Shown here: positions 1-49,032 of the stretch, one piece after another | Layout: each line of letters begins with the position of its first letter | Numbering within the stretch: the stretch's first letter is position 1 | From: Candidatus Desantisbacteria bacterium CG1_02_49_89 | GTDB lineage: Bacteria; Desantisbacteria; UBA1551 | Direction of reading: 5' to 3' | Assembly (NCBI GenBank): GCA_001871075.1 | Contig: MNUP01000047.1 | Coordinates: 1-49,032 of the forward strand | Length of the DNA stretch: 49,032 bases | The notes under the pieces: generated by a model | What the model was told of the DNA's origin: nothing | The model's input: only the letters and a program-made list of their open reading frames with translations | The model's database searches: none | Translations under genes and position numbers: made by a program

Positions 1-349
1 CATAAACCTGGACATAGGCCACGCGTATATGGCAGCTGGCACAGACGAGGGATTTTTCAGGTTCATAGAAGAATTCAAGGGAAAGATAGCGGAAGTGCAC
101 CATAACGGAGTGAACCATTTTTGGGGAGGTTATATGGAACACCAGCCCCCGCATATGAACAACATGATAGATTTCCAGCGCGTCTACACGCGCCTGAAAG
201 AGACCGGGTATGAAGGTCCCATTATCTGCGAGATCCAGGGGCATGATATCGCGCAGGTTGTAAGGCACTGCCTGGAATCAAAGGAAATGATAGCCGGCAT
301 CTGGAACGGCAGCGTTAAACTCAAGCAACGATGGAATGTTTCCGAATAA
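1..349 (+). CDS. Sugar phosphate isomerase/epimerase (xylose isomerase-like TIM barrel), 5' truncated by window
   Basis: Frame open from the window edge: INLDIGHA...EVHHN...H.PP...IDF..V...LKETGYEGPIICEI, typical C-terminal motifs of the family. Confidence 0.7.
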   Translation, partial: INLDIGHAYMAAGTDEGFFRFIEEFKGKIAEVHHNGVNHFWGGYMEHQPPHMNNMIDFQRVYTRLKETGYEGPIICEIQGHDIAQVVRHCLESKEMIAGIWNGSVKLKQRWNVSE

Positions 350-350
350 C

Positions 351-438
351 AGGTCAAAGCTCAAAGGTCAAATCGCAAATCGCAAAACTAAGGACTTTCA
401 CCTTTGACTTTTAACCTTTAACTTTTGACATTTGACCT
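351..438. repeat. Heptamer tandem-repeat element with inverted arms
   Basis: Left arm aggtcaaagctcaaaggtcaaatcgcaaatcgcaaa; right arm ctttgacttttaacctttaacttttgacatttgacct; terminal inverted repeat AGGTCAAA/TTTGACCT. Confidence 0.8.
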
Positions 439-477
439 GAATTTCTCTGTGCCTCTGTGGTGAATATTGGAGGTTTG

Positions 478-1554
478 ATGAAAAGACCTGCTCCGTTAGC
501 GTTCAAGCCGGACCTGGAAATGGCAGCGAAAAGATGGGAGGCGTTTTACGCCGGGGATATAATAGACCGCCCGCTTGTTTGCGTGACCGCGCCCAAAAAA
601 GGCGCGAAGGGCCTAACCGGCAGTTGGAGCGATTATTACGAACGCGTGAACGGGGACATGGACGAAATAATAGACAGGACCCTGAGGTGCGGGGAAGCCA
701 CGTTTTACGGCGGGGAATCCATCCCTTCTTTCGGGATCACGTTCGGGCCTGACGAGACCGCGATATTCTGCGGCGGCGAGCTGCGCTGGAGTAAGGATTC
801 ATACGGCACGAACTGGTCAACACCTTTCGTGGAAAACTGGAAAAAAGTCCTGCCCCTGAAAGTCCGGGAAGACAACCCGCTTTGGAGAAGGATGCTGGAG
901 TTTTATAAAAGAGCCGTGAACAAGATGGCGGGAAAAATGCTGGTTAGCCTTCCGGATTTCCACACTAACATGGACCTGCTTGCCGCCATCCGCGGGCCGG
1001 AAAAACTCTGCATGGACCTTGCGGACATGCCCGAGATGATAGACGAGGCGATGAAGAGCGCGAGGCAGGTTTTTCCCGTTGTATGGGACGCCGTGAAAAA
1101 AGCCGGCAGGATGGATGAGCTGGGATATTTCCAGTGCATGTATTCAATGGAGGGAGCCGCGATGCTGCAGTGCGATTTCTCCGCTATGATAAGCCCGGCG
1201 ATGTTCCGCAAATGGGTTCTGCCCGCGCTTGAGGAAGAAGCCGGGATCGTTAAGCATGTTTTTTACCACTGGGACGGGCCGAGTGCTCTTGTGCACGAAA
1301 AGGACATTATCGCGAGTAAGGGGTTGTTCCTGCTCAGTTATGTTCCGGGCGAGGGGCACGGGAACCACATACGCCACCTGGACCTGCTTAAACGCCTGCA
1401 GGCGCAGGGCAAGGCAGTGCACGCGGGAGGCTCGATAGATGACATAAAGGCAATGCATAAGGACCTACGGCCGGAGAAAGTAATGTATGAAACCTGGGCG
1501 CCGACCCAGGATGACGCGCAGGAACTGTTAGACTGGCTCGTTAAAAATACTTAA
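478..1554 (+). CDS. URO-D/methyltransferase-like (uroporphyrinogen decarboxylase superfamily) protein
   Basis: DLLAAIRGPEKLCMDL, LQCDFSAMISPAMF, YHWDGP motifs; ATG 478 follows GGAGG. Confidence 0.65.
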   Translation: MKRPAPLAFKPDLEMAAKRWEAFYAGDIIDRPLVCVTAPKKGAKGLTGSWSDYYERVNGDMDEIIDRTLRCGEATFYGGESIPSFGITFGPDETAIFCGGELRWSKDSYGTNWSTPFVENWKKVLPLKVREDNPLWRRMLEFYKRAVNKMAGKMLVSLPDFHTNMDLLAAIRGPEKLCMDLADMPEMIDEAMKSARQVFPVVWDAVKKAGRMDELGYFQCMYSMEGAAMLQCDFSAMISPAMFRKWVLPALEEEAGIVKHVFYHWDGPSALVHEKDIIASKGLFLLSYVPGEGHGNHIRHLDLLKRLQAQGKAVHAGGSIDDIKAMHKDLRPEKVMYETWAPTQDDAQELLDWLVKNT

Positions 1555-1557
1555 TAA

Positions 1558-1685
1558 AGTCGAGGAGTCGAAGACAGTCTAGGGGTCTAGGAGTCTAAGG
1601 GTCTAGGAGTCTAGGGGTCAAGGCTTTTAACTCCAAGACTCCAGATCCCGACATAAAGTCGGGATGACTCCCAGACTCCAGGGCT
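1558..1685. repeat. Octamer (GTCTAGGA/G) tandem repeat with inverted GACTCC arm and nested hairpin
   Basis: gtctaggggtctaggagtctaaggggtctaggagtctagggg followed by gactcc units; atcccgac-ataaa-gtcgggat inserted. Confidence 0.75.
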
Positions 1686-1727
1686 TGCTGTTCTTCGACG
1701 CAAGCCGACTCCTATTCGGAGGTTAAT

Positions 1728-3059
1728 ATGAACATAATTTTCATCGCGATTGACACGCTCGCGGCAGGGCATATGTCCTGCTACGGGTATAAACGAAAAA
1801 CAAGTCCTACCCTAGACAGGTATGCTAAAAAAAGCGTGCTGTTCCTCAATGCTTTCGCGCCTGACATCCCGACACAGCCCGCGTATACCACGATGTTCAC
1901 CGGCTTGCGCGGTTTAAGGCATACTATAGTCAGCCATGACGGAAGGAACGCGCTTGACCCGTCCGTGCCTGTGCTTGCGGAAGTCCTGCAAGATAACGGT
2001 TACCTTACTGCCGCTGTAGATAATCTTAAAGATATGAAACCGTGGTTTGACAGGGGGTACGCGGAATATTACAATCCCGGCGGCCTGCAGTTCGCCACCG
2101 CGGAAAAGATCAATTCGCTTGCCATACCCTGGCTGAAACAGAACTGCAGGAACAAATTCTATCTTTTCCTGCACTACTGGGATCCCCACACGCCGTACAT
2201 TCCGCACCCCGAATATAATTATTACAAAGGAAAAAAAGATGATCCCGCGAATAACTCGCTGAAAACGTTCCGGACCCAGATGGTTTACCCGTTCTTTGAG
2301 AGATGGTTCAAGGACCTTGGTAACGTGAGTGACGCGGAATACATTACGGCTCTTTATGACGGAGAGATAAACTACGTTGACAGCAAAATGCAGGAGATCT
2401 TCGATCTGCTGGAAGAGCTGGGCATAGCGGAAGACACGCTTGTGGTCATAACCAGCGACCATGGGGAGAGCATGACAGAACACAACATTTACTGGGACCA
2501 TCACGGGTTATACGAGACCACCACGCATATCCCCCTGATAATAAGGCTTGGGAAAAAATTCAAGCCCGCGAAGATCAGGGAAATGGTCCAGCATATTGAC
2601 ATAATGCCGACGATACTGGGGCTTGCCGGAATAAAGATAAAAGCGCGTATGGATGGTATGTCGCTTGCCCCGTTACTTGAAGGGAAGGGCGGGAAGGGTT
2701 ACAAAGAAGTTTATCTGAATGAATGCCTTTACCAGGCAAAGGTCGCCATGCGCACAAACGACTGGAAACTGATACTCGCGGTTGACAAGGGAGTACATCC
2801 GGACACTCCTGACAGGGAATTGTATAGCCTTAAAGCCGATCCTGAGGAAAAAACAAACCTTGCCAAGAAGGAAAAGAAAAAAGCCGATGAAATGGAGAAC
2901 ACGCTCCTTAAATGGAGGGCTTCGCAGCTGGGCGGCAATCCGGATCCTGTGAAGGTTGAGGCAGGCAGGGGGCTTCCGGCGATCGCATGGGTGGACCGCG
3001 CTATGAAAAGTATAAACATGACAAGGGAGGAGTGGCTTTCTCGTCAAAAATACGTATAA
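1728..3059 (+). CDS. Sulfatase / alkaline phosphatase superfamily hydrolase
   Basis: NIIFIAIDTL, HYWDPHTPY, YDGEI.YVD, TSDHGE, HIPLII, ELY.LKADPEE motifs. Confidence 0.85.
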   Translation: MNIIFIAIDTLAAGHMSCYGYKRKTSPTLDRYAKKSVLFLNAFAPDIPTQPAYTTMFTGLRGLRHTIVSHDGRNALDPSVPVLAEVLQDNGYLTAAVDNLKDMKPWFDRGYAEYYNPGGLQFATAEKINSLAIPWLKQNCRNKFYLFLHYWDPHTPYIPHPEYNYYKGKKDDPANNSLKTFRTQMVYPFFERWFKDLGNVSDAEYITALYDGEINYVDSKMQEIFDLLEELGIAEDTLVVITSDHGESMTEHNIYWDHHGLYETTTHIPLIIRLGKKFKPAKIREMVQHIDIMPTILGLAGIKIKARMDGMSLAPLLEGKGGKGYKEVYLNECLYQAKVAMRTNDWKLILAVDKGVHPDTPDRELYSLKADPEEKTNLAKKEKKKADEMENTLLKWRASQLGGNPDPVKVEAGRGLPAIAWVDRAMKSINMTREEWLSRQKYV

Positions 3060-3240
3060 GTCAAAATGCAAAATGCAAAATGCAAAAGTCAAAAGTTATA
3101 ATCCGTGTAAATCCGTGGTTGAAAATGCAGTTATGAGTTTAAAGCAAAATTTTTCTCTGTGCCTCTGTGCCTCTGTGGTGAATTTTTTATCCGTTTGCAT
3201 CCGTATTTTCTAATCCGTATGAATCCGTGGAGGTATTAAC

Positions 3241-5578
3241 ATGAAAAAGATCAGCTTGGACGGAACGTGGGAGCTGACGTATTTCCCGGAAGGGAAATTC
3301 AGCGTTAAGGATCCCGGAGAACTTTCAGGGATAAAGGCGAAAACCGTAAGCGCGAAGGTCCCGGGTAACGTGGAGCTGGACCTGGCGCGGGCAGGGGAAA
3401 TACCCGATCCTTTTTACGGCGGGAATATTTTCAAGCTGCGCCCCTACGAGTTCTACGAATGGTGGTACACGCGTTCTTTTGAGGTTGAGGACATCGATAG
3501 GGTTTCCTTCCCGCATATCCATATCGCTTTTGACGGCATAGACTGCTTCTCGGAGATCTGGCTCAACAACAGGAAGATCGGCGAAACGGACAATATGCTG
3601 ATAAAGCACTGCTTTGATGTTACGGACGTTGTTAAGAGTTGTTAAGAAAGGAAAGAACGAGATCGCGGTGAGGATAAGGTCAGCCGTGAATGAGGCGAGG
3701 AAATACACCTACGAACCCGTTGAGCAGGCGCTGCCCGTAAACCACGAATCCCTCTACGTCAGGAAAGCGGCGCATATGTACGGGTGGGATATCTGTCCCC
3801 GGGTGGTAAGCGCGGGCCTGTGGAGGTCCGTGGACCTGGAATTCCGCCCTCCTTCCGAAATAAAGGATATGTATTATTACACAAGCTCAATTGACGCCAG
3901 CAACGCGAGGCTGGGTATTTTCTGGCAGTTCCGGACCGACGAAAAAAGCCTTGAGGGGTTCTCGCTTAAAATAAGCGGCGAAAGCGGCGAAAGCGGCGAG
4001 CATAGGTTTGAAAGGACTATACCGCTTTATTTCGTCACGGGCTGGGAAACGATAGACGTCCAGAACGCGAAACTCTGGTGGCCCAGGGGATACGGCAGGC
4101 AGAACCTTTACGAAGTGAAGGCAGAGCTCATGAAGGACGGAAAAGTCGTTGACAGGAGATGCGACAGGGTCGGCCTGCGCACAATGGAACTTGTCCGCAC
4201 TGATATAACCACGATTACAAACCCCGGAGAATTTCTTTTCAAGTGCAACGGCGTGCCGATAATGTGCAAGGGTTCCAACTGGGTCCCGGCTGACGCGTTC
4301 CACTCAAGGGACGCTTCCAGGTATAAAAAGATCCTGGAGCTGTTTGACGACCTGGGCTGCAACATACTGCGCAGCTGGGGAGGCAGCGTTTACGAGGACC
4401 ACGCTTTTTACGACATTTGCGACGAGAAGGGGATAATGGTCTGGCAGGATTTTTCGTTCGCGTGCGCTCTTTACCCGCAGGAAAATGAATTTTTGAAAAG
4501 GGTGGAGATAGAAGCCGAATCCATTTTAAGGAAACTGCGCAACCACCCCAGCATAATACTGTGGAGCGGGGATAACGAGTGTGATATCTTCGCTTTTTAC
4601 AGGGGGATAGACCCGGCGAAGAACCGCATTACAAGGGAAGTCCTGCCGCGGATGGTTTTCAAATGCGACCCGTTCAGGCCGTTCCTGCCCAGTTCCCCGT
4701 ATTTCTCGCCTGAGGTGGTTAAAAGCAAGAACGGGGGACTTGTGCCTGAAGACCACCTCTGGGGCCCAAGGGATTGTTACAAGAGCAGGTACTACAGGGA
4801 ATCGCTGGCGCATTTCGCGAGCGAAATGGGATACCACGGCTGTCCCAACGTTTCCAGCATCAAGAAATTCATTGACAGGGAATACCTGTGGCCATGGAAG
4901 GACAACCCGCAGTGGAGGGTGCACTGCACAGACCCGGTTGAGGGAGGCTCGTCCTACAGTTACCGCGTCAAGCTTATGGCTGACCAGATCAAGGAGCTGT
5001 TCGGCGAGATGCCTGAAAGCCTCGAAGAGTTCGCGCTCGCGTCCCAGGTAAGCCAGGCAGAGGCAAAAAAATTCTTCATCGAAATGTTCAGGATAAAAAA
5101 GTGGCGCAGGACAGGCATAATCTGGTGGAACGTGATGGACTGCTGGCCCCAGTTCTCGGACGCGATAGTGGATTATTACTTTTCCAAAAAGCTCGCGTAC
5201 TGGTTCATCAAAAGGGTGCAGGTCCCGGTGTGCGTGATGGTTGACGAGCCTGATGACTGGAACTGCAGGATAGTCGCGGGGAATGATTCTCTTGAGCCGG
5301 CAGAGGGAAAATTCAGCATCAGGGACGCGGATTCCGGGGAAGCCCTGCTTAAGGGCAATTTTGAGGTCGGCGCGAACGTGAACAGGGAACTTGGGAAGAT
5401 AAGGGTCAGCCGCGGCGACCAGAAAATGTTCCTGATAAACTGGGAGATAAAGGATAAGAAGTTCGGCAGCCACTACCTGCTTGGCACCCCGCCTTTCTCG
5501 CTGGAAAAATATAAGGGCTGGCTCAGGAAGATCGCGGAAATGCCGTTCCCCTTTGACGCGGACAAGGTCGGCCAATAA
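3241..5578 (+). pseudogene. GH2 beta-mannosidase-like glycoside hydrolase, frameshifted near 3628-3647
   Basis: ORF 3241-3645 (sugar-binding N-terminus, FDGIDCFSEIWLN) and ORF 3614-5578 (KGSNWVPAD, WQDF, LRNHPSIILWSGDNE, FASEMG) become one frame if one copy of a 10-bp tandem duplication is removed. Confidence 0.8.
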
Positions 5579-5700
5579 GACAGTCATGCGTCATGGGTCA
5601 TGAGTCATGCGTCAAATCCACTGAATGCCCGAAGGTGCTGGATGCTGAATGTAGTAATCCGTGGAAATCCGTGTGAATCCGTGGTTTGACTGGAGGTTTA

Positions 5701-7152
5701 ATGAATTATAAGTTGTTCTGGGGCGAAATGCACACCCATACCTATTGCGGCGGGGTTTTCGGAAAGATCGAAGAGGCGGCAGAGGTGGCGAAGACCCACC
5801 TGGATTTCTGGGCCCCGGGCGAGCACCATGACCACAAGGAATTCAACTGGGAAAGGATATGCCGGGTCGCGAGAGAGCATAATGACCCGGGAAAGTTCAT
5901 CGTTTTCCCGGGCGTTGAACGCGGGGACATGGCAGGGGATTACAACGCGTATTTCCTGGACGATACGGTCAGTGTTCCCGCGCTTGAGACCTTTAAAAGC
6001 CTGGTGGATTTCGTTAAGAAGCAGGACGGCAGGGCTATTATGATCCCCCATCACACCGGGTACAAGGTCGGGTGCCGCGGCACGAACTGGAACGACCTGG
6101 ATGAGAGCGTGATGCCGCTTGCCGAAATATTTTCCATGCACGGCTCCTCGGAGAGCGAATACGGATCATTTCCGATGGATCTTTTCTGGATGGGGCCAAG
6201 GGCAACAGAGGGAACAGCCCAGGCAGGCCTGGCAATGGGAAAAAAATTCGGGTTCATGGCTTCGTCAGACGGGCATGACGCTTACCCGGGCTGTTACAAA
6301 ATGGGGCTGATCGCCGTGTACGCGAAAGAGCTTACCAGGGAATCGATCTGGGACGCGTTCAAGAAAAGAAGGGCGTACGCGGTCTCAGGGGACAGGATCA
6401 AGCTGGAATTTTCTGTTGATGGGCATTTTATGGGCGAGGAATACAAGGGCGGTAAAAAAAGAGAAATTAAGTCAAGGGTGATAGGCGATGACCTGCTTGA
6501 CAAGATCGAATTCATTAAGAACAATGAGATTGTTTTTAGAACCAGCGCGCCTTTGAACCGTTGTTATTCCGAGAACCGTAAAGGTAAGTATAAGGTCCGT
6601 GTTGAATGGGGTTGGGGGCCAGGCGGAAAAGCGAAGTGGGATGGCAGGCTTGAGCTGAATGGCGGAAAAATAGTTTCAGCGGAGCCCTGTTTCGGTCCGC
6701 CCGCGCCAAATAAGATCATTTCACTGGCAGAGAAAACCTGCGAATGGCTTTCTCACACGGACAGCTCGTATTTCTTCCGCTGGAACTCAAACCGCAACGG
6801 CAGGGAAGGTACAAATTCAATAATTTTTGAGATAGACGGAAGCGCTGACACGGTGCTTAACCTGAAACTCAACCAGAAGGCCTGCTCTTATTCCATATCC
6901 CGGCTTATGCAGGGCTCTTGCATTGAGCTTGCAAGTGAGCCGCCCAAAGAAGGCGGCTGGAATGTGCTGAAATTCAAGCTCTACGAACCCGTCCCCGAAA
7001 GCCAGTACAAAGCAGAGATTGTTTTTGCGGATAATTCTATTCCCCACTTTGAAAAAGGGGGGCGAGGGGGGATTTCCGATTTCTATTATTTGCGCGTGAC
7101 CCAGGCAAACGGCAACATGGCATGGTCCAGCCCCGTCTGGGTTGCCGGATAA
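5701..7152 (+). CDS. PHP-type metallohydrolase (DUF3604/CehA-McbA-like)
   Basis: WGEMHTHT, IPHH, EIFSMHG, GFMASSDGH, YYLRVTQ.NG.MAWSSPVW; GGAGG before ATG 5701. Confidence 0.7.
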   Translation: MNYKLFWGEMHTHTYCGGVFGKIEEAAEVAKTHLDFWAPGEHHDHKEFNWERICRVAREHNDPGKFIVFPGVERGDMAGDYNAYFLDDTVSVPALETFKSLVDFVKKQDGRAIMIPHHTGYKVGCRGTNWNDLDESVMPLAEIFSMHGSSESEYGSFPMDLFWMGPRATEGTAQAGLAMGKKFGFMASSDGHDAYPGCYKMGLIAVYAKELTRESIWDAFKKRRAYAVSGDRIKLEFSVDGHFMGEEYKGGKKREIKSRVIGDDLLDKIEFIKNNEIVFRTSAPLNRCYSENRKGKYKVRVEWGWGPGGKAKWDGRLELNGGKIVSAEPCFGPPAPNKIISLAEKTCEWLSHTDSSYFFRWNSNRNGREGTNSIIFEIDGSADTVLNLKLNQKACSYSISRLMQGSCIELASEPPKEGGWNVLKFKLYEPVPESQYKAEIVFADNSIPHFEKGGRGGISDFYYLRVTQANGNMAWSSPVWVAG

Positions 7153-7186
7153 ACTTTATTAGTCATGGAAGTCCGCGCGTATGTGC

Positions 7187-7215
7187 TTGACTTTCGCGCG
7201 CAAATGTGATATAAT
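7187..7215 (+). promoter_or_regulatory. Sigma70-type promoter
   Basis: TTGACT-17 nt-TATAAT with an extended -10 TG. Confidence 0.7.
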
Positions 7216-7248
7216 ATTAGATAGCTGAAGAGTTTCGGGAGGTGGAAA

Positions 7249-8010
7249 ATGAAGAAAATAATACTGTGCGTTTCGCTGATCCTTTTGACGGCGGCAGCAA
7301 ATAACGCCGGGGCGTGGGAGAAGGCGGGGTGGACAATGTCCCTGCCGGGTTATAATATGGGCACGTCCTATTCCTGCTACCAGCCGCAGCTTGGTGTTTT
7401 CATGAGAGATGAAATTGACTCTTTCCTGGGGCTTGACCCTGTGGCAAACCGCATGACGATCTGGAACCCCGCTTTCGTAGTCCGCTACTCAGTTACGCCC
7501 AACCTGCAGGTCGGCCTGCATTTTAACGGGCAGCAGGACCAGTGGACGAGCTCTGTTACAACCAATCCTGATTCTGTGACAACAAGGATCGACAGGAGCA
7601 TTGCCTCACTTACAAGCTACCTTCCCACAGCTGTCCTGCTTTACAGGATCCCGGTGGCAAAGGGATACTTTTCGATTGGCGGCGGCCTGGGGTACTACGT
7701 TGTGAAGTACAGCGCGGGAAAGGATAACATAACAGTGGTTGAAAATCCCGGCGGGTCGAACACAACCACGTTCGGCCAGGTATTCGGAGTTGACGCCTGG
7801 GCCGGTAATTTCGGTACGCAGGCCCTTTTGGAATTCACATACCCGGTTTTCCGGGATGTTTTCTTCTTCTCTGTCAGAGCGGGATACGTGTTCTGCCTGA
7901 TACCACAGCCTGCGGCGGTTGTGGACAACGAAAAAGGCTACAATTATTATGTTCCGGACATTGACCTGGGCGGCTTGCTTGCCACCGTGGGCTTCACCGC
8001 CGAATTCTAA
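7249..8010 (+). CDS. Hypothetical exported protein, probable outer-membrane beta-barrel
   Basis: Signal peptide ending AGA, amphipathic strands (FSIGGGLGYY), C-terminal Phe (VGFTAEF). Confidence 0.55.
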   Translation: MKKIILCVSLILLTAAANNAGAWEKAGWTMSLPGYNMGTSYSCYQPQLGVFMRDEIDSFLGLDPVANRMTIWNPAFVVRYSVTPNLQVGLHFNGQQDQWTSSVTTNPDSVTTRIDRSIASLTSYLPTAVLLYRIPVAKGYFSIGGGLGYYVVKYSAGKDNITVVENPGGSNTTTFGQVFGVDAWAGNFGTQALLEFTYPVFRDVFFFSVRAGYVFCLIPQPAAVVDNEKGYNYYVPDIDLGGLLATVGFTAEF

Positions 8011-8046
8011 AACCACAGAATTTAACCACGAGACTGTAGCTTTGCT

Positions 8047-8112
8047 GTCATTGCGAACAGAGTGAAGCAATCTCGTATTAGATTGCTTTGTCATTTCATT
8101 CCTCGCAATGAC
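8047..8112. repeat. Palindromic element of the GTCATTGCGA...TCGCAATGAC type
   Basis: Terminal inverted repeat GTCATTGCGA/TCGCAATGAC with inner AAGCAATCT/AGATTGCTT stem. Confidence 0.8.
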
Positions 8113-8130
8113 CAGGGTAAGGCGTTATTG

Positions 8131-8169
8131 AACTGCCCTTTAAGGATTCGGGGCAGTTTTTTATTTTTT
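8131..8169 (+). terminator. Intrinsic terminator
   Basis: AACTGCCC...GGGCAGTT stem followed by a T run. Confidence 0.7.
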
Positions 8170-8171
8170 AA

Positions 8172-8199
8172 TTGACAATACCCGAAAAACATATATAAT
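8172..8199 (+). promoter_or_regulatory. Sigma70-type promoter for the ribD block
   Basis: TTGACA-16 nt-TATAAT consensus. Confidence 0.75.
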
Positions 8200-8236
8200 A
8201 TGTAAATATCATAAAGTCTATCAAAGAAGGCTTGAT

Positions 8237-9346
8237 TTGATAAAGTCTAATATAAAGAAAGAAAAGTATTACATGGGGCTGGCAATAGAACTTGCAAAGA
8301 AAGCGCGAAATCCCAGCCCCAACCCGTACGTCGGGGCAGTGATCGTAAAAAACGGCAGGATAGCCGGCAGGGGATTCCACCTGAAAGCAGGAGATCCGCA
8401 CGCCGAGATCAACGCGATAAGAGATGCGGGCAAAAACGTAAAGGGTTCAACGCTTTACGTGAACCTTGAGCCCTGCGCTCACTGGGGCAGGACGCCCCCG
8501 TGCACTGACGCCATAGCAGAAGCAGGCATAAGGGAAGTTGTGATAGGAATAAAGGATCCCAATCCGCTCGTGAACGGTAAGGGCATAACCAGGTTAAAAA
8601 AAGCGGGCGTGAAGGTCAGTAGCGGGATCCTTGAACAGGAGTCAAGAAAGCTGAACGAAGTCTATACGCATTACATCATCCAAAAGATACCTTTCGTTCT
8701 TTTGAAAACAGCAATGAGCCTGGACGGCAAGATCGCGGCACGCACAGGCGAATCCAGATGGATCTCCGGCGAACAGTCGCGCAAATACGTAAAGCAGCTG
8801 CGCGCGAAGTTTGACGCGGTGTTAGTCGGAATAAATACGGTGCTGAGGGATGATCCGGAATTAACCACAGTTTACAAGTTTACAAGTTTACAAGTTTACA
8901 AGGAACCACTTAAAATAATAGTGGATAGCAGGCTGAAAATACCGCTCCGTGCGAAACTTCTGAAAAAGCCGGAAGAAGTAATTGTCGCGGCTACAAATAA
9001 AGCTCCTAAAAACAAAGCACGGCAGCTGGAAAGGCTGGGCGTCAGGGTTCTTGCAATAAAGGCAAAAAAAGACAGGATTGATATAAAGGCACTGATGAAG
9101 AAATTGGCAGAGATGGAAATTTCCTCCGTATTTATTGAGGGCGGCGGAGAAATTAACGCAAGCGCAATTGAGTCAGGTATCGTTGATAAAGTTCTATTTT
9201 TCATCGCCCCCAAGTTCATAGGCGGAAGAGACGCGAAAACCCCGGTTGAAGGCAGGGGCATTGCACGGATGGCGCAGGCAGCCCAGCTCCGCAATATAAC
9301 CGTCAGGCGTATCGGCCTGGATATTATAGTTGAGGGGTACCTTTAA
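8237..9346 (+). CDS. ribD: Riboflavin biosynthesis deaminase/reductase RibD (start could be 8273)
   Basis: PNPYVGAVIVK, HAE, LEPC.H.GRTPPC, SLDGKIA, IEGG. Confidence 0.95.
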   Translation: MIKSNIKKEKYYMGLAIELAKKARNPSPNPYVGAVIVKNGRIAGRGFHLKAGDPHAEINAIRDAGKNVKGSTLYVNLEPCAHWGRTPPCTDAIAEAGIREVVIGIKDPNPLVNGKGITRLKKAGVKVSSGILEQESRKLNEVYTHYIIQKIPFVLLKTAMSLDGKIAARTGESRWISGEQSRKYVKQLRAKFDAVLVGINTVLRDDPELTTVYKFTSLQVYKEPLKIIVDSRLKIPLRAKLLKKPEEVIVAATNKAPKNKARQLERLGVRVLAIKAKKDRIDIKALMKKLAEMEISSVFIEGGGEINASAIESGIVDKVLFFIAPKFIGGRDAKTPVEGRGIARMAQAAQLRNITVRRIGLDIIVEGYL

Positions 9347-9550
9347 ATAGCGTGTCAACGTGTCAGCGTATCAGCGTATCAAAGTTTAAAACTTATAAGT
9401 CAAAGGTCAAATCGCAAAGGTTAAAGCTCAAAAGTTAAAATAAAAACACCTTCATTTTTAATTTTGTTCCGAAGGAATCCCTTTGGGACATTTTTAATTG
9501 TAAATCACTGTAATCATCAGTTAATAATCACCGTAATCAATGGAGGAATA

Positions 9551-10612
9551 ATGAAGATCGATAATCTAAGGAAAGAGATCGACAGCATAGACGCGAGGAT
9601 ACTGGACCTGCTGAACCGGAGAGGAACGAAGGCCCTTGATATCGCGCGGCTTAAATCGGCTGAAGGCAGGAGATATTACGTGCCCGAGCGGGAAAAATAC
9701 ATAATTTCAAGGCTTCTAGGGAAAAACCGCGGGCCCATCACGGAAGAAGGGCTTAAAATTATTTACCGCGAGATCCTTTCCGTATGCAGGAGCCTGGGAG
9801 CGCCCATAAGGGTCGCGTACCTCGGCCCCGAGGGTTCATTCTCGCACATCGCGGCCACGGAAAAATTCGGTTCATCCATAGAGCTCATGCCCGCGGCAAA
9901 CATCGCCCATGTTTTCGTGCAGGTGGAGAAGAACGAGGTTGAGCTGGGGGTTGCCCCGGTTGAAAATTCGAGTGAGGGGGTCGTAACATACACGATGGAC
10001 ATGCTCGTGGATTCCCCTTTGAAAATAGTCAACGAGATAATACTCGAAGTTACTTATTACCTTGTTTCCAGGGAAAAAGACACAAAGAGCGTAAAGAAGG
10101 TTTATGTGCATCCGCAGGCATTCGGGCAAAGCCGCGTCTGGATGCGCAACAACATGCCCGGGGTGAAGGTTGTGGAGGTTGACAGCAACTCTGAGGCCGC
10201 AAGGCTCGCGTCGCTTGAAAAGAAGAGCGCCGCGATCACCAGCAAGTGGGCGGCGGAAATATACGATCTTAACATACTGCGCTCGCATATCGAGGATCTC
10301 GCGCACAACTACACAAGGTTCATTGTTGTTTCGAAAGAGAACGCGAGGCGCACGGGAAGAGACAAAACTTCGGTTATTTTTTCCCTCAGGCACAGGCCCG
10401 GTGCGCTGTATCACTGCCTGTCGGTTTTCTCGAAGTCCAACATCAACCTGACCAAGATAGAGTCCCGACCGTCGAAGAAGAAGGCGTGGGACTATATTTT
10501 CTTCATCGACCTTGAAGGGCACGCAGACGACAAAAAGGTTAGGAGGGCGCTTGGCAGTTTCGAGAAACTGTGCGTGTATATGAAGGTGCTGGGGTCGTAT
10601 CCAAGAGAATAA
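9551..10612 (+). CDS. pheA: Chorismate mutase/prephenate dehydratase
   Basis: LRKEIDSID chorismate mutase domain, VAYLGPEGSFS, ENSSEG, TRF, NLTKIESRPS; GGAGG before ATG 9551. Confidence 0.95.
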   Translation: MKIDNLRKEIDSIDARILDLLNRRGTKALDIARLKSAEGRRYYVPEREKYIISRLLGKNRGPITEEGLKIIYREILSVCRSLGAPIRVAYLGPEGSFSHIAATEKFGSSIELMPAANIAHVFVQVEKNEVELGVAPVENSSEGVVTYTMDMLVDSPLKIVNEIILEVTYYLVSREKDTKSVKKVYVHPQAFGQSRVWMRNNMPGVKVVEVDSNSEAARLASLEKKSAAITSKWAAEIYDLNILRSHIEDLAHNYTRFIVVSKENARRTGRDKTSVIFSLRHRPGALYHCLSVFSKSNINLTKIESRPSKKKAWDYIFFIDLEGHADDKKVRRALGSFEKLCVYMKVLGSYPRE

Positions 10613-10700
10613 ACCGTTGAAAGTTAAAAGTTAAAGGTTAAAAGTTAAAACTCACAACCGACAACTGACAACTGGCAACTTGAATACAGGAGAGAAAGAG

Positions 10701-11783
10701 ATGGAGAAATTAGCAAGGAAGTGCATACTGAAAATAAAACCTTATGTGCCGGGAAAACCAATCGAAGAGGTCGAAAGAGAACTCGGTATAAAGGAAGCTA
10801 TTAAGCTTGCCTCAAACGAAAACCCGTTCAGCCCGCCCGCAGGCGTTCTAAAAGCCATAAAAGCTTATCTGCCCAGGCTGAACCGTTATCCGGATGACCA
10901 TGGTTATTACCTGATCAACGCGCTTGCGAAAAAATTCGGGGTAAAAAGGGAGAACCTGATACTGGGATGCGGCAGCGACGAGATAATGGAGCTTATCACG
11001 AAGGCGTTCCTTGAGCCGGGAGAGGAAGTTCTGTTCGGGGACCAGTCCTTCGTTATGTACAGGATCATCACTCAGATAATGGGCGGTAACCCGGTCGCGG
11101 TGCCCCTGAAGAATTACACTTACGACCTCCCGGCAATGGCAAAGGCTGTTACGGACAGAACCAAGATAATTTTTATAGCCAATCCCAACAATCCCACGGG
11201 AACAATAGTAAAGGATAAAGAAGCCAGGGATTTCTTCAGGGATGTGCGCAAGGACGTGATCATAGTCTTTGACGAGGCGTACGCCGAATACGTTGAGGAC
11301 AAAGAATATCCCAGGTCCCTTGAGATCATCCGCGAGAACCGCAACTGCATAATGCTGCGCACTTTTTCGAAGATCTGCAGCCTCGCGGGGCTGCGCATCG
11401 GCTATGGCATCGCAAGCCCGGGGCTTATCGCCTGCCTGGGCCGCGTCAGGCTGCCTTTTAACACGTCCAGCATTTCGCAGATCGCGGCGCTTGCAAGCCT
11501 TAAGGAAAAGAAATGGGCTTCGGAGATAAAGCGGATAAACAGCCAGGGAAAAAAATATTTGTACGGAGAGCTTGAAAAGATGGGCCTGGATTATATTCCG
11601 ACCCAGGCTAATTTTATTCTTATAAAACTCGGGGATAAGGCGGCAAAGGCGGCCGAATCCCTTCTCAGGAACGGCATTATCGTCAGGAGCGGGCTGATCG
11701 GCGATTGCATACGCGTTACAATAGGCACGCAGGCAGAGAACAGGAAATTCGTAAAGGTACTGGGAGCAATACTAAAAAAGTAA
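10701..11783 (+). CDS. hisC: Histidinol-phosphate aminotransferase
   Basis: YVPGKPIEEV, KLASNENP, ANPNNPTG, DEAY, RTFSK..LAGLRIGY. Confidence 0.93.
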   Translation: MEKLARKCILKIKPYVPGKPIEEVERELGIKEAIKLASNENPFSPPAGVLKAIKAYLPRLNRYPDDHGYYLINALAKKFGVKRENLILGCGSDEIMELITKAFLEPGEEVLFGDQSFVMYRIITQIMGGNPVAVPLKNYTYDLPAMAKAVTDRTKIIFIANPNNPTGTIVKDKEARDFFRDVRKDVIIVFDEAYAEYVEDKEYPRSLEIIRENRNCIMLRTFSKICSLAGLRIGYGIASPGLIACLGRVRLPFNTSSISQIAALASLKEKKWASEIKRINSQGKKYLYGELEKMGLDYIPTQANFILIKLGDKAAKAAESLLRNGIIVRSGLIGDCIRVTIGTQAENRKFVKVLGAILKK

Positions 11784-11788
11784 AAGAC

Positions 11789-11862
11789 CACCCTTGCCCA
11801 TCCCTCTCCCTTCGCTTGCCCGCCAATCTTAGTGGAGGGAGGGAGAGGATTAAGGTGAGGGG
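11789..11862. repeat. CCCTCTCCC...GGGAGAGG-type palindromic element with nested CCCGCC hairpin
   Basis: cacccttgcccatccctctccc ... gggagaggattaaggtgagggg enclosing gcttgcccgccaatcttagtggaggg. Confidence 0.65.
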
Positions 11863-11899
11863 GATCGGTTGTGGGCGTGTTTGATCTAAAGGGGAGAAA

Positions 11900-12589
11900 A
11901 TGATGCAGGTCGCTTTCCTGCTTGGTTTTTTAATAATACTGATATCGCTGGTATCTGTTTTCTGGAACGGGTTCTGGAAAAGGATCGCGGAAGACGTAAA
12001 GACCGTGTTCCAGAAGGATCCCGCGGCGAAGAACATTTTTGAGGTTCTTACGTGTTACCCGGGGCTCCACGCTCTGTGGATGCACCGCATGTCGCACTCT
12101 CTTTTTCAGGAGGGTTTCTACACGATCGCCAGGATGGTATCGCACGCTTCCAGGTTTCTTACCGGGATCGAGATACACCCGGGCGCGAGCATAGGCAGGA
12201 GATTTTTCATTGACCACGGCGCGGGCGTGGTTATCGGGGAGACCTCTGAAATAGCGGATGATGTCCTGGTATACCAGGGGGTGGTGCTTGGCGGCACAAG
12301 CATCGAGAAGAAAAAGCGCCACCCGACCATAAAAGAAGGCGCCATCCTGGGAGCGGGCTCCGTGATCCTGGGCGCGATAACGATCGGCAAGGGAGCAAAA
12401 GTGGGCGCCGGCTCGGTTGTTGTCAAGGACGTTCCTGACGGAGCGACTGTTGTAGGCATACCGGGCAGGGTTGTAGAGCCGGGAGAGCTGCGGCCCAAGG
12501 TTGACCTGGACCACGGAAGGCTTCCGGACCCGGTAGCGGACGCTCTGCGCAAGCTCGAACAGCGGATCAAAAAGCTGGAGAATAAATGA
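11900..12589 (+). CDS. cysE: Serine O-acetyltransferase
   Basis: DPAA...[35 protein letters not shown]. Confidence 0.93.
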
Positions 12590-12688
12590 AGATGTCGGCG
12601 ATAAGAAACGATTACGGCGATTAATACAGAACATCAATTATTTATCGCTGAAATCGTGCTTGTATCGCTGTAATCAATATAAGGAATA

Positions 12689-13441
12689 ATGAAAAAGATA
12701 TTAGTGACTAACGATGACGGGGTGCACGCGCCCGGCCTTGAAGCCCTGATACAGGGGCTTTCAGGCCTGGGTGAAATAATCGCCGTGGTTCCCAACCAGG
12801 AAAGAAGTTCGGCAAGCCATTCGCTGACCCTTCACCATCCGTTAAGGGTCACCAGGGTCCGTAAAGATATCTACGTGACGACAGGAACACCATCGGACTG
12901 CGTTATTATAGGAATGATGGAAATACTGAAAGAAAAGGTTGACCTTGTTGTTTCCGGGATAAATAACGGCCCCAACCTTGGCGATGACGTGACGTATTCC
13001 GGAACAGTAGCCGCAGGCATTGAGGCTACCCTGAGGGGCGCGCTTTCTTTTGCAGTGTCAGTGGCAAGTTTTCGCGCCTGCAGGTATGACGCAGCCGCTG
13101 GATTTGCCGGCAGGCTTGCCGGGTACGTGTTGAAAAAAGGTCTTCCCGAAGGCACTTTTCTGAACGTGAACGTCCCGAATATCAGGCCCGCCGCGATAAA
13201 GGGCGTTCAGATAACCCGCATGGGAAAGAGGATTTACAGGGACGAGATGGTGCGCAGGCGCGATCCAAGGGGCGGGACATACTACTGGATCGGGGGGAAG
13301 GAGCCGTCCGCAGAAAAGGGATCCGGAACTGACTGCGCGGCAGTTGCGCGCGGTTGGATCTCCGTGACCCCTTTGCAGCTTGACCTTACTGATTACAAGT
13401 CGATCAAGGGACTGCGGAACTGGCGCATCAAGTATCCTTAG
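12689..13441 (+). CDS. surE: 5'/3'-nucleotidase SurE
   Basis: ILVTNDDG, GTPSDCV, SGINNGPNLG, YSGTVAA, ISVTPL. Confidence 0.96.
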   Translation: MKKILVTNDDGVHAPGLEALIQGLSGLGEIIAVVPNQERSSASHSLTLHHPLRVTRVRKDIYVTTGTPSDCVIIGMMEILKEKVDLVVSGINNGPNLGDDVTYSGTVAAGIEATLRGALSFAVSVASFRACRYDAAAGFAGRLAGYVLKKGLPEGTFLNVNVPNIRPAAIKGVQITRMGKRIYRDEMVRRRDPRGGTYYWIGGKEPSAEKGSGTDCAAVARGWISVTPLQLDLTDYKSIKGLRNWRIKYP

Positions 13442-13595
13442 AGGATGATGCCAGCGATAAAAGATAGATTTCAGCGATTTTAATACAGTCATTTGTCGAT
13501 CGTCATTTATCAAGAGCAGGATTTTAACTAATGACTAATGACGGTATTTATCGCTGCAATCGTTATTTAAAAATCGCTGTAATCAAGAAGTTAAA

Positions 13596-14246
13596 ATGGA
13601 CTATGAAAGAGAAAGAGAGGAAATGGTCAGGACCCAGGTAGAATTCAGGGGGGTTACTGACAGGCGCGTTCTCGATGCGATGCGCAGGATTTCTAGGGAA
13701 GAATTCGCCGGGGAAAAGTACAGGGCAGGCGCTTACGAAGACCACCCGCTTTCAATAGGGGAAGGCCAGACGATCTCCCAGCCGTACATTGTCGCCCTGA
13801 TGACGCAGCTTCTAAGGCTAAGCGGCAAAGAAAAAGTGCTGGAAGTCGGCACCGGTTCCGGTTATCAGACAGCCCTGCTTGCGGAACTGGGCGGTGAGAT
13901 CTACAGCGTTGAAAGGTGCGGGAAGCTCGCGCAGGGGGCGGCAAAAGTTCTGGAAAGACTCGGTTATAAAAACGTCCGCATCCTTGCCGGGGACGGAACA
14001 GAGGGATTAAAGGAATACGCGCCTTTCGACCGGATCATAGTGACAGCGGCAGCGCCGAAGGTCCCTGAACCGCTTGTTGAGCAGCTTTGTGAGGGCGGGA
14101 TCATCGTAATACCCGCGGGTTCGCTTCATTCGCAGGAGCTGCAGGTTGTGGAAAAGAAGAATAATAAAATCCATATTACAAATCACGGCGGATGCGTTTT
14201 TGTTCCGCTCGTAGGAAGGTACGGTTGGCAGGAAAATGAGATCTAA
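13596..14246 (+). CDS. pcm: Protein-L-isoaspartate O-methyltransferase
   Basis: GQTISQPYIVA, VLEVGTGSGYQ, APFDRIIVTAA, FVPLVG; follows surE. Confidence 0.95.
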   Translation: MDYEREREEMVRTQVEFRGVTDRRVLDAMRRISREEFAGEKYRAGAYEDHPLSIGEGQTISQPYIVALMTQLLRLSGKEKVLEVGTGSGYQTALLAELGGEIYSVERCGKLAQGAAKVLERLGYKNVRILAGDGTEGLKEYAPFDRIIVTAAAPKVPEPLVEQLCEGGIIVIPAGSLHSQELQVVEKKNNKIHITNHGGCVFVPLVGRYGWQENEI

Positions 14247-15516
14247 TCAACGTGTTTTGCTTGCATATTTGATCCTGTGCGTAACCGCAGCGTTCTGCAA
14301 CCGCGCATGCGGGGAAATCAGTTCGAAAGACATAGAATATAAAATTTACCTTTATCCCTCTGATGAAGCGCAGCCGCCGAAGCGTGCCCGCATACGCCGC
14401 GTTGCTTCAGTGCCGCCTTCGGTAAAAACGGTTGACTACAGTGTGTATACCGGTCTTGGCAGCATATATACCGATACTTTTCCGATAAGAGGGCTTCACG
14501 TGACTTCGTGGGCTGCCAGTTCTCTCGTTTCCTTTAACAGGCTTGTCGGGCTGGTAAACAGGACGGAGCTGAACGCGCTTGTTCTGGACCTTAAAGAGGC
14601 GGAGGGAAGGATCGCGTATGACAGCAGGCTTGATATCGCAAAAGAGCTGGGAACGCTGGAACCGATCGTTTCAAACATCGACGGGCTCATAACGATAATG
14701 AGGGAAAACAGGATCTTCCCCATAGCGCGCATCTGCGTTTTCAAGGATACGCTTCTTGCGCACAAAAAACCGGAGTGGGCGGTAAAAAACAAGAGCGGAA
14801 ACATCTGGCAGGATAAAAAGGGCCAGTCCTGGCTTGACCAGTATAACAGGGAAGTCTGGGATTATATAGTTATGATCGCGGAAGAAGCGGCTCAGAGGGG
14901 TTTCAGGGAGATACAGTTTGATTACGTAAGGTTCCCCAGCGACGGACAAATATCCGACTGCGTATTTCCCGCAAAGGCGAATTTCGGAGAAACCATTTCT
15001 CCGGCGCGCGTTATTCGAAGATTCCTGGAATATGCAAAAAATCGCCTGAAGCCTTACGGCGTGGCTATTTCGGCAGACCTGTTCGGGCTTACGTGTTCTT
15101 CCCTCGATGACCTGAACATAGGCCAGGTGATCGAAGAAGTGGCGAAGGAAGTGAATTACGTCTGCCCCATGACCTATCCCTCGCACTACTACCGCGGGAT
15201 GTATAACCTCCAGGTGCCGGAGGCAGAACCGTATAAGACTGTTTTCACAAGCATGAAAGACGTAAGGGTTAAACTCGGGGATACCAACCCGTGCGGCATA
15301 AGGCCGTGGCTGCAGGATTTTTCGCTGAAAGTGAAATACAACGCGTTCGAGGTGCAGGAGCAGATAAGGGCGGTCTATGAGAACGGCATAAGCGAATGGC
15401 TGCTCTGGAACCCAAGGTGCGTATACACGGAGGAGGTTTTAAGGCCTGAATCAGAGAGAAAGGCTGTAGCAAAGAAGATCCCGAATGGCGAAACGCTTAC
15501 GAAGCGGATCGAATAA
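14236..15516 (+). CDS. Putative exported glycoside hydrolase (DUF4015-like)
   Basis: TELNALVLDLK, IARICVFKD, GFREIQFDYVRFP, PMTYPSHY, RPWLQDF, WLLWN. Confidence 0.75.
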   Translation: MRSNQRVLLAYLILCVTAAFCNRACGEISSKDIEYKIYLYPSDEAQPPKRARIRRVASVPPSVKTVDYSVYTGLGSIYTDTFPIRGLHVTSWAASSLVSFNRLVGLVNRTELNALVLDLKEAEGRIAYDSRLDIAKELGTLEPIVSNIDGLITIMRENRIFPIARICVFKDTLLAHKKPEWAVKNKSGNIWQDKKGQSWLDQYNREVWDYIVMIAEEAAQRGFREIQFDYVRFPSDGQISDCVFPAKANFGETISPARVIRRFLEYAKNRLKPYGVAISADLFGLTCSSLDDLNIGQVIEEVAKEVNYVCPMTYPSHYYRGMYNLQVPEAEPYKTVFTSMKDVRVKLGDTNPCGIRPWLQDFSLKVKYNAFEVQEQIRAVYENGISEWLLWNPRCVYTEEVLRPESERKAVAKKIPNGETLTKRIE

Positions 15517-15773
15517 TGTTTTACACCTACGTGCTAAGAAGCCGGAAAAATCAGAAATTATATTACGGTTATACAAATAATCTGGAGAAAAGGATTGTTG
15601 AGCATAATTCGGGAAAGGATGATTTTACACGTCATAACGGACCCTGGGATCTTGTATATTTTGAGGAATTTACTTTAAAAACAGAAGCATTAAAACAAGA
15701 AAGATTCTTTAAGAGCGGCAAAGGAAGAGAATACGTAAGAGGAAAATTAAATAATTTTCAAATCGGGGAATAG
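15516..15773 (+). CDS. Small stand-alone GIY-YIG nuclease
   Basis: FYTYVLRS...LYYGYTNNLEKRIVEHN...WDLVYFEE...A..QERFFKSGKGR; visibly AT-rich relative to neighbours. Confidence 0.9.
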   Translation: MFYTYVLRSRKNQKLYYGYTNNLEKRIVEHNSGKDDFTRHNGPWDLVYFEEFTLKTEALKQERFFKSGKGREYVRGKLNNFQIGE

Positions 15774-15898
15774 CCCGCCCAGCAAGATTGGCGGGTAAAC
15801 TCCGCCTGGGTCAAAGACATCACTTATGTCTTTGACGGGTGGAAGAGCGGAGCGACATGCAATCATTCAGGCAGAGCACACAGGAAGCGCGCGCGGTT
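15757..15898 (+). pseudogene. Interrupted partial duplicate of the tRNA-Pro 5' half
   Basis: ttcaaatcggggaatagc (cf. 15933-15950) ... ccgcctgg [76-nt insert] agcgcgcgcggtt (identical to 15961-15973). Confidence 0.75.
15810..15885 (+). repeat. ~75-nt tRNA D-loop-inserted element, copy 1
   Basis: Perfect 11-bp hairpin gtcaaagacat/atgtctttgac, then a 49-nt segment 40/49 identical to 19499-19547. Confidence 0.8.
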
Positions 15899-15939
15899 AC
15901 AGTAATTAGGTATAAAAGTATTAGAGCGAAAATTCAAAT

Positions 15940-16013
15940 CGGGGTGTAGCGCAGTCTGGTAGCGCGCGCGGTTCGGGACCGTGAGGCCCCCGGTTCAAAT
16001 CCGGGCACCCCGA
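15940..16013 (+). tRNA. tRNA-Pro (CGG), CCA not encoded
   Basis: Acceptor cggggtg/caccccg+a, anticodon arm cgcgg-ttCGGga-ccgtg, T arm ggttcaaatcc. Confidence 0.95.
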
Positions 16014-16014
16014 T

Positions 16015-16122
16015 AGATTTTCGCAAAGCGAAAATCTGGAGCAATCGAACAATAGAAAATAGAGCAATAGATTAAGGAAAAAGTGAGATTGCGGTCTATT
16101 CTCTATTGTTCCATTTTCAGAA
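16015..16122 (+). repeat. ~105-nt structured tRNA trailer element, copy 1
   Basis: Hairpin agattttcgc/gcgaaaatct plus caatagaaaataga...tctattctctattg arms; homologous to 20095-20201. Confidence 0.8.
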
Positions 16123-16171
16123 GAGCAAGCTATAACAGTGTAAATCCGTGGCTGAAATATTGGAGGGATCA

Positions 16172-17461
16172 GTGGCAAAGATCGTAATGATCGGCGCGGG
16201 AAGCATGGGCTTTACAAGAAAATTGATAATAGATATCCTTAATTTCAAGGCGCTCAGGGATTCCACTGTAGCGCTGGTCGATATAGACGCCGGAAGGCTG
16301 GATATGATAACAAGGTGGGCGAAAAAGCTCATTGAGCAGGAAAAACTGCCCGCGAAGATCGAATCATCTACAGACAGAAGAGAAGTTCTGAAGGGCGCGG
16401 ACTTTATAGTCATAACCATCCGGGTGGGCGGGCTTGAGGCTTTTGAACTGGATGTGAGCATCCCGCGCAAATACGGCGTGAAGCAGGCGGTCGGGGACAC
16501 GCTTGGGCCCGGAGGGGTTTTTTACGCGATGCGCACGATACCCGTGCTTCTGGGCATATGCAAAGATGCGAACGAGCTCTGCCCGGACGCCTTGATCCTT
16601 AATTATTCAAACCCGATGGCGATGAATACCTGGGCGATGCTGAAATACGGCCACGAAAAAACAATAGGATTGTGCCACAGCGTGCAGGGCACAGCAGGGC
16701 AGCTTTCCAATTATATAGGTGTCCCGTTCGGAGAGGTCTCGTACTGGGTCGCGGGAATCAACCACATGTCATGGTTCCTTGAGTTCAGGCACAAGGATGT
16801 TGACGCCTACCCGAAGCTGTGGAAGGCGCTTGAGAACCCCGATATCTTCAAGCAGGACCCGGTCCGTTTCGAGATAATGAAACATTTTGACTACTTCGTG
16901 ACGGAGTCCAGCTTCCATATGGCTGAATACATGCCGTATTTCAACAAAAGAGAAGAGCTTATCAAGAAATTCAATACCCACGGCTGGATCTACCTTGAGC
17001 TCTGCAAGCAGGGCCTGGACCCGGCCGCGGAACAGATCAGGAAAGAAGTTGCCGGAGAGCAGAAAATAGATTTTTCTTCAAGCCCGGAATACTGCTCCTC
17101 CATTATAAACGCCGCGACCACGGGCATTTCTTACAGGATGAACGCAAGCGTTTTCAACAGGGGCATAATCTCTAACCTTCCGCAGGAGTCCTGTGTGGAG
17201 GTTCCCTGCTATGTTGACAAGACAGGGGTAAGGCCGGCATATGTGGGCGAGCTTCCCTTGCAGTGCGCTGCTCTTAACCGTTCCAGCATAAACGTCCAGG
17301 CGCTTGGCGTTGAAGCCGCTGTGGAAGGCAGCAGGCGCAAGGCGTTCCAGGCGATCTGCCTTGACCCGCTTACCGCAGCCGCGCTATCGCTGGAAGAGAT
17401 CCAGAAGATGACGGACGAAATGTTCGAGGCAGAGGCGCAGTACCTGCCGCAATTTAAATAA
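16172..17461 (+). CDS. melA: GH4 NAD-dependent alpha-galactosidase/glucosidase (MelA-like)
   Basis: KIVMIGAGS, DTLGPGG, LNYSNP, GLCHSV, AGINH, TESS.H.AEY; GTG after GGAGG. Confidence 0.85.
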   Translation: MAKIVMIGAGSMGFTRKLIIDILNFKALRDSTVALVDIDAGRLDMITRWAKKLIEQEKLPAKIESSTDRREVLKGADFIVITIRVGGLEAFELDVSIPRKYGVKQAVGDTLGPGGVFYAMRTIPVLLGICKDANELCPDALILNYSNPMAMNTWAMLKYGHEKTIGLCHSVQGTAGQLSNYIGVPFGEVSYWVAGINHMSWFLEFRHKDVDAYPKLWKALENPDIFKQDPVRFEIMKHFDYFVTESSFHMAEYMPYFNKREELIKKFNTHGWIYLELCKQGLDPAAEQIRKEVAGEQKIDFSSSPEYCSSIINAATTGISYRMNASVFNRGIISNLPQESCVEVPCYVDKTGVRPAYVGELPLQCAALNRSSINVQALGVEAAVEGSRRKAFQAICLDPLTAAALSLEEIQKMTDEMFEAEAQYLPQFK

Positions 17462-17568
17462 TGCAGTATCCAGTGGCCAGTATCCAGTGTCCAGCAAAAT
17501 CATATGGATTTAATCACCGTAATCGTATTCAGAAATCACTGTAATCAAATTTTAATGAGGAGGTTTGG

Positions 17569-18027
17569 ATGAAAGCGAAAGAGATAATGACGAAGAAGGT
17601 GGTAGCGGTTAAACCGGACACGACAGTGGAAAAGATAGCGAAGATACTGGCGGAAAAACACATAAGCGGCGTCCCGGTCGTGGACGACGACAACAGGGTG
17701 CTGGGGATCGTTACGGAGCACGACCTGCTGCTAAAGGACAAGATAAAGCAGGCAGTGCCCAGAATGGCGCTGTTCGGCCTGTTCGTTGTTCCGGACGAGC
17801 TGGTTAAAAAGGCGTACAAAGGCTACTGCAACGTGCACGCGTCGGAAATTATGAACAAGGGCGTCGTTACTTTTTCGGAAGACACCGATATCTCGGAAAT
17901 CGCCGAAGTTATGCATAAAAAAAAGATCAACAGGGTGCCTATAGTAAAAGAGGGAAAGCTTGCCGGTATTGTAAGCAGGGCGGATATCGTCAGGTCAATG
18001 GTGAAGGATTCCTGCAGCACGCAATAA
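17569..18027 (+). CDS. CBS-domain pair protein
   Basis: ISGVPVVD...GIVTEHD and INRVPIV...GIVSRAD. Confidence 0.9.
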   Translation: MKAKEIMTKKVVAVKPDTTVEKIAKILAEKHISGVPVVDDDNRVLGIVTEHDLLLKDKIKQAVPRMALFGLFVVPDELVKKAYKGYCNVHASEIMNKGVVTFSEDTDISEIAEVMHKKKINRVPIVKEGKLAGIVSRADIVRSMVKDSCSTQ

Positions 18028-18159
18028 TGCAAGATTTTAAAATCACCACAGAGACACGGAGACACAGAGTTTTTGCTTTAACTTAAATCTAATAATTCTC
18101 CGTGCCTCGGTGCCTCCGTGGTTATTATTGAAAACATTAATCTTAATTTGAGGTTTAAC

Positions 18160-18576
18160 ATGAAGTCATATAAAGAAGAGTTGTGGTTTAATACCAGGAA
18201 AAGAAGGGAATTCATAAATATAACTCCCCAGGTGGAAGAGGCTGTAAGGAAAAGCGGGATAAAAGAAGGCCTGTGCCTGGTCAACGCGATGCATATCACC
18301 GCAAGCGTTTTCATCAACGACGATGAAGGCGGGCTTCACCGGGATTTTGAGGAGTGGCTTGAGAAACTCGCTCCTTTCGGAAAAGAAAAGTATAAGCACA
18401 ACCTGACCGGCGAGGATAACGCGGACGCGCACATAAAAAGGTCTGTTATGGGGCGCGAGGTCGTGGCTGCGGTCACGTGCGGAAAGCTTGATTTCGGCCC
18501 GTGGGAGCAGATCTTCTACGGCGAGTTTGACGGAATGCGCCGCAAGCGCGTGCTGATAAAGATAATAGGCGAATGA
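18160..18576 (+). CDS. yjbQ: YjbQ/UPF0047 family protein
   Basis: [26 protein letters not shown]. Confidence 0.9.
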
Positions 18577-18683
18577 TAATTCGTGCGTCGTGCATCGTTA
18601 AAAATAGTTTACACAGTTTATAAAGTTTACAGAGTTTACAAAGTTTTATCTGTGGAAATCTGTGTCAATAGGAGGGTTTAGGT

Positions 18684-19208
18684 ATGGAAGATCTGAAGAA
18701 ATACATCAGGACCATTCCAAATTTCCCAAAAAAAGGCATAATGTTCAGGGATATTACAACGCTCGTAAAGAACGGGAAGGCGCTGAAAAAAGTAGTGGAC
18801 GCCATTGCGGCGAAATACAAAAGGCAGAAGATAGATGTTGTTGTGGGCGCTGAGTCCCGCGGTTTTATAGTCGGGGCGGGAGTTGCCTATAAACTTGGTG
18901 TAGGGCTTGCGCTTGTCAGAAAAAAGGGAAAGCTTCCCTTCAAGACGATCTCGGCCACGTATGAGCTTGAGTACGGCACAGACACCGTTGAAATGCATAA
19001 GGATGCCATAAAGAAAGGCCAGAGGGTCCTGATAGTAGACGACCTTCTTGCGACAGGCGGCACCGCGTCAGCCGCGGTTGACCTGGTCCGGAAACTCGGC
19101 GGCAGGATCGTGGGCATAGCGTTTATAATTGAGCTGGTGGACCTGAACGGCAGGAACAAGCTGAAAGGCTATGATATTTTTTCGCTTGTGGAGTATAAGG
19201 GGGAATAG
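18684..19208 (+). CDS. apt: Adenine phosphoribosyltransferase
   Basis: PNFPKKGIMFRDIT, ESRGF, RKKGKLP, LEYG, VDDLLATGGT. Confidence 0.97.
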   Translation: MEDLKKYIRTIPNFPKKGIMFRDITTLVKNGKALKKVVDAIAAKYKRQKIDVVVGAESRGFIVGAGVAYKLGVGLALVRKKGKLPFKTISATYELEYGTDTVEMHKDAIKKGQRVLIVDDLLATGGTASAAVDLVRKLGGRIVGIAFIIELVDLNGRNKLKGYDIFSLVEYKGE

Positions 19209-19454
19209 CAAAGGGGCAAGGGACCAGATGCAAGGGACAAGTGTTGGAAAAGGATTTTTCTTTTAAATTAATTAAGCAAGGGAAATAAAGGGTGGGATTC
19301 GCCCGCCCATATCGCTTTTATCGATTGGGCGAAGCGAAATCTCGCTTACTTTAACCTGTAATCGTCTTCTGGATTGACGGATACGTGTCCGCCCATATCG
19401 CTTTCAGCGATTGGGCGAGACCTCGCCCGTTCATCCAGAGGATGAAACGGGCGG

Positions 19455-19472
19455 GGAGAGATGGCCGAGCGG
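19455..19472 (+). repeat. Exact duplicate of the first 18 nt of tRNA-Ser
   Basis: ggagagatggccgagcgg is identical to 19660-19677. Confidence 0.9.
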
Positions 19473-19547
19473 GTCCCGATAACTGACGTTATCGGGACGG
19501 GTGGAAGAGTGGAACGACAGGCGTTCATTTATACAGAGCACCCAGGA
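19473..19547 (+). repeat. ~75-nt tRNA D-loop-inserted element, copy 2
   Basis: Perfect 11-bp hairpin gtcccgataac/gttatcgggac, then gggtggaagagtggaacgacag...cagagcacccagga. Confidence 0.8.
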
Positions 19548-19659
19548 ACCGCATCACTTATGTTAACCGATGATTAATTGTAATATTTTGGGTTGGGATC
19601 CGCCCGTACCTTTCAGGTCGGGCGAGATCTCGCCCACTTGCCTATAAGGCAAGATGGGC

Positions 19660-19747
19660 GGAGAGATGGCCGAGCGGCTTAAGGCGTGCGCTTGGAGAGC
19701 GTATAACCTGAAAGGGTTCGTGGGTTCGAATCCCACTCTCTCCGCCA
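19660..19747 (+). tRNA. tRNA-Ser (GGA)
   Basis: Acceptor ggagaga/tctctcc+g+cca, anticodon loop ttGGAga, long variable arm, T arm gtgggttcgaatcccac. Confidence 0.96.
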
Positions 19748-20094
19748 TACTACGCTCTACCTGATTATGCACAGGAAGTGTACCGAGCTTCGAATGGCAG
19801 GTTTTTAAAAAGGTAAAAAAATGTATTATGTATATATTTTAAAAGATCAAGACAACAAAACATATATTGGTTCAACCAATAACATAGAAAGAAGACTCAG
19901 GGAACACGGGGAAGGTTGTTGTTATTCGACAAGATATTTTAAGAAAGCAGTTCTAGAAGCATATATTGCTGTGAAGGATGAGTCAACAGCAAGAAAGTTG
20001 GAAAAGTATTTAAAGGTAGGTTCAGGCAAAGCATTTCTTAAAAAGAGAATTTTAACTGACGAAGCCTCGGCGTAGTCAGTCCCACTCTCTCCGC
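19746..20094 (+). mobile_element. 349-bp GIY-YIG cassette bounded by a 15-bp duplication of the tRNA-Ser 3' end
   Basis: tcccactctctccgc at 19731-19745 and again at 20080-20094; palindromes at both ends; no integrase. Confidence 0.65.
19821..20075 (+). CDS. Small stand-alone GIY-YIG nuclease
   Basis: YYVYILK...TYIGSTNNIERRLREH...ARKLEKYLKVGSGKAF; AT-rich. Confidence 0.9.
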   Translation: MYYVYILKDQDNKTYIGSTNNIERRLREHGEGCCYSTRYFKKAVLEAYIAVKDESTARKLEKYLKVGSGKAFLKKRILTDEASA

Positions 20095-20201
20095 AGTTTT
20101 TCGCTACAGCGAAAAACTAGAGCAATTGAGCAATGGAAAATAGAAAATGGATAAAGACAAAGCGATATTGCGGTCTATTTTCTATTGATCCATTTTCGGA
20201 A
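20095..20201 (+). repeat. ~105-nt structured tRNA trailer element, copy 2
   Basis: Hairpin agtttttcgc/gcgaaaaact; shares attgcggtctatt(c/t)tctattg(t/a)tccattttc with copy 1. Confidence 0.8.
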
Positions 20202-20244
20202 ATTTTGCTATAGTTTATAGTCTAATGATCGAATAGAGGCTTAA

Positions 20245-21969
20245 ATGGCTTACCTTACTTTAGCGAGAAAATACAGGCCGCAGGACTTCGACGGAGTTGT
20301 GGGCCAGTCGCACATTACACAGACCCTGAAGAACTCCCTTGAATCCGGCAGGATTTCGCACGCTTACCTTTTTAGCGGGCCCAGGGGCATCGGAAAAACT
20401 TCAACGGCAAGGATCCTGGCAAAATGCCTGAACTGCGAAAAGGGCCCCACGGTCAATCCCTGCGGTAAATGCTCTATGTGCCTGGAGATAACCGAGGGTT
20501 CGTCCATGGATATCGTTGAGATAGACGCGGCATCGCACAGGGGCATAGATGAGGCAAAAGATCTGATTGAAAAGGTAAGATTTGTATCAGGGGCCGCGCG
20601 GTATAAAATGTATATCATTGACGAAGTGCATATGTTAACCCCCCAAAGCTTTAACGCTCTCTTGAAAACCATAGAGGAACCTCCCCCAAATGTAATATTT
20701 GTTCTTGCCACCACAGCTCCGCATGATATCCCCCAGACGATCCTTTCGCGCTGCCAGTGGTTTGTTTTCAGGCGCATCTCGGTGCAGGATATGATAAAGC
20801 ACCTGGCAAGGATAAGCAGCCTGGAGAAGATCAAGATCAGCGAGAGCTCGCTTTTCGCGATAGCAAGGCATTCGGAAGGTTCCCTGAGGGACGCTGAGGT
20901 GAGCCTTGAGCAGGTGATCTCATTCAGCGGCACCGACGTGCAGGATGAAGACGTAAGTGCGCTCCTGGGCGTGATAAAGCTTGATTTCTACAGGAACTAT
21001 TTCAAAGGCATAATTACCGGGGATGTGCAGTCCGCGGTCAGCCTGACAGGCGAGATCATGGACAGCGGTTATGAGATAGACGATTTTATCCAGGGCTTGC
21101 AGGAATACGCGCGCAACCTTATAGTGCTCAAGGACGGCCAGGCCCGGGTTTCAGACGCGAATCTTTCCCTGGTTGACCTTCCGGTTGAGGACGTAAAAAA
21201 GCTGAAGGAAGAAACCGCGTGTTTCAGCGAGGAAGAACTTGTGTGGATGGTGGACGCGATCTCGCAGGCGCAGAAAGACCTGCACAATTTCGGGATGGGC
21301 GGCCAGGAAAGGCTGATACTTGAACTGATGGCGATAAGGCTGGTAAAGCACGGCATAAAAAAGCAGGCCGGTGCCGCATCGAAAAACCCGGAAGCCCGGC
21401 AGGTTGCTGTCCAGCCGACAAAGGATCATGCTCCTGTTCCTCCTCCCCCTACTGTTCCGCATCCTGCTCCGCAGGAGCAGGACAAACCGAAGGTTGTTCC
21501 TGCTGTTGCGCCAAAGGTTGGGCAGGCGCAGCCCGCTTCGCGCAGCGATAACGAAGATCCCCGTCCTGCACCGGCCCCAAAGGAAAAAATTGCGCCCGGG
21601 CATAAAGAAATAAGCCTTGAAGCAGTGCTGGAAGGATGGGGAAGTTTTGTGCAGATCATTAAGGAAAAAAAGCCGGGTATGGCTCAATTTCTGGAAGAGG
21701 CAAGGCCGAAGGAGTTGAAAGAAGGCACACTCACGGTATCTTTCAATAAAGAACTTGAGTTCCAGAGAAAAAGGGCAGAGGAAAAAGAGGATAAAAGTTT
21801 TATTGAGTCAACGCTTAAAGAAGTATACAGCGTGCCTTTGAAGATCAAGTACCTGCCCGGCGATCACGCGCAGGAAGAAAAGATCAAGAAGGCCGAGGAT
21901 GAGCCGCTCTTGAAAAAGACGCTTGAGATTTTCAAGGCAAAAATAGTGGACAGAAAGAAAATCCAGTGA
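20245..21969 (+). CDS. dnaX: DNA polymerase III subunit gamma/tau
   Basis: LARKYRPQ, GPRGIGKT, EIDAAS, IIDEVHML, SRC motif; Pro-rich linker. Confidence 0.96.
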   Translation: MAYLTLARKYRPQDFDGVVGQSHITQTLKNSLESGRISHAYLFSGPRGIGKTSTARILAKCLNCEKGPTVNPCGKCSMCLEITEGSSMDIVEIDAASHRGIDEAKDLIEKVRFVSGAARYKMYIIDEVHMLTPQSFNALLKTIEEPPPNVIFVLATTAPHDIPQTILSRCQWFVFRRISVQDMIKHLARISSLEKIKISESSLFAIARHSEGSLRDAEVSLEQVISFSGTDVQDEDVSALLGVIKLDFYRNYFKGIITGDVQSAVSLTGEIMDSGYEIDDFIQGLQEYARNLIVLKDGQARVSDANLSLVDLPVEDVKKLKEETACFSEEELVWMVDAISQAQKDLHNFGMGGQERLILELMAIRLVKHGIKKQAGAASKNPEARQVAVQPTKDHAPVPPPPTVPHPAPQEQDKPKVVPAVAPKVGQAQPASRSDNEDPRPAPAPKEKIAPGHKEISLEAVLEGWGSFVQIIKEKKPGMAQFLEEARPKELKEGTLTVSFNKELEFQRKRAEEKEDKSFIESTLKEVYSVPLKIKYLPGDHAQEEKIKKAEDEPLLKKTLEIFKAKIVDRKKIQ

Positions 21970-21979
21970 GGAGGTCTTT

Positions 21980-22702
21980 ATGAAGAAGATATTTATGTTT
22001 TTGGCGATTGCATTAACTTTCAACTTTTCCCTATGGGATCCCTTTGGGACAACTTTTTTAATTTCAAACTGTTTCTCGCAGGAGAAAGGGCTTGTGGCTT
22101 ACTGGAGTTTTGACGAGGGCTCAGGCAAAATTGCCAAGGACGCGGCGGGCAAGAACAACGGTGATATTATCGACGCGGAGTGGACAGCGGGGAAGGTTGG
22201 GAAAGCGCTTAAATTCAGCGGCGAAGGCAGTTTCATAGATATTCCCGTTTCTGACAGCCTTAACATTGACGGTTCGGTTACGGTGGAGTTGTGGGTGAAG
22301 CATGAAGGGGATGAATACAAGGAATGGGAATGCATACTTGCAAAGGGCGATCACGCTTACAGGCTGCATATCCGCCCGGGAACTTTTGAATTTGATTTCG
22401 GGGTGAATACGGGCGGCGAATTCCACGACCAGGTTTCCGGCATAAAACCCGAACCCGGCAAGTGGTACCACGTCGCGGGGACATATGACGGCGCTAAAAC
22501 ATGCGTATATGTTAACGGAAAGCTTGCCGCTTCAGGCGCTGAATGGTCCGGGCCCATAGACACAAACGACCTGGACCTGTATATCGGGGACAACAGCGAG
22601 GCAACAGGCAGGTTTTTTAAGGGGATCATAGACGAGGTAAGGATCTACAGCAGGGCGCTTTCCGAAGCAGAGATAAAAACGCGCTACGATAAGGAAAAAT
22701 AG
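21980..22702 (+). CDS. Exported LamG/concanavalin-like domain protein
   Basis: Signal peptide; GLVAYWSFDEGSG, WYHVAGTYDG, FKGIIDEVRIYSRALS. Confidence 0.85.
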   Translation: MKKIFMFLAIALTFNFSLWDPFGTTFLISNCFSQEKGLVAYWSFDEGSGKIAKDAAGKNNGDIIDAEWTAGKVGKALKFSGEGSFIDIPVSDSLNIDGSVTVELWVKHEGDEYKEWECILAKGDHAYRLHIRPGTFEFDFGVNTGGEFHDQVSGIKPEPGKWYHVAGTYDGAKTCVYVNGKLAASGAEWSGPIDTNDLDLYIGDNSEATGRFFKGIIDEVRIYSRALSEAEIKTRYDKEK

Positions 22703-22707
22703 GCTAT

Positions 22708-23475
22708 ATGGAACAGGATCACGCAGGCGCGGCCCAGGCAGCAGGAGAGGTTTTTTACAGGTTTATCTGGACCGCCTACGACAACCTGGGAAAGCTTATA
22801 CTGGCCAATGTGCTTTGGTTCGCCATGACGGTTCCCTTTTTCACCGTGTTTTTGTGCAGGCGCAAAATGCCTGATGCTCTCTATTTTGCCGTGTTCCTGG
22901 GTTCCATCCTGCTTTCCGCGATCGCTTATTCGTCGGTTGCCGGCCTTACGTTCTCGATCGCAGAGGGCAGGGACACGGATGTTATAAGGGAATTTTTTTC
23001 CCGGATGAAAAAGAGCTGGAGGAAGTCCGCGGTCCTTAGCCTGGCAATCCTGGCAGTCGCGCTTGCGGCTGTCGCTGACATAAGGTTTTATGCCGGGGTG
23101 AGAACAAGCGGTATTTTAAGGGTGATCCTGACCGGGGCCGGTATATTTATACTGTTTGCTGCCGGGATGATGCAGGATTATATTTTTCCGCTTCTTGCCC
23201 AGAGGGACATTAAAGCCGGGGATAACCTAAAGACAAGCGCGGCCCTTGTTATTGACAACTTCGGTTTTACGTTTATAATTTTCTTCCAGGGGTTGCTGCT
23301 ATTTTTCATTTTCGGCGTTTCGCTTGTCGGAATCCCTTTTTTCTTCGCGTCTTTTCCCAGCCTGCTTTTCAACACCGGATTGAAAGTACTTTCAGTAAGA
23401 AAGTACGGGATGCCCGGAGAGCTGAGGGACGAAAAAAGGGGATGGAAGGAATTCTGGCAGCCGTGGAAAACATAA
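22708..23475 (+). CDS. Integral membrane protein (DUF624/YesL-like)
   Basis: YDNLGKLILANVLW, multiple hydrophobic helices. Confidence 0.6.
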   Translation: MEQDHAGAAQAAGEVFYRFIWTAYDNLGKLILANVLWFAMTVPFFTVFLCRRKMPDALYFAVFLGSILLSAIAYSSVAGLTFSIAEGRDTDVIREFFSRMKKSWRKSAVLSLAILAVALAAVADIRFYAGVRTSGILRVILTGAGIFILFAAGMMQDYIFPLLAQRDIKAGDNLKTSAALVIDNFGFTFIIFFQGLLLFFIFGVSLVGIPFFFASFPSLLFNTGLKVLSVRKYGMPGELRDEKRGWKEFWQPWKT

Positions 23476-23623
23476 AAACAGTGTCAGCGTGTCAGCGTGT
23501 CAGAGTGTCAGAGCAAAAGCAAGGAATTGATTGTAACTCAGGGCTTCAGCCCTGATTTAGATAATCATTGTAATCACAAGTTAAAAATCACTGTAATCAG
23601 TTTCTTAAAAAAAGGAGGGGAAG

Positions 23624-23860
23624 ATGTTAACTTTTATCGGTGGTATCGTGGCGTTAGTCGTCGGTGCGTGGTTGTGGACAATTACAATAGCCGGGCACCA
23701 GTTATTCAGGCTTTTTCTTAAGGCGCTGGCAGCCGTAGTGCCATTCTGCCTGGTTATGATGGGGATCGTGGGGATAATCGCGGGTATTTCAAGCATTAAG
23801 GAAAAAGCCGCGGAGAAAAAGGAAGAGAAAAAAGAGCCTGTTCCGGAAGAAAAGAAATAG
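23624..23860 (+). CDS. Small hypothetical membrane protein
   Basis: AGGAGG RBS, two hydrophobic helices, charged tail. Confidence 0.65.
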   Translation: MLTFIGGIVALVVGAWLWTITIAGHQLFRLFLKALAAVVPFCLVMMGIVGIIAGISSIKEKAAEKKEEKKEPVPEEKK

Positions 23861-23874
23861 GGTTACAGGTTCAG

Positions 23875-23907
23875 TCCCTGCTACGCTCTTCGAGCTTCGC
23901 AGGGCAG
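23875..23907. repeat. CTACGCTC-TTC-GAGCTTCG palindromic element
   Basis: ccctgctacgctcttcgagcttcgcaggg; homologous to 19744-19798. Confidence 0.7.
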
Positions 23908-24015
23908 ACGGTTTAGAAAATACGGATTCGGACGGATAAAAAATCTGAATTTATTCGGATTATTATCCGTATGCATTCGTTTAGTTCATCCGTATGCATC
24001 CGTAAAGACGAATAG

Positions 24016-25308
<1,293 letters not shown>

Positions 25309-25346
25309 GGATTAGTGATCAGGGATCAGATATTAGGGAAGGAAAT

Positions 25347-25381
25347 AAAAAAAGCCGCGGAGGAAATTCCGCGGCTTTTTT
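25347..25381. terminator. Bidirectional intrinsic terminator between convergent eno and asd
   Basis: A-run-GCCGCGGA-loop-TCCGCGGC-T-run. Confidence 0.85.
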
Positions 25382-25388
25382 AATAATG

Positions 25389-25435
25389 GGGACAGTCCCG
25401 TTCTACCGCTTTCGGCCGGTAAACGGGACAGTCCC
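25389..25435. repeat. GGGACAGTCCC-bounded composite element overlapping the asd 3' end
   Basis: GGGACAGTCCC-G-TTCTAC-spacer-GTAAA-C-GGGACAGTCCC; other copies at 25894-25952 and 48646-48692. Confidence 0.8.
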
Positions 25436-26494
25436 CTGCTTTATAAGCAGTTCCGCGATCTGGACGGCGTTGAGAGCCGCGCCCTTGCGCAGGTTATCTG
25501 AAACCACCCACAGGTTGAGCCCGAAAGGTATTGATCTGTCCTCGCGTATCCTTCCGACGTATACAGGGTCTGTGCCCGCTGCATCAACAGGCAGGGGGTA
25601 TTCCGATCTTGCGGGGTCATCAACCACTGCGACCCCCGGAGCTTTCCGCAGGATCTTTTTCGCTTCGCTGGCAGTCAGTTTTTTTCCGAATTCAAGGTTC
25701 ACTGCCTCGGAATGGCTCACGAATACGGGAACCCTGACGCAGGTTGCGGTCAGAGGCATCCGCGGTTCGTCCATGATCTTGCGGGTCTCGTTAACCATCT
25801 TCATTTCTTCCTTAGTGTAGCCGTTCTCTTCGAACTTGTCAATGTGGGGGAAGAGGTTGAAGGCGATCTGGTGGGGAAGAACCTTACCTTTTTGGGACAG
25901 TCCCGATTCTACCCCCCGATGTCCATCGGGGCGGTAAATCTGGGACAGTCCCCACCCTGAGGCTACGATTTTTTTTGTTTCCGCCTTCATTTGCTCAACG
26001 GCCTCTTTACCCCAGCCGGATACTGACTGGTACGTTGAAACCACGATCCTTTTGATGCCTGCCTTAAGGTGCAGGGGGTATATCGCCACCACCATCTGTA
26101 TCGTGGAGCAGTTGGGATTGGCTATTATGCTTTTATGCTCAAACGCGGCATCAGGATTGACCTCGGGAACGACAAGAGGAACATCTTTGTCCATCCTGAA
26201 CGCGTTGCTGTTGTCGATCACCACAGCCCCGGATCTTGCCGCTACCGGGGAAAATTCCTTGCTCAGTTCAGCCCCGATCGAAAACAGGGCATAGTCTATC
26301 CCTTTGAAGGAATTATTACCCAGGATCTCGACCTTCCCGGTTTCGCCTTTGAATTTTAAGTTCCTGCCCGCGGAGCGTTCGGAAGCAAGCAGCCGGATCT
26401 TTTTAACAGGGAACCGGCGCCGCTCCAGGGTCCTCATCATTTCCTGCCCTACAAGCCCGGTTGCGCCTACCACCGCCACATTATACTGCTTCAC
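25403..26494 (-). CDS. asd: Aspartate-semialdehyde dehydrogenase
   Basis: VAVVGATGLVG, ANPNCSTIQ, STYQSVSG, TCVRVPV..SHSE, DNLRKGAALNAVQ. Confidence 0.97.
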   Translation of the reverse strand: MKQYNVAVVGATGLVGQEMMRTLERRRFPVKKIRLLASERSAGRNLKFKGETGKVEILGNNSFKGIDYALFSIGAELSKEFSPVAARSGAVVIDNSNAFRMDKDVPLVVPEVNPDAAFEHKSIIANPNCSTIQMVVAIYPLHLKAGIKRIVVSTYQSVSGWGKEAVEQMKAETKKIVASGWGLSQIYRPDGHRGVESGLSQKGKVLPHQIAFNLFPHIDKFEENGYTKEEMKMVNETRKIMDEPRMPLTATCVRVPVFVSHSEAVNLEFGKKLTASEAKKILRKAPGVAVVDDPARSEYPLPVDAAGTDPVYVGRIREDRSIPFGLNLWVVSDNLRKGAALNAVQIAELLIKQGTVPFTGRKR

Positions 26495-26614
26495 GGTAAC
26501 TCCTTAAAAAATAACCACGGAGACACTGAGACACGGTCGCCCCTGCGGCGACCCGCCGATGAGGCGGGAGACTATCTTAAAAATATTTTCTCTGTGCCTC
26601 TGTGCCTCTGTGGT

Positions 26615-27700
26615 TCATTTTGTGTTTTTAATGAATTTGCAGACCAGGTCGCCGACCTCGCTTGTGCCCATTCCCATTTTACCTGCCGCAAGGTCCTTGA
26701 TATGCCCTTCATTTACGATCTTAATGACGGCGTCTTCAACTGCCTTTGCCGCTTTTGCCTCACCAAGCGTTTCAAGCATCATTCCGGCAGCGCAGATCGC
26801 CGCCAGCGGGTTTATCATGTTCTTGCCGGCGTATTTGGGAGCGGAGCCGTGTATGGGTTCAAACATCGATACTCCTTCCGGGTTAAGGTTCGCGCCTGCG
26901 GCGATCCCCATCCCTCCCTGTATCACAGCGCCCAGGTCCGTTATTATGTCCCCGAACATGTTGCACGTGACTATGACGTCGAAATATTCGGGATTTTTTA
27001 CCATCCACATGCAGGTCGCGTCCACGAACGCGTAGTCCTTCCGGACGCCCGGAAATTCATTTCCGACTTCCGCGAAGGTCCTGCGCCAAAGGTCGTGGGC
27101 GTACGTCAGGACATTCGCCTTATCGCAGAGCGTGAGCATTTTTCTCCCGCCCCGCTTTTCCGTAAATGCGTAGGCAAACCTTATGATCCTTTCAACGCCC
27201 TTCCTGGTGTTTATGTCCTCCTGGATGGCGACTTCGTCAGGGGTGCCTTTTTTCAGGAATCCGCCCGCGCCGCAATACGCGCCTTCGGTGTTTTCCCTGA
27301 CAACAACGAAGTTAATATCCGCAGGCCCTTTGTCTTTCAGGGGAGTCCACACGCCGGGATAGAGTTTGACGGGGCGCAGGTTCACGTATTGGTCAAGGGC
27401 GAACCTTATTTTTAAAAGCAATCCTTTTTCAAGCAATCCCGGTTCAACCCGGGGATCGCCGACAGCGCCCAGGTAAATAGCGTCCGCCTTTCTGAATTCT
27501 TCGATGGCGGAATCAGGAAGGATCTCTTTTGTCCTGATGTATCTTTCCGCCCCGAAATCGTAATTGATGCGGTTGAATTTCAGCCCGAATTTGCCGCTTA
27601 CCGCGTCCAGGATCTTCGATCCCTCGCGTATTATTTCGGGGCCGACCCCGTCGCCGGGCAGAACCGCTACGTCATAACTTTTTTTATTGCTGTCCTTCAC
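26615..27700 (-). CDS. leuB: 3-isopropylmalate dehydrogenase (isocitrate/isopropylmalate family)
   Basis: LPGDGVGPE, RENTEG, NMFGDIITD, FEPIHGSAP; GTG start after AGGAG. Confidence 0.85.
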   Translation of the reverse strand: MKDSNKKSYDVAVLPGDGVGPEIIREGSKILDAVSGKFGLKFNRINYDFGAERYIRTKEILPDSAIEEFRKADAIYLGAVGDPRVEPGLLEKGLLLKIRFALDQYVNLRPVKLYPGVWTPLKDKGPADINFVVVRENTEGAYCGAGGFLKKGTPDEVAIQEDINTRKGVERIIRFAYAFTEKRGGRKMLTLCDKANVLTYAHDLWRRTFAEVGNEFPGVRKDYAFVDATCMWMVKNPEYFDVIVTCNMFGDIITDLGAVIQGGMGIAAGANLNPEGVSMFEPIHGSAPKYAGKNMINPLAAICAAGMMLETLGEAKAAKAVEDAVIKIVNEGHIKDLAAGKMGMGTSEVGDLVCKFIKNTK

Positions 27701-28466
27701 CTGTTTTCTCCTTTTCCTGTGCCTCAAGCCTTTTCATTATGCTGGTTTCTGTCTGCGTCTTGTCCACCGGTATATCAAGCGTTATGGTCCTTTTACCGCT
27801 GGAAAGCTTTACGGATCTTCTGTCTATTGAAACCACCTTGTAGCCGTCTATCACGTCGTTCAGCTGGAGTATCTGGTTATTGATGACAACGGATGATTCC
27901 CCGTTTTTCGACTTGATGGTGCCGTTCAGTGTGAACGGGGAGGCATTTTTCATTTCTTCCCTGGAAAAACCGGATGTATAGTCAGCCATGTCGTCGGGCG
28001 TAAATTTTATGGACCCGAAATATTTTTCGATCCCTACAGCCGGTGCCAGGGGGTCTCTCCTGCCCCTTGAAGAATAATCAAACCTCTGCGCAAGTTCCTT
28101 TGCCTGCAGTTCTTTCAGTAGTTTCTGCGTTCCTGACGTTGCCTGCGTGGATTGTTTGACCGCTGCCGCAGGCACTGCGGCTTTGGGAGCCGGGGCTTGT
28201 ACCTTCGGCTGTTTTGCGGCCGGTTGCTGCGGCGCGGCCGTAGGTGCCTGCGGAACTTGTTTCTCAAGGGCGCGTACCTTGACATTGGCAGTTCCGGGCG
28301 GCACAACGCCTTTTTTGCGCATGTCCGCTATTTCCTGCATGGTATATTTTTTATGAGGCAGCAATGCTTTAAAACCGCCCTTCCTCCGCACGAAGATGAA
28401 CAGGCATATAACCGCGTAAGCGGCTATATTTATTATGATGATCAGTTTTTTCAGCTTGGGGTTCAT
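27684..28466 (-). CDS. Bitopic pilus/T2SS accessory protein (PilP/GspB-like)
   Basis: N-terminal TM helix, Ala/Pro/Gln linker, RRDPL, LNG...VVINNQ..D.IDG..V..I; next to pilins. Confidence 0.55.
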   Translation of the reverse strand: MNPKLKKLIIIINIAAYAVICLFIFVRRKGGFKALLPHKKYTMQEIADMRKKGVVPPGTANVKVRALEKQVPQAPTAAPQQPAAKQPKVQAPAPKAAVPAAAVKQSTQATSGTQKLLKELQAKELAQRFDYSSRGRRDPLAPAVGIEKYFGSIKFTPDDMADYTSGFSREEMKNASPFTLNGTIKSKNGESSVVINNQILQLNDVIDGYKVVSIDRRSVKLSSGKRTITLDIPVDKTQTETSIMKRLEAQEKEKTGEGQQ

Positions 28467-28475
28467 TTTTTCCTC

Positions 28476-29003
28476 CTACCATTCAGGAAAGGTTTCGCCT
28501 GAAACATCGTTCCCGCTGCGTATAACCAGCACCAGCCCCACCTCTTCATGGTCCAATTTATAGATGTAGAACCAGCCGTCCCATCTCTGTGTGTAAAGGT
28601 CGGTAACGAATGTTTCGTCCGTGTCTTCAAGCATGGTGACCCAGTTGCCGGGAAAATTATCATCCTCGCCCGGGATCAGGTTAGTAGGGATCTTCCTGAG
28701 GTAGTTGGAAGCAGGGGCGATGATCTCGGAGCTGCCGCCCCGGTCGGTTCCTGTATGTCCAATTGCGTAATCCCCGGCCACTATCTTTGAGGGGAAATGG
28801 TTTGTGTCAACGCTGTACATTGACATGGCATCCCTGAGGATCCGCAGGTTTTCCTTTGTGACTTTTTCCCTTGCCCTCTGGATATAAGTGAGACCGTTTT
28901 GGATCGAAATGACTGACAGTATCCCGATGATGTTCACTACTATCATCAGTTCAACAAGCGTAAACCCGCCCTGGCCTTTCCCGGATTTAATTTTATCGAA
29001 CAT
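28476..29003 (-). CDS. Type IV pilin / GspG-like pseudopilin
   Basis: G|FTLVELMIVV prepilin site, ARE...ENL..LRDA..MY, YLRKIP. Confidence 0.85.
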   Translation of the reverse strand: MFDKIKSGKGQGGFTLVELMIVVNIIGILSVISIQNGLTYIQRAREKVTKENLRILRDAMSMYSVDTNHFPSKIVAGDYAIGHTGTDRGGSSEIIAPASNYLRKIPTNLIPGEDDNFPGNWVTMLEDTDETFVTDLYTQRWDGWFYIYKLDHEEVGLVLVIRSGNDVSGETFPEW

Positions 29004-29023
29004 ACAGCCTCCTTGTATAATAA

Positions 29024-29407
29024 TTAGCGAAGAATATGGTCATCCCATTCAATAATGGGGTTGTTCGTTCCTATGGAGCACGTCGGGGTTTCCCCGATGA
29101 CCAGCATGCCTGCGGTACAGCCTTCGTTTTGATATGTTCCGCCCGAAGGGCACCTGGGCGTTCTCTTTATATACGTGGGCACAAGCTCTTCGGCACTAAG
29201 GATATCCCCCTTATTCTTGTTGCTGTCCATGGCATACTGTTCAACCGACATTTCTATCTGCCTGAGGGTTCTGCTGCACGCCTGCGCCCTGGATTTTTCT
29301 CTCATCGAGAAAAAGTTGGGCACGGCTATAAGTATGAGAAGCGCGATGATCCCGAATACCACAAGCACTTCAATAAGCGTGTATCCCTTTATATCTGCGG
29401 TCTTCAT
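29024..29407 (-). CDS. Type IV pilin-like protein (ComGC-like)
   Basis: G|YTLIEVLVV...IAVPNF, CPSGGTY. Confidence 0.85.
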   Translation of the reverse strand: MKTADIKGYTLIEVLVVFGIIALLILIAVPNFFSMREKSRAQACSRTLRQIEMSVEQYAMDSNKNKGDILSAEELVPTYIKRTPRCPSGGTYQNEGCTAGMLVIGETPTCSIGTNNPIIEWDDHILR

Positions 29408-30000
29408 GCCGGTTTCTCTATTTTGTATCTTGCTGTCAGGACCTGGAGTTTTTCCTTTACCATTCCCAGCTTCTTTTCTATATCAACGGCGTTTTCCAGG
29501 CTGATCTCTTTTCTTTTTATGTCCGCCTCAAGCTCGCCGGCGATCAGGGTTATTTCCTTAGCCAGTTCACGGTCTTCCTTAACGATCTCCTTCAGCCCGC
29601 ATATCATCTGGTTTATTGACCTGACAAGATCTTCAAGCTCATCGCCTTTGCGCAGGATTATGACGTGCGTCAGATCCCCGGAACCCACAGCTTCCTTAAG
29701 GTTCCTTTCTATCCTGTAAAGCGGCCCGGCGATCTTGTGCGAGATAAGGATGCTGGCAAGCACTGCAAGCACGATCAGTATTATCAGCTTCCACGAAATG
29801 CTGAACTGGAAAGCCTGTAATACAAAACCGATATTCCTTTCAGGTATATTCAATTTTGCAAGCAGAGGAGGCAGTAACGCGTCCACCGTCGTGTATACAA
29901 GCAGTATGGTCAGGAGTATCCAGAACAGTATAAATATCGTGTACCTGAACTGGAAGCCTTTTTTTACGATATATTGCCGCCTTTTGAAAAGCTGCTTCAT
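29404..30000 (-). CDS. HAMP-domain membrane protein
   Basis: RRQY..KKGFQ, two TM helices, SHKIAGPLYR, LRKGDEL. Confidence 0.7.
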   Translation of the reverse strand: MKQLFKRRQYIVKKGFQFRYTIFILFWILLTILLVYTTVDALLPPLLAKLNIPERNIGFVLQAFQFSISWKLIILIVLAVLASILISHKIAGPLYRIERNLKEAVGSGDLTHVIILRKGDELEDLVRSINQMICGLKEIVKEDRELAKEITLIAGELEADIKRKEISLENAVDIEKKLGMVKEKLQVLTARYKIEKPA

Positions 30001-30004
30001 TTTG

Positions 30005-31297
30005 TTACCGCCTTTTGATTTTTTCACCCGTATAATCGCTGAGAAGTTTCAGCGCGCAGAACTTGCCGCACATGGTGCACGGCCCTGCTGAACGCGCTTT
30101 TCCTTTATACCTGCCTGCTTTTTCAGGATCGATGGCAAGCCTTATCTGTTCTTTCCAGTTAAGCATGTGCCTGCTTGCGGACATGCGCCTGTCCCATTCC
30201 AAAGCTCCTTTTACGCCTTTGGCAATGTCCGCCGCGTGCGCGGCGATCCTGGACGCGATAACGCCTTCTTTCACATCATCAAGCCCGGGTAGTTTCAGAT
30301 GTTCAGAGGGGGTCACATAGCAGAGATAATCAGCTCCGCTTGCTGCCGCTACCGCCCCGCCGATCGCGGCGGTGATGTGGTCGTAACCGGGAGCTACATC
30401 CGTCACAAGGGGCCCCAGCACGTAGAACGGCGCACCCCCGCATATTTTCTTTTCAAGCCTTACGTTTTCCGCTACCTGGTTCAGCGGAACATGCCCGGGC
30501 CCTTCTATCATGACCTGCACGTTTTCCTTCCATGCCCTGCGCGCAAGCTTGCCCAGAATCCGGAGCTCGCACAGCTGGGAGCTGTCTGTAGCGTCAATGA
30601 TCGAGCCCGGCCTGAACCCGTCTCCCAGGCTGAGAACAACGTCGTATTTCTTTGCTATTGACAGGAGCCTGTCAAAATTCTCATAAAGCGGGTTTTCTTT
30701 TTTGTTATGCAGCATCCATTCCGTGATCAGTGTGCCGCCGCGGCTGACTATGCCCATAAGGCGCGGGTTTCTTTTAAGCGCCTGCAGAACCCTGCGCGTC
30801 ACGCCGCAGTGGACAGTGACGAAATCGACGCCGTCACACGCGTGCTTTTCTATGCTTGAGAAAATATCGTCTTCGGACGCGTAAACTACCGAACCTTTTT
30901 TCCTGCTTGCTTCTATGAATGCCTGGTAAACCGGGACCGTGCCCACGGGAACAGGGGATTTGGCAAGTACCGCTTTCCTTACCCTGTCGGTGTTGCCGCC
31001 TATACTGAGGTCCATCACCGTGTCGGCGCCGCACCTTACCGCGATCTCCAGCTTTCTGAGTTCTTTTTTTATATCCGCGCAGTCGGGCGACGTTCCGATA
31101 TTGGCGTTGACCTTTGTGCGCAGGCCCGTGCCTATGCCCAGTGGTTTTATCTTTTTCCCGCGTTTTGAATTGCAGGTTATTACGATCTTCCCCGAGGCTA
31201 TTCCCTGCCTGAGCGTCCTGGCATCTATTTTTTCATCGCGGGCAACCGCGCGCATTTCCGCGGTTATTCTTCCTTCCCGCGCAGCCTTCATCTGCAT
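30005..31297 (-). CDS. thiC: Phosphomethylpyrimidine synthase
   Basis: TKVNANIGTS, DTVMDLS, SRGG, EGPGH, GYDHIT.AIG, CTMCGKFC. Confidence 0.95.
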   Translation of the reverse strand: MQMKAAREGRITAEMRAVARDEKIDARTLRQGIASGKIVITCNSKRGKKIKPLGIGTGLRTKVNANIGTSPDCADIKKELRKLEIAVRCGADTVMDLSIGGNTDRVRKAVLAKSPVPVGTVPVYQAFIEASRKKGSVVYASEDDIFSSIEKHACDGVDFVTVHCGVTRRVLQALKRNPRLMGIVSRGGTLITEWMLHNKKENPLYENFDRLLSIAKKYDVVLSLGDGFRPGSIIDATDSSQLCELRILGKLARRAWKENVQVMIEGPGHVPLNQVAENVRLEKKICGGAPFYVLGPLVTDVAPGYDHITAAIGGAVAAASGADYLCYVTPSEHLKLPGLDDVKEGVIASRIAAHAADIAKGVKGALEWDRRMSASRHMLNWKEQIRLAIDPEKAGRYKGKARSAGPCTMCGKFCALKLLSDYTGEKIKRR

Positions 31298-31435
31298 TCA
31301 ACACCTCTATTTCAGCCACGGATTCACACGGATAATCAAAGAAATATCAGCCAAGAAATTAAGATTTTAAAATAAAGTTTGACACTGTGCTAAAGCATCA
31401 CTGATTTTTCTGTGCAAATCTGTGTCAAAATGGTT

Positions 31436-33193
31436 TTATTTTTTATTGAATTCTTCCCAGAGTTCCGCAGGCATCCTGTCACCGAATTTTTCAAAAAATT
31501 TCCCGGCATCTTCTGTTTCCCGGTCCCATTCACCCGGGTTTACTTCAAGCAGTTCTTCCAGTTTTTCCGCCGGAACATCCAGGCCGCGGGTGTCGATGTC
31601 CCCGGGCCGCGGCACAAGGCCTATCGGTGTCTCCCTTGCTCCCGCCTTGCGGTTTGTTCTGTTTATGATCCATTTCAGGATCCTGATGTTCTCGCCGAAA
31701 CCGGGCCAGATGAATTTTCCGTCTTCATCTCTCCTGAACCAGTTGATGAAAAATATCCCGGGCGGATCTTTCATTTTTTTCCCGATATCGAGCCAGTGCC
31801 CGAAATAGTCGCCCATATTGTAGCCGCAGAACGGTATCATTGCCATCGGGTCCCTGCGGAGCGCGCCGATGCTGTGTATCGCGGCAGCGGTTGTTTCCGA
31901 GCCCATCCTGGCTGCGGAAAATACGCCGTGCTGCCAGCCGAAGCTTTCATATACGAGCGGTATGAGTTCTGTCCTTCTGCCGCCGAAGATTATTGCGGAG
32001 ATCGGGACGCCTTTCGGATTATTGAATTCCCTGGAGACAACAGGGCACTGCGATATTGCCGCCGTGAAACGGGAGTTGGGATGCGCGGCCTTGCTGTCCT
32101 GTTGTAAATGGTCCCACCTGCGGCCCTGCCAGTCAAGTACGTTTTCAGGCACAGGGCCGTCACGGCCTTCCCACCACGGCTCGTTCCTGTCAGCATCCAG
32201 AGCGGTGTTTGTGTAAAGGGTGGGGTAGAATGTTCCCGCTTTCAGTGTCCTGACCATGTTCGGGTTTGTTTTCAAAGAGGTGCCGGGCGCCACCCCGAAA
32301 AGCCCGGTTTCCGGATTTATGGCCCACAGCCTTCCGTCCGGGCCGACATTCATCCATGCGATATCGTCACCCACCGTCCATATTTTGTAGCCGGGTATGG
32401 AGGGCTGCAGCATGGCAAGGTTGGTTTTTCCGCAGGCGCTTGGCAAAGCGGCGACAACGTAGGTTATCCTGCCTTCAGGATCTTCGATGCCTATAATTAT
32501 CATGTGCTCTGCCAGCCAGCCTTCCTTCAGCCCCAGCCAGGAGGCAATTCTCAAAGAGAAGCATTTCTTGCCCAGGAGCGCGTTGCCGCCGTATCCTGAG
32601 CCGATGCTCCAGACAAAATTCTCGTCCGGGAAATGCATTATAAAGCGTTTTTCAGGATCAAGATCACCCACGGAATGGAAGCCCCTGACAAAATTTTCCG
32701 ATCCGCCTATCTTCCTGACAACGCCTTTGCCCAGGCGCGTCATTATGCGCATGCTTACAGCGACGTAGGAGATATCGGTGAGCTGGACGCACGCTTTCGC
32801 GTACGGTGAATCGGGATGGCCCATCATATACGGAAGGACGTACATCGTCCTTCCGCGCATGCACCCCTTTGACAGCCTTGAAAGCTTTTCTTTTGCCTCA
32901 AGGGGCGGCATCCAGTTGTTGTTGGGTCCGGCAGTCACTTTGTCCGGGTGGCAGACATAGGTCAGGTGTTCGGTCCTTGCCACATCGGTCGGATGGCTCC
33001 TGTGCAGGTAACTGCCGGGAAAAGAAGACCTGTTGAGCTCATGGAAGACGCTGTGCCCGTTTATTTTTTCTTTTGTAAGGCCGGCCTCAACTATTTTGCG
33101 CGCTTCTTCTTCGGTGCCGTCACACCAGTAAATACTTTCGGGTTCTGCAAGCCCTGCCTGTTCTTCAACCCATCGTTCGAGAGGTGTTGCCAC
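31436..33193 (-). CDS. pckG: Phosphoenolpyruvate carboxykinase (GTP)
   Basis: GSGYGGNALLGKKC, PSACGKTNLAM, VGDDIAW, HPNSRF, FGGRR, RDPMAM.PFCGYN. Confidence 0.96.
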   Translation of the reverse strand: MATPLERWVEEQAGLAEPESIYWCDGTEEEARKIVEAGLTKEKINGHSVFHELNRSSFPGSYLHRSHPTDVARTEHLTYVCHPDKVTAGPNNNWMPPLEAKEKLSRLSKGCMRGRTMYVLPYMMGHPDSPYAKACVQLTDISYVAVSMRIMTRLGKGVVRKIGGSENFVRGFHSVGDLDPEKRFIMHFPDENFVWSIGSGYGGNALLGKKCFSLRIASWLGLKEGWLAEHMIIIGIEDPEGRITYVVAALPSACGKTNLAMLQPSIPGYKIWTVGDDIAWMNVGPDGRLWAINPETGLFGVAPGTSLKTNPNMVRTLKAGTFYPTLYTNTALDADRNEPWWEGRDGPVPENVLDWQGRRWDHLQQDSKAAHPNSRFTAAISQCPVVSREFNNPKGVPISAIIFGGRRTELIPLVYESFGWQHGVFSAARMGSETTAAAIHSIGALRRDPMAMIPFCGYNMGDYFGHWLDIGKKMKDPPGIFFINWFRRDEDGKFIWPGFGENIRILKWIINRTNRKAGARETPIGLVPRPGDIDTRGLDVPAEKLEELLEVNPGEWDRETEDAGKFFEKFGDRMPAELWEEFNKK

Positions 33194-33216
33194 TATTTGT
33201 CCCTTCTGTAATACAA

Positions 33217-33318
33217 TTATGAGTTATGAATTATGATTTATGAGTCAAAGGCATGGATTTTCATTTAAATTAATAATCTTGCTGTTGATTCATAACTTAT
33301 AACTCATAATTCATAATT
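33217..33318. repeat. Inverted heptamer (TTATGAR) repeat arms
   Basis: aattatgagttatgaattatgatttatgagtcaa ... ttgattcataacttataactcataattcataatt. Confidence 0.85.
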
Positions 33319-33329
33319 GATTTACATAA

Positions 33330-33833
33330 TTATTCCCAGTCAAGTTCCTTTACGTTATGCCTTGTGACTTCTTTTACGGGATATATGTGAAAAATTATCT
33401 CCTCGGGTTTGAACCAGAGCTTTATTTCCCTTTCGGCGTCTTTTTCGCTCGAGGACGCGTGTATCGCGTTCTCGTAAACCCCGCTGGTCGTTATCCTCCC
33501 GTAAGAGCCCCTTATGCTTGTAGGGTCGGCTTCTTCGGGATTGGTCGCGCCTGCAAGCTGCCTGACCTTCTTTATCGCGTCCTCGCCGTGGTAAACCATC
33601 GCGATCACCTTGCGCCGGCCATGGAACTCTCCTTGTATATACTTTAATAAATCCTCAAAAAAGGGTTTGTCCTTTAATTCGCTGTAATGTTCTTCCGCGA
33701 GCTTCCTGCTGACCTTGACGACTTTCGCCGCCGCGATTTCAAGCTTTGTCTCGGAAAGGCGCGAGAGTATGTTGCCTGTCAGGGACTTCTTCAGCCCGTC
33801 CGGTTTTATCAAAATAAGGGTCTGCTGGACCAT
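33330..33833 (-). CDS. ndk: Nucleoside diphosphate kinase
   Basis: TLILIKPDG, AEEHY, GATNP..A.P.SIRG, NAIHASSS. Confidence 0.93.
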   Translation of the reverse strand: MVQQTLILIKPDGLKKSLTGNILSRLSETKLEIAAAKVVKVSRKLAEEHYSELKDKPFFEDLLKYIQGEFHGRRKVIAMVYHGEDAIKKVRQLAGATNPEEADPTSIRGSYGRITTSGVYENAIHASSSEKDAEREIKLWFKPEEIIFHIYPVKEVTRHNVKELDWE

Positions 33834-33855
33834 GGTTCCTCCTAAATATTTTAAT

Positions 33856-33918
33856 ATTATACCACTATTTCTGTTAAAAGTCAAGAAAACTTGACAAATT
33901 AACTAAATAGTATATAAT
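33856..33918. promoter_or_regulatory. Back-to-back sigma70 promoters (ndk on minus, CBS/permease on plus)
   Basis: Minus: TTGACT(33884-33879)-17-TATAAT(33861-33856). Plus: TTGACA(33891-33896)-16-TATAAT(33913-33918). Confidence 0.75.
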
Positions 33919-33994
33919 ATATAACCTTGAAAATAAGCCTTCAAAGACCAAAAACAGGGCCCTTGTCCTGTTTTTCTTCTTTAAGGGAGGGCAT

Positions 33995-34441
33995 ATGAAA
34001 GTCAAAGATATAATGACCAGAGAGGTTAAAACCCTCAGTCCGGATATGTCGGTCAAGGACGCCGCGGTAAAACTTTTTACGCTGCAGATAAGCGGCCTGC
34101 CTGTGGTGGACGCGGAAAACCGCGTTGTGGGGATGTTCACCGAAAAAGACATCATAAAGATGGTTCTGCCGTCAAATATAGAGCAAGTAGAGGGTCTGAC
34201 CCAGCTTTTCGGAGGGGAAGCCCTTGAAAAGAAATTCGCCCGCACAGCGGACATCAAGGTTTCGGAGGTAATGCGCAGGGAAGTGATCTGCGTGGATGAG
34301 GATACGGATGTCGCGGAAGTGGCGAAGATGATGATCGTCAAAAAGGTGAGGAGGATCCCCGTGGTCAGGGATAACAAGCTGGCCGGCATCGTTGCAAGAG
34401 GGGATATCGTAAAACAGCTTTTGAAGAAAGAAGGTTTATAA
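33995..34441 (+). CDS. CBS-domain pair protein
   Basis: ISGLPVVD..VVGMFTEKD; VRRIPVV...GIVARGD. Confidence 0.9.
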   Translation: MKVKDIMTREVKTLSPDMSVKDAAVKLFTLQISGLPVVDAENRVVGMFTEKDIIKMVLPSNIEQVEGLTQLFGGEALEKKFARTADIKVSEVMRREVICVDEDTDVAEVAKMMIVKKVRRIPVVRDNKLAGIVARGDIVKQLLKKEGL

Positions 34442-34444
34442 ACA

Positions 34445-35893
34445 ATGGATAACAACGGCGAACGCGCGGAAATAACCAGTAAGCCCAAGCATATATGGAG
34501 AAATTTTTCTCTGCTTCTTCTTATTGTGGTCCTGACAGGTTTTTTAGCGCACAGCAGGAACATGTCATTCAGCCAGGTTCTTGCCATTTCGCTTTTTACT
34601 GCCACTGTCCTGGGCACGCTTCTGTTCTGATCCTTCAGGCTGTCGATAGCGTTTGTGGGTATAGGCATACTGCTTGCGACAAAGACGCTTGACGTAGAGA
34701 ATTTTGTAAAGTTCTCATCCCTGGATGTCATATGTTTCCTTGTGGGAATGATGACCATCGTGGGGATGCTGAAGGATGTCGGGTTCTTCAACTGGATCAT
34801 GATGAAGCTTATCAGGGGCGCGAAGGGAAGCGCGACCAGGTTTCTGACCCTCCTGTGCGTTTCTTCCACCCTTCTCGCATGCCTGGTTGACGAAGTGACC
34901 TCCATTATATTTATTGCCGCGATCATCCTGGAAGCCTGCGATTACTTTGAGGTAGACCCGACTCCCTATATAATCAGCAGCGTGCTTGCGACCAACATCG
35001 GCTCCAGCGGCACGATGCTGGGCAACCCAATAGGGATACTCATAGGAATGAGGGCGGGACTGACTTTTGAGAGCTTCATAAAATGGGCGTTTCCCGTGAC
35101 AATGGCGGCACTGGCGCTGACGCTTCTGATATTAAGGATCTGGTACAGGAAAGACCTGCTGCTCCTGGGCGCGAAGATGAAGGAAAAACTTTCTTCGGCG
35201 GCAGGGACCGCGGGACCGGGAACAGCTAAAATTGAAAATAAAAAGGATTTTAAGATCGGTATATCCATATTTGTTGCCACCATTCTGATGATCGCGTTCC
35301 ACCACCGCATCGAGGTATTGTGCCGGTTCCCGCAGAACACCATGCTTCTTGCCGCTCCGCTGATCGGGGCCGGGGTTGTGATGTTCTGGAAAGCGGAAAG
35401 GGCAAGGCATTACATAGAGAAGGACGTGGACTGGTGGACGCTGATATTTTTTATGATGCTTTTCGCAAAAGCGGGAACTCTCAGATATACGGGTGTCACG
35501 GATATACTGGCGAACAAGATCGTTGCTTTTTCAGGTTCAAACATAACTATTCTCATAATGATAGTGTTGTGGATATCCTGTTTCGGTTCAAGCATCCTTG
35601 ACAACGTTGTGCTCGTATCCGCGATCATACCGGTGATACAAAGTTTCAAGGCCATCGGGATAAACGTGTATCCCCTTTGGTGGGCGCTGCTTTTCGGGGG
35701 CTGCTTCGGCGGCAACATAACAATGGTGGGCAGCACCGCCAACATCGTGGCGATAGGCATGCTGGAAAAACAGGGAAGGAAACAGATGAAATTCTTCCGC
35801 TGGTTCCGGATCGGCGCAACTGTCGGCGTTATTTCCACGGCGGTCGCGGGACTGCTGCTTTTGATCCTTTTTCCGTTTATGCCGAAACATTAA
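34445..35893 (+). pseudogene. ArsB/NhaD (SLC13-like) ion permease with an in-frame TGA at 34628-34630
   Basis: ORFs 34445-34630 and 34655-35893 share a frame (LLF*SFRLSIAF); VDEVTSI, ATNIGS.GT..GNP, LDNV, GGNIT.VGSTAN motifs. Confidence 0.75.
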
Positions 35894-35898
35894 ATAAC

Positions 35899-36702
35899 AT
35901 GCCATTAATCCAATCCATAATTCTGGGCCTGGTCCAGGGCCTGACCGAATTCCTTCCGGTCAGCTCAAGCGCGCACCTTGTGCTTGTGCCCAATTTTCTG
36001 GGATGGGAGCCCTCTCCTGTTTTGTTTGATATATTCCTGCACCTCGGCACCCTTGTTGCCGTGCTTGTTTACTTCCGCAAGGATATTTTGGGACTCTTCT
36101 CTTCCCGCTCTTCACTACTCACTGTCTTAATTGTGGCCTGCGTTCCGACCGCAATTATCGGTTTTTTATTTAAGGGCTTCTTTGAAAAACTTTTCGAGAA
36201 TCCGGCAGGCGTCTCTGTACTTCTTCTTGTCACCGGTTTTCTTTTATGGTTTTCTTCGCGACGCGCGACCCGCCCAGCAAAATTGGCGGGCAAGCTGTCC
36301 GACCCGCAAGGGCGACGCGCGACGATTTCGTACGCCGACGCCCTCTGGATCGGCATTGCGCAGGGCGCCGCGATAGCGCCGGGCATTTCGCGTTCAGGCG
36401 CCACGATATCAACCGGTCTTTTGAGGGGTCTTTCAGGTGAAGAAGCCGCAAGGTTCTCTTTCCTGCTTTCGATCCCCGCGATCCTGGGCGCGTTAGTGTT
36501 TAAATTAAAAGATCTATCGTCCACAGTTCACGGTCCACAGTCCACGGCGTACATGATTGGAGGGGCAGTCGCGGGATTAGCAGGATATGGGGCGCTGAAA
36601 ATAGTTTTTAAAGCCCTCAAGGCGGGAAGGTTCAAATATTTCGCGCTGTATTGCTGGGCACTGGGAACCATTGGTATTTTATCCGTTTTGGTCCGTGGCT
36701 GA
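35899..36702 (+). CDS. uppP: Undecaprenyl-diphosphate phosphatase
   Basis: ILGLVQGLTEFLPVSSSAHL, PGISRSGATI, ARFSFLLSIP. Confidence 0.95.
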   Translation: MPLIQSIILGLVQGLTEFLPVSSSAHLVLVPNFLGWEPSPVLFDIFLHLGTLVAVLVYFRKDILGLFSSRSSLLTVLIVACVPTAIIGFLFKGFFEKLFENPAGVSVLLLVTGFLLWFSSRRATRPAKLAGKLSDPQGRRATISYADALWIGIAQGAAIAPGISRSGATISTGLLRGLSGEEAARFSFLLSIPAILGALVFKLKDLSSTVHGPQSTAYMIGGAVAGLAGYGALKIVFKALKAGRFKYFALYCWALGTIGILSVLVRG

Positions 36703-36810
36703 TTCAGTGTCAAGAGTCCCGCCTCAACGGTGGGTCGCCGAAGTGGCGACAAGAGTCAAGTGTCAAGTTTAAAACCAGAAAGTATTATCCGTGGATATCC
36801 GTGGCCAAAC

Positions 36811-37296
36811 ATGATACAGAAACTGCTTGTAGCGTTACAGGGGCTGCCGAAAGAACTCATTACAGTTATCGTGGCGATGCTTCCCATCGCCGAGTTACGG
36901 GGTTCAATACCCGTGGCCCTCGGAATGGGAATGGATCCCCGGTCTGTATTTTGGTGGTCGATAATAGGAAATACAATACCGGTTGCACCGATATTGCTGC
37001 TGCTGGGTCCAGTGTCAAAGTGGCTGAGGCGGTTCAAGATCTTTAACAGATTTTTCAATTGGCTGTTTGCCCGCACTGAGAAGAACAGCGCGGTGATACA
37101 GAAATACGGGTTCTGGGGCCTTGCGATTTTCGTGGGCATTCCCCTTCCGATAACGGGTGCGTGGAGCGGGTGCGCCGCGGCGTTCCTGCTCCAGATGAAA
37201 TTCTGGCGCGCGTTTTTCGCGATCCTGCTGGGGATCCTTATCGCGGGCGGGATCGTCATGCTGGCAAGCTTGGGTGTGATCAAGATTTTCTTATAG
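36811..37296 (+). CDS. Putative small multi-drug export membrane protein (COG2426-like)
   Basis: AMLPIAELRGSIP, GLAIFVGIPLP.TGAWSG. Confidence 0.85.
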   Translation: MIQKLLVALQGLPKELITVIVAMLPIAELRGSIPVALGMGMDPRSVFWWSIIGNTIPVAPILLLLGPVSKWLRRFKIFNRFFNWLFARTEKNSAVIQKYGFWGLAIFVGIPLPITGAWSGCAAAFLLQMKFWRAFFAILLGILIAGGIVMLASLGVIKIFL

Positions 37297-37382
37297 TATT
37301 AAGTGTCAAGTATCAAGAGTCAAGTAAGAGATTAATCTTGTGGAAATCTGTGTAATCGTGTGGTTTGAAATCTGAGGTTAAG

Positions 37383-38714
37383 ATGAAAAGAAGGTTTAGT
37401 CCGGCGCAGACCGTTCTCCTGGGCTTCCTGCTCTTGATCCTGACAGGAACTTTCCTGCTGCTACTCCCGTTTTCAACGAAAAGCGGGTCAAAGCCGCATG
37501 GTATCGACGCGCTTTTCACAGCCACTTCCGCCATATGCGTGACCGGCCTGACCGTGGCCAAAACAGGGGAATACTGGTCGCTGTTCGGCCAGCTGGTCAT
37601 CATTGTCCTGATACAGCTCGGGGGCCTTGGTTATATGATGATCACGGGTTTTGTAATGCTTGCGATCAGGAACAGGATAACGCTTGAAGAAAGGCTGGCA
37701 TTCAGGGAGGGCATGGACCAGTTCAGTATGTCGGAACTCGGGCATTTCATAAGACAGGTACTGAAGGCAACGTTCATTGTTGAGGGCGCAGGCGCCCTGG
37801 TCCTTTTTCTTTACTGGCGGGAAAAACTCGGGTGGTTAAGGGCTCTTTATAACGGCATTTTCCACTCTGTCTCCGCCTTCTGCAACGCGGGATTCATCCT
37901 TTTCAGCAATAACCTTGAGGGTTATAAAGGCGATCTGGTCGTCAGCATTACTATAATGTGCCTGATAATAACCGGCGGGATAGGATACCATGTTATCAGG
38001 GACGTTTACCATCATTATTCAACAAAACGCAGGCACCCCCACCTGTACCTCCACACAAGATCCGTGTTGATGATGACCGGTATACTTATCCTTACGGGCG
38101 CGGTTTTTATTTTCATTTTTGAAAGCATGAACCCGGGAGTTTTTACAGGCCTGACGCTTAAGGAAAAAATACTTACTTCACTTTTCCAGTCACTGACCCC
38201 CAGGACCGCGGGTTTTAACACGCTCCCGATCGGGCAGATGACAATACCTTCGCTGTTCCTTATTATCATACTTATGTTCATAGGCGCTTCTCCGGGAGGG
38301 ACCGGCGGAGGCATAAAGACCACCACCTTCCTTGTTATTATCGACGCAACATGGTCAGCCCTGATAGGCCGAAGGGACGTCACGCTTTTCAAAAAAAGAC
38401 TGCCTGAAGAAACGGTCAGCAAATCTTTCGCGATCTTCATACTTGGGCTTCTGCTTGTGTCCGTGGTTACGTTCTTCATGCTGAACACAGAATCAAAGGG
38501 ATTCATACCCGTGCTTTTTGAGATCGTTTCAGCGTTCGGAACCGTGGGCCTGTCCACCGGTATAACACCAAGCCTGACCTTTATAGGCAAGGTCCTGATA
38601 ATAATAACGATGTTCATAGGCAGGATAGGGCTTCTTACTTTTGCGATAGCCCTGACGCAGGTCAGGTACGAATCGCTTTTCAGGTATCCGGAGGAAAGAA
38701 TACTGGTCGGCTGA
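37383..38714 (+). CDS. ktrB: TrkH/KtrB potassium uptake membrane subunit
   Basis: FTATSAICVTGL, SAFCNAGF, RTAGF, GGTGGGIK, SAFGTVGLS, MFIGRIG. Confidence 0.92.
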   Translation: MKRRFSPAQTVLLGFLLLILTGTFLLLLPFSTKSGSKPHGIDALFTATSAICVTGLTVAKTGEYWSLFGQLVIIVLIQLGGLGYMMITGFVMLAIRNRITLEERLAFREGMDQFSMSELGHFIRQVLKATFIVEGAGALVLFLYWREKLGWLRALYNGIFHSVSAFCNAGFILFSNNLEGYKGDLVVSITIMCLIITGGIGYHVIRDVYHHYSTKRRHPHLYLHTRSVLMMTGILILTGAVFIFIFESMNPGVFTGLTLKEKILTSLFQSLTPRTAGFNTLPIGQMTIPSLFLIIILMFIGASPGGTGGGIKTTTFLVIIDATWSALIGRRDVTLFKKRLPEETVSKSFAIFILGLLLVSVVTFFMLNTESKGFIPVLFEIVSAFGTVGLSTGITPSLTFIGKVLIIITMFIGRIGLLTFAIALTQVRYESLFRYPEERILVG

Positions 38715-38812
38715 ATTAAAACAGTGTCCAGTGTCCAGCCAAAAGATTAATACTAAATCTGTGTAATCATCTTATAAAATCGGTGTAATCAGTTTTACGG
38801 CGGGAGGGGAAA

Positions 38813-39508
38813 ATGAGACAGTTTGCGGTGATAGGCCTGGGAAAATTCGGCCTTGCGGTGGCAAAGACACTGACCGAGAAGGGATGCCAGATCCTTGTTA
38901 TTGATTCCGACGAGGAAAGGGTAAGGGAGGCAGGTGAGTTTGCCGCGTCTGCCATTCAGATGGACGCTACCGACGAAGAAGCCCTTAGAAAAGTCGGATT
39001 TGAATCAATAGACGTTGCCATAGTCAGCGTCGGCGAAAACCTTGAGTCCAGCATACTAATAACCCTGCTCCTCAAGGAGATAGGCGTGAAAGAGGTTATT
39101 TCCAAGGCGCTGACAGCCCATCACGCGAAAGTCCTGCAGAAGATAGGGGCGGACCGGATAGTGTTCCCGGAAAGGGAAATGGGCATCAAGGTCGCCGAGC
39201 ACCTTATTTCTCCCGACATCCTCGAGCTGATAAGGCTCTCTCCAGATTACGACCTCCTGGAGTTCACGGTTCCCAGGGGCATGAACGGAAAGACGCTCAA
39301 AGACCTCGCGCTCAGGACAAAGTATAAAGTGAATATTGTCGCCATAAAGAAAAGGGTCCCGTATGTCAACGACGCCGGGGAATCGGAATTCAGGGAAGAG
39401 ATCAACCCTACGCCAAACGGGGATGACGAGCTTTCCGCCGGCGACGTGATCGTGATGACAGGCGAAACCAAAATGATAGCTGAGTTTCGAAAGGAAGTCC
39501 AGAAATGA
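38813..39508 (+). CDS. ktrA: TrkA/KtrA potassium uptake regulatory subunit
   Basis: FAVIGLGKFG, KIGADRIVFPEREMG, RCK-C domain. Confidence 0.92.
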   Translation: MRQFAVIGLGKFGLAVAKTLTEKGCQILVIDSDEERVREAGEFAASAIQMDATDEEALRKVGFESIDVAIVSVGENLESSILITLLLKEIGVKEVISKALTAHHAKVLQKIGADRIVFPEREMGIKVAEHLISPDILELIRLSPDYDLLEFTVPRGMNGKTLKDLALRTKYKVNIVAIKKRVPYVNDAGESEFREEINPTPNGDDELSAGDVIVMTGETKMIAEFRKEVQK

Positions 39509-39774
39509 TCGCAGATAAAAAGGAGCTGGCGAACGCGCTTTTTGAAATAGGCAAGTTTTATTTTTTTAACGAAAGGTACGATGAGGCGCTGAGGGTGCTT
39601 AAAAAATCAGCTGACCTGAACAAAAAAGAGCCGGAGACCTATTACCAGATGGGCCTGGTATATGAGGCAAAGAACGAGAGCATGCCAGCCAAGGAAATGT
39701 ACCTTAAAGCCCTTGAGCTGAATCCCAGGCTCAGCGTCGCGCAGGAGCACCTTGACAGGCTTGTCGGTAAATAG
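39505..39774 (+). CDS. Small TPR protein
   Basis: Two TPR-like helix pairs (YYQMGLVYE...A...YLKALELNP). Confidence 0.8.
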   Translation: MIADKKELANALFEIGKFYFFNERYDEALRVLKKSADLNKKEPETYYQMGLVYEAKNESMPAKEMYLKALELNPRLSVAQEHLDRLVGK

Positions 39775-39787
39775 TGGTTAAAAGTAA

Positions 39788-39822
39788 GGGGCGCGGGCAT
39801 CAGTGGCGCCCCTTTTTTATTT
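39788..39822 (+). terminator. Intrinsic terminator
   Basis: GGGGCGC...GCGCCCC followed by TTTTTTATTT. Confidence 0.75.
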
Positions 39823-39924
39823 AGAAGCCCGATTACAGTGATTTTCAAAAAATGATTACACCGATTTCAACTGATGATTGCACCGATTATATGAAGCAGA
39901 TTACGCGGATTGAAGGAGATATGC

Positions 39925-41076
39925 ATGAAAACAGCAATTATAAATGGCAGAATTATTACTCCGCTCGAAGAAATAGAAAGCGGAACTGTGCTGATAGACA
40001 ACGGGAAAATAACCGCGGTTGTCAGGGGAAGGCCCAGGACCGGCAGGGATTTCAAGGTAATAGACGCGGGCGGAAAAATAGCGTGCCCGGGATTTATCGA
40101 CCTTCACCTGCAGGGCGGGGGCGGTTCTGATGTTATAGAGGGAACCCCGGAAGCTATATGCAGGGTTGCCCGCACGCACGCCAGATACGGCACCACTTTG
40201 TTCCTGGCAACCACGATAGCCAGGCTGAAAGGAGGCAGGGCCTGCCACCTTAAGGCTATAGCAGAAATGACAGGAAAAGAGACCGGCGGAGCGCGGATAG
40301 CCGGCATTCACCTTGAAGGACCGTTTATCAGCCCGGTAAAAAAAGGTATGATACGCGGGGATTACATAGCGAAGCCTGACATCACCGAGTTGGGGAAGAT
40401 CATAAAGCTGTGCAACGGAACGCTGAAAATGATGACTGTAGCGCCCGAGCTTAAAGGCAGCCTGCCCTTGATAAAAAGGCTTCGCGCAGAGGGCATCATC
40501 CCGTCGCTGGGCCATACTGATACATCTTACGAGGAAGCCATTGCGGGGATAAAAGCTGGCATCAGCCACGCAACGCATTTCTGCAACGCGATGACAGGCC
40601 TGCATCACAGGCTCCCCGGAGCAGTCGGCGCGTGTTTTGATACGGACGTGAGCGTCCAGCTTATCGCTGATATGGTGCATGTCCACCCGGCTGTGGTAAG
40701 GCTGATACTGAAAGTGAAAGGCCTTGACAGGGTCGCGCTGATCACCGATGCGGTGTTGCCTTTGGATATGCCGGACGGTGTTTACGACGGGTACAGGCAG
40801 AAAATAACCGTGAAAAACGGGGTTGTAAGGGGCGTTGGGGGCGTGCTGGCAGGTTCGACCCTGACGCTGGACAGGGCTGTCCGGAATATAAATGCCCTGG
40901 GTGTACCTCTCGCGGATGCGATAAAAATGGCAACGTTTATCCCCGCAAGGATACTGGGCATCGGGAACAGAAAAGGGATATTGAAAAAAGGCGCCGACGC
41001 GGACATCCTTATCATTGACAGGAAGGTGAGCGTGAGCATGGTGATGGTGGGGGGAAAGATAGCGTGGAAAACCTGA
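39925..41076 (+). CDS. nagA: N-acetylglucosamine-6-phosphate deacetylase
   Basis: PGFIDLH, GIHLEGPF, TVAPE, LGHT, THFCNAM, LITDA, LAGS. Confidence 0.92.
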   Translation: MKTAIINGRIITPLEEIESGTVLIDNGKITAVVRGRPRTGRDFKVIDAGGKIACPGFIDLHLQGGGGSDVIEGTPEAICRVARTHARYGTTLFLATTIARLKGGRACHLKAIAEMTGKETGGARIAGIHLEGPFISPVKKGMIRGDYIAKPDITELGKIIKLCNGTLKMMTVAPELKGSLPLIKRLRAEGIIPSLGHTDTSYEEAIAGIKAGISHATHFCNAMTGLHHRLPGAVGACFDTDVSVQLIADMVHVHPAVVRLILKVKGLDRVALITDAVLPLDMPDGVYDGYRQKITVKNGVVRGVGGVLAGSTLTLDRAVRNINALGVPLADAIKMATFIPARILGIGNRKGILKKGADADILIIDRKVSVSMVMVGGKIAWKT

Positions 41077-43583
41077 AGTCAAATTTCAAATTGCAAAATG
41101 TAAATTGCAAATTGCAGGATCCAGAGACTGAAACTGCAAAGCTGCGGGAAATAATACAGAAGATAAAGAAGCCTTTCGGGCTGGAGGAGAAGAATGGCTG
41201 CACGAACTTCTCCGTCATTGGAGGCTTCAGCAGTTACGTGATGAACTGGGCGCAGAAAGCATTAGATGCAGTATCAGGTATCAAGTATCAAGTGTCAAGT
41301 AAAGGATATATAATAAGCAACCTTAATGAGTTGAAAAAGATATTTGAAGGATATATTTCGGCGAAAATAAATTACAGGGTTGTTCTTTTGAAACAGGGCC
41401 TGCAGGCCATCGGAAAGATCGAAAAGTTCCTTGAAGATCCCGGGGCGTTCAGGGAGGAAATTGCAGGAAAGAAAGCGCGTACCGCACAGGACCTAAGCTC
41501 GCCGGCGCAGTACCTGAAAGGGGTAGGCCCGAAGCGGGCAAGGATACTGGGTAAAGTGGGCGTTGGCACGATCCGCGACCTGCTGATGTATTTTCCGTTC
41601 AGGTACGAGGACCGCAGCCGCCTGACCCTGATCGCGCAGCTGCAGGACGGCGACGAGAAGACGATACAGGCGATCGTAAAAAATCAGAAGCTCATAAGGA
41701 CAAGAAGGGGCATGCTTTTAAAAGTGATCTTGACGGACGGCACCGGAGAGGTCGGCATGGCCTGCTTCAACCAGTATTACCTTAAGGACATACTGATCCC
41801 CGGGACCTCACTTGTCCTGACAGGGAAATTCAGCCGCAGGGAGGCTTCAAGGTCCAGAAGGCTGGAAGTGTCAAGTTTTACCTATGAAGTCCTGCGAAGC
41901 GCGCAGGAAGGTGAGACGCCTGAAGACGAGATGATACACACAAACCGCATCGTCCCCATATACCCCGTCACGGAAAGGCTGAACATGAGGTTTCTGCGCG
42001 CGCTCATAAAACACACGCTTGACGAATATCTTCCCGCCCTTTCAGACAGCATCCCGGCCGGCATAAGGGAAAGGCAGGGGCTTGCGGATTACAGGACAGC
42101 CGTTGAGAACATACATTTCCCGAAGGATCTTGCGATATGCGAGGAAGCGAGGAGGCGGCTGGTCTTTGACGAGTTCTTCTACCTGCAGGCAGCGCTTGCG
42201 GTCGAGAAAAATAAGGTCAAGGCAGCGCCGGGCATAACATTTTCAATACCGCAGGATTTCCTGCCCGGTTTTGAAAAATTGCTTCCGTTCAAACTGACAG
42301 GATCGCAGAGGAAGGTCATAGGGGAAATTTTTGCCGACATGTCCAGCCCCAGGCCTATGAACAGGCTGCTCCAGGGAGACGTAGGTTCCGGAAAAACCGT
42401 AGTCGCGGTCTGCGCCGCATACGCGGCAATGAAGAACGGATTCCAGGTTGTTTTTATGGCCCCGACAGAAATACTTGCTGAACAGCATTTTCTGAACCTG
42501 CGGGAGTTTCTGTCGGGGCTGGGAATAAAGAGCGTGCTCCTCGTGAGCGGTATCAGCAGGAAGGAAAGAGAATCGGTGCTTGAAGATATTGCCGGCGGTG
42601 AGGCGGATATAGCCATAGGAACCCACGCCCTCCTGGAACAGGACGTGCGGTTCGCGAAACTCGGCCTGGCGATAATAGACGAGCAGCACAGGTTCGGGGT
42701 CCTGCAAAGGGCGGGCCTGAGGCAGAAAGGCGCAAATCCGGATGTGCTTGTGATGACCGCAACGCCCATACCCCGCACTCTCGCCCTCACGCTTTACGGC
42801 GACCTTGATGTTTCCGTTATCAGGGAAATGCCCCCCGGCAGGAAAGAGATCAAGACCAGGCTGTTTTCCGGCAACGCTGACAGGGAATCGGTGCAGGAAA
42901 TTGTGAGGGGCGAGATCAGGTCAGGCAGGCAGGTGTATATCGTTTATCCGCTCATCGAGGAATCAGAAAAGATCGACCTGAAAGCCGCCGTAAAGGAGTT
43001 TGAACGCCTTAAAAAAGTATATCCCGAGTTCAGGCTGGGCCTGATGCACGGAAGGCTTCCGCCGGATGAAAAAGATGACATAATGAAAAATTTTAAGAAC
43101 GGGTCGATAAAAATACTGGTGTCAACAACCGTAATAGAGGTCGGCATAGACGTGGCGAACGCTTCCGTGATGCTGATCGAGCACCCGGAGCGGTTCGGGC
43201 TCGCGCAGCTGCACCAGCTCAGGGGAAGGATAGGGCGCGGGGGGTACGAATCCACCTGCATACTGCTCGCAAGCGCAAGGCTCACAGAGGAAGCAAGGGC
43301 GAGGATAAACGCGCTTGTGAGGACAACCGACGGGTTTGAGATAGCGGAGGCGGACCTGGGCATAAGAGGGCCGGGGGAATTCACCGGCACAAGGCAGAGC
43401 GGGATGCTGGATTTCAGGTTGGCTGACCTGGTGAAAGATTTCCGGCTCCTTGAAACAGCGCGCGAGGAGGCTTTCGCTCTTGCAGGCGCGGACCCCGATC
43501 TCAGTTCGGAAGGCAACCGCCCGCTCAAAGAGATGATAAGGACTATTTACAAGGGCAGGGAGAAGCTCCTTAAAGTAGCATAG
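41064..43583 (+). CDS. recG: ATP-dependent DNA helicase RecG
   Basis: RLLQGDVGSGKT, IIDEQHRFG, MTATPIPRT, QLRGRIGRG, RGPGE. Confidence 0.96.
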   Translation: MENLKSNFKLQNVNCKLQDPETETAKLREIIQKIKKPFGLEEKNGCTNFSVIGGFSSYVMNWAQKALDAVSGIKYQVSSKGYIISNLNELKKIFEGYISAKINYRVVLLKQGLQAIGKIEKFLEDPGAFREEIAGKKARTAQDLSSPAQYLKGVGPKRARILGKVGVGTIRDLLMYFPFRYEDRSRLTLIAQLQDGDEKTIQAIVKNQKLIRTRRGMLLKVILTDGTGEVGMACFNQYYLKDILIPGTSLVLTGKFSRREASRSRRLEVSSFTYEVLRSAQEGETPEDEMIHTNRIVPIYPVTERLNMRFLRALIKHTLDEYLPALSDSIPAGIRERQGLADYRTAVENIHFPKDLAICEEARRRLVFDEFFYLQAALAVEKNKVKAAPGITFSIPQDFLPGFEKLLPFKLTGSQRKVIGEIFADMSSPRPMNRLLQGDVGSGKTVVAVCAAYAAMKNGFQVVFMAPTEILAEQHFLNLREFLSGLGIKSVLLVSGISRKERESVLEDIAGGEADIAIGTHALLEQDVRFAKLGLAIIDEQHRFGVLQRAGLRQKGANPDVLVMTATPIPRTLALTLYGDLDVSVIREMPPGRKEIKTRLFSGNADRESVQEIVRGEIRSGRQVYIVYPLIEESEKIDLKAAVKEFERLKKVYPEFRLGLMHGRLPPDEKDDIMKNFKNGSIKILVSTTVIEVGIDVANASVMLIEHPERFGLAQLHQLRGRIGRGGYESTCILLASARLTEEARARINALVRTTDGFEIAEADLGIRGPGEFTGTRQSGMLDFRLADLVKDFRLLETAREEAFALAGADPDLSSEGNRPLKEMIRTIYKGREKLLKVA

Positions 43584-43840
43584 GACCTTAATCAAAAAGC
43601 GTGTCAACGTATCAGCGTGTCAACGTGTCAAAGTAAAAACAAGGATTTTGAAATTGTCCCAAAGGGACTCCGTATCCCCGACGGTATGTCGGGGCATCGG
43701 AGTAACTTAGGGCTTCAGCCTTGATTTTAGAACCGGTATTCGTCGTTTGCTGACGCGATTTTTTCATAATCGGTGTAATAATTTTTAATCACCGTAATCA
43801 TTATTTAATAATCACTGTAATCAATTTTCCGAAGGAAGAA

Positions 43841-45943
43841 ATGAAGATAGCGGAAGTGGTCCTGCCCATACCTGTTGACAAATCTTTTTCCTACTCAGTC
43901 CCGGAAGCTTTTGCCGCGCAGTTACGTGCGGGAATGAGGGTGAAGGTACCGTTCGGCAACAGGAAACTGACCGGGTTTGTCATTAAAACGTCCGACGTCC
44001 GACGTCCGACGTCCGACGGGAAAATATTAAAAGATATTATAAATACGGTAGACGAAGAACCCGTGATAAACGCGGAAATAATGAAGCTGTGCGAGTGGAT
44101 CTCCTCCTATTATTTCTGCCCGCTGGGCAAGGTCCTGCATGCGGCAGTACCGGTCAGAGACAGTCGTGCGTCGCCCTTGCGGGTCGTGCGTCGTGCGCAG
44201 GAAACTTCCGAAAACAGTGGCCTGTGGCCAGTGGCCAGTTGCCAGCAAGATGATCAAAACTTAATTTCCGGCAGTCAACTCACCACTGACCACTCACCAC
44301 TCACCACTAATTTACCGGTGCTGACAGGAGAGCAGGAAAGCGCGGTCGGGCAGGTAAAGGCCTGCATCGAAAGCGGGAAGCACGGGGTTTTCCTGTTCGA
44401 AGGCCCGCCGCGTTCAGGCAAGACAGAATCATGCATGCGCGCGATAGCGCTTGCAAGGAAAAAAAATCGAAGAGTACTTGTGCTTGTTCCCGAGATCTCC
44501 GCCCTGGCCGCGCTTGCCGGCAGGTTAAAAACAAGGTTTGCGGGAGAAAGGATCGCGGTCCTGCACAGCGACCTCAAGCAGAAAGACTATGATTCTGTGT
44601 GGTGCGGCATAAAGAGGGGAGAAGCGGATATCGTGGCAGGGACCCGTTCCGCGGTTTTCTGCCCGGTTGAAAACATCGGCCTTATAGTGGTTGAAAGTGA
44701 GGAAGACGGAAGTTTTAAGGAACAGATGGAGCCAAGGTACCATGCCAGGGACGCTGCGGTGGAAAGAGGGAGGATCTGCGGCGCGGCCGTGATACTTAAG
44801 TCCGGCTCTCCATCGATGGAATCGCATTATTCCGCGGTAAAAGGAAGGTATATTCTGTGCGGTTTTTCCGTTCCGCAGGGCGGCGGCGAAGTGCCTGAGG
44901 TTGAAATAATCGACAAGAATCAAGCCCGGCAGGTCAGGCAGAAAAGCTGGATCTTTTCCTCCAGGCTCATAGAAGCAATAAGGTTAAAGCTTGAAACAGG
45001 CGAAAAAATATTTCTTTTCCTGAACAGGCGCGGGTTTGCCTCGCTGCTTTTGTGCGATGAATGCGGGAAGGGAATGCACTGCCCCGGGTGCGGGGTGCCC
45101 CTGACTTTCCACAAGCCGGACCTGCTTCTCTGCCACCGCTGCAACTACAGCGTAAAGGCGCCGGATACCTGCCCGGACTGCGGGAAAAAGAGCATGCGGC
45201 GTTTCGGCATGGGCACTCAGCAGGCTTTCGACGAGCTAAAAAGGCTTTTTCCGCAAACCCCTTCCGGCAGGCTTGATGCGGATGCGGCAAAGGACGTGCT
45301 GTCAGCCGGGCAGATACTGGCGGATTTCAGGGCCGGAAAAACCAGGATCCTTGTTGGAACACAGATGGCCGCCGGGGAAGAGCTTGGCGGGTTCGGGCTG
45401 CTGGGCGTGGTGCTTGCGGATTTTTCAATGAATATTCCCGACTTCAGGAGCCCGGAGCGCACATACCAGATCATATCAAGGCTGATGGGCGGCCTGGCCG
45501 CAAAGGAAGGCGGAAGCAGGCCTTTGGTAATAATCCAGACATACAATCCAAATCACTACGTTTTCAGCGCGCTGAAAGAGGGATATGATTCCTTCTTCAG
45601 GGATGAATCGAGGATAAGGCGCCGCCTGAGATATCCTCCTTTTTCAAGCCTTATCAACTTAATAATATCCGCAGGTACCGAGCAGAAGAGCGCGCAGGCA
45701 GCGGAAAAGATCAGGGAGGCGCTTGCGGCAAGAAAGGGCGCCGCAGGGCGTTCGGGCAGGTTTGACATGCTTGGGCCCGCGCCGGCGCCGGTCCCGGTGA
45801 TTAGGGGAAAATACAGGTACGAGATAATGCTCAAGGGTAAAAAAACCGCTCTGGATAAACTGGTTGACACCGTGGCGGAACAGCGGTTCGGGTCAAAAAC
45901 AGAAAAGGTTGCAGTGGACGTGGACCCGATAAGGATGCTCTAA
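43841..45943 (+). CDS. priA: Primosomal protein N' (PriA), helicase motifs degenerate
   Basis: G.RVKVPFG N-terminal domain, PRYHARD, LNRRGF, four CxxC pairs, IQTYNP, YPPF, LGPAPAP, VDVDP. Confidence 0.9.
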   Translation: MKIAEVVLPIPVDKSFSYSVPEAFAAQLRAGMRVKVPFGNRKLTGFVIKTSDVRRPTSDGKILKDIINTVDEEPVINAEIMKLCEWISSYYFCPLGKVLHAAVPVRDSRASPLRVVRRAQETSENSGLWPVASCQQDDQNLISGSQLTTDHSPLTTNLPVLTGEQESAVGQVKACIESGKHGVFLFEGPPRSGKTESCMRAIALARKKNRRVLVLVPEISALAALAGRLKTRFAGERIAVLHSDLKQKDYDSVWCGIKRGEADIVAGTRSAVFCPVENIGLIVVESEEDGSFKEQMEPRYHARDAAVERGRICGAAVILKSGSPSMESHYSAVKGRYILCGFSVPQGGGEVPEVEIIDKNQARQVRQKSWIFSSRLIEAIRLKLETGEKIFLFLNRRGFASLLLCDECGKGMHCPGCGVPLTFHKPDLLLCHRCNYSVKAPDTCPDCGKKSMRRFGMGTQQAFDELKRLFPQTPSGRLDADAAKDVLSAGQILADFRAGKTRILVGTQMAAGEELGGFGLLGVVLADFSMNIPDFRSPERTYQIISRLMGGLAAKEGGSRPLVIIQTYNPNHYVFSALKEGYDSFFRDESRIRRRLRYPPFSSLINLIISAGTEQKSAQAAEKIREALAARKGAAGRSGRFDMLGPAPAPVPVIRGKYRYEIMLKGKKTALDKLVDTVAEQRFGSKTEKVAVDVDPIRML

Positions 45944-45967
45944 AAACGATAAAAACATTGATTTTTC

Positions 45968-45995
45968 TTGAAATTGCCGAAAAATATGATATAAT
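45968..45995 (+). promoter_or_regulatory. Sigma70 promoter for rpe (near-leaderless)
   Basis: TTGAAA-16 nt-TATAAT with extended TG, 10 nt before ATG 46006; no SD sequence. Confidence 0.6.
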
Positions 45996-46005
45996 AATAC
46001 TCCTA

Positions 46006-46668
46006 ATGAATAGAAGAAATATAAAGATCGCGCCGTCAATCCTGTCAGCGGATTTCGCGAATCTTGAGAAAGAAATAAAAAGGGTCGAAAATGCCGGGGC
46101 GGACCTGCTGCACGTTGACGTTATGGACGGGCATTTCGTGCCCAATATCACCATAGGGCCGCCGGTTATCAGCGCGATAAGCGGAAAAACAAAACTTCCG
46201 CTTGACGTCCACCTGATGATCGAAGACCCGGATCCCTGCATAGACAGTTACATAGACGCGGGCGCGTCGTTCCTGAGCGTCCACGCGGAAGCGTGCAGGC
46301 ATTTGCAACGCACTCTTTCAAGCATCGCGGCCAGGAAAGTAAAACCCGGAGTGGCGCTTAACCCGGCAACACCCCTCGACGCGATAAAATACGTGCTTAA
46401 GGACGTTTCGTTCGTCCTTCTGATGACAGTGAACCCGGGATTCGGCGGGCAGAAGTTCATTCCGGCGGTCCTTGAAAAGATCAGGGAGCTGAGCAGTAAA
46501 ATAGCCGCGGAAGGCCTTGATATCGACATCGAGGTTGACGGGGGAATAAACGAAGAGACCGCTCAAAAAGTGATAGACGCGGGAGCCAATATCCTGGTAG
46601 CCGGTTACGCGATCTACAGGGGCGATTCACGTAAAGTCATCAGGGCGCTTAGGAACGCAGGAGATTAA
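46006..46668 (+). CDS. rpe: Ribulose-phosphate 3-epimerase
   Basis: IAPSILSADF, HVDVMDGHFVPN, MTVNPGFGGQ, VDGG. Confidence 0.97.
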   Translation: MNRRNIKIAPSILSADFANLEKEIKRVENAGADLLHVDVMDGHFVPNITIGPPVISAISGKTKLPLDVHLMIEDPDPCIDSYIDAGASFLSVHAEACRHLQRTLSSIAARKVKPGVALNPATPLDAIKYVLKDVSFVLLMTVNPGFGGQKFIPAVLEKIRELSSKIAAEGLDIDIEVDGGINEETAQKVIDAGANILVAGYAIYRGDSRKVIRALRNAGD

Positions 46669-46827
46669 AATAAGTCTATAAGTTTACAGAGTTTACAAAG
46701 TTTACAGAGTTTATCCCGAAGAGATCCCTTTGGGACAAGCAAATTCTTATCGCTGCAATCGTTTTAATCTGTGTAATCATTTTTAAATAATCGGCGTAAT
46801 CAATCTTTTGGCGAAAAGGAGGCAATA

Positions 46828-47118
46828 TTGCTTAAAATCAGGCTTCGCAGGATGGGTAAAATCAACAGACCCTATTACAAAATAGTAGTTTGCAATTCCA
46901 GTGTTGCATCGAAAACCGGAAAGTACATAGATACTGTCGGACAGTATATTCCCAAACGCAAACCCCCGGTCATCGAGATAAACAGGGAAAAGTTAGATTC
47001 CTGGGTTAAAAAGGGAGCCGCGGTTTCGGATACCGTGGGATTCCTTCTGAAATCAGGCAGATCAGTTGAAGAGGAAAAACCTGCAGTTGTGACAGAAGCT
47101 GCGGGAACCAGTGGATAG
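46828..47118 (+). CDS. rpsP: 30S ribosomal protein S16
   Basis: LKIRLRRMG...PYYKIVV...W..KGA..SDTV; TTG start after AGGAGG. Confidence 0.93.
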   Translation: MLKIRLRRMGKINRPYYKIVVCNSSVASKTGKYIDTVGQYIPKRKPPVIEINREKLDSWVKKGAAVSDTVGFLLKSGRSVEEEKPAVVTEAAGTSG

Positions 47119-47187
47119 TGGCCAACAATTCCCACACCACCACTTTTTACTAAAAAACACTTATTCTTTTTCCGGGAGGAGGACTGA

Positions 47188-47418
47188 ATGAAGACGCTGG
47201 TTGAGTATATCGTAAAATGCATTGTGGACAAGAAGGATGAGGTTGAAGTAAAATCCGTGGAGGGCGACAAATCGATTGTTTTGGAAATCAAGGTAGCACA
47301 GGAAGATATGGGAAAAGTCATAGGCAAGGAGGGCAGGACTATAAAAGCAATACGCACCCTGCTTGGAGCAGCCGCGACGAAGATCGGCAAGAAAGTAATG
47401 GTTGAGCTCCTGCAATAA
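47188..47418 (+). CDS. khpA: KH-domain RNA-binding protein KhpA
   Basis: DMGKVIGKEGRTIKAIRTLL; position after rpsP. Confidence 0.92.
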   Translation: MKTLVEYIVKCIVDKKDEVEVKSVEGDKSIVLEIKVAQEDMGKVIGKEGRTIKAIRTLLGAAATKIGKKVMVELLQ

Positions 47419-47438
47419 GAAAAGGTTCCCGGGTTACT

Positions 47439-48167
47439 ATGTTAAAAATTGATGTTCTGACGCTCTTTCCGAAAATGTTCGAAGGTCCCCTTACTGAAAG
47501 CATGCTCAGAAGAGCCCGGGAGAAGAAGCTTTTAGGGATAAAGATAATTGACATCAGGAACTTCACTTCCGACAAGCACAGGACCGCGGACGACTCTGCC
47601 TATGGCGGCGGCGGGATGGTATTAAAACCGGAGCCGATCTTTAAGGCGGTCGAGTTCCTTAAAAAGCAGTCGTGCGTCATACGTCGTAAGTCGTACGTTA
47701 AAGAAAAAAAACGCTCGACGCTCGACGCTCGACGTCCGACGGTTGTGCTGATGGCTCCCGACGGGAAGACGTTCGACCAGCAGGCCGCAAAAAGGCTCGC
47801 AAAAAAGAAACACCTGATTTTCATATGCGGGCATTACGAGGGGGTGGACGAAAGGATAAGGAAGATCGCCGACGAGGAAATTTCGATAGGCGATTACGTC
47901 CTTACGGGCGGCGAGATCCCCGCGATGGCCGTTATAGATGCGGTGGCAAGAATGGTGGAAGGCGTGGTGGGGAATAAAGAGGCAGCGGTCAGGGATTCAT
48001 TTTACAGCGGCATCCTGGATTGGCCCCATTACACCCGTCCCGGTAAATTCAGGAATATGAAGGTTCCGGATGTTCTTCTTTCCGGTAACCACAGGAAGAT
48101 AGAGGAGTGGCGCGAAAAAAAAGCGTTTGAACGCACGAAGAAACGACGCCCCGACCTCCTTAAATAA
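47439..48167 (+). CDS. trmD: tRNA (guanine37-N1)-methyltransferase
   Basis: LTLFP.MF, ICGHYEGVDER, SIGDYVLTGGE, YTRP, LLSGNH. Confidence 0.96.
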   Translation: MLKIDVLTLFPKMFEGPLTESMLRRAREKKLLGIKIIDIRNFTSDKHRTADDSAYGGGGMVLKPEPIFKAVEFLKKQSCVIRRKSYVKEKKRSTLDARRPTVVLMAPDGKTFDQQAAKRLAKKKHLIFICGHYEGVDERIRKIADEEISIGDYVLTGGEIPAMAVIDAVARMVEGVVGNKEAAVRDSFYSGILDWPHYTRPGKFRNMKVPDVLLSGNHRKIEEWREKKAFERTKKRRPDLLK

Positions 48168-48316
48168 AGCGTATCAACGTGTCAAAGTTTAGTTCGTGCA
48201 TCGTTCTTCGTGCATCGTGCATCGCAAACAAACCACTGTGTCTCAATGCCTCCGTGGTTATTCTTGACACCGTAATCGTCAGTAAAAAATCACCGTAATC
48301 ATAAAAGGAGCAAATC

Positions 48317-48634
48317 ATGCTGCAAATAGTAAGGGATTTTGAAAAAGAAAGAATGAAAAAGGATGTACCTGCATTCAAGCCAGGAGATGAGGTCAGGGTG
48401 CACGTCCTGGTTCCGGGCATTGAAGAGGAGAGAACGCAGATTTTTGAAGGCACGGTGATCGCAATGAAGAACGGCGGCCTAAGAGAGACGTTTGTTGTCA
48501 GGAAGCTTTCGTACGGGACCGGGATAGAGAGGACATTCCCCTTGCACTCGCCCATAGTAAAAAAGATCGAAATAATAAAAGAGGGCCATGCCAGGCGGGC
48601 AAAACTTTACTACCTGCGCCGGCTGAAGAAATAA
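48317..48634 (+). CDS. rplS: 50S ribosomal protein L19
   Basis: [39 protein letters not shown]. Confidence 0.96.
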
Positions 48635-48645
48635 AAACAAACACA

Positions 48646-48692
48646 GGGACTGTCCCCTTTACGGACCGCAGGTCGTAGAAGGGGACTGTCCC
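48646..48692. repeat. GGGACTGTCCC-bounded composite element (inverted relative to the asd copies)
   Basis: gggactgtcccctttacggaccgcaggtcgtagaaggggactgtccc. Confidence 0.8.
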
Positions 48693-48725
48693 TTTTTATG
48701 GAGACGGAGGGGGATTAACGAGGAC

Positions 48726-49032
48726 TTGGATTTTATTACTGAACAGAAGTTGTGGGTTGAAGGCTACAAACTTATCGCGGGTGTTGACGAGGCGGGTCGC
48801 GGGCCCCTTGCCGGCCCCGTAGTGGCGGCGGCGGTGATACTGCAGTGGACAGTGGACAGTGTTCCCACTGCTTTTTCAGGAAAGCAAAAAGTGGGACTCG
48901 CTTTATGCGGCCAGTGGCCAGTAAAAGACATAAATGATTCAAAGAAATTAACGGCAAAGAAAAGAGAAAGGCTTTTTGAAGAGATTAATAAAAATGCTTA
49001 TTCGGTTGGAGTGGGGATAGTTGATAATGAAA
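48726..49032 (+). CDS. rnhB: Ribonuclease HII, 3' truncated by window (absent from the ORF track; start approximate)
   Basis: Manual translation gives [23 protein letters not shown]...[16 protein letters not shown]; follows rplS. Confidence 0.92.

Follow-up and report, generated by a model that had tools for sequence, protein, structure and literature searches.

Two tRNA loci with adjacent GIY-YIG genes

Within the window (the whole 49,032-nt stretch of DNA analyzed), tRNA-Pro(CGG) and tRNA-Ser(GGA) each lie beside a small GIY-YIG gene and partial copies of themselves (Table 1). At the Pro locus, the start of the GIY-YIG gene overlaps the stop of an upstream DUF4015 gene, and its own stop codon, TAG at 15771-15773, coincides with positions 8-10 of a pseudo-tRNA-Pro, whose first part (15757-15774) agrees at 16/18 nucleotides with tRNA-Pro positions 1-11 and the 7-nt flank upstream of them. 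This pseudo-tRNA is broken by a 22-nt REP-like hairpin of the CCGCC..GGCGG class (15774-15795) and, behind its D-loop GG, by the first copy of an element that we call E, giving the order 5′ fragment, REP-like hairpin, GCCTGG, E and copy of positions 23-35, which stops just before or in the anticodon. The Ser(GGA) locus is ordered tRNA, GIY-YIG gene, 3′ copy and trailer. Here the GIY-YIG stop (20073-20075) lies 4 nt ahead of the 15-nt copy of the tRNA 3′ end, which begins at the T-loop end, and the last 24 nt of the 332-nt insert (20056-20079) are a copy of the dispersed repeat CTGACGAAGCCTYGGCGTAGTCAG.

Pfam assigns the ORFs between the two loci to GH4, CBS, UPF0047/YjbQ and phosphoribosyltransferase; among the 8 ORFs scanned around both loci, none has an integrase or transposase domain. 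The original prediction had described partial 5′ self-copies interrupted behind the D-loop GG by an element of ~75 nt, GIY-YIG genes of ~85 aa whose ends lie in or next to a duplicated tRNA part, and ordinary intervening genes free of integrases and transposases. All of this is borne out: by identity in the self-copies (Ser 18/18, Pro 16/18), by Pfam matches and stop positions for the genes, and by the scan of the 8 ORFs.

Table 1. Features of the tRNA-Pro(CGG) and tRNA-Ser(GGA) loci in window coordinates
Feature	Position	Strand	Basis or remark
GIY-YIG mini-nuclease gene, 85 aa (Pro locus)	15516..15773	+	ORF + Pfam
Pseudo-tRNA-Pro 5′ fragment: 7-nt flank + positions 1-11, later GCCTGG of D-loop	15757..15809	+	
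E element copy 1: P1 hairpin 15810-15836, then GGGTGG...CACACAGGAA	15808..15888	+	
Pseudo-tRNA-Pro continuation, tRNA positions 23-35	15886..15898	+	exact 13-nt copy
Intact tRNA-Pro(CGG)	15939..16014	+	ARAGORN + Rfam
Trailer behind tRNA-Pro: TTTTCGC..GCGAAAA hairpin, then long AT-rich heptamer-repeat hairpin	16015..16122	+	
Leader full of REP-like hairpins (e.g. 19303-19332, 19389-19418), Ser locus	19285..19454	+	
Pseudo-tRNA-Ser 5′ fragment, tRNA positions 1-18	19455..19472	+	18/18 identical
E element copy 2: P1 hairpin 19473-19498, type GTCCCGAT..ATCGGGAC	19471..19550	+	
Intact tRNA-Ser(GGA), CCA encoded	19660..19747	+	ARAGORN + Rfam
332-nt insert separating tRNA-Ser from its displaced 3′ end	19748..20079	+	holds GIY-YIG gene
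GIY-YIG gene, 84 aa (Ser locus)	19821..20075	+	ORF + Pfam
Displaced original tRNA-Ser 3′ end, positions 72-86	20080..20094	+	exact 15-nt copy
Generic tRNA trailer, shifted downstream by Ser GIY-YIG insert	20095..20201	+	

Both ORFs match the Pfam GIY-YIG domain PF01541 (Pro, E = 1.7e-17, 63.9 bits; Ser, E = 5.4e-14, 52.7 bits; cut-off 22.6 bits), with weak T5orf172/MUG113 overlaps in addition in the Ser protein, and the two proteins are 32% identical. Base composition marks both genes as foreign, with 33-34% GC vs. 50-52% in their neighbors; across the genome's 7 small GIY-YIG genes the range is 30-44% vs. ~50%. These proteins are single domains of 80-95 aa that comprise the catalytic domain only, and all 7 paralogues share invariant Tyr, Tyr-x-Gly, Arg, His and Glu columns. 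The conserved Tyr (GIY), Tyr-x-Gly (YIG), Arg and Glu are assigned as putative catalytic residues, in part on general properties of the fold. The mutants Y6A, Y17A and E64A of the nuclease Ssn (PMC11893778) provide a second basis. Among solved structures, chains 1zg2 and 1ywl, both UPF0213 proteins, are nearest, and NCBIfam yielded no specific family.

GIY-YIG genes and tRNA genes within and beyond this genome

The link between small GIY-YIG genes and tRNA genes is a strong result of our analysis. Across the whole genome, the distance to a tRNA is 0-205 nt for 5/7 small GIY-YIG genes; with 1.2% of positions qualifying, at least 5/7 would arise by chance with P ~ 5e-9. Each of these 5 genes has the orientation of its tRNA, and the remaining 2/7 have no tRNA close by. 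In the Cys and Met loci a pseudo-tRNA comes first, followed by the GIY-YIG gene and the intact tRNA; these pseudo-tRNAs hold the 5′ part up to the T-arm and carry a hairpin in place of the anticodon arm. The three mappable GIY-YIG inserts have breakpoints in or beside the T-loop, and 7 tRNAs of this genome carry 3′ copies whose first position lies in the T-loop or just past it. Pseudo-copy segments are 100% identical to their own tRNA, while E copies differ by ~25% among themselves.

The association extends to other genomes, unrelated ones included. We searched 200 relatives with the Pro GIY-YIG protein and examined the 29 best loci other than those of this genome: 21/29 have a tRNA or tmRNA no more than 250 nt away, 20 of these 21 genes being co-oriented with it, and 6/29 have no tRNA nearby. 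Bracketing by a tRNA on one side of the gene and a partial copy of that tRNA on the other occurs at 14 of the best 29, with 100% identity in almost all of them, and several bracketed loci carry hairpin or palindrome inserts at the D-loop or replacing the anticodon arm. One of them (L071) repeats the order of the window's Pro locus: GIY-YIG gene, hairpin-bearing pseudo-copy, tRNA-Pro(CGG). Breakpoints among the homologous loci fall at positions 18-55 in 5′ copies and 44-67 in 3′ copies and are thus not confined to the T-loop. A separate PF01541 search of 20 relatives placed a tRNA within 170 nt at 5/19 small-GIY loci, vs. 0/9 UvrC-type control loci within 1.5 kb; neither of the two small GIY-YIG loci fetched from G001, a genome of the same order, has a tRNA nearby (L004 and L024, 0/2).

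The G001 tRNA-Ser(GGA) site serves as an empty site. Its order is apt-tRNA-Ser(GGA)-...-dnaX, without upstream E and without a downstream GIY-YIG gene, and the tRNA starts 4 nt past apt, without the REP-like leader. Contigs of 4 public groundwater/aquifer runs are all filled, show no filled/empty polymorphism and include no contig that joins across either cassette. The sequencing runs found (n = 24) are all DNA. The prediction of a tRNA-associated GIY-YIG element is supported by the counts here (5/7) and elsewhere (21/29, 14/29 bracketed) and by the empty Ser site.

Integrating elements classically target tRNA genes, crossing over in anticodon and T-loops. The duplicates could on that ground be decayed att scars of integrase-borne islands or cis-mobilizable elements and the GIY-YIG genes leftover cargo, a reading that the 7 tRNAs with 3′ copies from in or just past the T-loop would suit. 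Islands and prophages with tyrosine integrases likewise leave partial tRNA duplicates around the insert and the tRNA intact. Against this, the inserts are merely 100-330 nt, many duplicates are 5′ rather than 3′ parts, and 21/29 of the best loci elsewhere again have this small gene at the same place. No tyrosine or serine recombinase domain occurs among the 8 ORFs scanned around the loci, and the genome-wide PF00589 matches comprise two full-length proteins (~330 aa, an Xer-like size) on other contigs plus one fragment. We rejected an integrase-borne tRNA element on the lack of a recombinase in these 8 ORFs and regard the scar explanation as highly improbable.

Element E, other hairpins and the trailer

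E occurs in 8 copies at 7 loci genome-wide, 8/8 inside a pseudo-tRNA 5′ fragment, and copies 1 and 2 (15810-15885 and 19473-19547) are 82% identical over 57 nt. Every copy here and in G001, L056 and L059 lies behind the D-loop GG of a pseudo-tRNA, with none outside pseudo-tRNAs among these copies, and E is co-oriented with the tRNA throughout this genome. The P1 helix covaries strongly (8/11 pairs changed on both sides), and P1 has been exchanged between the orthologous loci C35 and L059. At the orphan E loci C35, C113 and G001 C91 the tRNA is decayed or missing. Neither E nor the trailer matches an Rfam family: in the scan only the two tRNAs reach the gathering score, other matches falling far below.

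Short, noncoding, hairpin-bearing and multicopy, E resembles REP/REPIN elements with their RAYTs and elements derived from IS200/IS605. E and the other hairpin inserts might accordingly be REP/REPIN- or PATE-like nonautonomous elements moved by Y1 (IS200/IS605/RAYT-type) transposases, gathering in dead tRNA copies because insertion there is harmless, with the closeness of GIY-YIG genes incidental. The genome holds 10 PF01797 (Y1 transposase) matches that could move hairpin elements, one of them (C83:3536-3898) with a CCCCGCGG hairpin on both sides in a classic REP-RAYT layout, the one clear REP-RAYT-REP locus, and more than 1000 perfect hairpins of many families; covariation of P1 on both sides is expected for a hairpin read as ssDNA, and P1 exchange between orthologous loci points the same way. 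However, 0/10 Y1 genes are flanked by E-type or GTCCCGAT-type hairpins, E is found behind pseudo-tRNA D-loop GGs only, and in unrelated genomes the pseudo-copies of GIY-YIG cassettes carry hairpins at the same D-loop site. An assignment of E to REP/RAYT or IS200/IS605-derived elements was rejected on its confinement to pseudo-tRNA D-loops and the lack of any Y1 gene flanked by E, and we consider transposition by Y1 enzymes unlikely. Most likely, E is a lineage-specific hairpin module of cassette pseudo-copies. Nonautonomous and lacking a nuclease gene of its own, it would persist or move from one D-arm to another. REP-like hairpins beside GIY-YIG genes are in themselves weak evidence, since the CCGCC..GGCGG class alone has 221 copies genome-wide.

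The trailers of the two loci (16015-16122 and 20095-20201) are homologous as predicted, at 78-86% identity. Their signature follows 31/44 tRNAs of the genome, with or without a GIY-YIG gene, so the trailer is generic: tRNA genes of this organism ordinarily have it as their 3′ flank, and it is no part of the cassette. A GIY-YIG gene lies near E at 2/7 E loci and is missing at 5. The overlap of E and GIY-YIG genes among the tRNAs of the genome is not significant (P = 0.09). E, GIY-YIG gene and trailer do not form one unit; the compact, integrase-free, tRNA-associated GIY-YIG element survives from the original interpretation, and the shared three-part architecture does not.

A host function would make the pseudo-tRNA/E leader and trailer a processing or regulatory RNA transcribed with the tRNA, and the nuclease a domesticated factor, for example one for amplifying or repairing tRNA loci in the way that SegB serves phage T6 when a defense targets its tRNAs. 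The co-orientation of GIY-YIG genes and E with tRNAs here, the contrast between identical pseudo-copies and E copies ~25% apart, and the wide occurrence of the trailer agree with this, as does the benefit of SegB-driven tRNA amplification to its phage described in PMC13096335. We nevertheless find a host role quite improbable, given the patchy distribution of the protein (matches at 1e-8 in 49/201 genomes), the empty orthologous G001 site, orphan E loci with decayed or missing tRNAs and the lack of Rfam matches for E and trailer; the proposed tRNA-processing role gained no support.

Comparison with known nucleases and a homing-like reading

SegB of phages T4/T6 is a free-standing homing endonuclease of ~220 aa with a separate DNA-binding region. 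PMC2330249 describes it as a GIY-YIG enzyme that recognizes the TpsiC stem-loop motif of tRNA genes and a 27-bp site and homes together with the surrounding tRNA genes, and according to PMC13096335 it drives segmental amplification of tRNA plus segB, its cleavage motif RAWTSGAAC being the complement of the T-loop. SegB shares with the cassette its GIY-YIG chemistry and a gene among or against tRNA genes; it is passed on along with nearby tRNA genes and gives rise to tandem segmental duplications of tRNA and nuclease gene, and homologues are tied to many tRNA isotypes. A gene beside a tRNA, the SegB-type trait, is found at 5/7 loci here and 21/29 of the best loci elsewhere. In contrast, SegB is a phage protein, whereas the proteins here are 80-92-aa catalytic domains on bacterial chromosomes, and hairpin-broken pseudo-tRNA brackets like those of the cassette are not described for SegB in these papers. 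Run against 50,697 phage records, tblastn with the Pro GIY-YIG protein gave no T4-type phage match at E 1e-3 and 15 weak matches (Rhizobium phages, Listeria phages and one further phage; best E 9e-8). Membership in the SegB family was rejected, with ORFs of 84-85 aa matching PF01541 only (plus weak T5orf172/MUG113) and no T4-like phage match. The best reading is that the cassette may act like SegB yet stands outside its family.

We lean toward viewing both GIY-YIG genes as copies of a selfish cassette, minimal and homing-endonuclease-like, that lives in tRNA genes and of which we found no published description. This view builds on features directly visible in the DNA: the co-oriented GIY-YIG-tRNA link, the bracketing, the hairpin-broken pseudo-copies, the foreign GC content and the empty orthologous site. 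The ~80-90-aa nuclease would break tRNA DNA in a cloverleaf loop, and recombinational repair would copy the cassette into the broken tRNA gene, with tRNA sequence acting as both target and homology arms. With tRNA sequence on both sides, as a partial pseudo-copy and a whole tRNA, the cassette would carry its own homology arms and leave a working tRNA behind, so that an integrase is not needed; gene conversion may keep the pseudo-copies identical to the tRNA. Breakpoints in D-, anticodon and T-loops would fit recognition of structure and also T-loop sequence recognition as in SegB. The tRNA left intact next to each cassette still offers the presumed target, so that self-cleavage is unexplained in this homing-like reading.

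A second comparison concerns the Ssn enzymes, single-domain 94-aa GIY-YIG nucleases with NTS/SRM hairpin repeats that are site-specific on hairpin ssDNA and whose authors remark on an insertion-sequence-like layout (Chenal et al. 2025, PMC11893778). Ssn and the cassette are alike in a lone GIY-YIG domain of ~90 aa and a gene flanked by short hairpin repeats, but the cassette is tRNA-linked and the Ssn paper has 0 occurrences of tRNA. The published SRM pattern of Ssn is not enriched in this genome (10 matches vs. 20 in a reversed-sequence control) and does not occur within 1.5 kb of a GIY-YIG gene (nearest, 1518 nt); hairpin families other than SRM flank these genes. Tentatively, and with less conviction than for homing-like copies, we raise the possibility that the proteins are Ssn-like, hairpin-guided ssDNA nucleases that naturally act on tRNA genes folded into single-stranded cloverleaves. 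Their cognate binding sites would then be the hairpin modules of pseudo-copies (E here, palindromes elsewhere), and cuts in the D-, anticodon or T-loop would trigger recombination by which nuclease, hairpin and a new tRNA are copied into any cognate tRNA gene, the tRNA sequence itself providing universal homology arms. If true, this Ssn-like reading would define a new class of integrase-free mobile element across bacterial phyla.

GIY-YIG genes at tRNA genes

The feature as first described is real. ARAGORN and Rfam agree with the original prediction on the positions of tRNA-Pro(CGG) and tRNA-Ser(GGA), and a repeat finder recovered every repeat it had named: the 5′ and 3′ tRNA copies, the ~75-nt element that interrupts the pseudo-tRNA 5′ fragment (E), and the ~105-nt structured 3′ flank (trailer). 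The two copies of E are 82% identical across 57 nt, and E at the Pro locus is followed directly on its 3′ side by a repeat of the D-stem and anticodon-stem portion of tRNA-Pro; the two trailers are 78–86% identical. Both small ORFs encode GIY-YIG domains (Pfam E = 1.7e-17 and 5.4e-14) with 32% protein identity, and they are as AT-rich as claimed (33–34% GC vs. 50% in their surroundings). Ordinary genes fill the interval between the loci, and no integrase or transposase domain was found in the 8 ORFs searched around them, again as predicted. A promoter and terminator scan of 15400-20400 showed no enrichment vs. shuffles. Spacers at 17464-17491, 18041-18126, and 18600-18660 are built of short 7–8-nt tandem or inverted repeats (e.g., CAGTATCCAGTGGC twice and a GTTTACA series), and the hairpin at 18041-18126 yields a spurious mir-999 match.

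Coordinates of tRNA genes, partial tRNA copies, and GIY-YIG ORFs in the window
Feature	Position	Source
GIY-YIG ORF, Pro locus	15516-15773	Pfam
tRNA-Pro 7-nt flank + 5′ end copy, 16/18	15757-15774	repeat finder
tRNA-Pro(CGG)	15939-16014	ARAGORN + Rfam
tRNA-Ser 5′ end copy, 18/18	19455-19472	repeat finder
tRNA-Ser(GGA)	19660-19747	ARAGORN + Rfam
GIY-YIG ORF, Ser locus	19821-20075	Pfam
tRNA-Ser 3′ end, 15-nt copy	20080-20094	repeat finder

Among the three parts, the GIY genes hold the real signal. The genome (G000; 2.48 Mb in 150 contigs with 44 tRNAs, the window being contig C81) contains seven small GIY paralogues by tblastn, five of which lie 0–205 nt from a tRNA gene (Pro-CGG, Ser-GGA, Cys, Met, and Ser-UGA; P ~ 5e-9, with 1.2% of positions qualifying) and share its strand in every case (5/5). 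Tyr, Tyr-x-Gly, Arg, His, and Glu columns are invariant in all seven proteins, and an NCBIfam search returned no specific family for them. The Cys and Met loci run pseudo-tRNA, GIY gene, intact tRNA, with the pseudo-tRNA comprising the 5′ part up to the T-arm and a short hairpin in place of the anticodon arm; the Met pseudo-tRNA additionally takes in 28 nt of upstream flank. The Met ORF runs into the tRNA and ends in its anticodon loop, a parallel to the Pro ORF, which ends inside the pseudo-copy.

The association recurs in other genomes. In 20 relatives, the Pfam GIY-YIG profile picked out 19 loci with a small GIY gene outside G000; a tRNA is found no more than 170 nt away in five and at about 550 nt in a sixth, while none of nine UvrC-type control loci had a tRNA within 1.5 kb. 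When 200 relatives were searched with the Pro GIY protein, 49/201 genomes matched at 1e-8. For the best 29 loci outside G000, counted per locus regardless of kinship among genomes, a tRNA or tmRNA lies within 250 nt of the GIY gene in 21, co-oriented in 20 of the 21; in two further loci the distances are 391 and 779 nt, and the remaining six are without one. In 14/29 the GIY gene has a tRNA on one side and, on the other, a truncated duplicate of it that is nearly always 100% identical, and in nine of these loci that were inspected D-loop palindromes break the pseudo-copies or a hairpin stands for the anticodon arm. One locus (L071) has the window's layout of GIY gene, pseudo-copy with hairpin, and tRNA-Pro(CGG); the source genomes are labelled only as belonging to the same domain as G000, so the layout spans large phylogenetic distances. 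CCGAT..ATCGG palindromes occur near the GIY gene in about 6/29 of these loci and anywhere in 10/29, compared with 0/9 UvrC loci, and are no more than suggestive because other loci carry different hairpins.

ARAGORN calls chimeric "tRNAs" adjoining the GIY genes at two of the loci from other genomes (L078 and L085), one a "tRNA-Tyr" that shares an identical 3′ part with the adjacent tRNA-Ala and the other a "tRNA-Stop(tta)" assembled from tRNA-Asp parts; GIY cassettes can produce such false suppressor or odd tRNA calls. At another locus (L093) a tmRNA gene takes the place of the tRNA, with the GIY homologue 92 nt downstream of it. tmRNA possesses a tRNA-like T-arm.

Element E and the trailer

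E is present in G000 as eight copies at seven loci, on which nhmmer and a covariance model concur. At five of the loci E precedes an intact tRNA (Pro-CGG, Ser-GGA, Phe, Tyr, and Pro-UGG, the last with two tandem copies), and the other two, on C35 and C113, are orphans. Each copy is preceded by an exact 5′-end copy of its own tRNA that reaches the D-loop GG; for type I tRNAs the pseudo-copy picks up after E near position 22 and ends in the anticodon loop. A GIY gene lies within 500 nt of E at only 2/7 loci, and among the 44 tRNAs five have E, five have a GIY gene, and two have both (overlap P = 0.09). The link between GIY genes and tRNAs was upheld in this genome and its relatives; co-occurrence of E with GIY genes among the tRNAs of G000 was not significant.

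The first hairpin of E (P1) is well supported, with 8/11 pairs altered on both sides. The second helix as modelled (GGGTG/CACCC) is weakly supported: it has three covarying pairs and also three unpaired cells, and RNAalifold predicts a different P2, so only P1 is firm. E matches no Rfam family. In G001, a genome of the same order and the only other one of the phylum in the comparison set, we found one orphan copy; an exact-pattern scan returned one genome contig record, labelled as a Candidatus Desantisbacteria MAG, and 10 metagenome contigs, most from the same organism. Beyond this assembly, L056 has a copy ahead of tRNA-Pro(GGG), which is without E in G000, and L059 is the homologue of the C35 locus. 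In the orthologous comparison of C35:1061-1141 with L059, which are 84% identical, E has its first hairpin wholly swapped (GTCGAAGAC… vs. GTCCCGATAAC…) with the remainder kept, and the downstream tRNA-Ser(CGA), intact in L059, is truncated past the anticodon loop in G000. E is most likely a lineage-specific hairpin module.

One possibility is that Y1 transposases could move E and other hairpins, as G000 has ten Y1-transposase (PF01797) matches, one of them a gene at C83:3536-3898 with CCCCGCGGCTTGCCGCGGGG hairpins on both sides (a textbook REP-RAYT-REP locus), and more than 1000 perfect hairpins of many families with stems of at least 8 bp; however, E is restricted to pseudo-tRNA D-loops, and E-type hairpins flank none of the Y1 genes.

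The trailer is an ordinary tRNA flank, outside the GIY system. A profile search of G000 found ~26 same-strand copies, nearly all starting 0–25 nt past a tRNA 3′ end, and the trailer signature GGTCYATT lies within 170 nt downstream of 31/44 tRNAs. The trailer is displaced by at least 300 nt in two cases, Ser-GGA and Ser-GCT; there a tRNA 3′-end copy directly precedes it, and therefore tRNA-then-trailer is the ancestral order, with later insertion at the T-loop. BLAST gave no trailer match in the G001 assembly, which is 87% complete. With a generic trailer and E so seldom beside a GIY gene, the proposal that the three parts form one system is not supported, and the original interpretation is correct in part. 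The trailer end of tRNA-Ser contains a promoter-like site (20185-20214; TTGATC, 18 nt, TATAGT with upstream TG) that stands 31 nt ahead of dnaX, so this trailer may provide the dnaX promoter.

Duplicated tRNA ends and the empty site

Partial self-copies lie within 700 nt, on the same strand, of 16/44 tRNAs in G000 (e.g., C41:6387-6462, C109:348-436, C115:2982-3057, C122:3637-3720, C150:5107-5189, and C47:54466-54547), and all 3′ copies (7/7) start in or just past the T-loop. That such duplicates are scars of integrase-borne elements is unlikely: G000 has only two full-length PF00589 recombinases, both Xer-sized, the inserted DNA is very short, and in many cases it is the tRNA 5′ part that is duplicated. 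Pseudo-copy segments that are 100% identical beside diverged inserts suggest recent events or gene conversion.

Noncoding inserts of 100–270 nt separate tRNAs from their 3′ copies in G000. Another conserved noncoding insert, …CCCCGGCTCCGGGTRAATC…ACAAAGGACC (C109 ~560-708 and C47 ~54235-54330, minus strand), directly adjoins the 3′ copies of tRNA-Ser(GCT) and tRNA-Leu(UAG) that start at the T-loop, and hairpin types besides P1 of E include GTCCCGAT hairpins and CCGCC hairpins. TACTACGCT...GCGTAGTCAG could be read as terminal inverted repeats of the Ser cassette, and a site at tRNA-Leu(CAA) on C150 as its derivative without a gene; this reading lost weight once both motifs proved to be members of a dispersed repeat family present at many non-tRNA sites. 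CCA is encoded in the intact tRNA-Ser and absent from its displaced 3′ copy, a difference uninformative as a mark of foreign origin because CCA is encoded in 9/44 tRNAs and loss of one C could account for the displaced copy.

The order apt, tRNA-Ser(GGA), dnaX is kept in G001, where the tRNA starts 4 nt past the apt stop without leader, pseudo-copy, or E and reads as an empty site. Between this tRNA and dnaX, two small unrelated ORFs (L031 780-1440), absent from the window, replace the GIY gene and trailer. At the Pro locus, the G001 GH4 homologue is only 45% identical, with no tRNA nearby, so the orthologous comparison is confined to the Ser locus. From 24 groundwater and aquifer sequencing runs found, we compared the contigs of four (X24, X22, X20, and X13) with 15300-20400; contig pieces of all four are the exact filled form, and none of these contigs (contigs, not reads) spans an empty 19748-20079 or Pro cassette. 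Within-population filled/empty polymorphism was thus not seen in the contigs of the four runs, which rare empty alleles could escape. A few contig joints departing from the REP hairpin at 15795, with 20–21 letters on one side, were taken as repeat artefacts.

Proposed homing at tRNA genes

Two published kinds of GIY-YIG nuclease resemble the cassettes. Phage SegB is a GIY-YIG homing endonuclease whose site is built on the conserved TΨC stem-loop of tRNA genes and which homes along with adjacent tRNA genes (PMC2330249). A 2026 study reports that it cleaves within tRNA genes at RAWTSGAAC, a motif complementary to the T-loop, causes recombination-dependent tandem amplification of tRNA and segB, and has homologues near tRNAs of many isotypes (PMC13096335). 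Ssn is a 94-aa single-domain GIY-YIG protein, site-specific on hairpin ssDNA, with a gene bordered by its own hairpin repeats; that paper makes no mention of tRNA (PMC11893778). The cassettes join traits of both, namely a catalytic-domain-only nuclease, hairpins, and tRNA genes, and whereas SegB is a phage protein they reside on bacterial chromosomes and encode a far smaller one. The published Ssn hairpin motif was not enriched (10 matches vs. 20 in the control, with none of the 10 close to a GIY gene), and phage homologues of the Pro GIY protein were few and weak matches; therefore the proteins may work like SegB or Ssn, with membership in neither family established.

Under such a mechanism, the nuclease would break tRNA DNA in a loop and repair of the break would copy the cassette. 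tRNA sequence lies on both sides of the cassette, so it could recombine into any cognate tRNA gene, with function kept and without an integrase. We give a low probability to the alternative that these parts serve the host, as a leader RNA or a domesticated nuclease. The favoured reading of the cassette is a variant of the free-standing GIY-YIG homing element at tRNA genes. In freely accessible main texts, we found no account of bacterial tRNA genes with small GIY-YIG genes nested at them.

Small genes labelled "GIY-YIG nuclease family" or "UPF0213-like" number in the thousands and carry annotations as hypothetical or repair proteins. If many of them are tRNA-nested selfish cassettes, their patchy distribution would be explained, as would odd pseudo-tRNA and chimeric tRNA annotations. 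The putative specificity of these compact nucleases for tRNA DNA or hairpins would make them possible tools. The SegB principle, in which the tRNA T-loop is a universal homing site, would be carried from phages to bacterial chromosomes, and an integrase would be dispensable for a mobile element that has duplicated target sequence as its homology arms.

What the first reader, a model, noticed from the sequence alone, without database searches (positions are those of the whole stretch)
15810..15885. 75-nt element inserted at the same structural position (after D-loop GG) of two different tRNA duplicates, with a fully covarying hairpin
Seen: the Pro copy is gtcaaagacat-cactt-atgtctttgac + gggtggaagagcggagcgacatgcaatcattcaggcagagcacacagga. 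The Ser copy (19473-19547) is gtcccgataac-tgac-gttatcgggac + gggtggaagagtggaacgacaggcgttcatttatacagagcacccagga. Both hairpins are perfect 11-bp stems with different sequences. The 49-nt tails are 40/49 identical without gaps and can close with GGGTG/CACCC (one mismatch in the Pro copy). In the Pro copy the tRNA sequence resumes right after the element (agcgcgcgcggtt). Inference: structure is under selection. The element could be an ncRNA, an intron-like D-loop insert, or the end of a mobile unit that targets the conserved D-loop GG.
Basis: partly seen in the sequence, partly recalled or inferred. Interest (0 to 1): 0.8.

Follow-up and report, generated by a model that had tools for sequence, protein, structure and literature searches.

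The report
Hairpin element lodged in tRNA duplicates
A 75-base folded DNA repeat sits at the same loop position in broken spare copies of several tRNA genes of an uncultured groundwater bacterium; it looks like a small, undescribed selfish DNA element, not an RNA gene or an intron.

Summary
The 75-nt unit E (27-nt perfect hairpin plus 49-nt tail) lies at window 15810-15885 and 19473-19547. Each copy directly follows the D-loop GG of a 3'-truncated tRNA copy upstream of the intact tRNA-Pro(CGG) or tRNA-Ser(GGA).

It is a family. The genome holds 8 copies, its one order-level relative holds 1, and metagenome contigs add 2 variants. All 11 follow GG in a tRNA 5' fragment (10 D-loop, 1 anticodon loop). 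The hairpin and a 5-bp closing stem keep pairing through double changes. However, the Ser copy's hairpin belongs to an abundant genome-wide hairpin family, so that difference is a module swap.

There is no Rfam match. The copies lack a 3' half and the genome has no splicing endonuclease, so E is not an intron. The relative has none of this at three orthologous tRNA loci.

Best reading (about 0.5): a non-autonomous DNA palindrome that lodges in tRNA-gene loops and survives only in dispensable partial duplicates. It is part of wider tRNA-locus remodelling that also involves single-domain GIY-YIG genes. The enzyme and the duplication step are inferred, and a leader-RNA role is not excluded.

This scan noted the same family earlier on another contig of this genome, and similar GIY-YIG/hairpin cassettes in other genomes.

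The parts
15516..15773 (+). Single-domain GIY-YIG gene no. 1 (85 aa). Its last codons and stop run into the start of the pseudo-tRNA-Pro. This is context, not part of E.
   Evidence: ORF list. Pfam PF01541, 63.9 bits. Nearest solved structures are UPF0213 proteins 1zg2 and 1ywl.
15764..15809 (+). Pseudo-tRNA-Pro 5' part: acceptor 5' strand and D-arm, ending in the D-loop GG. It is itself split by a 28-nt CCGCCC...GGCGGG hairpin insert at about 15775-15802.
   Evidence: Direct comparison with tRNA-Pro(CGG) at 15939-16014.
15810..15836 (+). Element E, Pro copy: hairpin HP1, a perfect 11-bp stem with loop CACTT.
   Evidence: Folds on both strands. Covariance model R1 scores 92.2 bits.
15837..15885 (+). 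Element E, Pro copy: the 49-nt tail. The closing stem pairs 15837-15841 (GGGTG) with 15877-15881 (CACAC, one G.A mismatch). Conserved blocks are GGAAGAG, GGAGCGAC and CAGAGCAC, and the tail ends in CAGGA.
15886..15898 (+). The pseudo-tRNA-Pro resumes (positions 21-33, identical to the real gene) and breaks off in the anticodon loop.
15899..15938 (+). Spacer. Its last roughly 11 nt (AAATTCAAA) repeat the sequence that precedes the pseudo copy, so the duplicated unit includes leader sequence.
15939..16014 (+). Intact tRNA-Pro(CGG).
   Evidence: ARAGORN. Rfam RF00005, 64.7 bits.
19455..19472 (+). Pseudo-tRNA-Ser 5' part. Its 18 nt are identical to 19660-19677 and end in the D-loop GG. A structured Ser-type leader precedes it.
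19473..19498 (+). Element E, Ser copy: hairpin HP1 of the GTCCCGAT...ATCGGGAC type, a perfect 11-bp stem with loop TGAC.
   Evidence: Hairpins of this type are abundant in the genome: 37 of the 285 GT-initiated hairpins found.
19499..19547 (+). Element E, Ser copy: the 49-nt tail. The closing stem pairs 19499-19503 (GGGTG) with 19539-19543 (CACCC).
19548..19559 (+). ACCGCATCACTT, an extension. Relatives of it (AACCRCRTCA...) follow E in all five copies that sit in long-arm (Ser/Tyr-type) tRNA fragments and lack a resumed tRNA sequence. It was either carried along with E or is a decayed tRNA segment.
19660..19747 (+). Intact tRNA-Ser(GGA).
   Evidence: ARAGORN. Rfam, 54.8 bits.
19821..20075 (+). 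Single-domain GIY-YIG gene no. 2 (84 aa), 74 nt behind tRNA-Ser. Context.
   Evidence: Pfam PF01541, 52.7 bits.
20080..20094 (+). Displaced 15-nt copy of the tRNA-Ser 3' end (identical to 19731-19745), directly behind GIY-YIG gene no. 2.
   Evidence: an exact second occurrence of the 15-mer.

Best explanation
E is a small, lineage-restricted, non-autonomous palindromic DNA element. It consists of a REP-like perfect hairpin starting GT...AC, followed by a second, imperfect hairpin closed by GGGTG/CACCC.

E lodges right after a GG in the loop-coding parts of tRNA genes (D-loop, and once the anticodon loop). Most probably this happens when the gene is single-stranded and folded. An insertion into a single-copy tRNA gene would be lethal. 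E is therefore seen only in 3'-truncated spare copies (leader plus 5' half) that lie just upstream of an intact copy of the same tRNA.

The same genome shows a parallel process. Single-domain GIY-YIG genes sit inside tRNA loci, between a truncated copy and an intact copy, and other hairpins occupy the loops of those dead copies.

What is shown:
- the anatomy and the site rule;
- the family and its narrow distribution;
- empty orthologous sites in the relative;
- exchange of the hairpin module between copies.

What is inferred:
- E moves as DNA;
- movement is catalysed in trans by a hairpin-recognising single-strand DNA enzyme encoded in the genome (a UPF0213/Ssn-like GIY-YIG nuclease or a RAYT-like Y1 transposase);
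- the partial duplication arises during break repair at the loop and is kept by selection for an intact tRNA.
For: 1. Site rule. All 11 of 11 distinct copies directly follow GG in a tRNA 5' fragment: 10 in the D-loop, 1 after the anticodon-loop GGG of the same pseudo-Pro(TGG). The host fragments are Pro(CGG), Pro(TGG), Pro(GGG), Phe, Tyr and four Ser-type fragments.
2. An intact or truncated tRNA follows. For 8 of 11 copies an intact tRNA of the same kind follows 16-119 nt downstream. For 2 copies a truncated tRNA-Ser follows. For 1 copy nothing follows.
3. Narrow distribution. There are 8 copies in the own genome. One of 60 other genomes searched has a copy, and that is the only same-order relative. 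There are no viral contig hits. In metagenomes the only matches are the same organisms plus 2 variants.
4. Empty sites. In the relative, tRNA-Pro(CGG), Pro(TGG) and Tyr(GTA) lie in the same gene or cluster context without a pseudo copy, E or a GIY-YIG gene. Its single E copy sits at a Ser locus.
5. DNA-level behaviour:
   - The hairpin module differs between apparently orthologous Ser loci (by flanking sequence) of two organisms (L028 against contig C35), while their tails differ at only 2 positions.
   - The Ser-type hairpin belongs to a genome-wide family found in both orientations.
   - The stems are Watson-Crick, with only 2 G.U cells of 170.
   - The fold is equally good on both strands and as DNA.
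   - A remnant holding only the last ~8 nt of E (one base differs) lies upstream of tRNA-Ser(CGA) on contig C24.
6. Parallel process. Five of 7 small GIY-YIG genes lie within 250 nt of a tRNA gene. Four of them have a truncated tRNA copy on the far side: Cys, Met, Ser(TGA) and Ser(GGA). The breakpoints fall in or next to loops.
7. Candidate enzymes are present: 7 small GIY-YIG genes and 10 Y1_Tnp hits.
Against: - No insertion polymorphism. Contigs from four other runs carry both copies unchanged, and no joint skips E. Contigs drop rare variants, so this is weak evidence.
- No transposase or nuclease is linked to E. No E copy lies on a contig with a Y1_Tnp hit. Only 2 of 7 E loci in the genome have a GIY-YIG gene nearby. 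None is near E in the relative or on the two variant contigs. E shares no sequence with the flanks of the GIY-YIG genes.
- The published motif for Ssn nucleases does not fit the hairpins and is not enriched in this genome: 10 hits against 8-18 in shuffles.
- The tRNA-derived parts of the dead copies are identical to the live gene (Phe 22 and 17 nt, Pro(TGG) 20 and 18 nt, Tyr 19 nt, Ser 18 nt) while the leaders have diverged. This fits gene conversion, but it equally fits selection on an RNA.
- Simple insertion does not explain why the copies end in the anticodon loop.
Confidence: 0.5

Rival explanations
1. E is a structured RNA module in the 5' leader of pre-tRNAs. The dead 5' half plus E would be co-transcribed with the live tRNA. 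It would act in processing or regulation, for example as a competitor for the 3' strands of the live tRNA or as a protein-binding platform.
For: - Two helices are kept through double changes.
- Primary sequence is conserved in the tail.
- All 11 copies have the same orientation as the tRNA.
- The tRNA-derived parts of the dead copies stay identical to the live gene while the leaders diverge.
- For Tyr and Pro(TGG), E ends only 16-18 nt before the live tRNA, so it probably lies inside the precursor.
Against: - No Rfam family matches.
- No consistent stem in the tail interior.
- Almost no G.U pairs, and the fold is as good on the opposite strand and as DNA.
- Only 6 of 44 tRNA genes in the genome have it. 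It is absent at three orthologous tRNAs of the relative.
- The hairpin can be replaced by a generic genomic hairpin.
- One copy has no tRNA downstream.
Confidence: 0.2
2. E is not mobile in itself. It arose once inside a dead tRNA copy and spread passively. Spread would be by segmental duplication and gene conversion between tRNA leaders, driven by breaks that nucleases make in tRNA genes, as phage SegB drives segmental amplification around tRNA genes.
For: - Modules are exchanged between copies.
- Five copies carry the same extra AACCRCRTCA stretch behind E.
- Leader sequence is duplicated together with the tRNA part.
- GIY-YIG genes sit in the same loci.
- SegB-driven amplification of a tRNA segment is published (PMC13096335; abstract and section 10 read).
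Against: - The left junction is exact (GG|GT) in all 11 copies, in tRNAs with little shared sequence, and once in an anticodon loop. Homology-driven conversion would not give this.
- The flanks after E are local tRNA sequence in 5 copies.
Confidence: 0.2
3. E is an intron-like insert, or part of a split tRNA, that is removed at the RNA level to give a functional tRNA.
For: The positions match known archaeal intron sites, namely the D-loop and 37/38. That such sites exist in archaea is recalled, not tested here.
Against: - The interrupted copies have no T-arm or 3' acceptor strand.
- An intact copy of the same tRNA lies beside most of them.
- No tRNA-splicing endonuclease was found in a genome that is 93.5% complete.
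- No group I or group II intron model matches.
Confidence: 0.03

Closest known systems
REP / BIME / REPIN palindromic repeats with RAYT (Y1) transposase-like genes
   Same: Both are short hairpin-forming DNA repeats with a fixed first dinucleotide. Both are non-coding, present in several copies, and have stems kept by paired changes. The genome carries 10 Y1_Tnp hits, 9 of them atypical in size or score.
   Different: E has only 8 copies. It has a conserved 49-nt second part. It is found only behind GG in tRNA fragments, never in ordinary intergenic DNA. No copy lies on a contig with a Y1 gene. No inverted pairs were seen.
Ssn single-strand nucleases and their NTS/SRM hairpin motifs (Chenal et al. 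2025, PMC11893778; sections 5, 8, 10, 17 and passages of the discussion read)
   Same: Both involve small single-domain GIY-YIG genes in a genome full of hairpin repeats that begin with GTC. The published enzyme binds the hairpin as single-stranded DNA only and cuts a few nucleotides upstream, that is, near where the tRNA/E junction lies.
   Different: E's hairpins do not fit the published SRM search pattern: the base before GTC is G, and the next bases differ. That pattern is not enriched in this genome. The window's GIY-YIG proteins hit UPF0213 structures. Their membership of the Ssn subfamily (cd10448) could not be tested. The paper's main text has no occurrence of the word tRNA.
Partial tRNA gene copies left by integrating elements (attL/attR; PMC9897764, passages read; Williams 2002 seen only in that paper's reference list; its content recalled)
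   Same: Both show a truncated copy and an intact copy of the same tRNA gene side by side, so that the gene stays functional.
   Different: Here the two copies are 16-119 nt apart with no cargo gene and no integrase. The 5' part is the one duplicated, and the dead copy is additionally split in its D-loop.
Free-standing GIY-YIG homing endonuclease SegB in phage tRNA clusters (PMC2330249, listing and abstract start only; PMC13096335, abstract and section 10 read)
   Same: A GIY-YIG gene is associated with tRNA genes, and nuclease-driven duplication of tRNA-containing segments occurs.
   Different: SegB is a larger phage protein acting on double-stranded DNA. No hairpin element and no loop-specific split of a dead tRNA copy is described in the parts I read.
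IS200/IS605-type miniature derivatives and IS607 (insertion at GG). Recalled, not tested by a paper here.
   Same: Both use hairpin ends, insert without classic inverted repeats, and insert next to a very short target.
   Different: No TnpB was found. One canonical TnpA lies elsewhere. There is one large serine recombinase only. E has a hairpin flush with the left junction, unlike IS608 ends (recalled).

Membership tests
Any Rfam RNA family | Covariance-model match at or near the gathering score | tested here: not met
   Whole window at gathering threshold: only the two tRNAs match. Three other E loci at E-value up to 5: nothing on E.
tRNA intron (archaeal-type or group I) | Exons on both sides that make a complete tRNA | tested here: not met
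   The interrupted copies stop in or near the anticodon loop. They have no T-arm or 3' acceptor strand.
tRNA intron (archaeal-type or group I) | Splicing machinery or a self-splicing core is present | tested here: not met
   PF01974 gives 0 hits in the own genome, which is 93.5% complete. No intron model in Rfam matches.
REP/REPIN with RAYT | Short palindromic repeat, many copies, in intergenic DNA | tested here: inconclusive
   The hairpin is present. But there are only 8 copies, all in tRNA fragments.
REP/REPIN with RAYT | A RAYT gene flanked by its own repeats | tested here: not met
   The 10 Y1_Tnp hits lie on contigs C83, C13, C100, C38, C80, C114, C23, C111 and C51. E lies on C35, C47, C81, C88 and C113.
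Ssn / SRM system | Hairpin fits the published SRM search pattern and the pattern is enriched in the genome | tested here: not met
   10 hits in the genome against 8-18 in five shuffles, and none on the window's contig. Pattern taken from PMC11893778, section 17.
Ssn / SRM system | Nuclease belongs to GIY-YIG subfamily cd10448 | not testable with these tools
   Only Pfam GIY-YIG and UPF0213 structure hits are available. No CDD is on hand.
Ssn / SRM system | Cuts single-stranded DNA next to the hairpin | not testable with these tools
   This needs purified protein and oligonucleotides.
Integrative element at a tRNA gene | Integrase and cargo lie between the partial and the intact tRNA copy | tested here: not met
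   The gaps between E and the intact tRNA are 16-119 nt. The only ORF of 50 aa or more overlapping either window gap is an unannotated 69-aa frame on the opposite strand (19563-19772) that runs through the intact tRNA-Ser.
Free-standing GIY-YIG cassette (remnant of) | E is derived from, or always next to, a GIY-YIG gene | tested here: not met
   Two of 7 E loci in the genome have a GIY-YIG gene within 300 nt. None does in the relative's locus or on the two variant contigs. E has no similarity to GIY-YIG gene flanks elsewhere.
IS200/IS605 or IS607 miniature element | Cognate transposase and a defined target | tested here: inconclusive
   The target GG is constant in 11 of 11 copies. There is one canonical TnpA, no TnpB and one 552-aa serine recombinase. 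No link to E is shown.

The most novel reading that the evidence does not exclude
E and the single-domain GIY-YIG genes may be the non-autonomous and autonomous forms of one undescribed class of single-strand DNA parasites of tRNA genes. These would enter the loops of tRNA genes folded as cloverleaf DNA, at the D-loop GG, the anticodon loop and the T-loop. They would stay harmless because the break is repaired with a duplication that leaves one intact tRNA gene, so the insertion heals its own target. The hairpin would be the handle that the nuclease recognises.
Probability: 0.25. Interest if true: 0.85.

Novelty: new variant of a known kind. Interest (0 to 1): 0.62.

Why it matters
If E is a loop-seeking DNA element, it shows that tRNA genes can be colonised by very small palindromic elements at the DNA level, not only by integrases at their 3' ends. 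It would also show that such insertions are tolerated through partial duplication of the gene.

That would explain the odd half-tRNA debris upstream of tRNA genes in poorly studied phyla. It would warn annotators about false tRNA fragments. It would give the widespread small GIY-YIG (UPF0213/Ssn-like) and RAYT-like enzymes a concrete natural substrate to test.

If E instead works as RNA, it would be a new leader element of bacterial tRNA precursors.

Tried and rejected
- RNA evidence: no RNA holder was listed for window 15500-19800, so expression could not be examined.
- Population variation: contigs of four DNA runs were laid on the stretch. None joins across E, and there are no differences inside E. 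The only joint at E is a palindrome-type turn-back at 15841/15808. Contigs cannot show rare variants.
- Promoter and terminator scans around both loci gave nothing usable. There were 0 sites at the Pro locus. At the Ser locus the sites lie only inside or around the GIY-YIG gene.
- A consistent stem inside the tail: RNAalifold proposed only a G.U-rich helix. By eye the possible inner stems use different registers in different copies.
- The tail as a decayed tRNA piece: best local alignment scores against all 44 tRNA genes (9-14) are within the range for shuffled tails (max 13-16).
- E as the ends of a GIY-YIG cassette: no similarity to the flanks of the five GIY-YIG genes outside this window.
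- Published SRM pattern: not enriched.
- TnpB (PF07282): none.
- tRNA-splicing endonuclease: none.
- Reverse transcriptase: one partial hit on C119, not near any copy.
- Viral contigs: 0 matches to the core pattern.
- Pattern hits not confirmed by the covariance model. Of the 4 genome-contig loci, the model confirmed 1 (the Desantisbacteria record), scored L015 weakly (18 bits) and found nothing in L017 and L018. Of the 15 metagenome loci, it found nothing in L019, L020 and L023, and scored L027 weakly (21 bits, no tRNA context).
- Literature. Three searches found no description of a hairpin element in the D-loop of bacterial tRNA gene copies, or of chromosomal single-domain GIY-YIG genes nested in tRNA genes. 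The library lacks most subscription journals, and supplements were closed. The supplementary tables of PMC11893778 (SRM lists) and PMC9897764 (fragment lists) might bear on this.

Full report
**1. What is in the sequence**

Window 15810-15885 and 19473-19547 hold two copies of one unit, here called E. E consists of a perfect 11-bp hairpin followed by a 49-nt tail. The tails are 40 of 49 identical. A degenerate 21-nt core matches only these two places in the window and matched in none of 100 shuffles.

Each copy starts right after the GG of a tRNA D-loop:
- In the Ser locus, the 18 nt before E are identical to the start of the real tRNA-Ser(GGA), which lies 112 nt downstream.
- In the Pro locus, the upstream copy is diverged and carries a further 28-nt hairpin insert. 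After E the tRNA sequence resumes for 13 nt (positions 21-33) and then breaks off. The intact tRNA-Pro(CGG) follows 53 nt after E.

Contigs assembled from four other sequencing runs span both copies with no differences, so this is not an assembly artefact.

**2. It is a family with a strict site rule**

The genome that holds the window (150 contigs, 2.48 Mb, 93.5% complete) has 8 copies:

| Host fragment | Place | What follows E |
|---|---|---|
| Pro(CGG) | this window | intact tRNA-Pro(CGG) |
| Ser(GGA) | this window | intact tRNA-Ser(GGA) |
| Phe(GAA) | contig C47 | intact tRNA-Phe |
| Tyr(GTA) | contig C88 | intact tRNA-Tyr |
| Pro(TGG), D-loop | contig C47 | second E copy, then intact tRNA-Pro(TGG) |
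| Pro(TGG), anticodon loop (more diverged copy, after TTTGGG) | same dead copy on C47 | intact tRNA-Pro(TGG) |
| Ser-type | contig C35 | truncated tRNA-Ser |
| Ser(TGA)-type | contig C113 | no tRNA |

A covariance model of the 8 copies was run on 60 other genomes. It found one copy, in the only relative of the same order. The other 59 are related only at domain level.

One exact-pattern scan each of species genomes and of metagenomes gave the following:
- a Candidatus Desantisbacteria record, whose E copy gets the same model score as the relative's;
- contigs whose E copies get the same model scores as the own genome's;
- two new variants, one upstream of tRNA-Pro(GGG) (L022) and one upstream of tRNA-Ser(CGA) (L028).

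Viral contigs gave nothing.

Across the 11 distinct copies:
- All 11 follow GG in a tRNA 5' fragment, 10 in the D-loop and 1 in the anticodon loop.
- All 11 have the orientation of the tRNA.
- Eight are followed within 16-119 nt by an intact tRNA of the same kind.
- After E, the dead copy resumes with local tRNA sequence up to the anticodon region in 5 host fragments: Pro(CGG), Pro(TGG), Pro(GGG), Phe and Ser(TGA)-type. The anticodon-loop copy inside pseudo-Pro(TGG) is followed by CGAGCAAAGCAGG, which contains the anticodon stem's 3' strand (GCAGG).
- In the five copies in long-arm tRNA fragments, E is instead followed by a shared AACCRCRTCA stretch.

**3. Structure**

On an alignment of the 11 copies (fitted to the model, which biases the counts towards the structure):
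- 97.1% of cells pair, against 84.2% in shuffles.
- Eight of 16 pairs have changes on both sides.
- None of 500 shuffles reaches the observed values.
- Sliding the partners drops pairing to 47.6% or less.

Both helices contribute. The hairpin has 5 of 11 pairs with double changes. The closing stem GGGTG/CACCC has 3 of 5, for example GGATG/CATCC in Tyr and GGGCA/TGCCC in the second Pro(TGG) copy. Three copies carry a G.A mismatch in the closing stem.

The interior of the tail is conserved in sequence but has no stem in a common register.

Two points weigh against a simple RNA reading:
- Only 2 of 170 cells are G.U. The fold is equally good on the opposite strand and with DNA parameters.
- The hairpin of the Ser copy (GTCCCGAT...ATCGGGAC) is a member of a hairpin family found all over the genome in both orientations. 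That family supplies 37 of the 285 GT-initiated hairpins found. The GTCGAAGACAT-type hairpin occurs only in E.

The gradual paired changes are seen among the other copies. The same replacement separates apparently orthologous Ser loci (by flanking sequence) of two organisms, L028 and contig C35, whose tails differ at only 2 positions. E copies therefore exchange parts as DNA.

**4. What it is not**

- Not a known RNA family: no Rfam family matches.
- Not an intron: the interrupted copies have no 3' half, an intact gene lies beside most of them, and the genome has no tRNA-splicing endonuclease hit.
- Not the scar of an ordinary integrated island: no cargo gene or integrase lies between the dead and live copies.
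- Not a decayed tRNA piece: the tail's similarity to the 44 tRNA genes is no better than that of shuffled tails.
- Not the end of a GIY-YIG cassette: E has no similarity to the flanks of the five GIY-YIG genes elsewhere in the genome.

**5. Context: tRNA loci of this genome are being remodelled**

Seven small single-domain GIY-YIG genes are present (Pfam). Five lie within 250 nt of a tRNA gene, two of them in this window.

Four of them sit between a truncated and an intact copy of a tRNA:
- Cys on contig C74: the dead copy runs to the T-stem.
- Met on contig C122: the dead copy runs to the T-loop, where the gene's start codon lies.
- Ser(TGA) on contig C142: the dead copy ends at the D-loop GG.
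- Ser(GGA) in this window: a 15-nt copy of the tRNA 3' end lies behind the gene.

The dead copies at Cys and Met also carry other GC-rich hairpins in or replacing their loops. So does the dead Pro copy in this window.

So dead tRNA copies exist without E, all breakpoints fall in or next to loops, and hairpins collect in those loops.

In the same-order relative, tRNA-Pro(CGG), Pro(TGG) and Tyr(GTA) lie in the same gene or cluster context with none of this: no dead copy, no E, no GIY-YIG gene. Of the relative's 34 distinct tRNAs examined, 33 had no partial 5' copy in the loci fetched. Phe and Ser(GGA) were not among them. The relative's single E sits at a Ser locus. A remnant holding only the last ~8 nt of E (one base differs) lies upstream of tRNA-Ser(CGA) on contig C24. 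E is thus gained and lost locus by locus.

**6. Most likely mechanism**

I commit, at about 0.5, to this reading. E is a non-autonomous palindromic DNA element that enters behind a GG in the loop-coding parts of tRNA genes, probably when the DNA is single-stranded and folded. It is retained only in dispensable partial duplicates, because a hit in a single-copy tRNA gene would be lethal.

Candidate enzymes encoded in the genome:
- the small GIY-YIG proteins. Their nearest solved structures are UPF0213 proteins. A related family, Ssn, binds hairpin repeats as single-stranded DNA and cuts a few nucleotides upstream (PMC11893778; sections 5, 8, 10, 17 read);
- nine atypical Y1 transposase-like proteins.

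None of them is linked to E by position. The published Ssn motif neither fits the hairpins nor is enriched in the genome. The enzyme is therefore an inference.

How the duplicate arises is also inferred. The leader is duplicated together with the tRNA part, and most dead copies end in the anticodon loop. This points to breaks in loops that are repaired with a local duplication. Phage SegB, a GIY-YIG nuclease, is published to drive this kind of segmental amplification around tRNA genes (PMC13096335; abstract and section 10 read).

Evidence against:
- No insertion polymorphism was seen in four runs (contigs only).
- The tRNA parts of the dead copies are identical to the live genes while the leaders have diverged. 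This fits gene conversion but equally fits selection on an RNA.

**7. Rivals**

- A leader RNA module (0.2).
- Passive spread by duplication and gene conversion without mobility of its own (0.2).
- An intron or split tRNA (0.03).

**8. Novelty**

Three searches of the paper library found no description of a hairpin element in the D-loop of bacterial tRNA gene copies. The Ssn paper's main text has no occurrence of the word tRNA. The library lacks most subscription journals, and supplements were closed.

The kinds that E resembles are known: REP-like palindromes, miniature insertion elements and partial tRNA duplicates beside mobile DNA. The combination appears to be a new variant. That combination is a strict loop GG site, a two-hairpin unit, and residence only in dead 5' halves next to a live gene.

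Earlier notes of this scan describe the same family on contig C47 of this genome (e1-888914, e1-888915). I re-derived those loci myself. The scan also holds notes on GIY-YIG cassettes with hairpin-split dead tRNA copies in other genomes (e1-1049100, e1-729021, e1-692782). I checked that architecture only within this genome.

Noticed in passing
window 15516-15773 and 19821-20094; own-genome contigs C74:10790-11230, C122:2960-3340, C142:415-1325: Five of 7 single-domain GIY-YIG genes abut tRNA genes. Four lie between a truncated and an intact copy of the same tRNA, with breakpoints at the D-loop, T-loop or T-stem. In the same-order relative, tRNA-Pro(CGG) follows the upstream gene directly, without the GIY-YIG gene.
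   Followed up: partly
window 19280-19454 and 19590-19659 (also C142:1000-1236, C113:3740-3811): Ser tRNA genes share a long structured leader built from alternating CGCCC and GGGCG segments. These can pair in mutually exclusive ways, and the last hairpin ends flush with the tRNA 5' end. It looks like an attenuator or a processing signal.
   Followed up: no
window 15775-15802: A separate 28-nt CCGCCC...GGCGGG hairpin is inserted in the D-arm of the same pseudo-tRNA-Pro. Similar GC-rich hairpins sit at the anticodon-loop position of the dead tRNA-Cys copy and replace the anticodon arm of the dead tRNA-Met copy.
   Followed up: partly
window 16015-16110 and 20095-20200: The same trailer follows both tRNA loci here. 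At the Pro locus it comes right after the intact tRNA; at the Ser locus it comes after the displaced 15-nt 3' fragment behind GIY-YIG gene no. 2. It is a TTTTCGC-NNN-GCGAAAA hairpin and then a long inverted repeat made of AATAGA-like words. Trailers with parts of this pattern follow several other tRNA genes on other contigs.
   Followed up: no
own-genome contig C24:5378-5560 (minus strand): Upstream of the intact tRNA-Ser(CGA) only the last ~8 nt of E (one base differs) survive, joined to the AACCGCATCATTC... stretch that follows E at the related Ser loci. This is a truncated E.
   Followed up: partly
own-genome contig C35:850-945 (minus strand); L007:1380-1470 (minus strand): The tRNA-Ser copy downstream of E is itself cut off in the anticodon loop and continues into unrelated DNA. 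This occurs both in this genome and in the relative. It may be a further insertion point or an island junction.
   Followed up: no
own genome, 10 places: There are ten Y1 transposase-domain hits. One is a canonical 150-aa frame. Nine are frames of 76-337 aa with lower scores, which suggests RAYT-like genes in a repeat-rich genome. The relative has 3.
   Followed up: no
C47:58944-59041 (minus strand; locus L003): The second E copy, in the anticodon loop of pseudo-Pro(TGG), is bracketed by CCTGCTTTG ... CAAAGCAGG. This 9-bp inverted repeat extends the natural 5-bp anticodon stem, as if made by fold-back copying.
   Followed up: no
literature (PMC1564403, passage read): A prokaryotic GIY-YIG domain of the Slx1 cluster is reported fused to a TrmH-like methyltransferase, the enzyme that modifies G18 of the tRNA D-loop. 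This may be a lead on why small GIY-YIG proteins and the D-loop GG go together.
   Followed up: no
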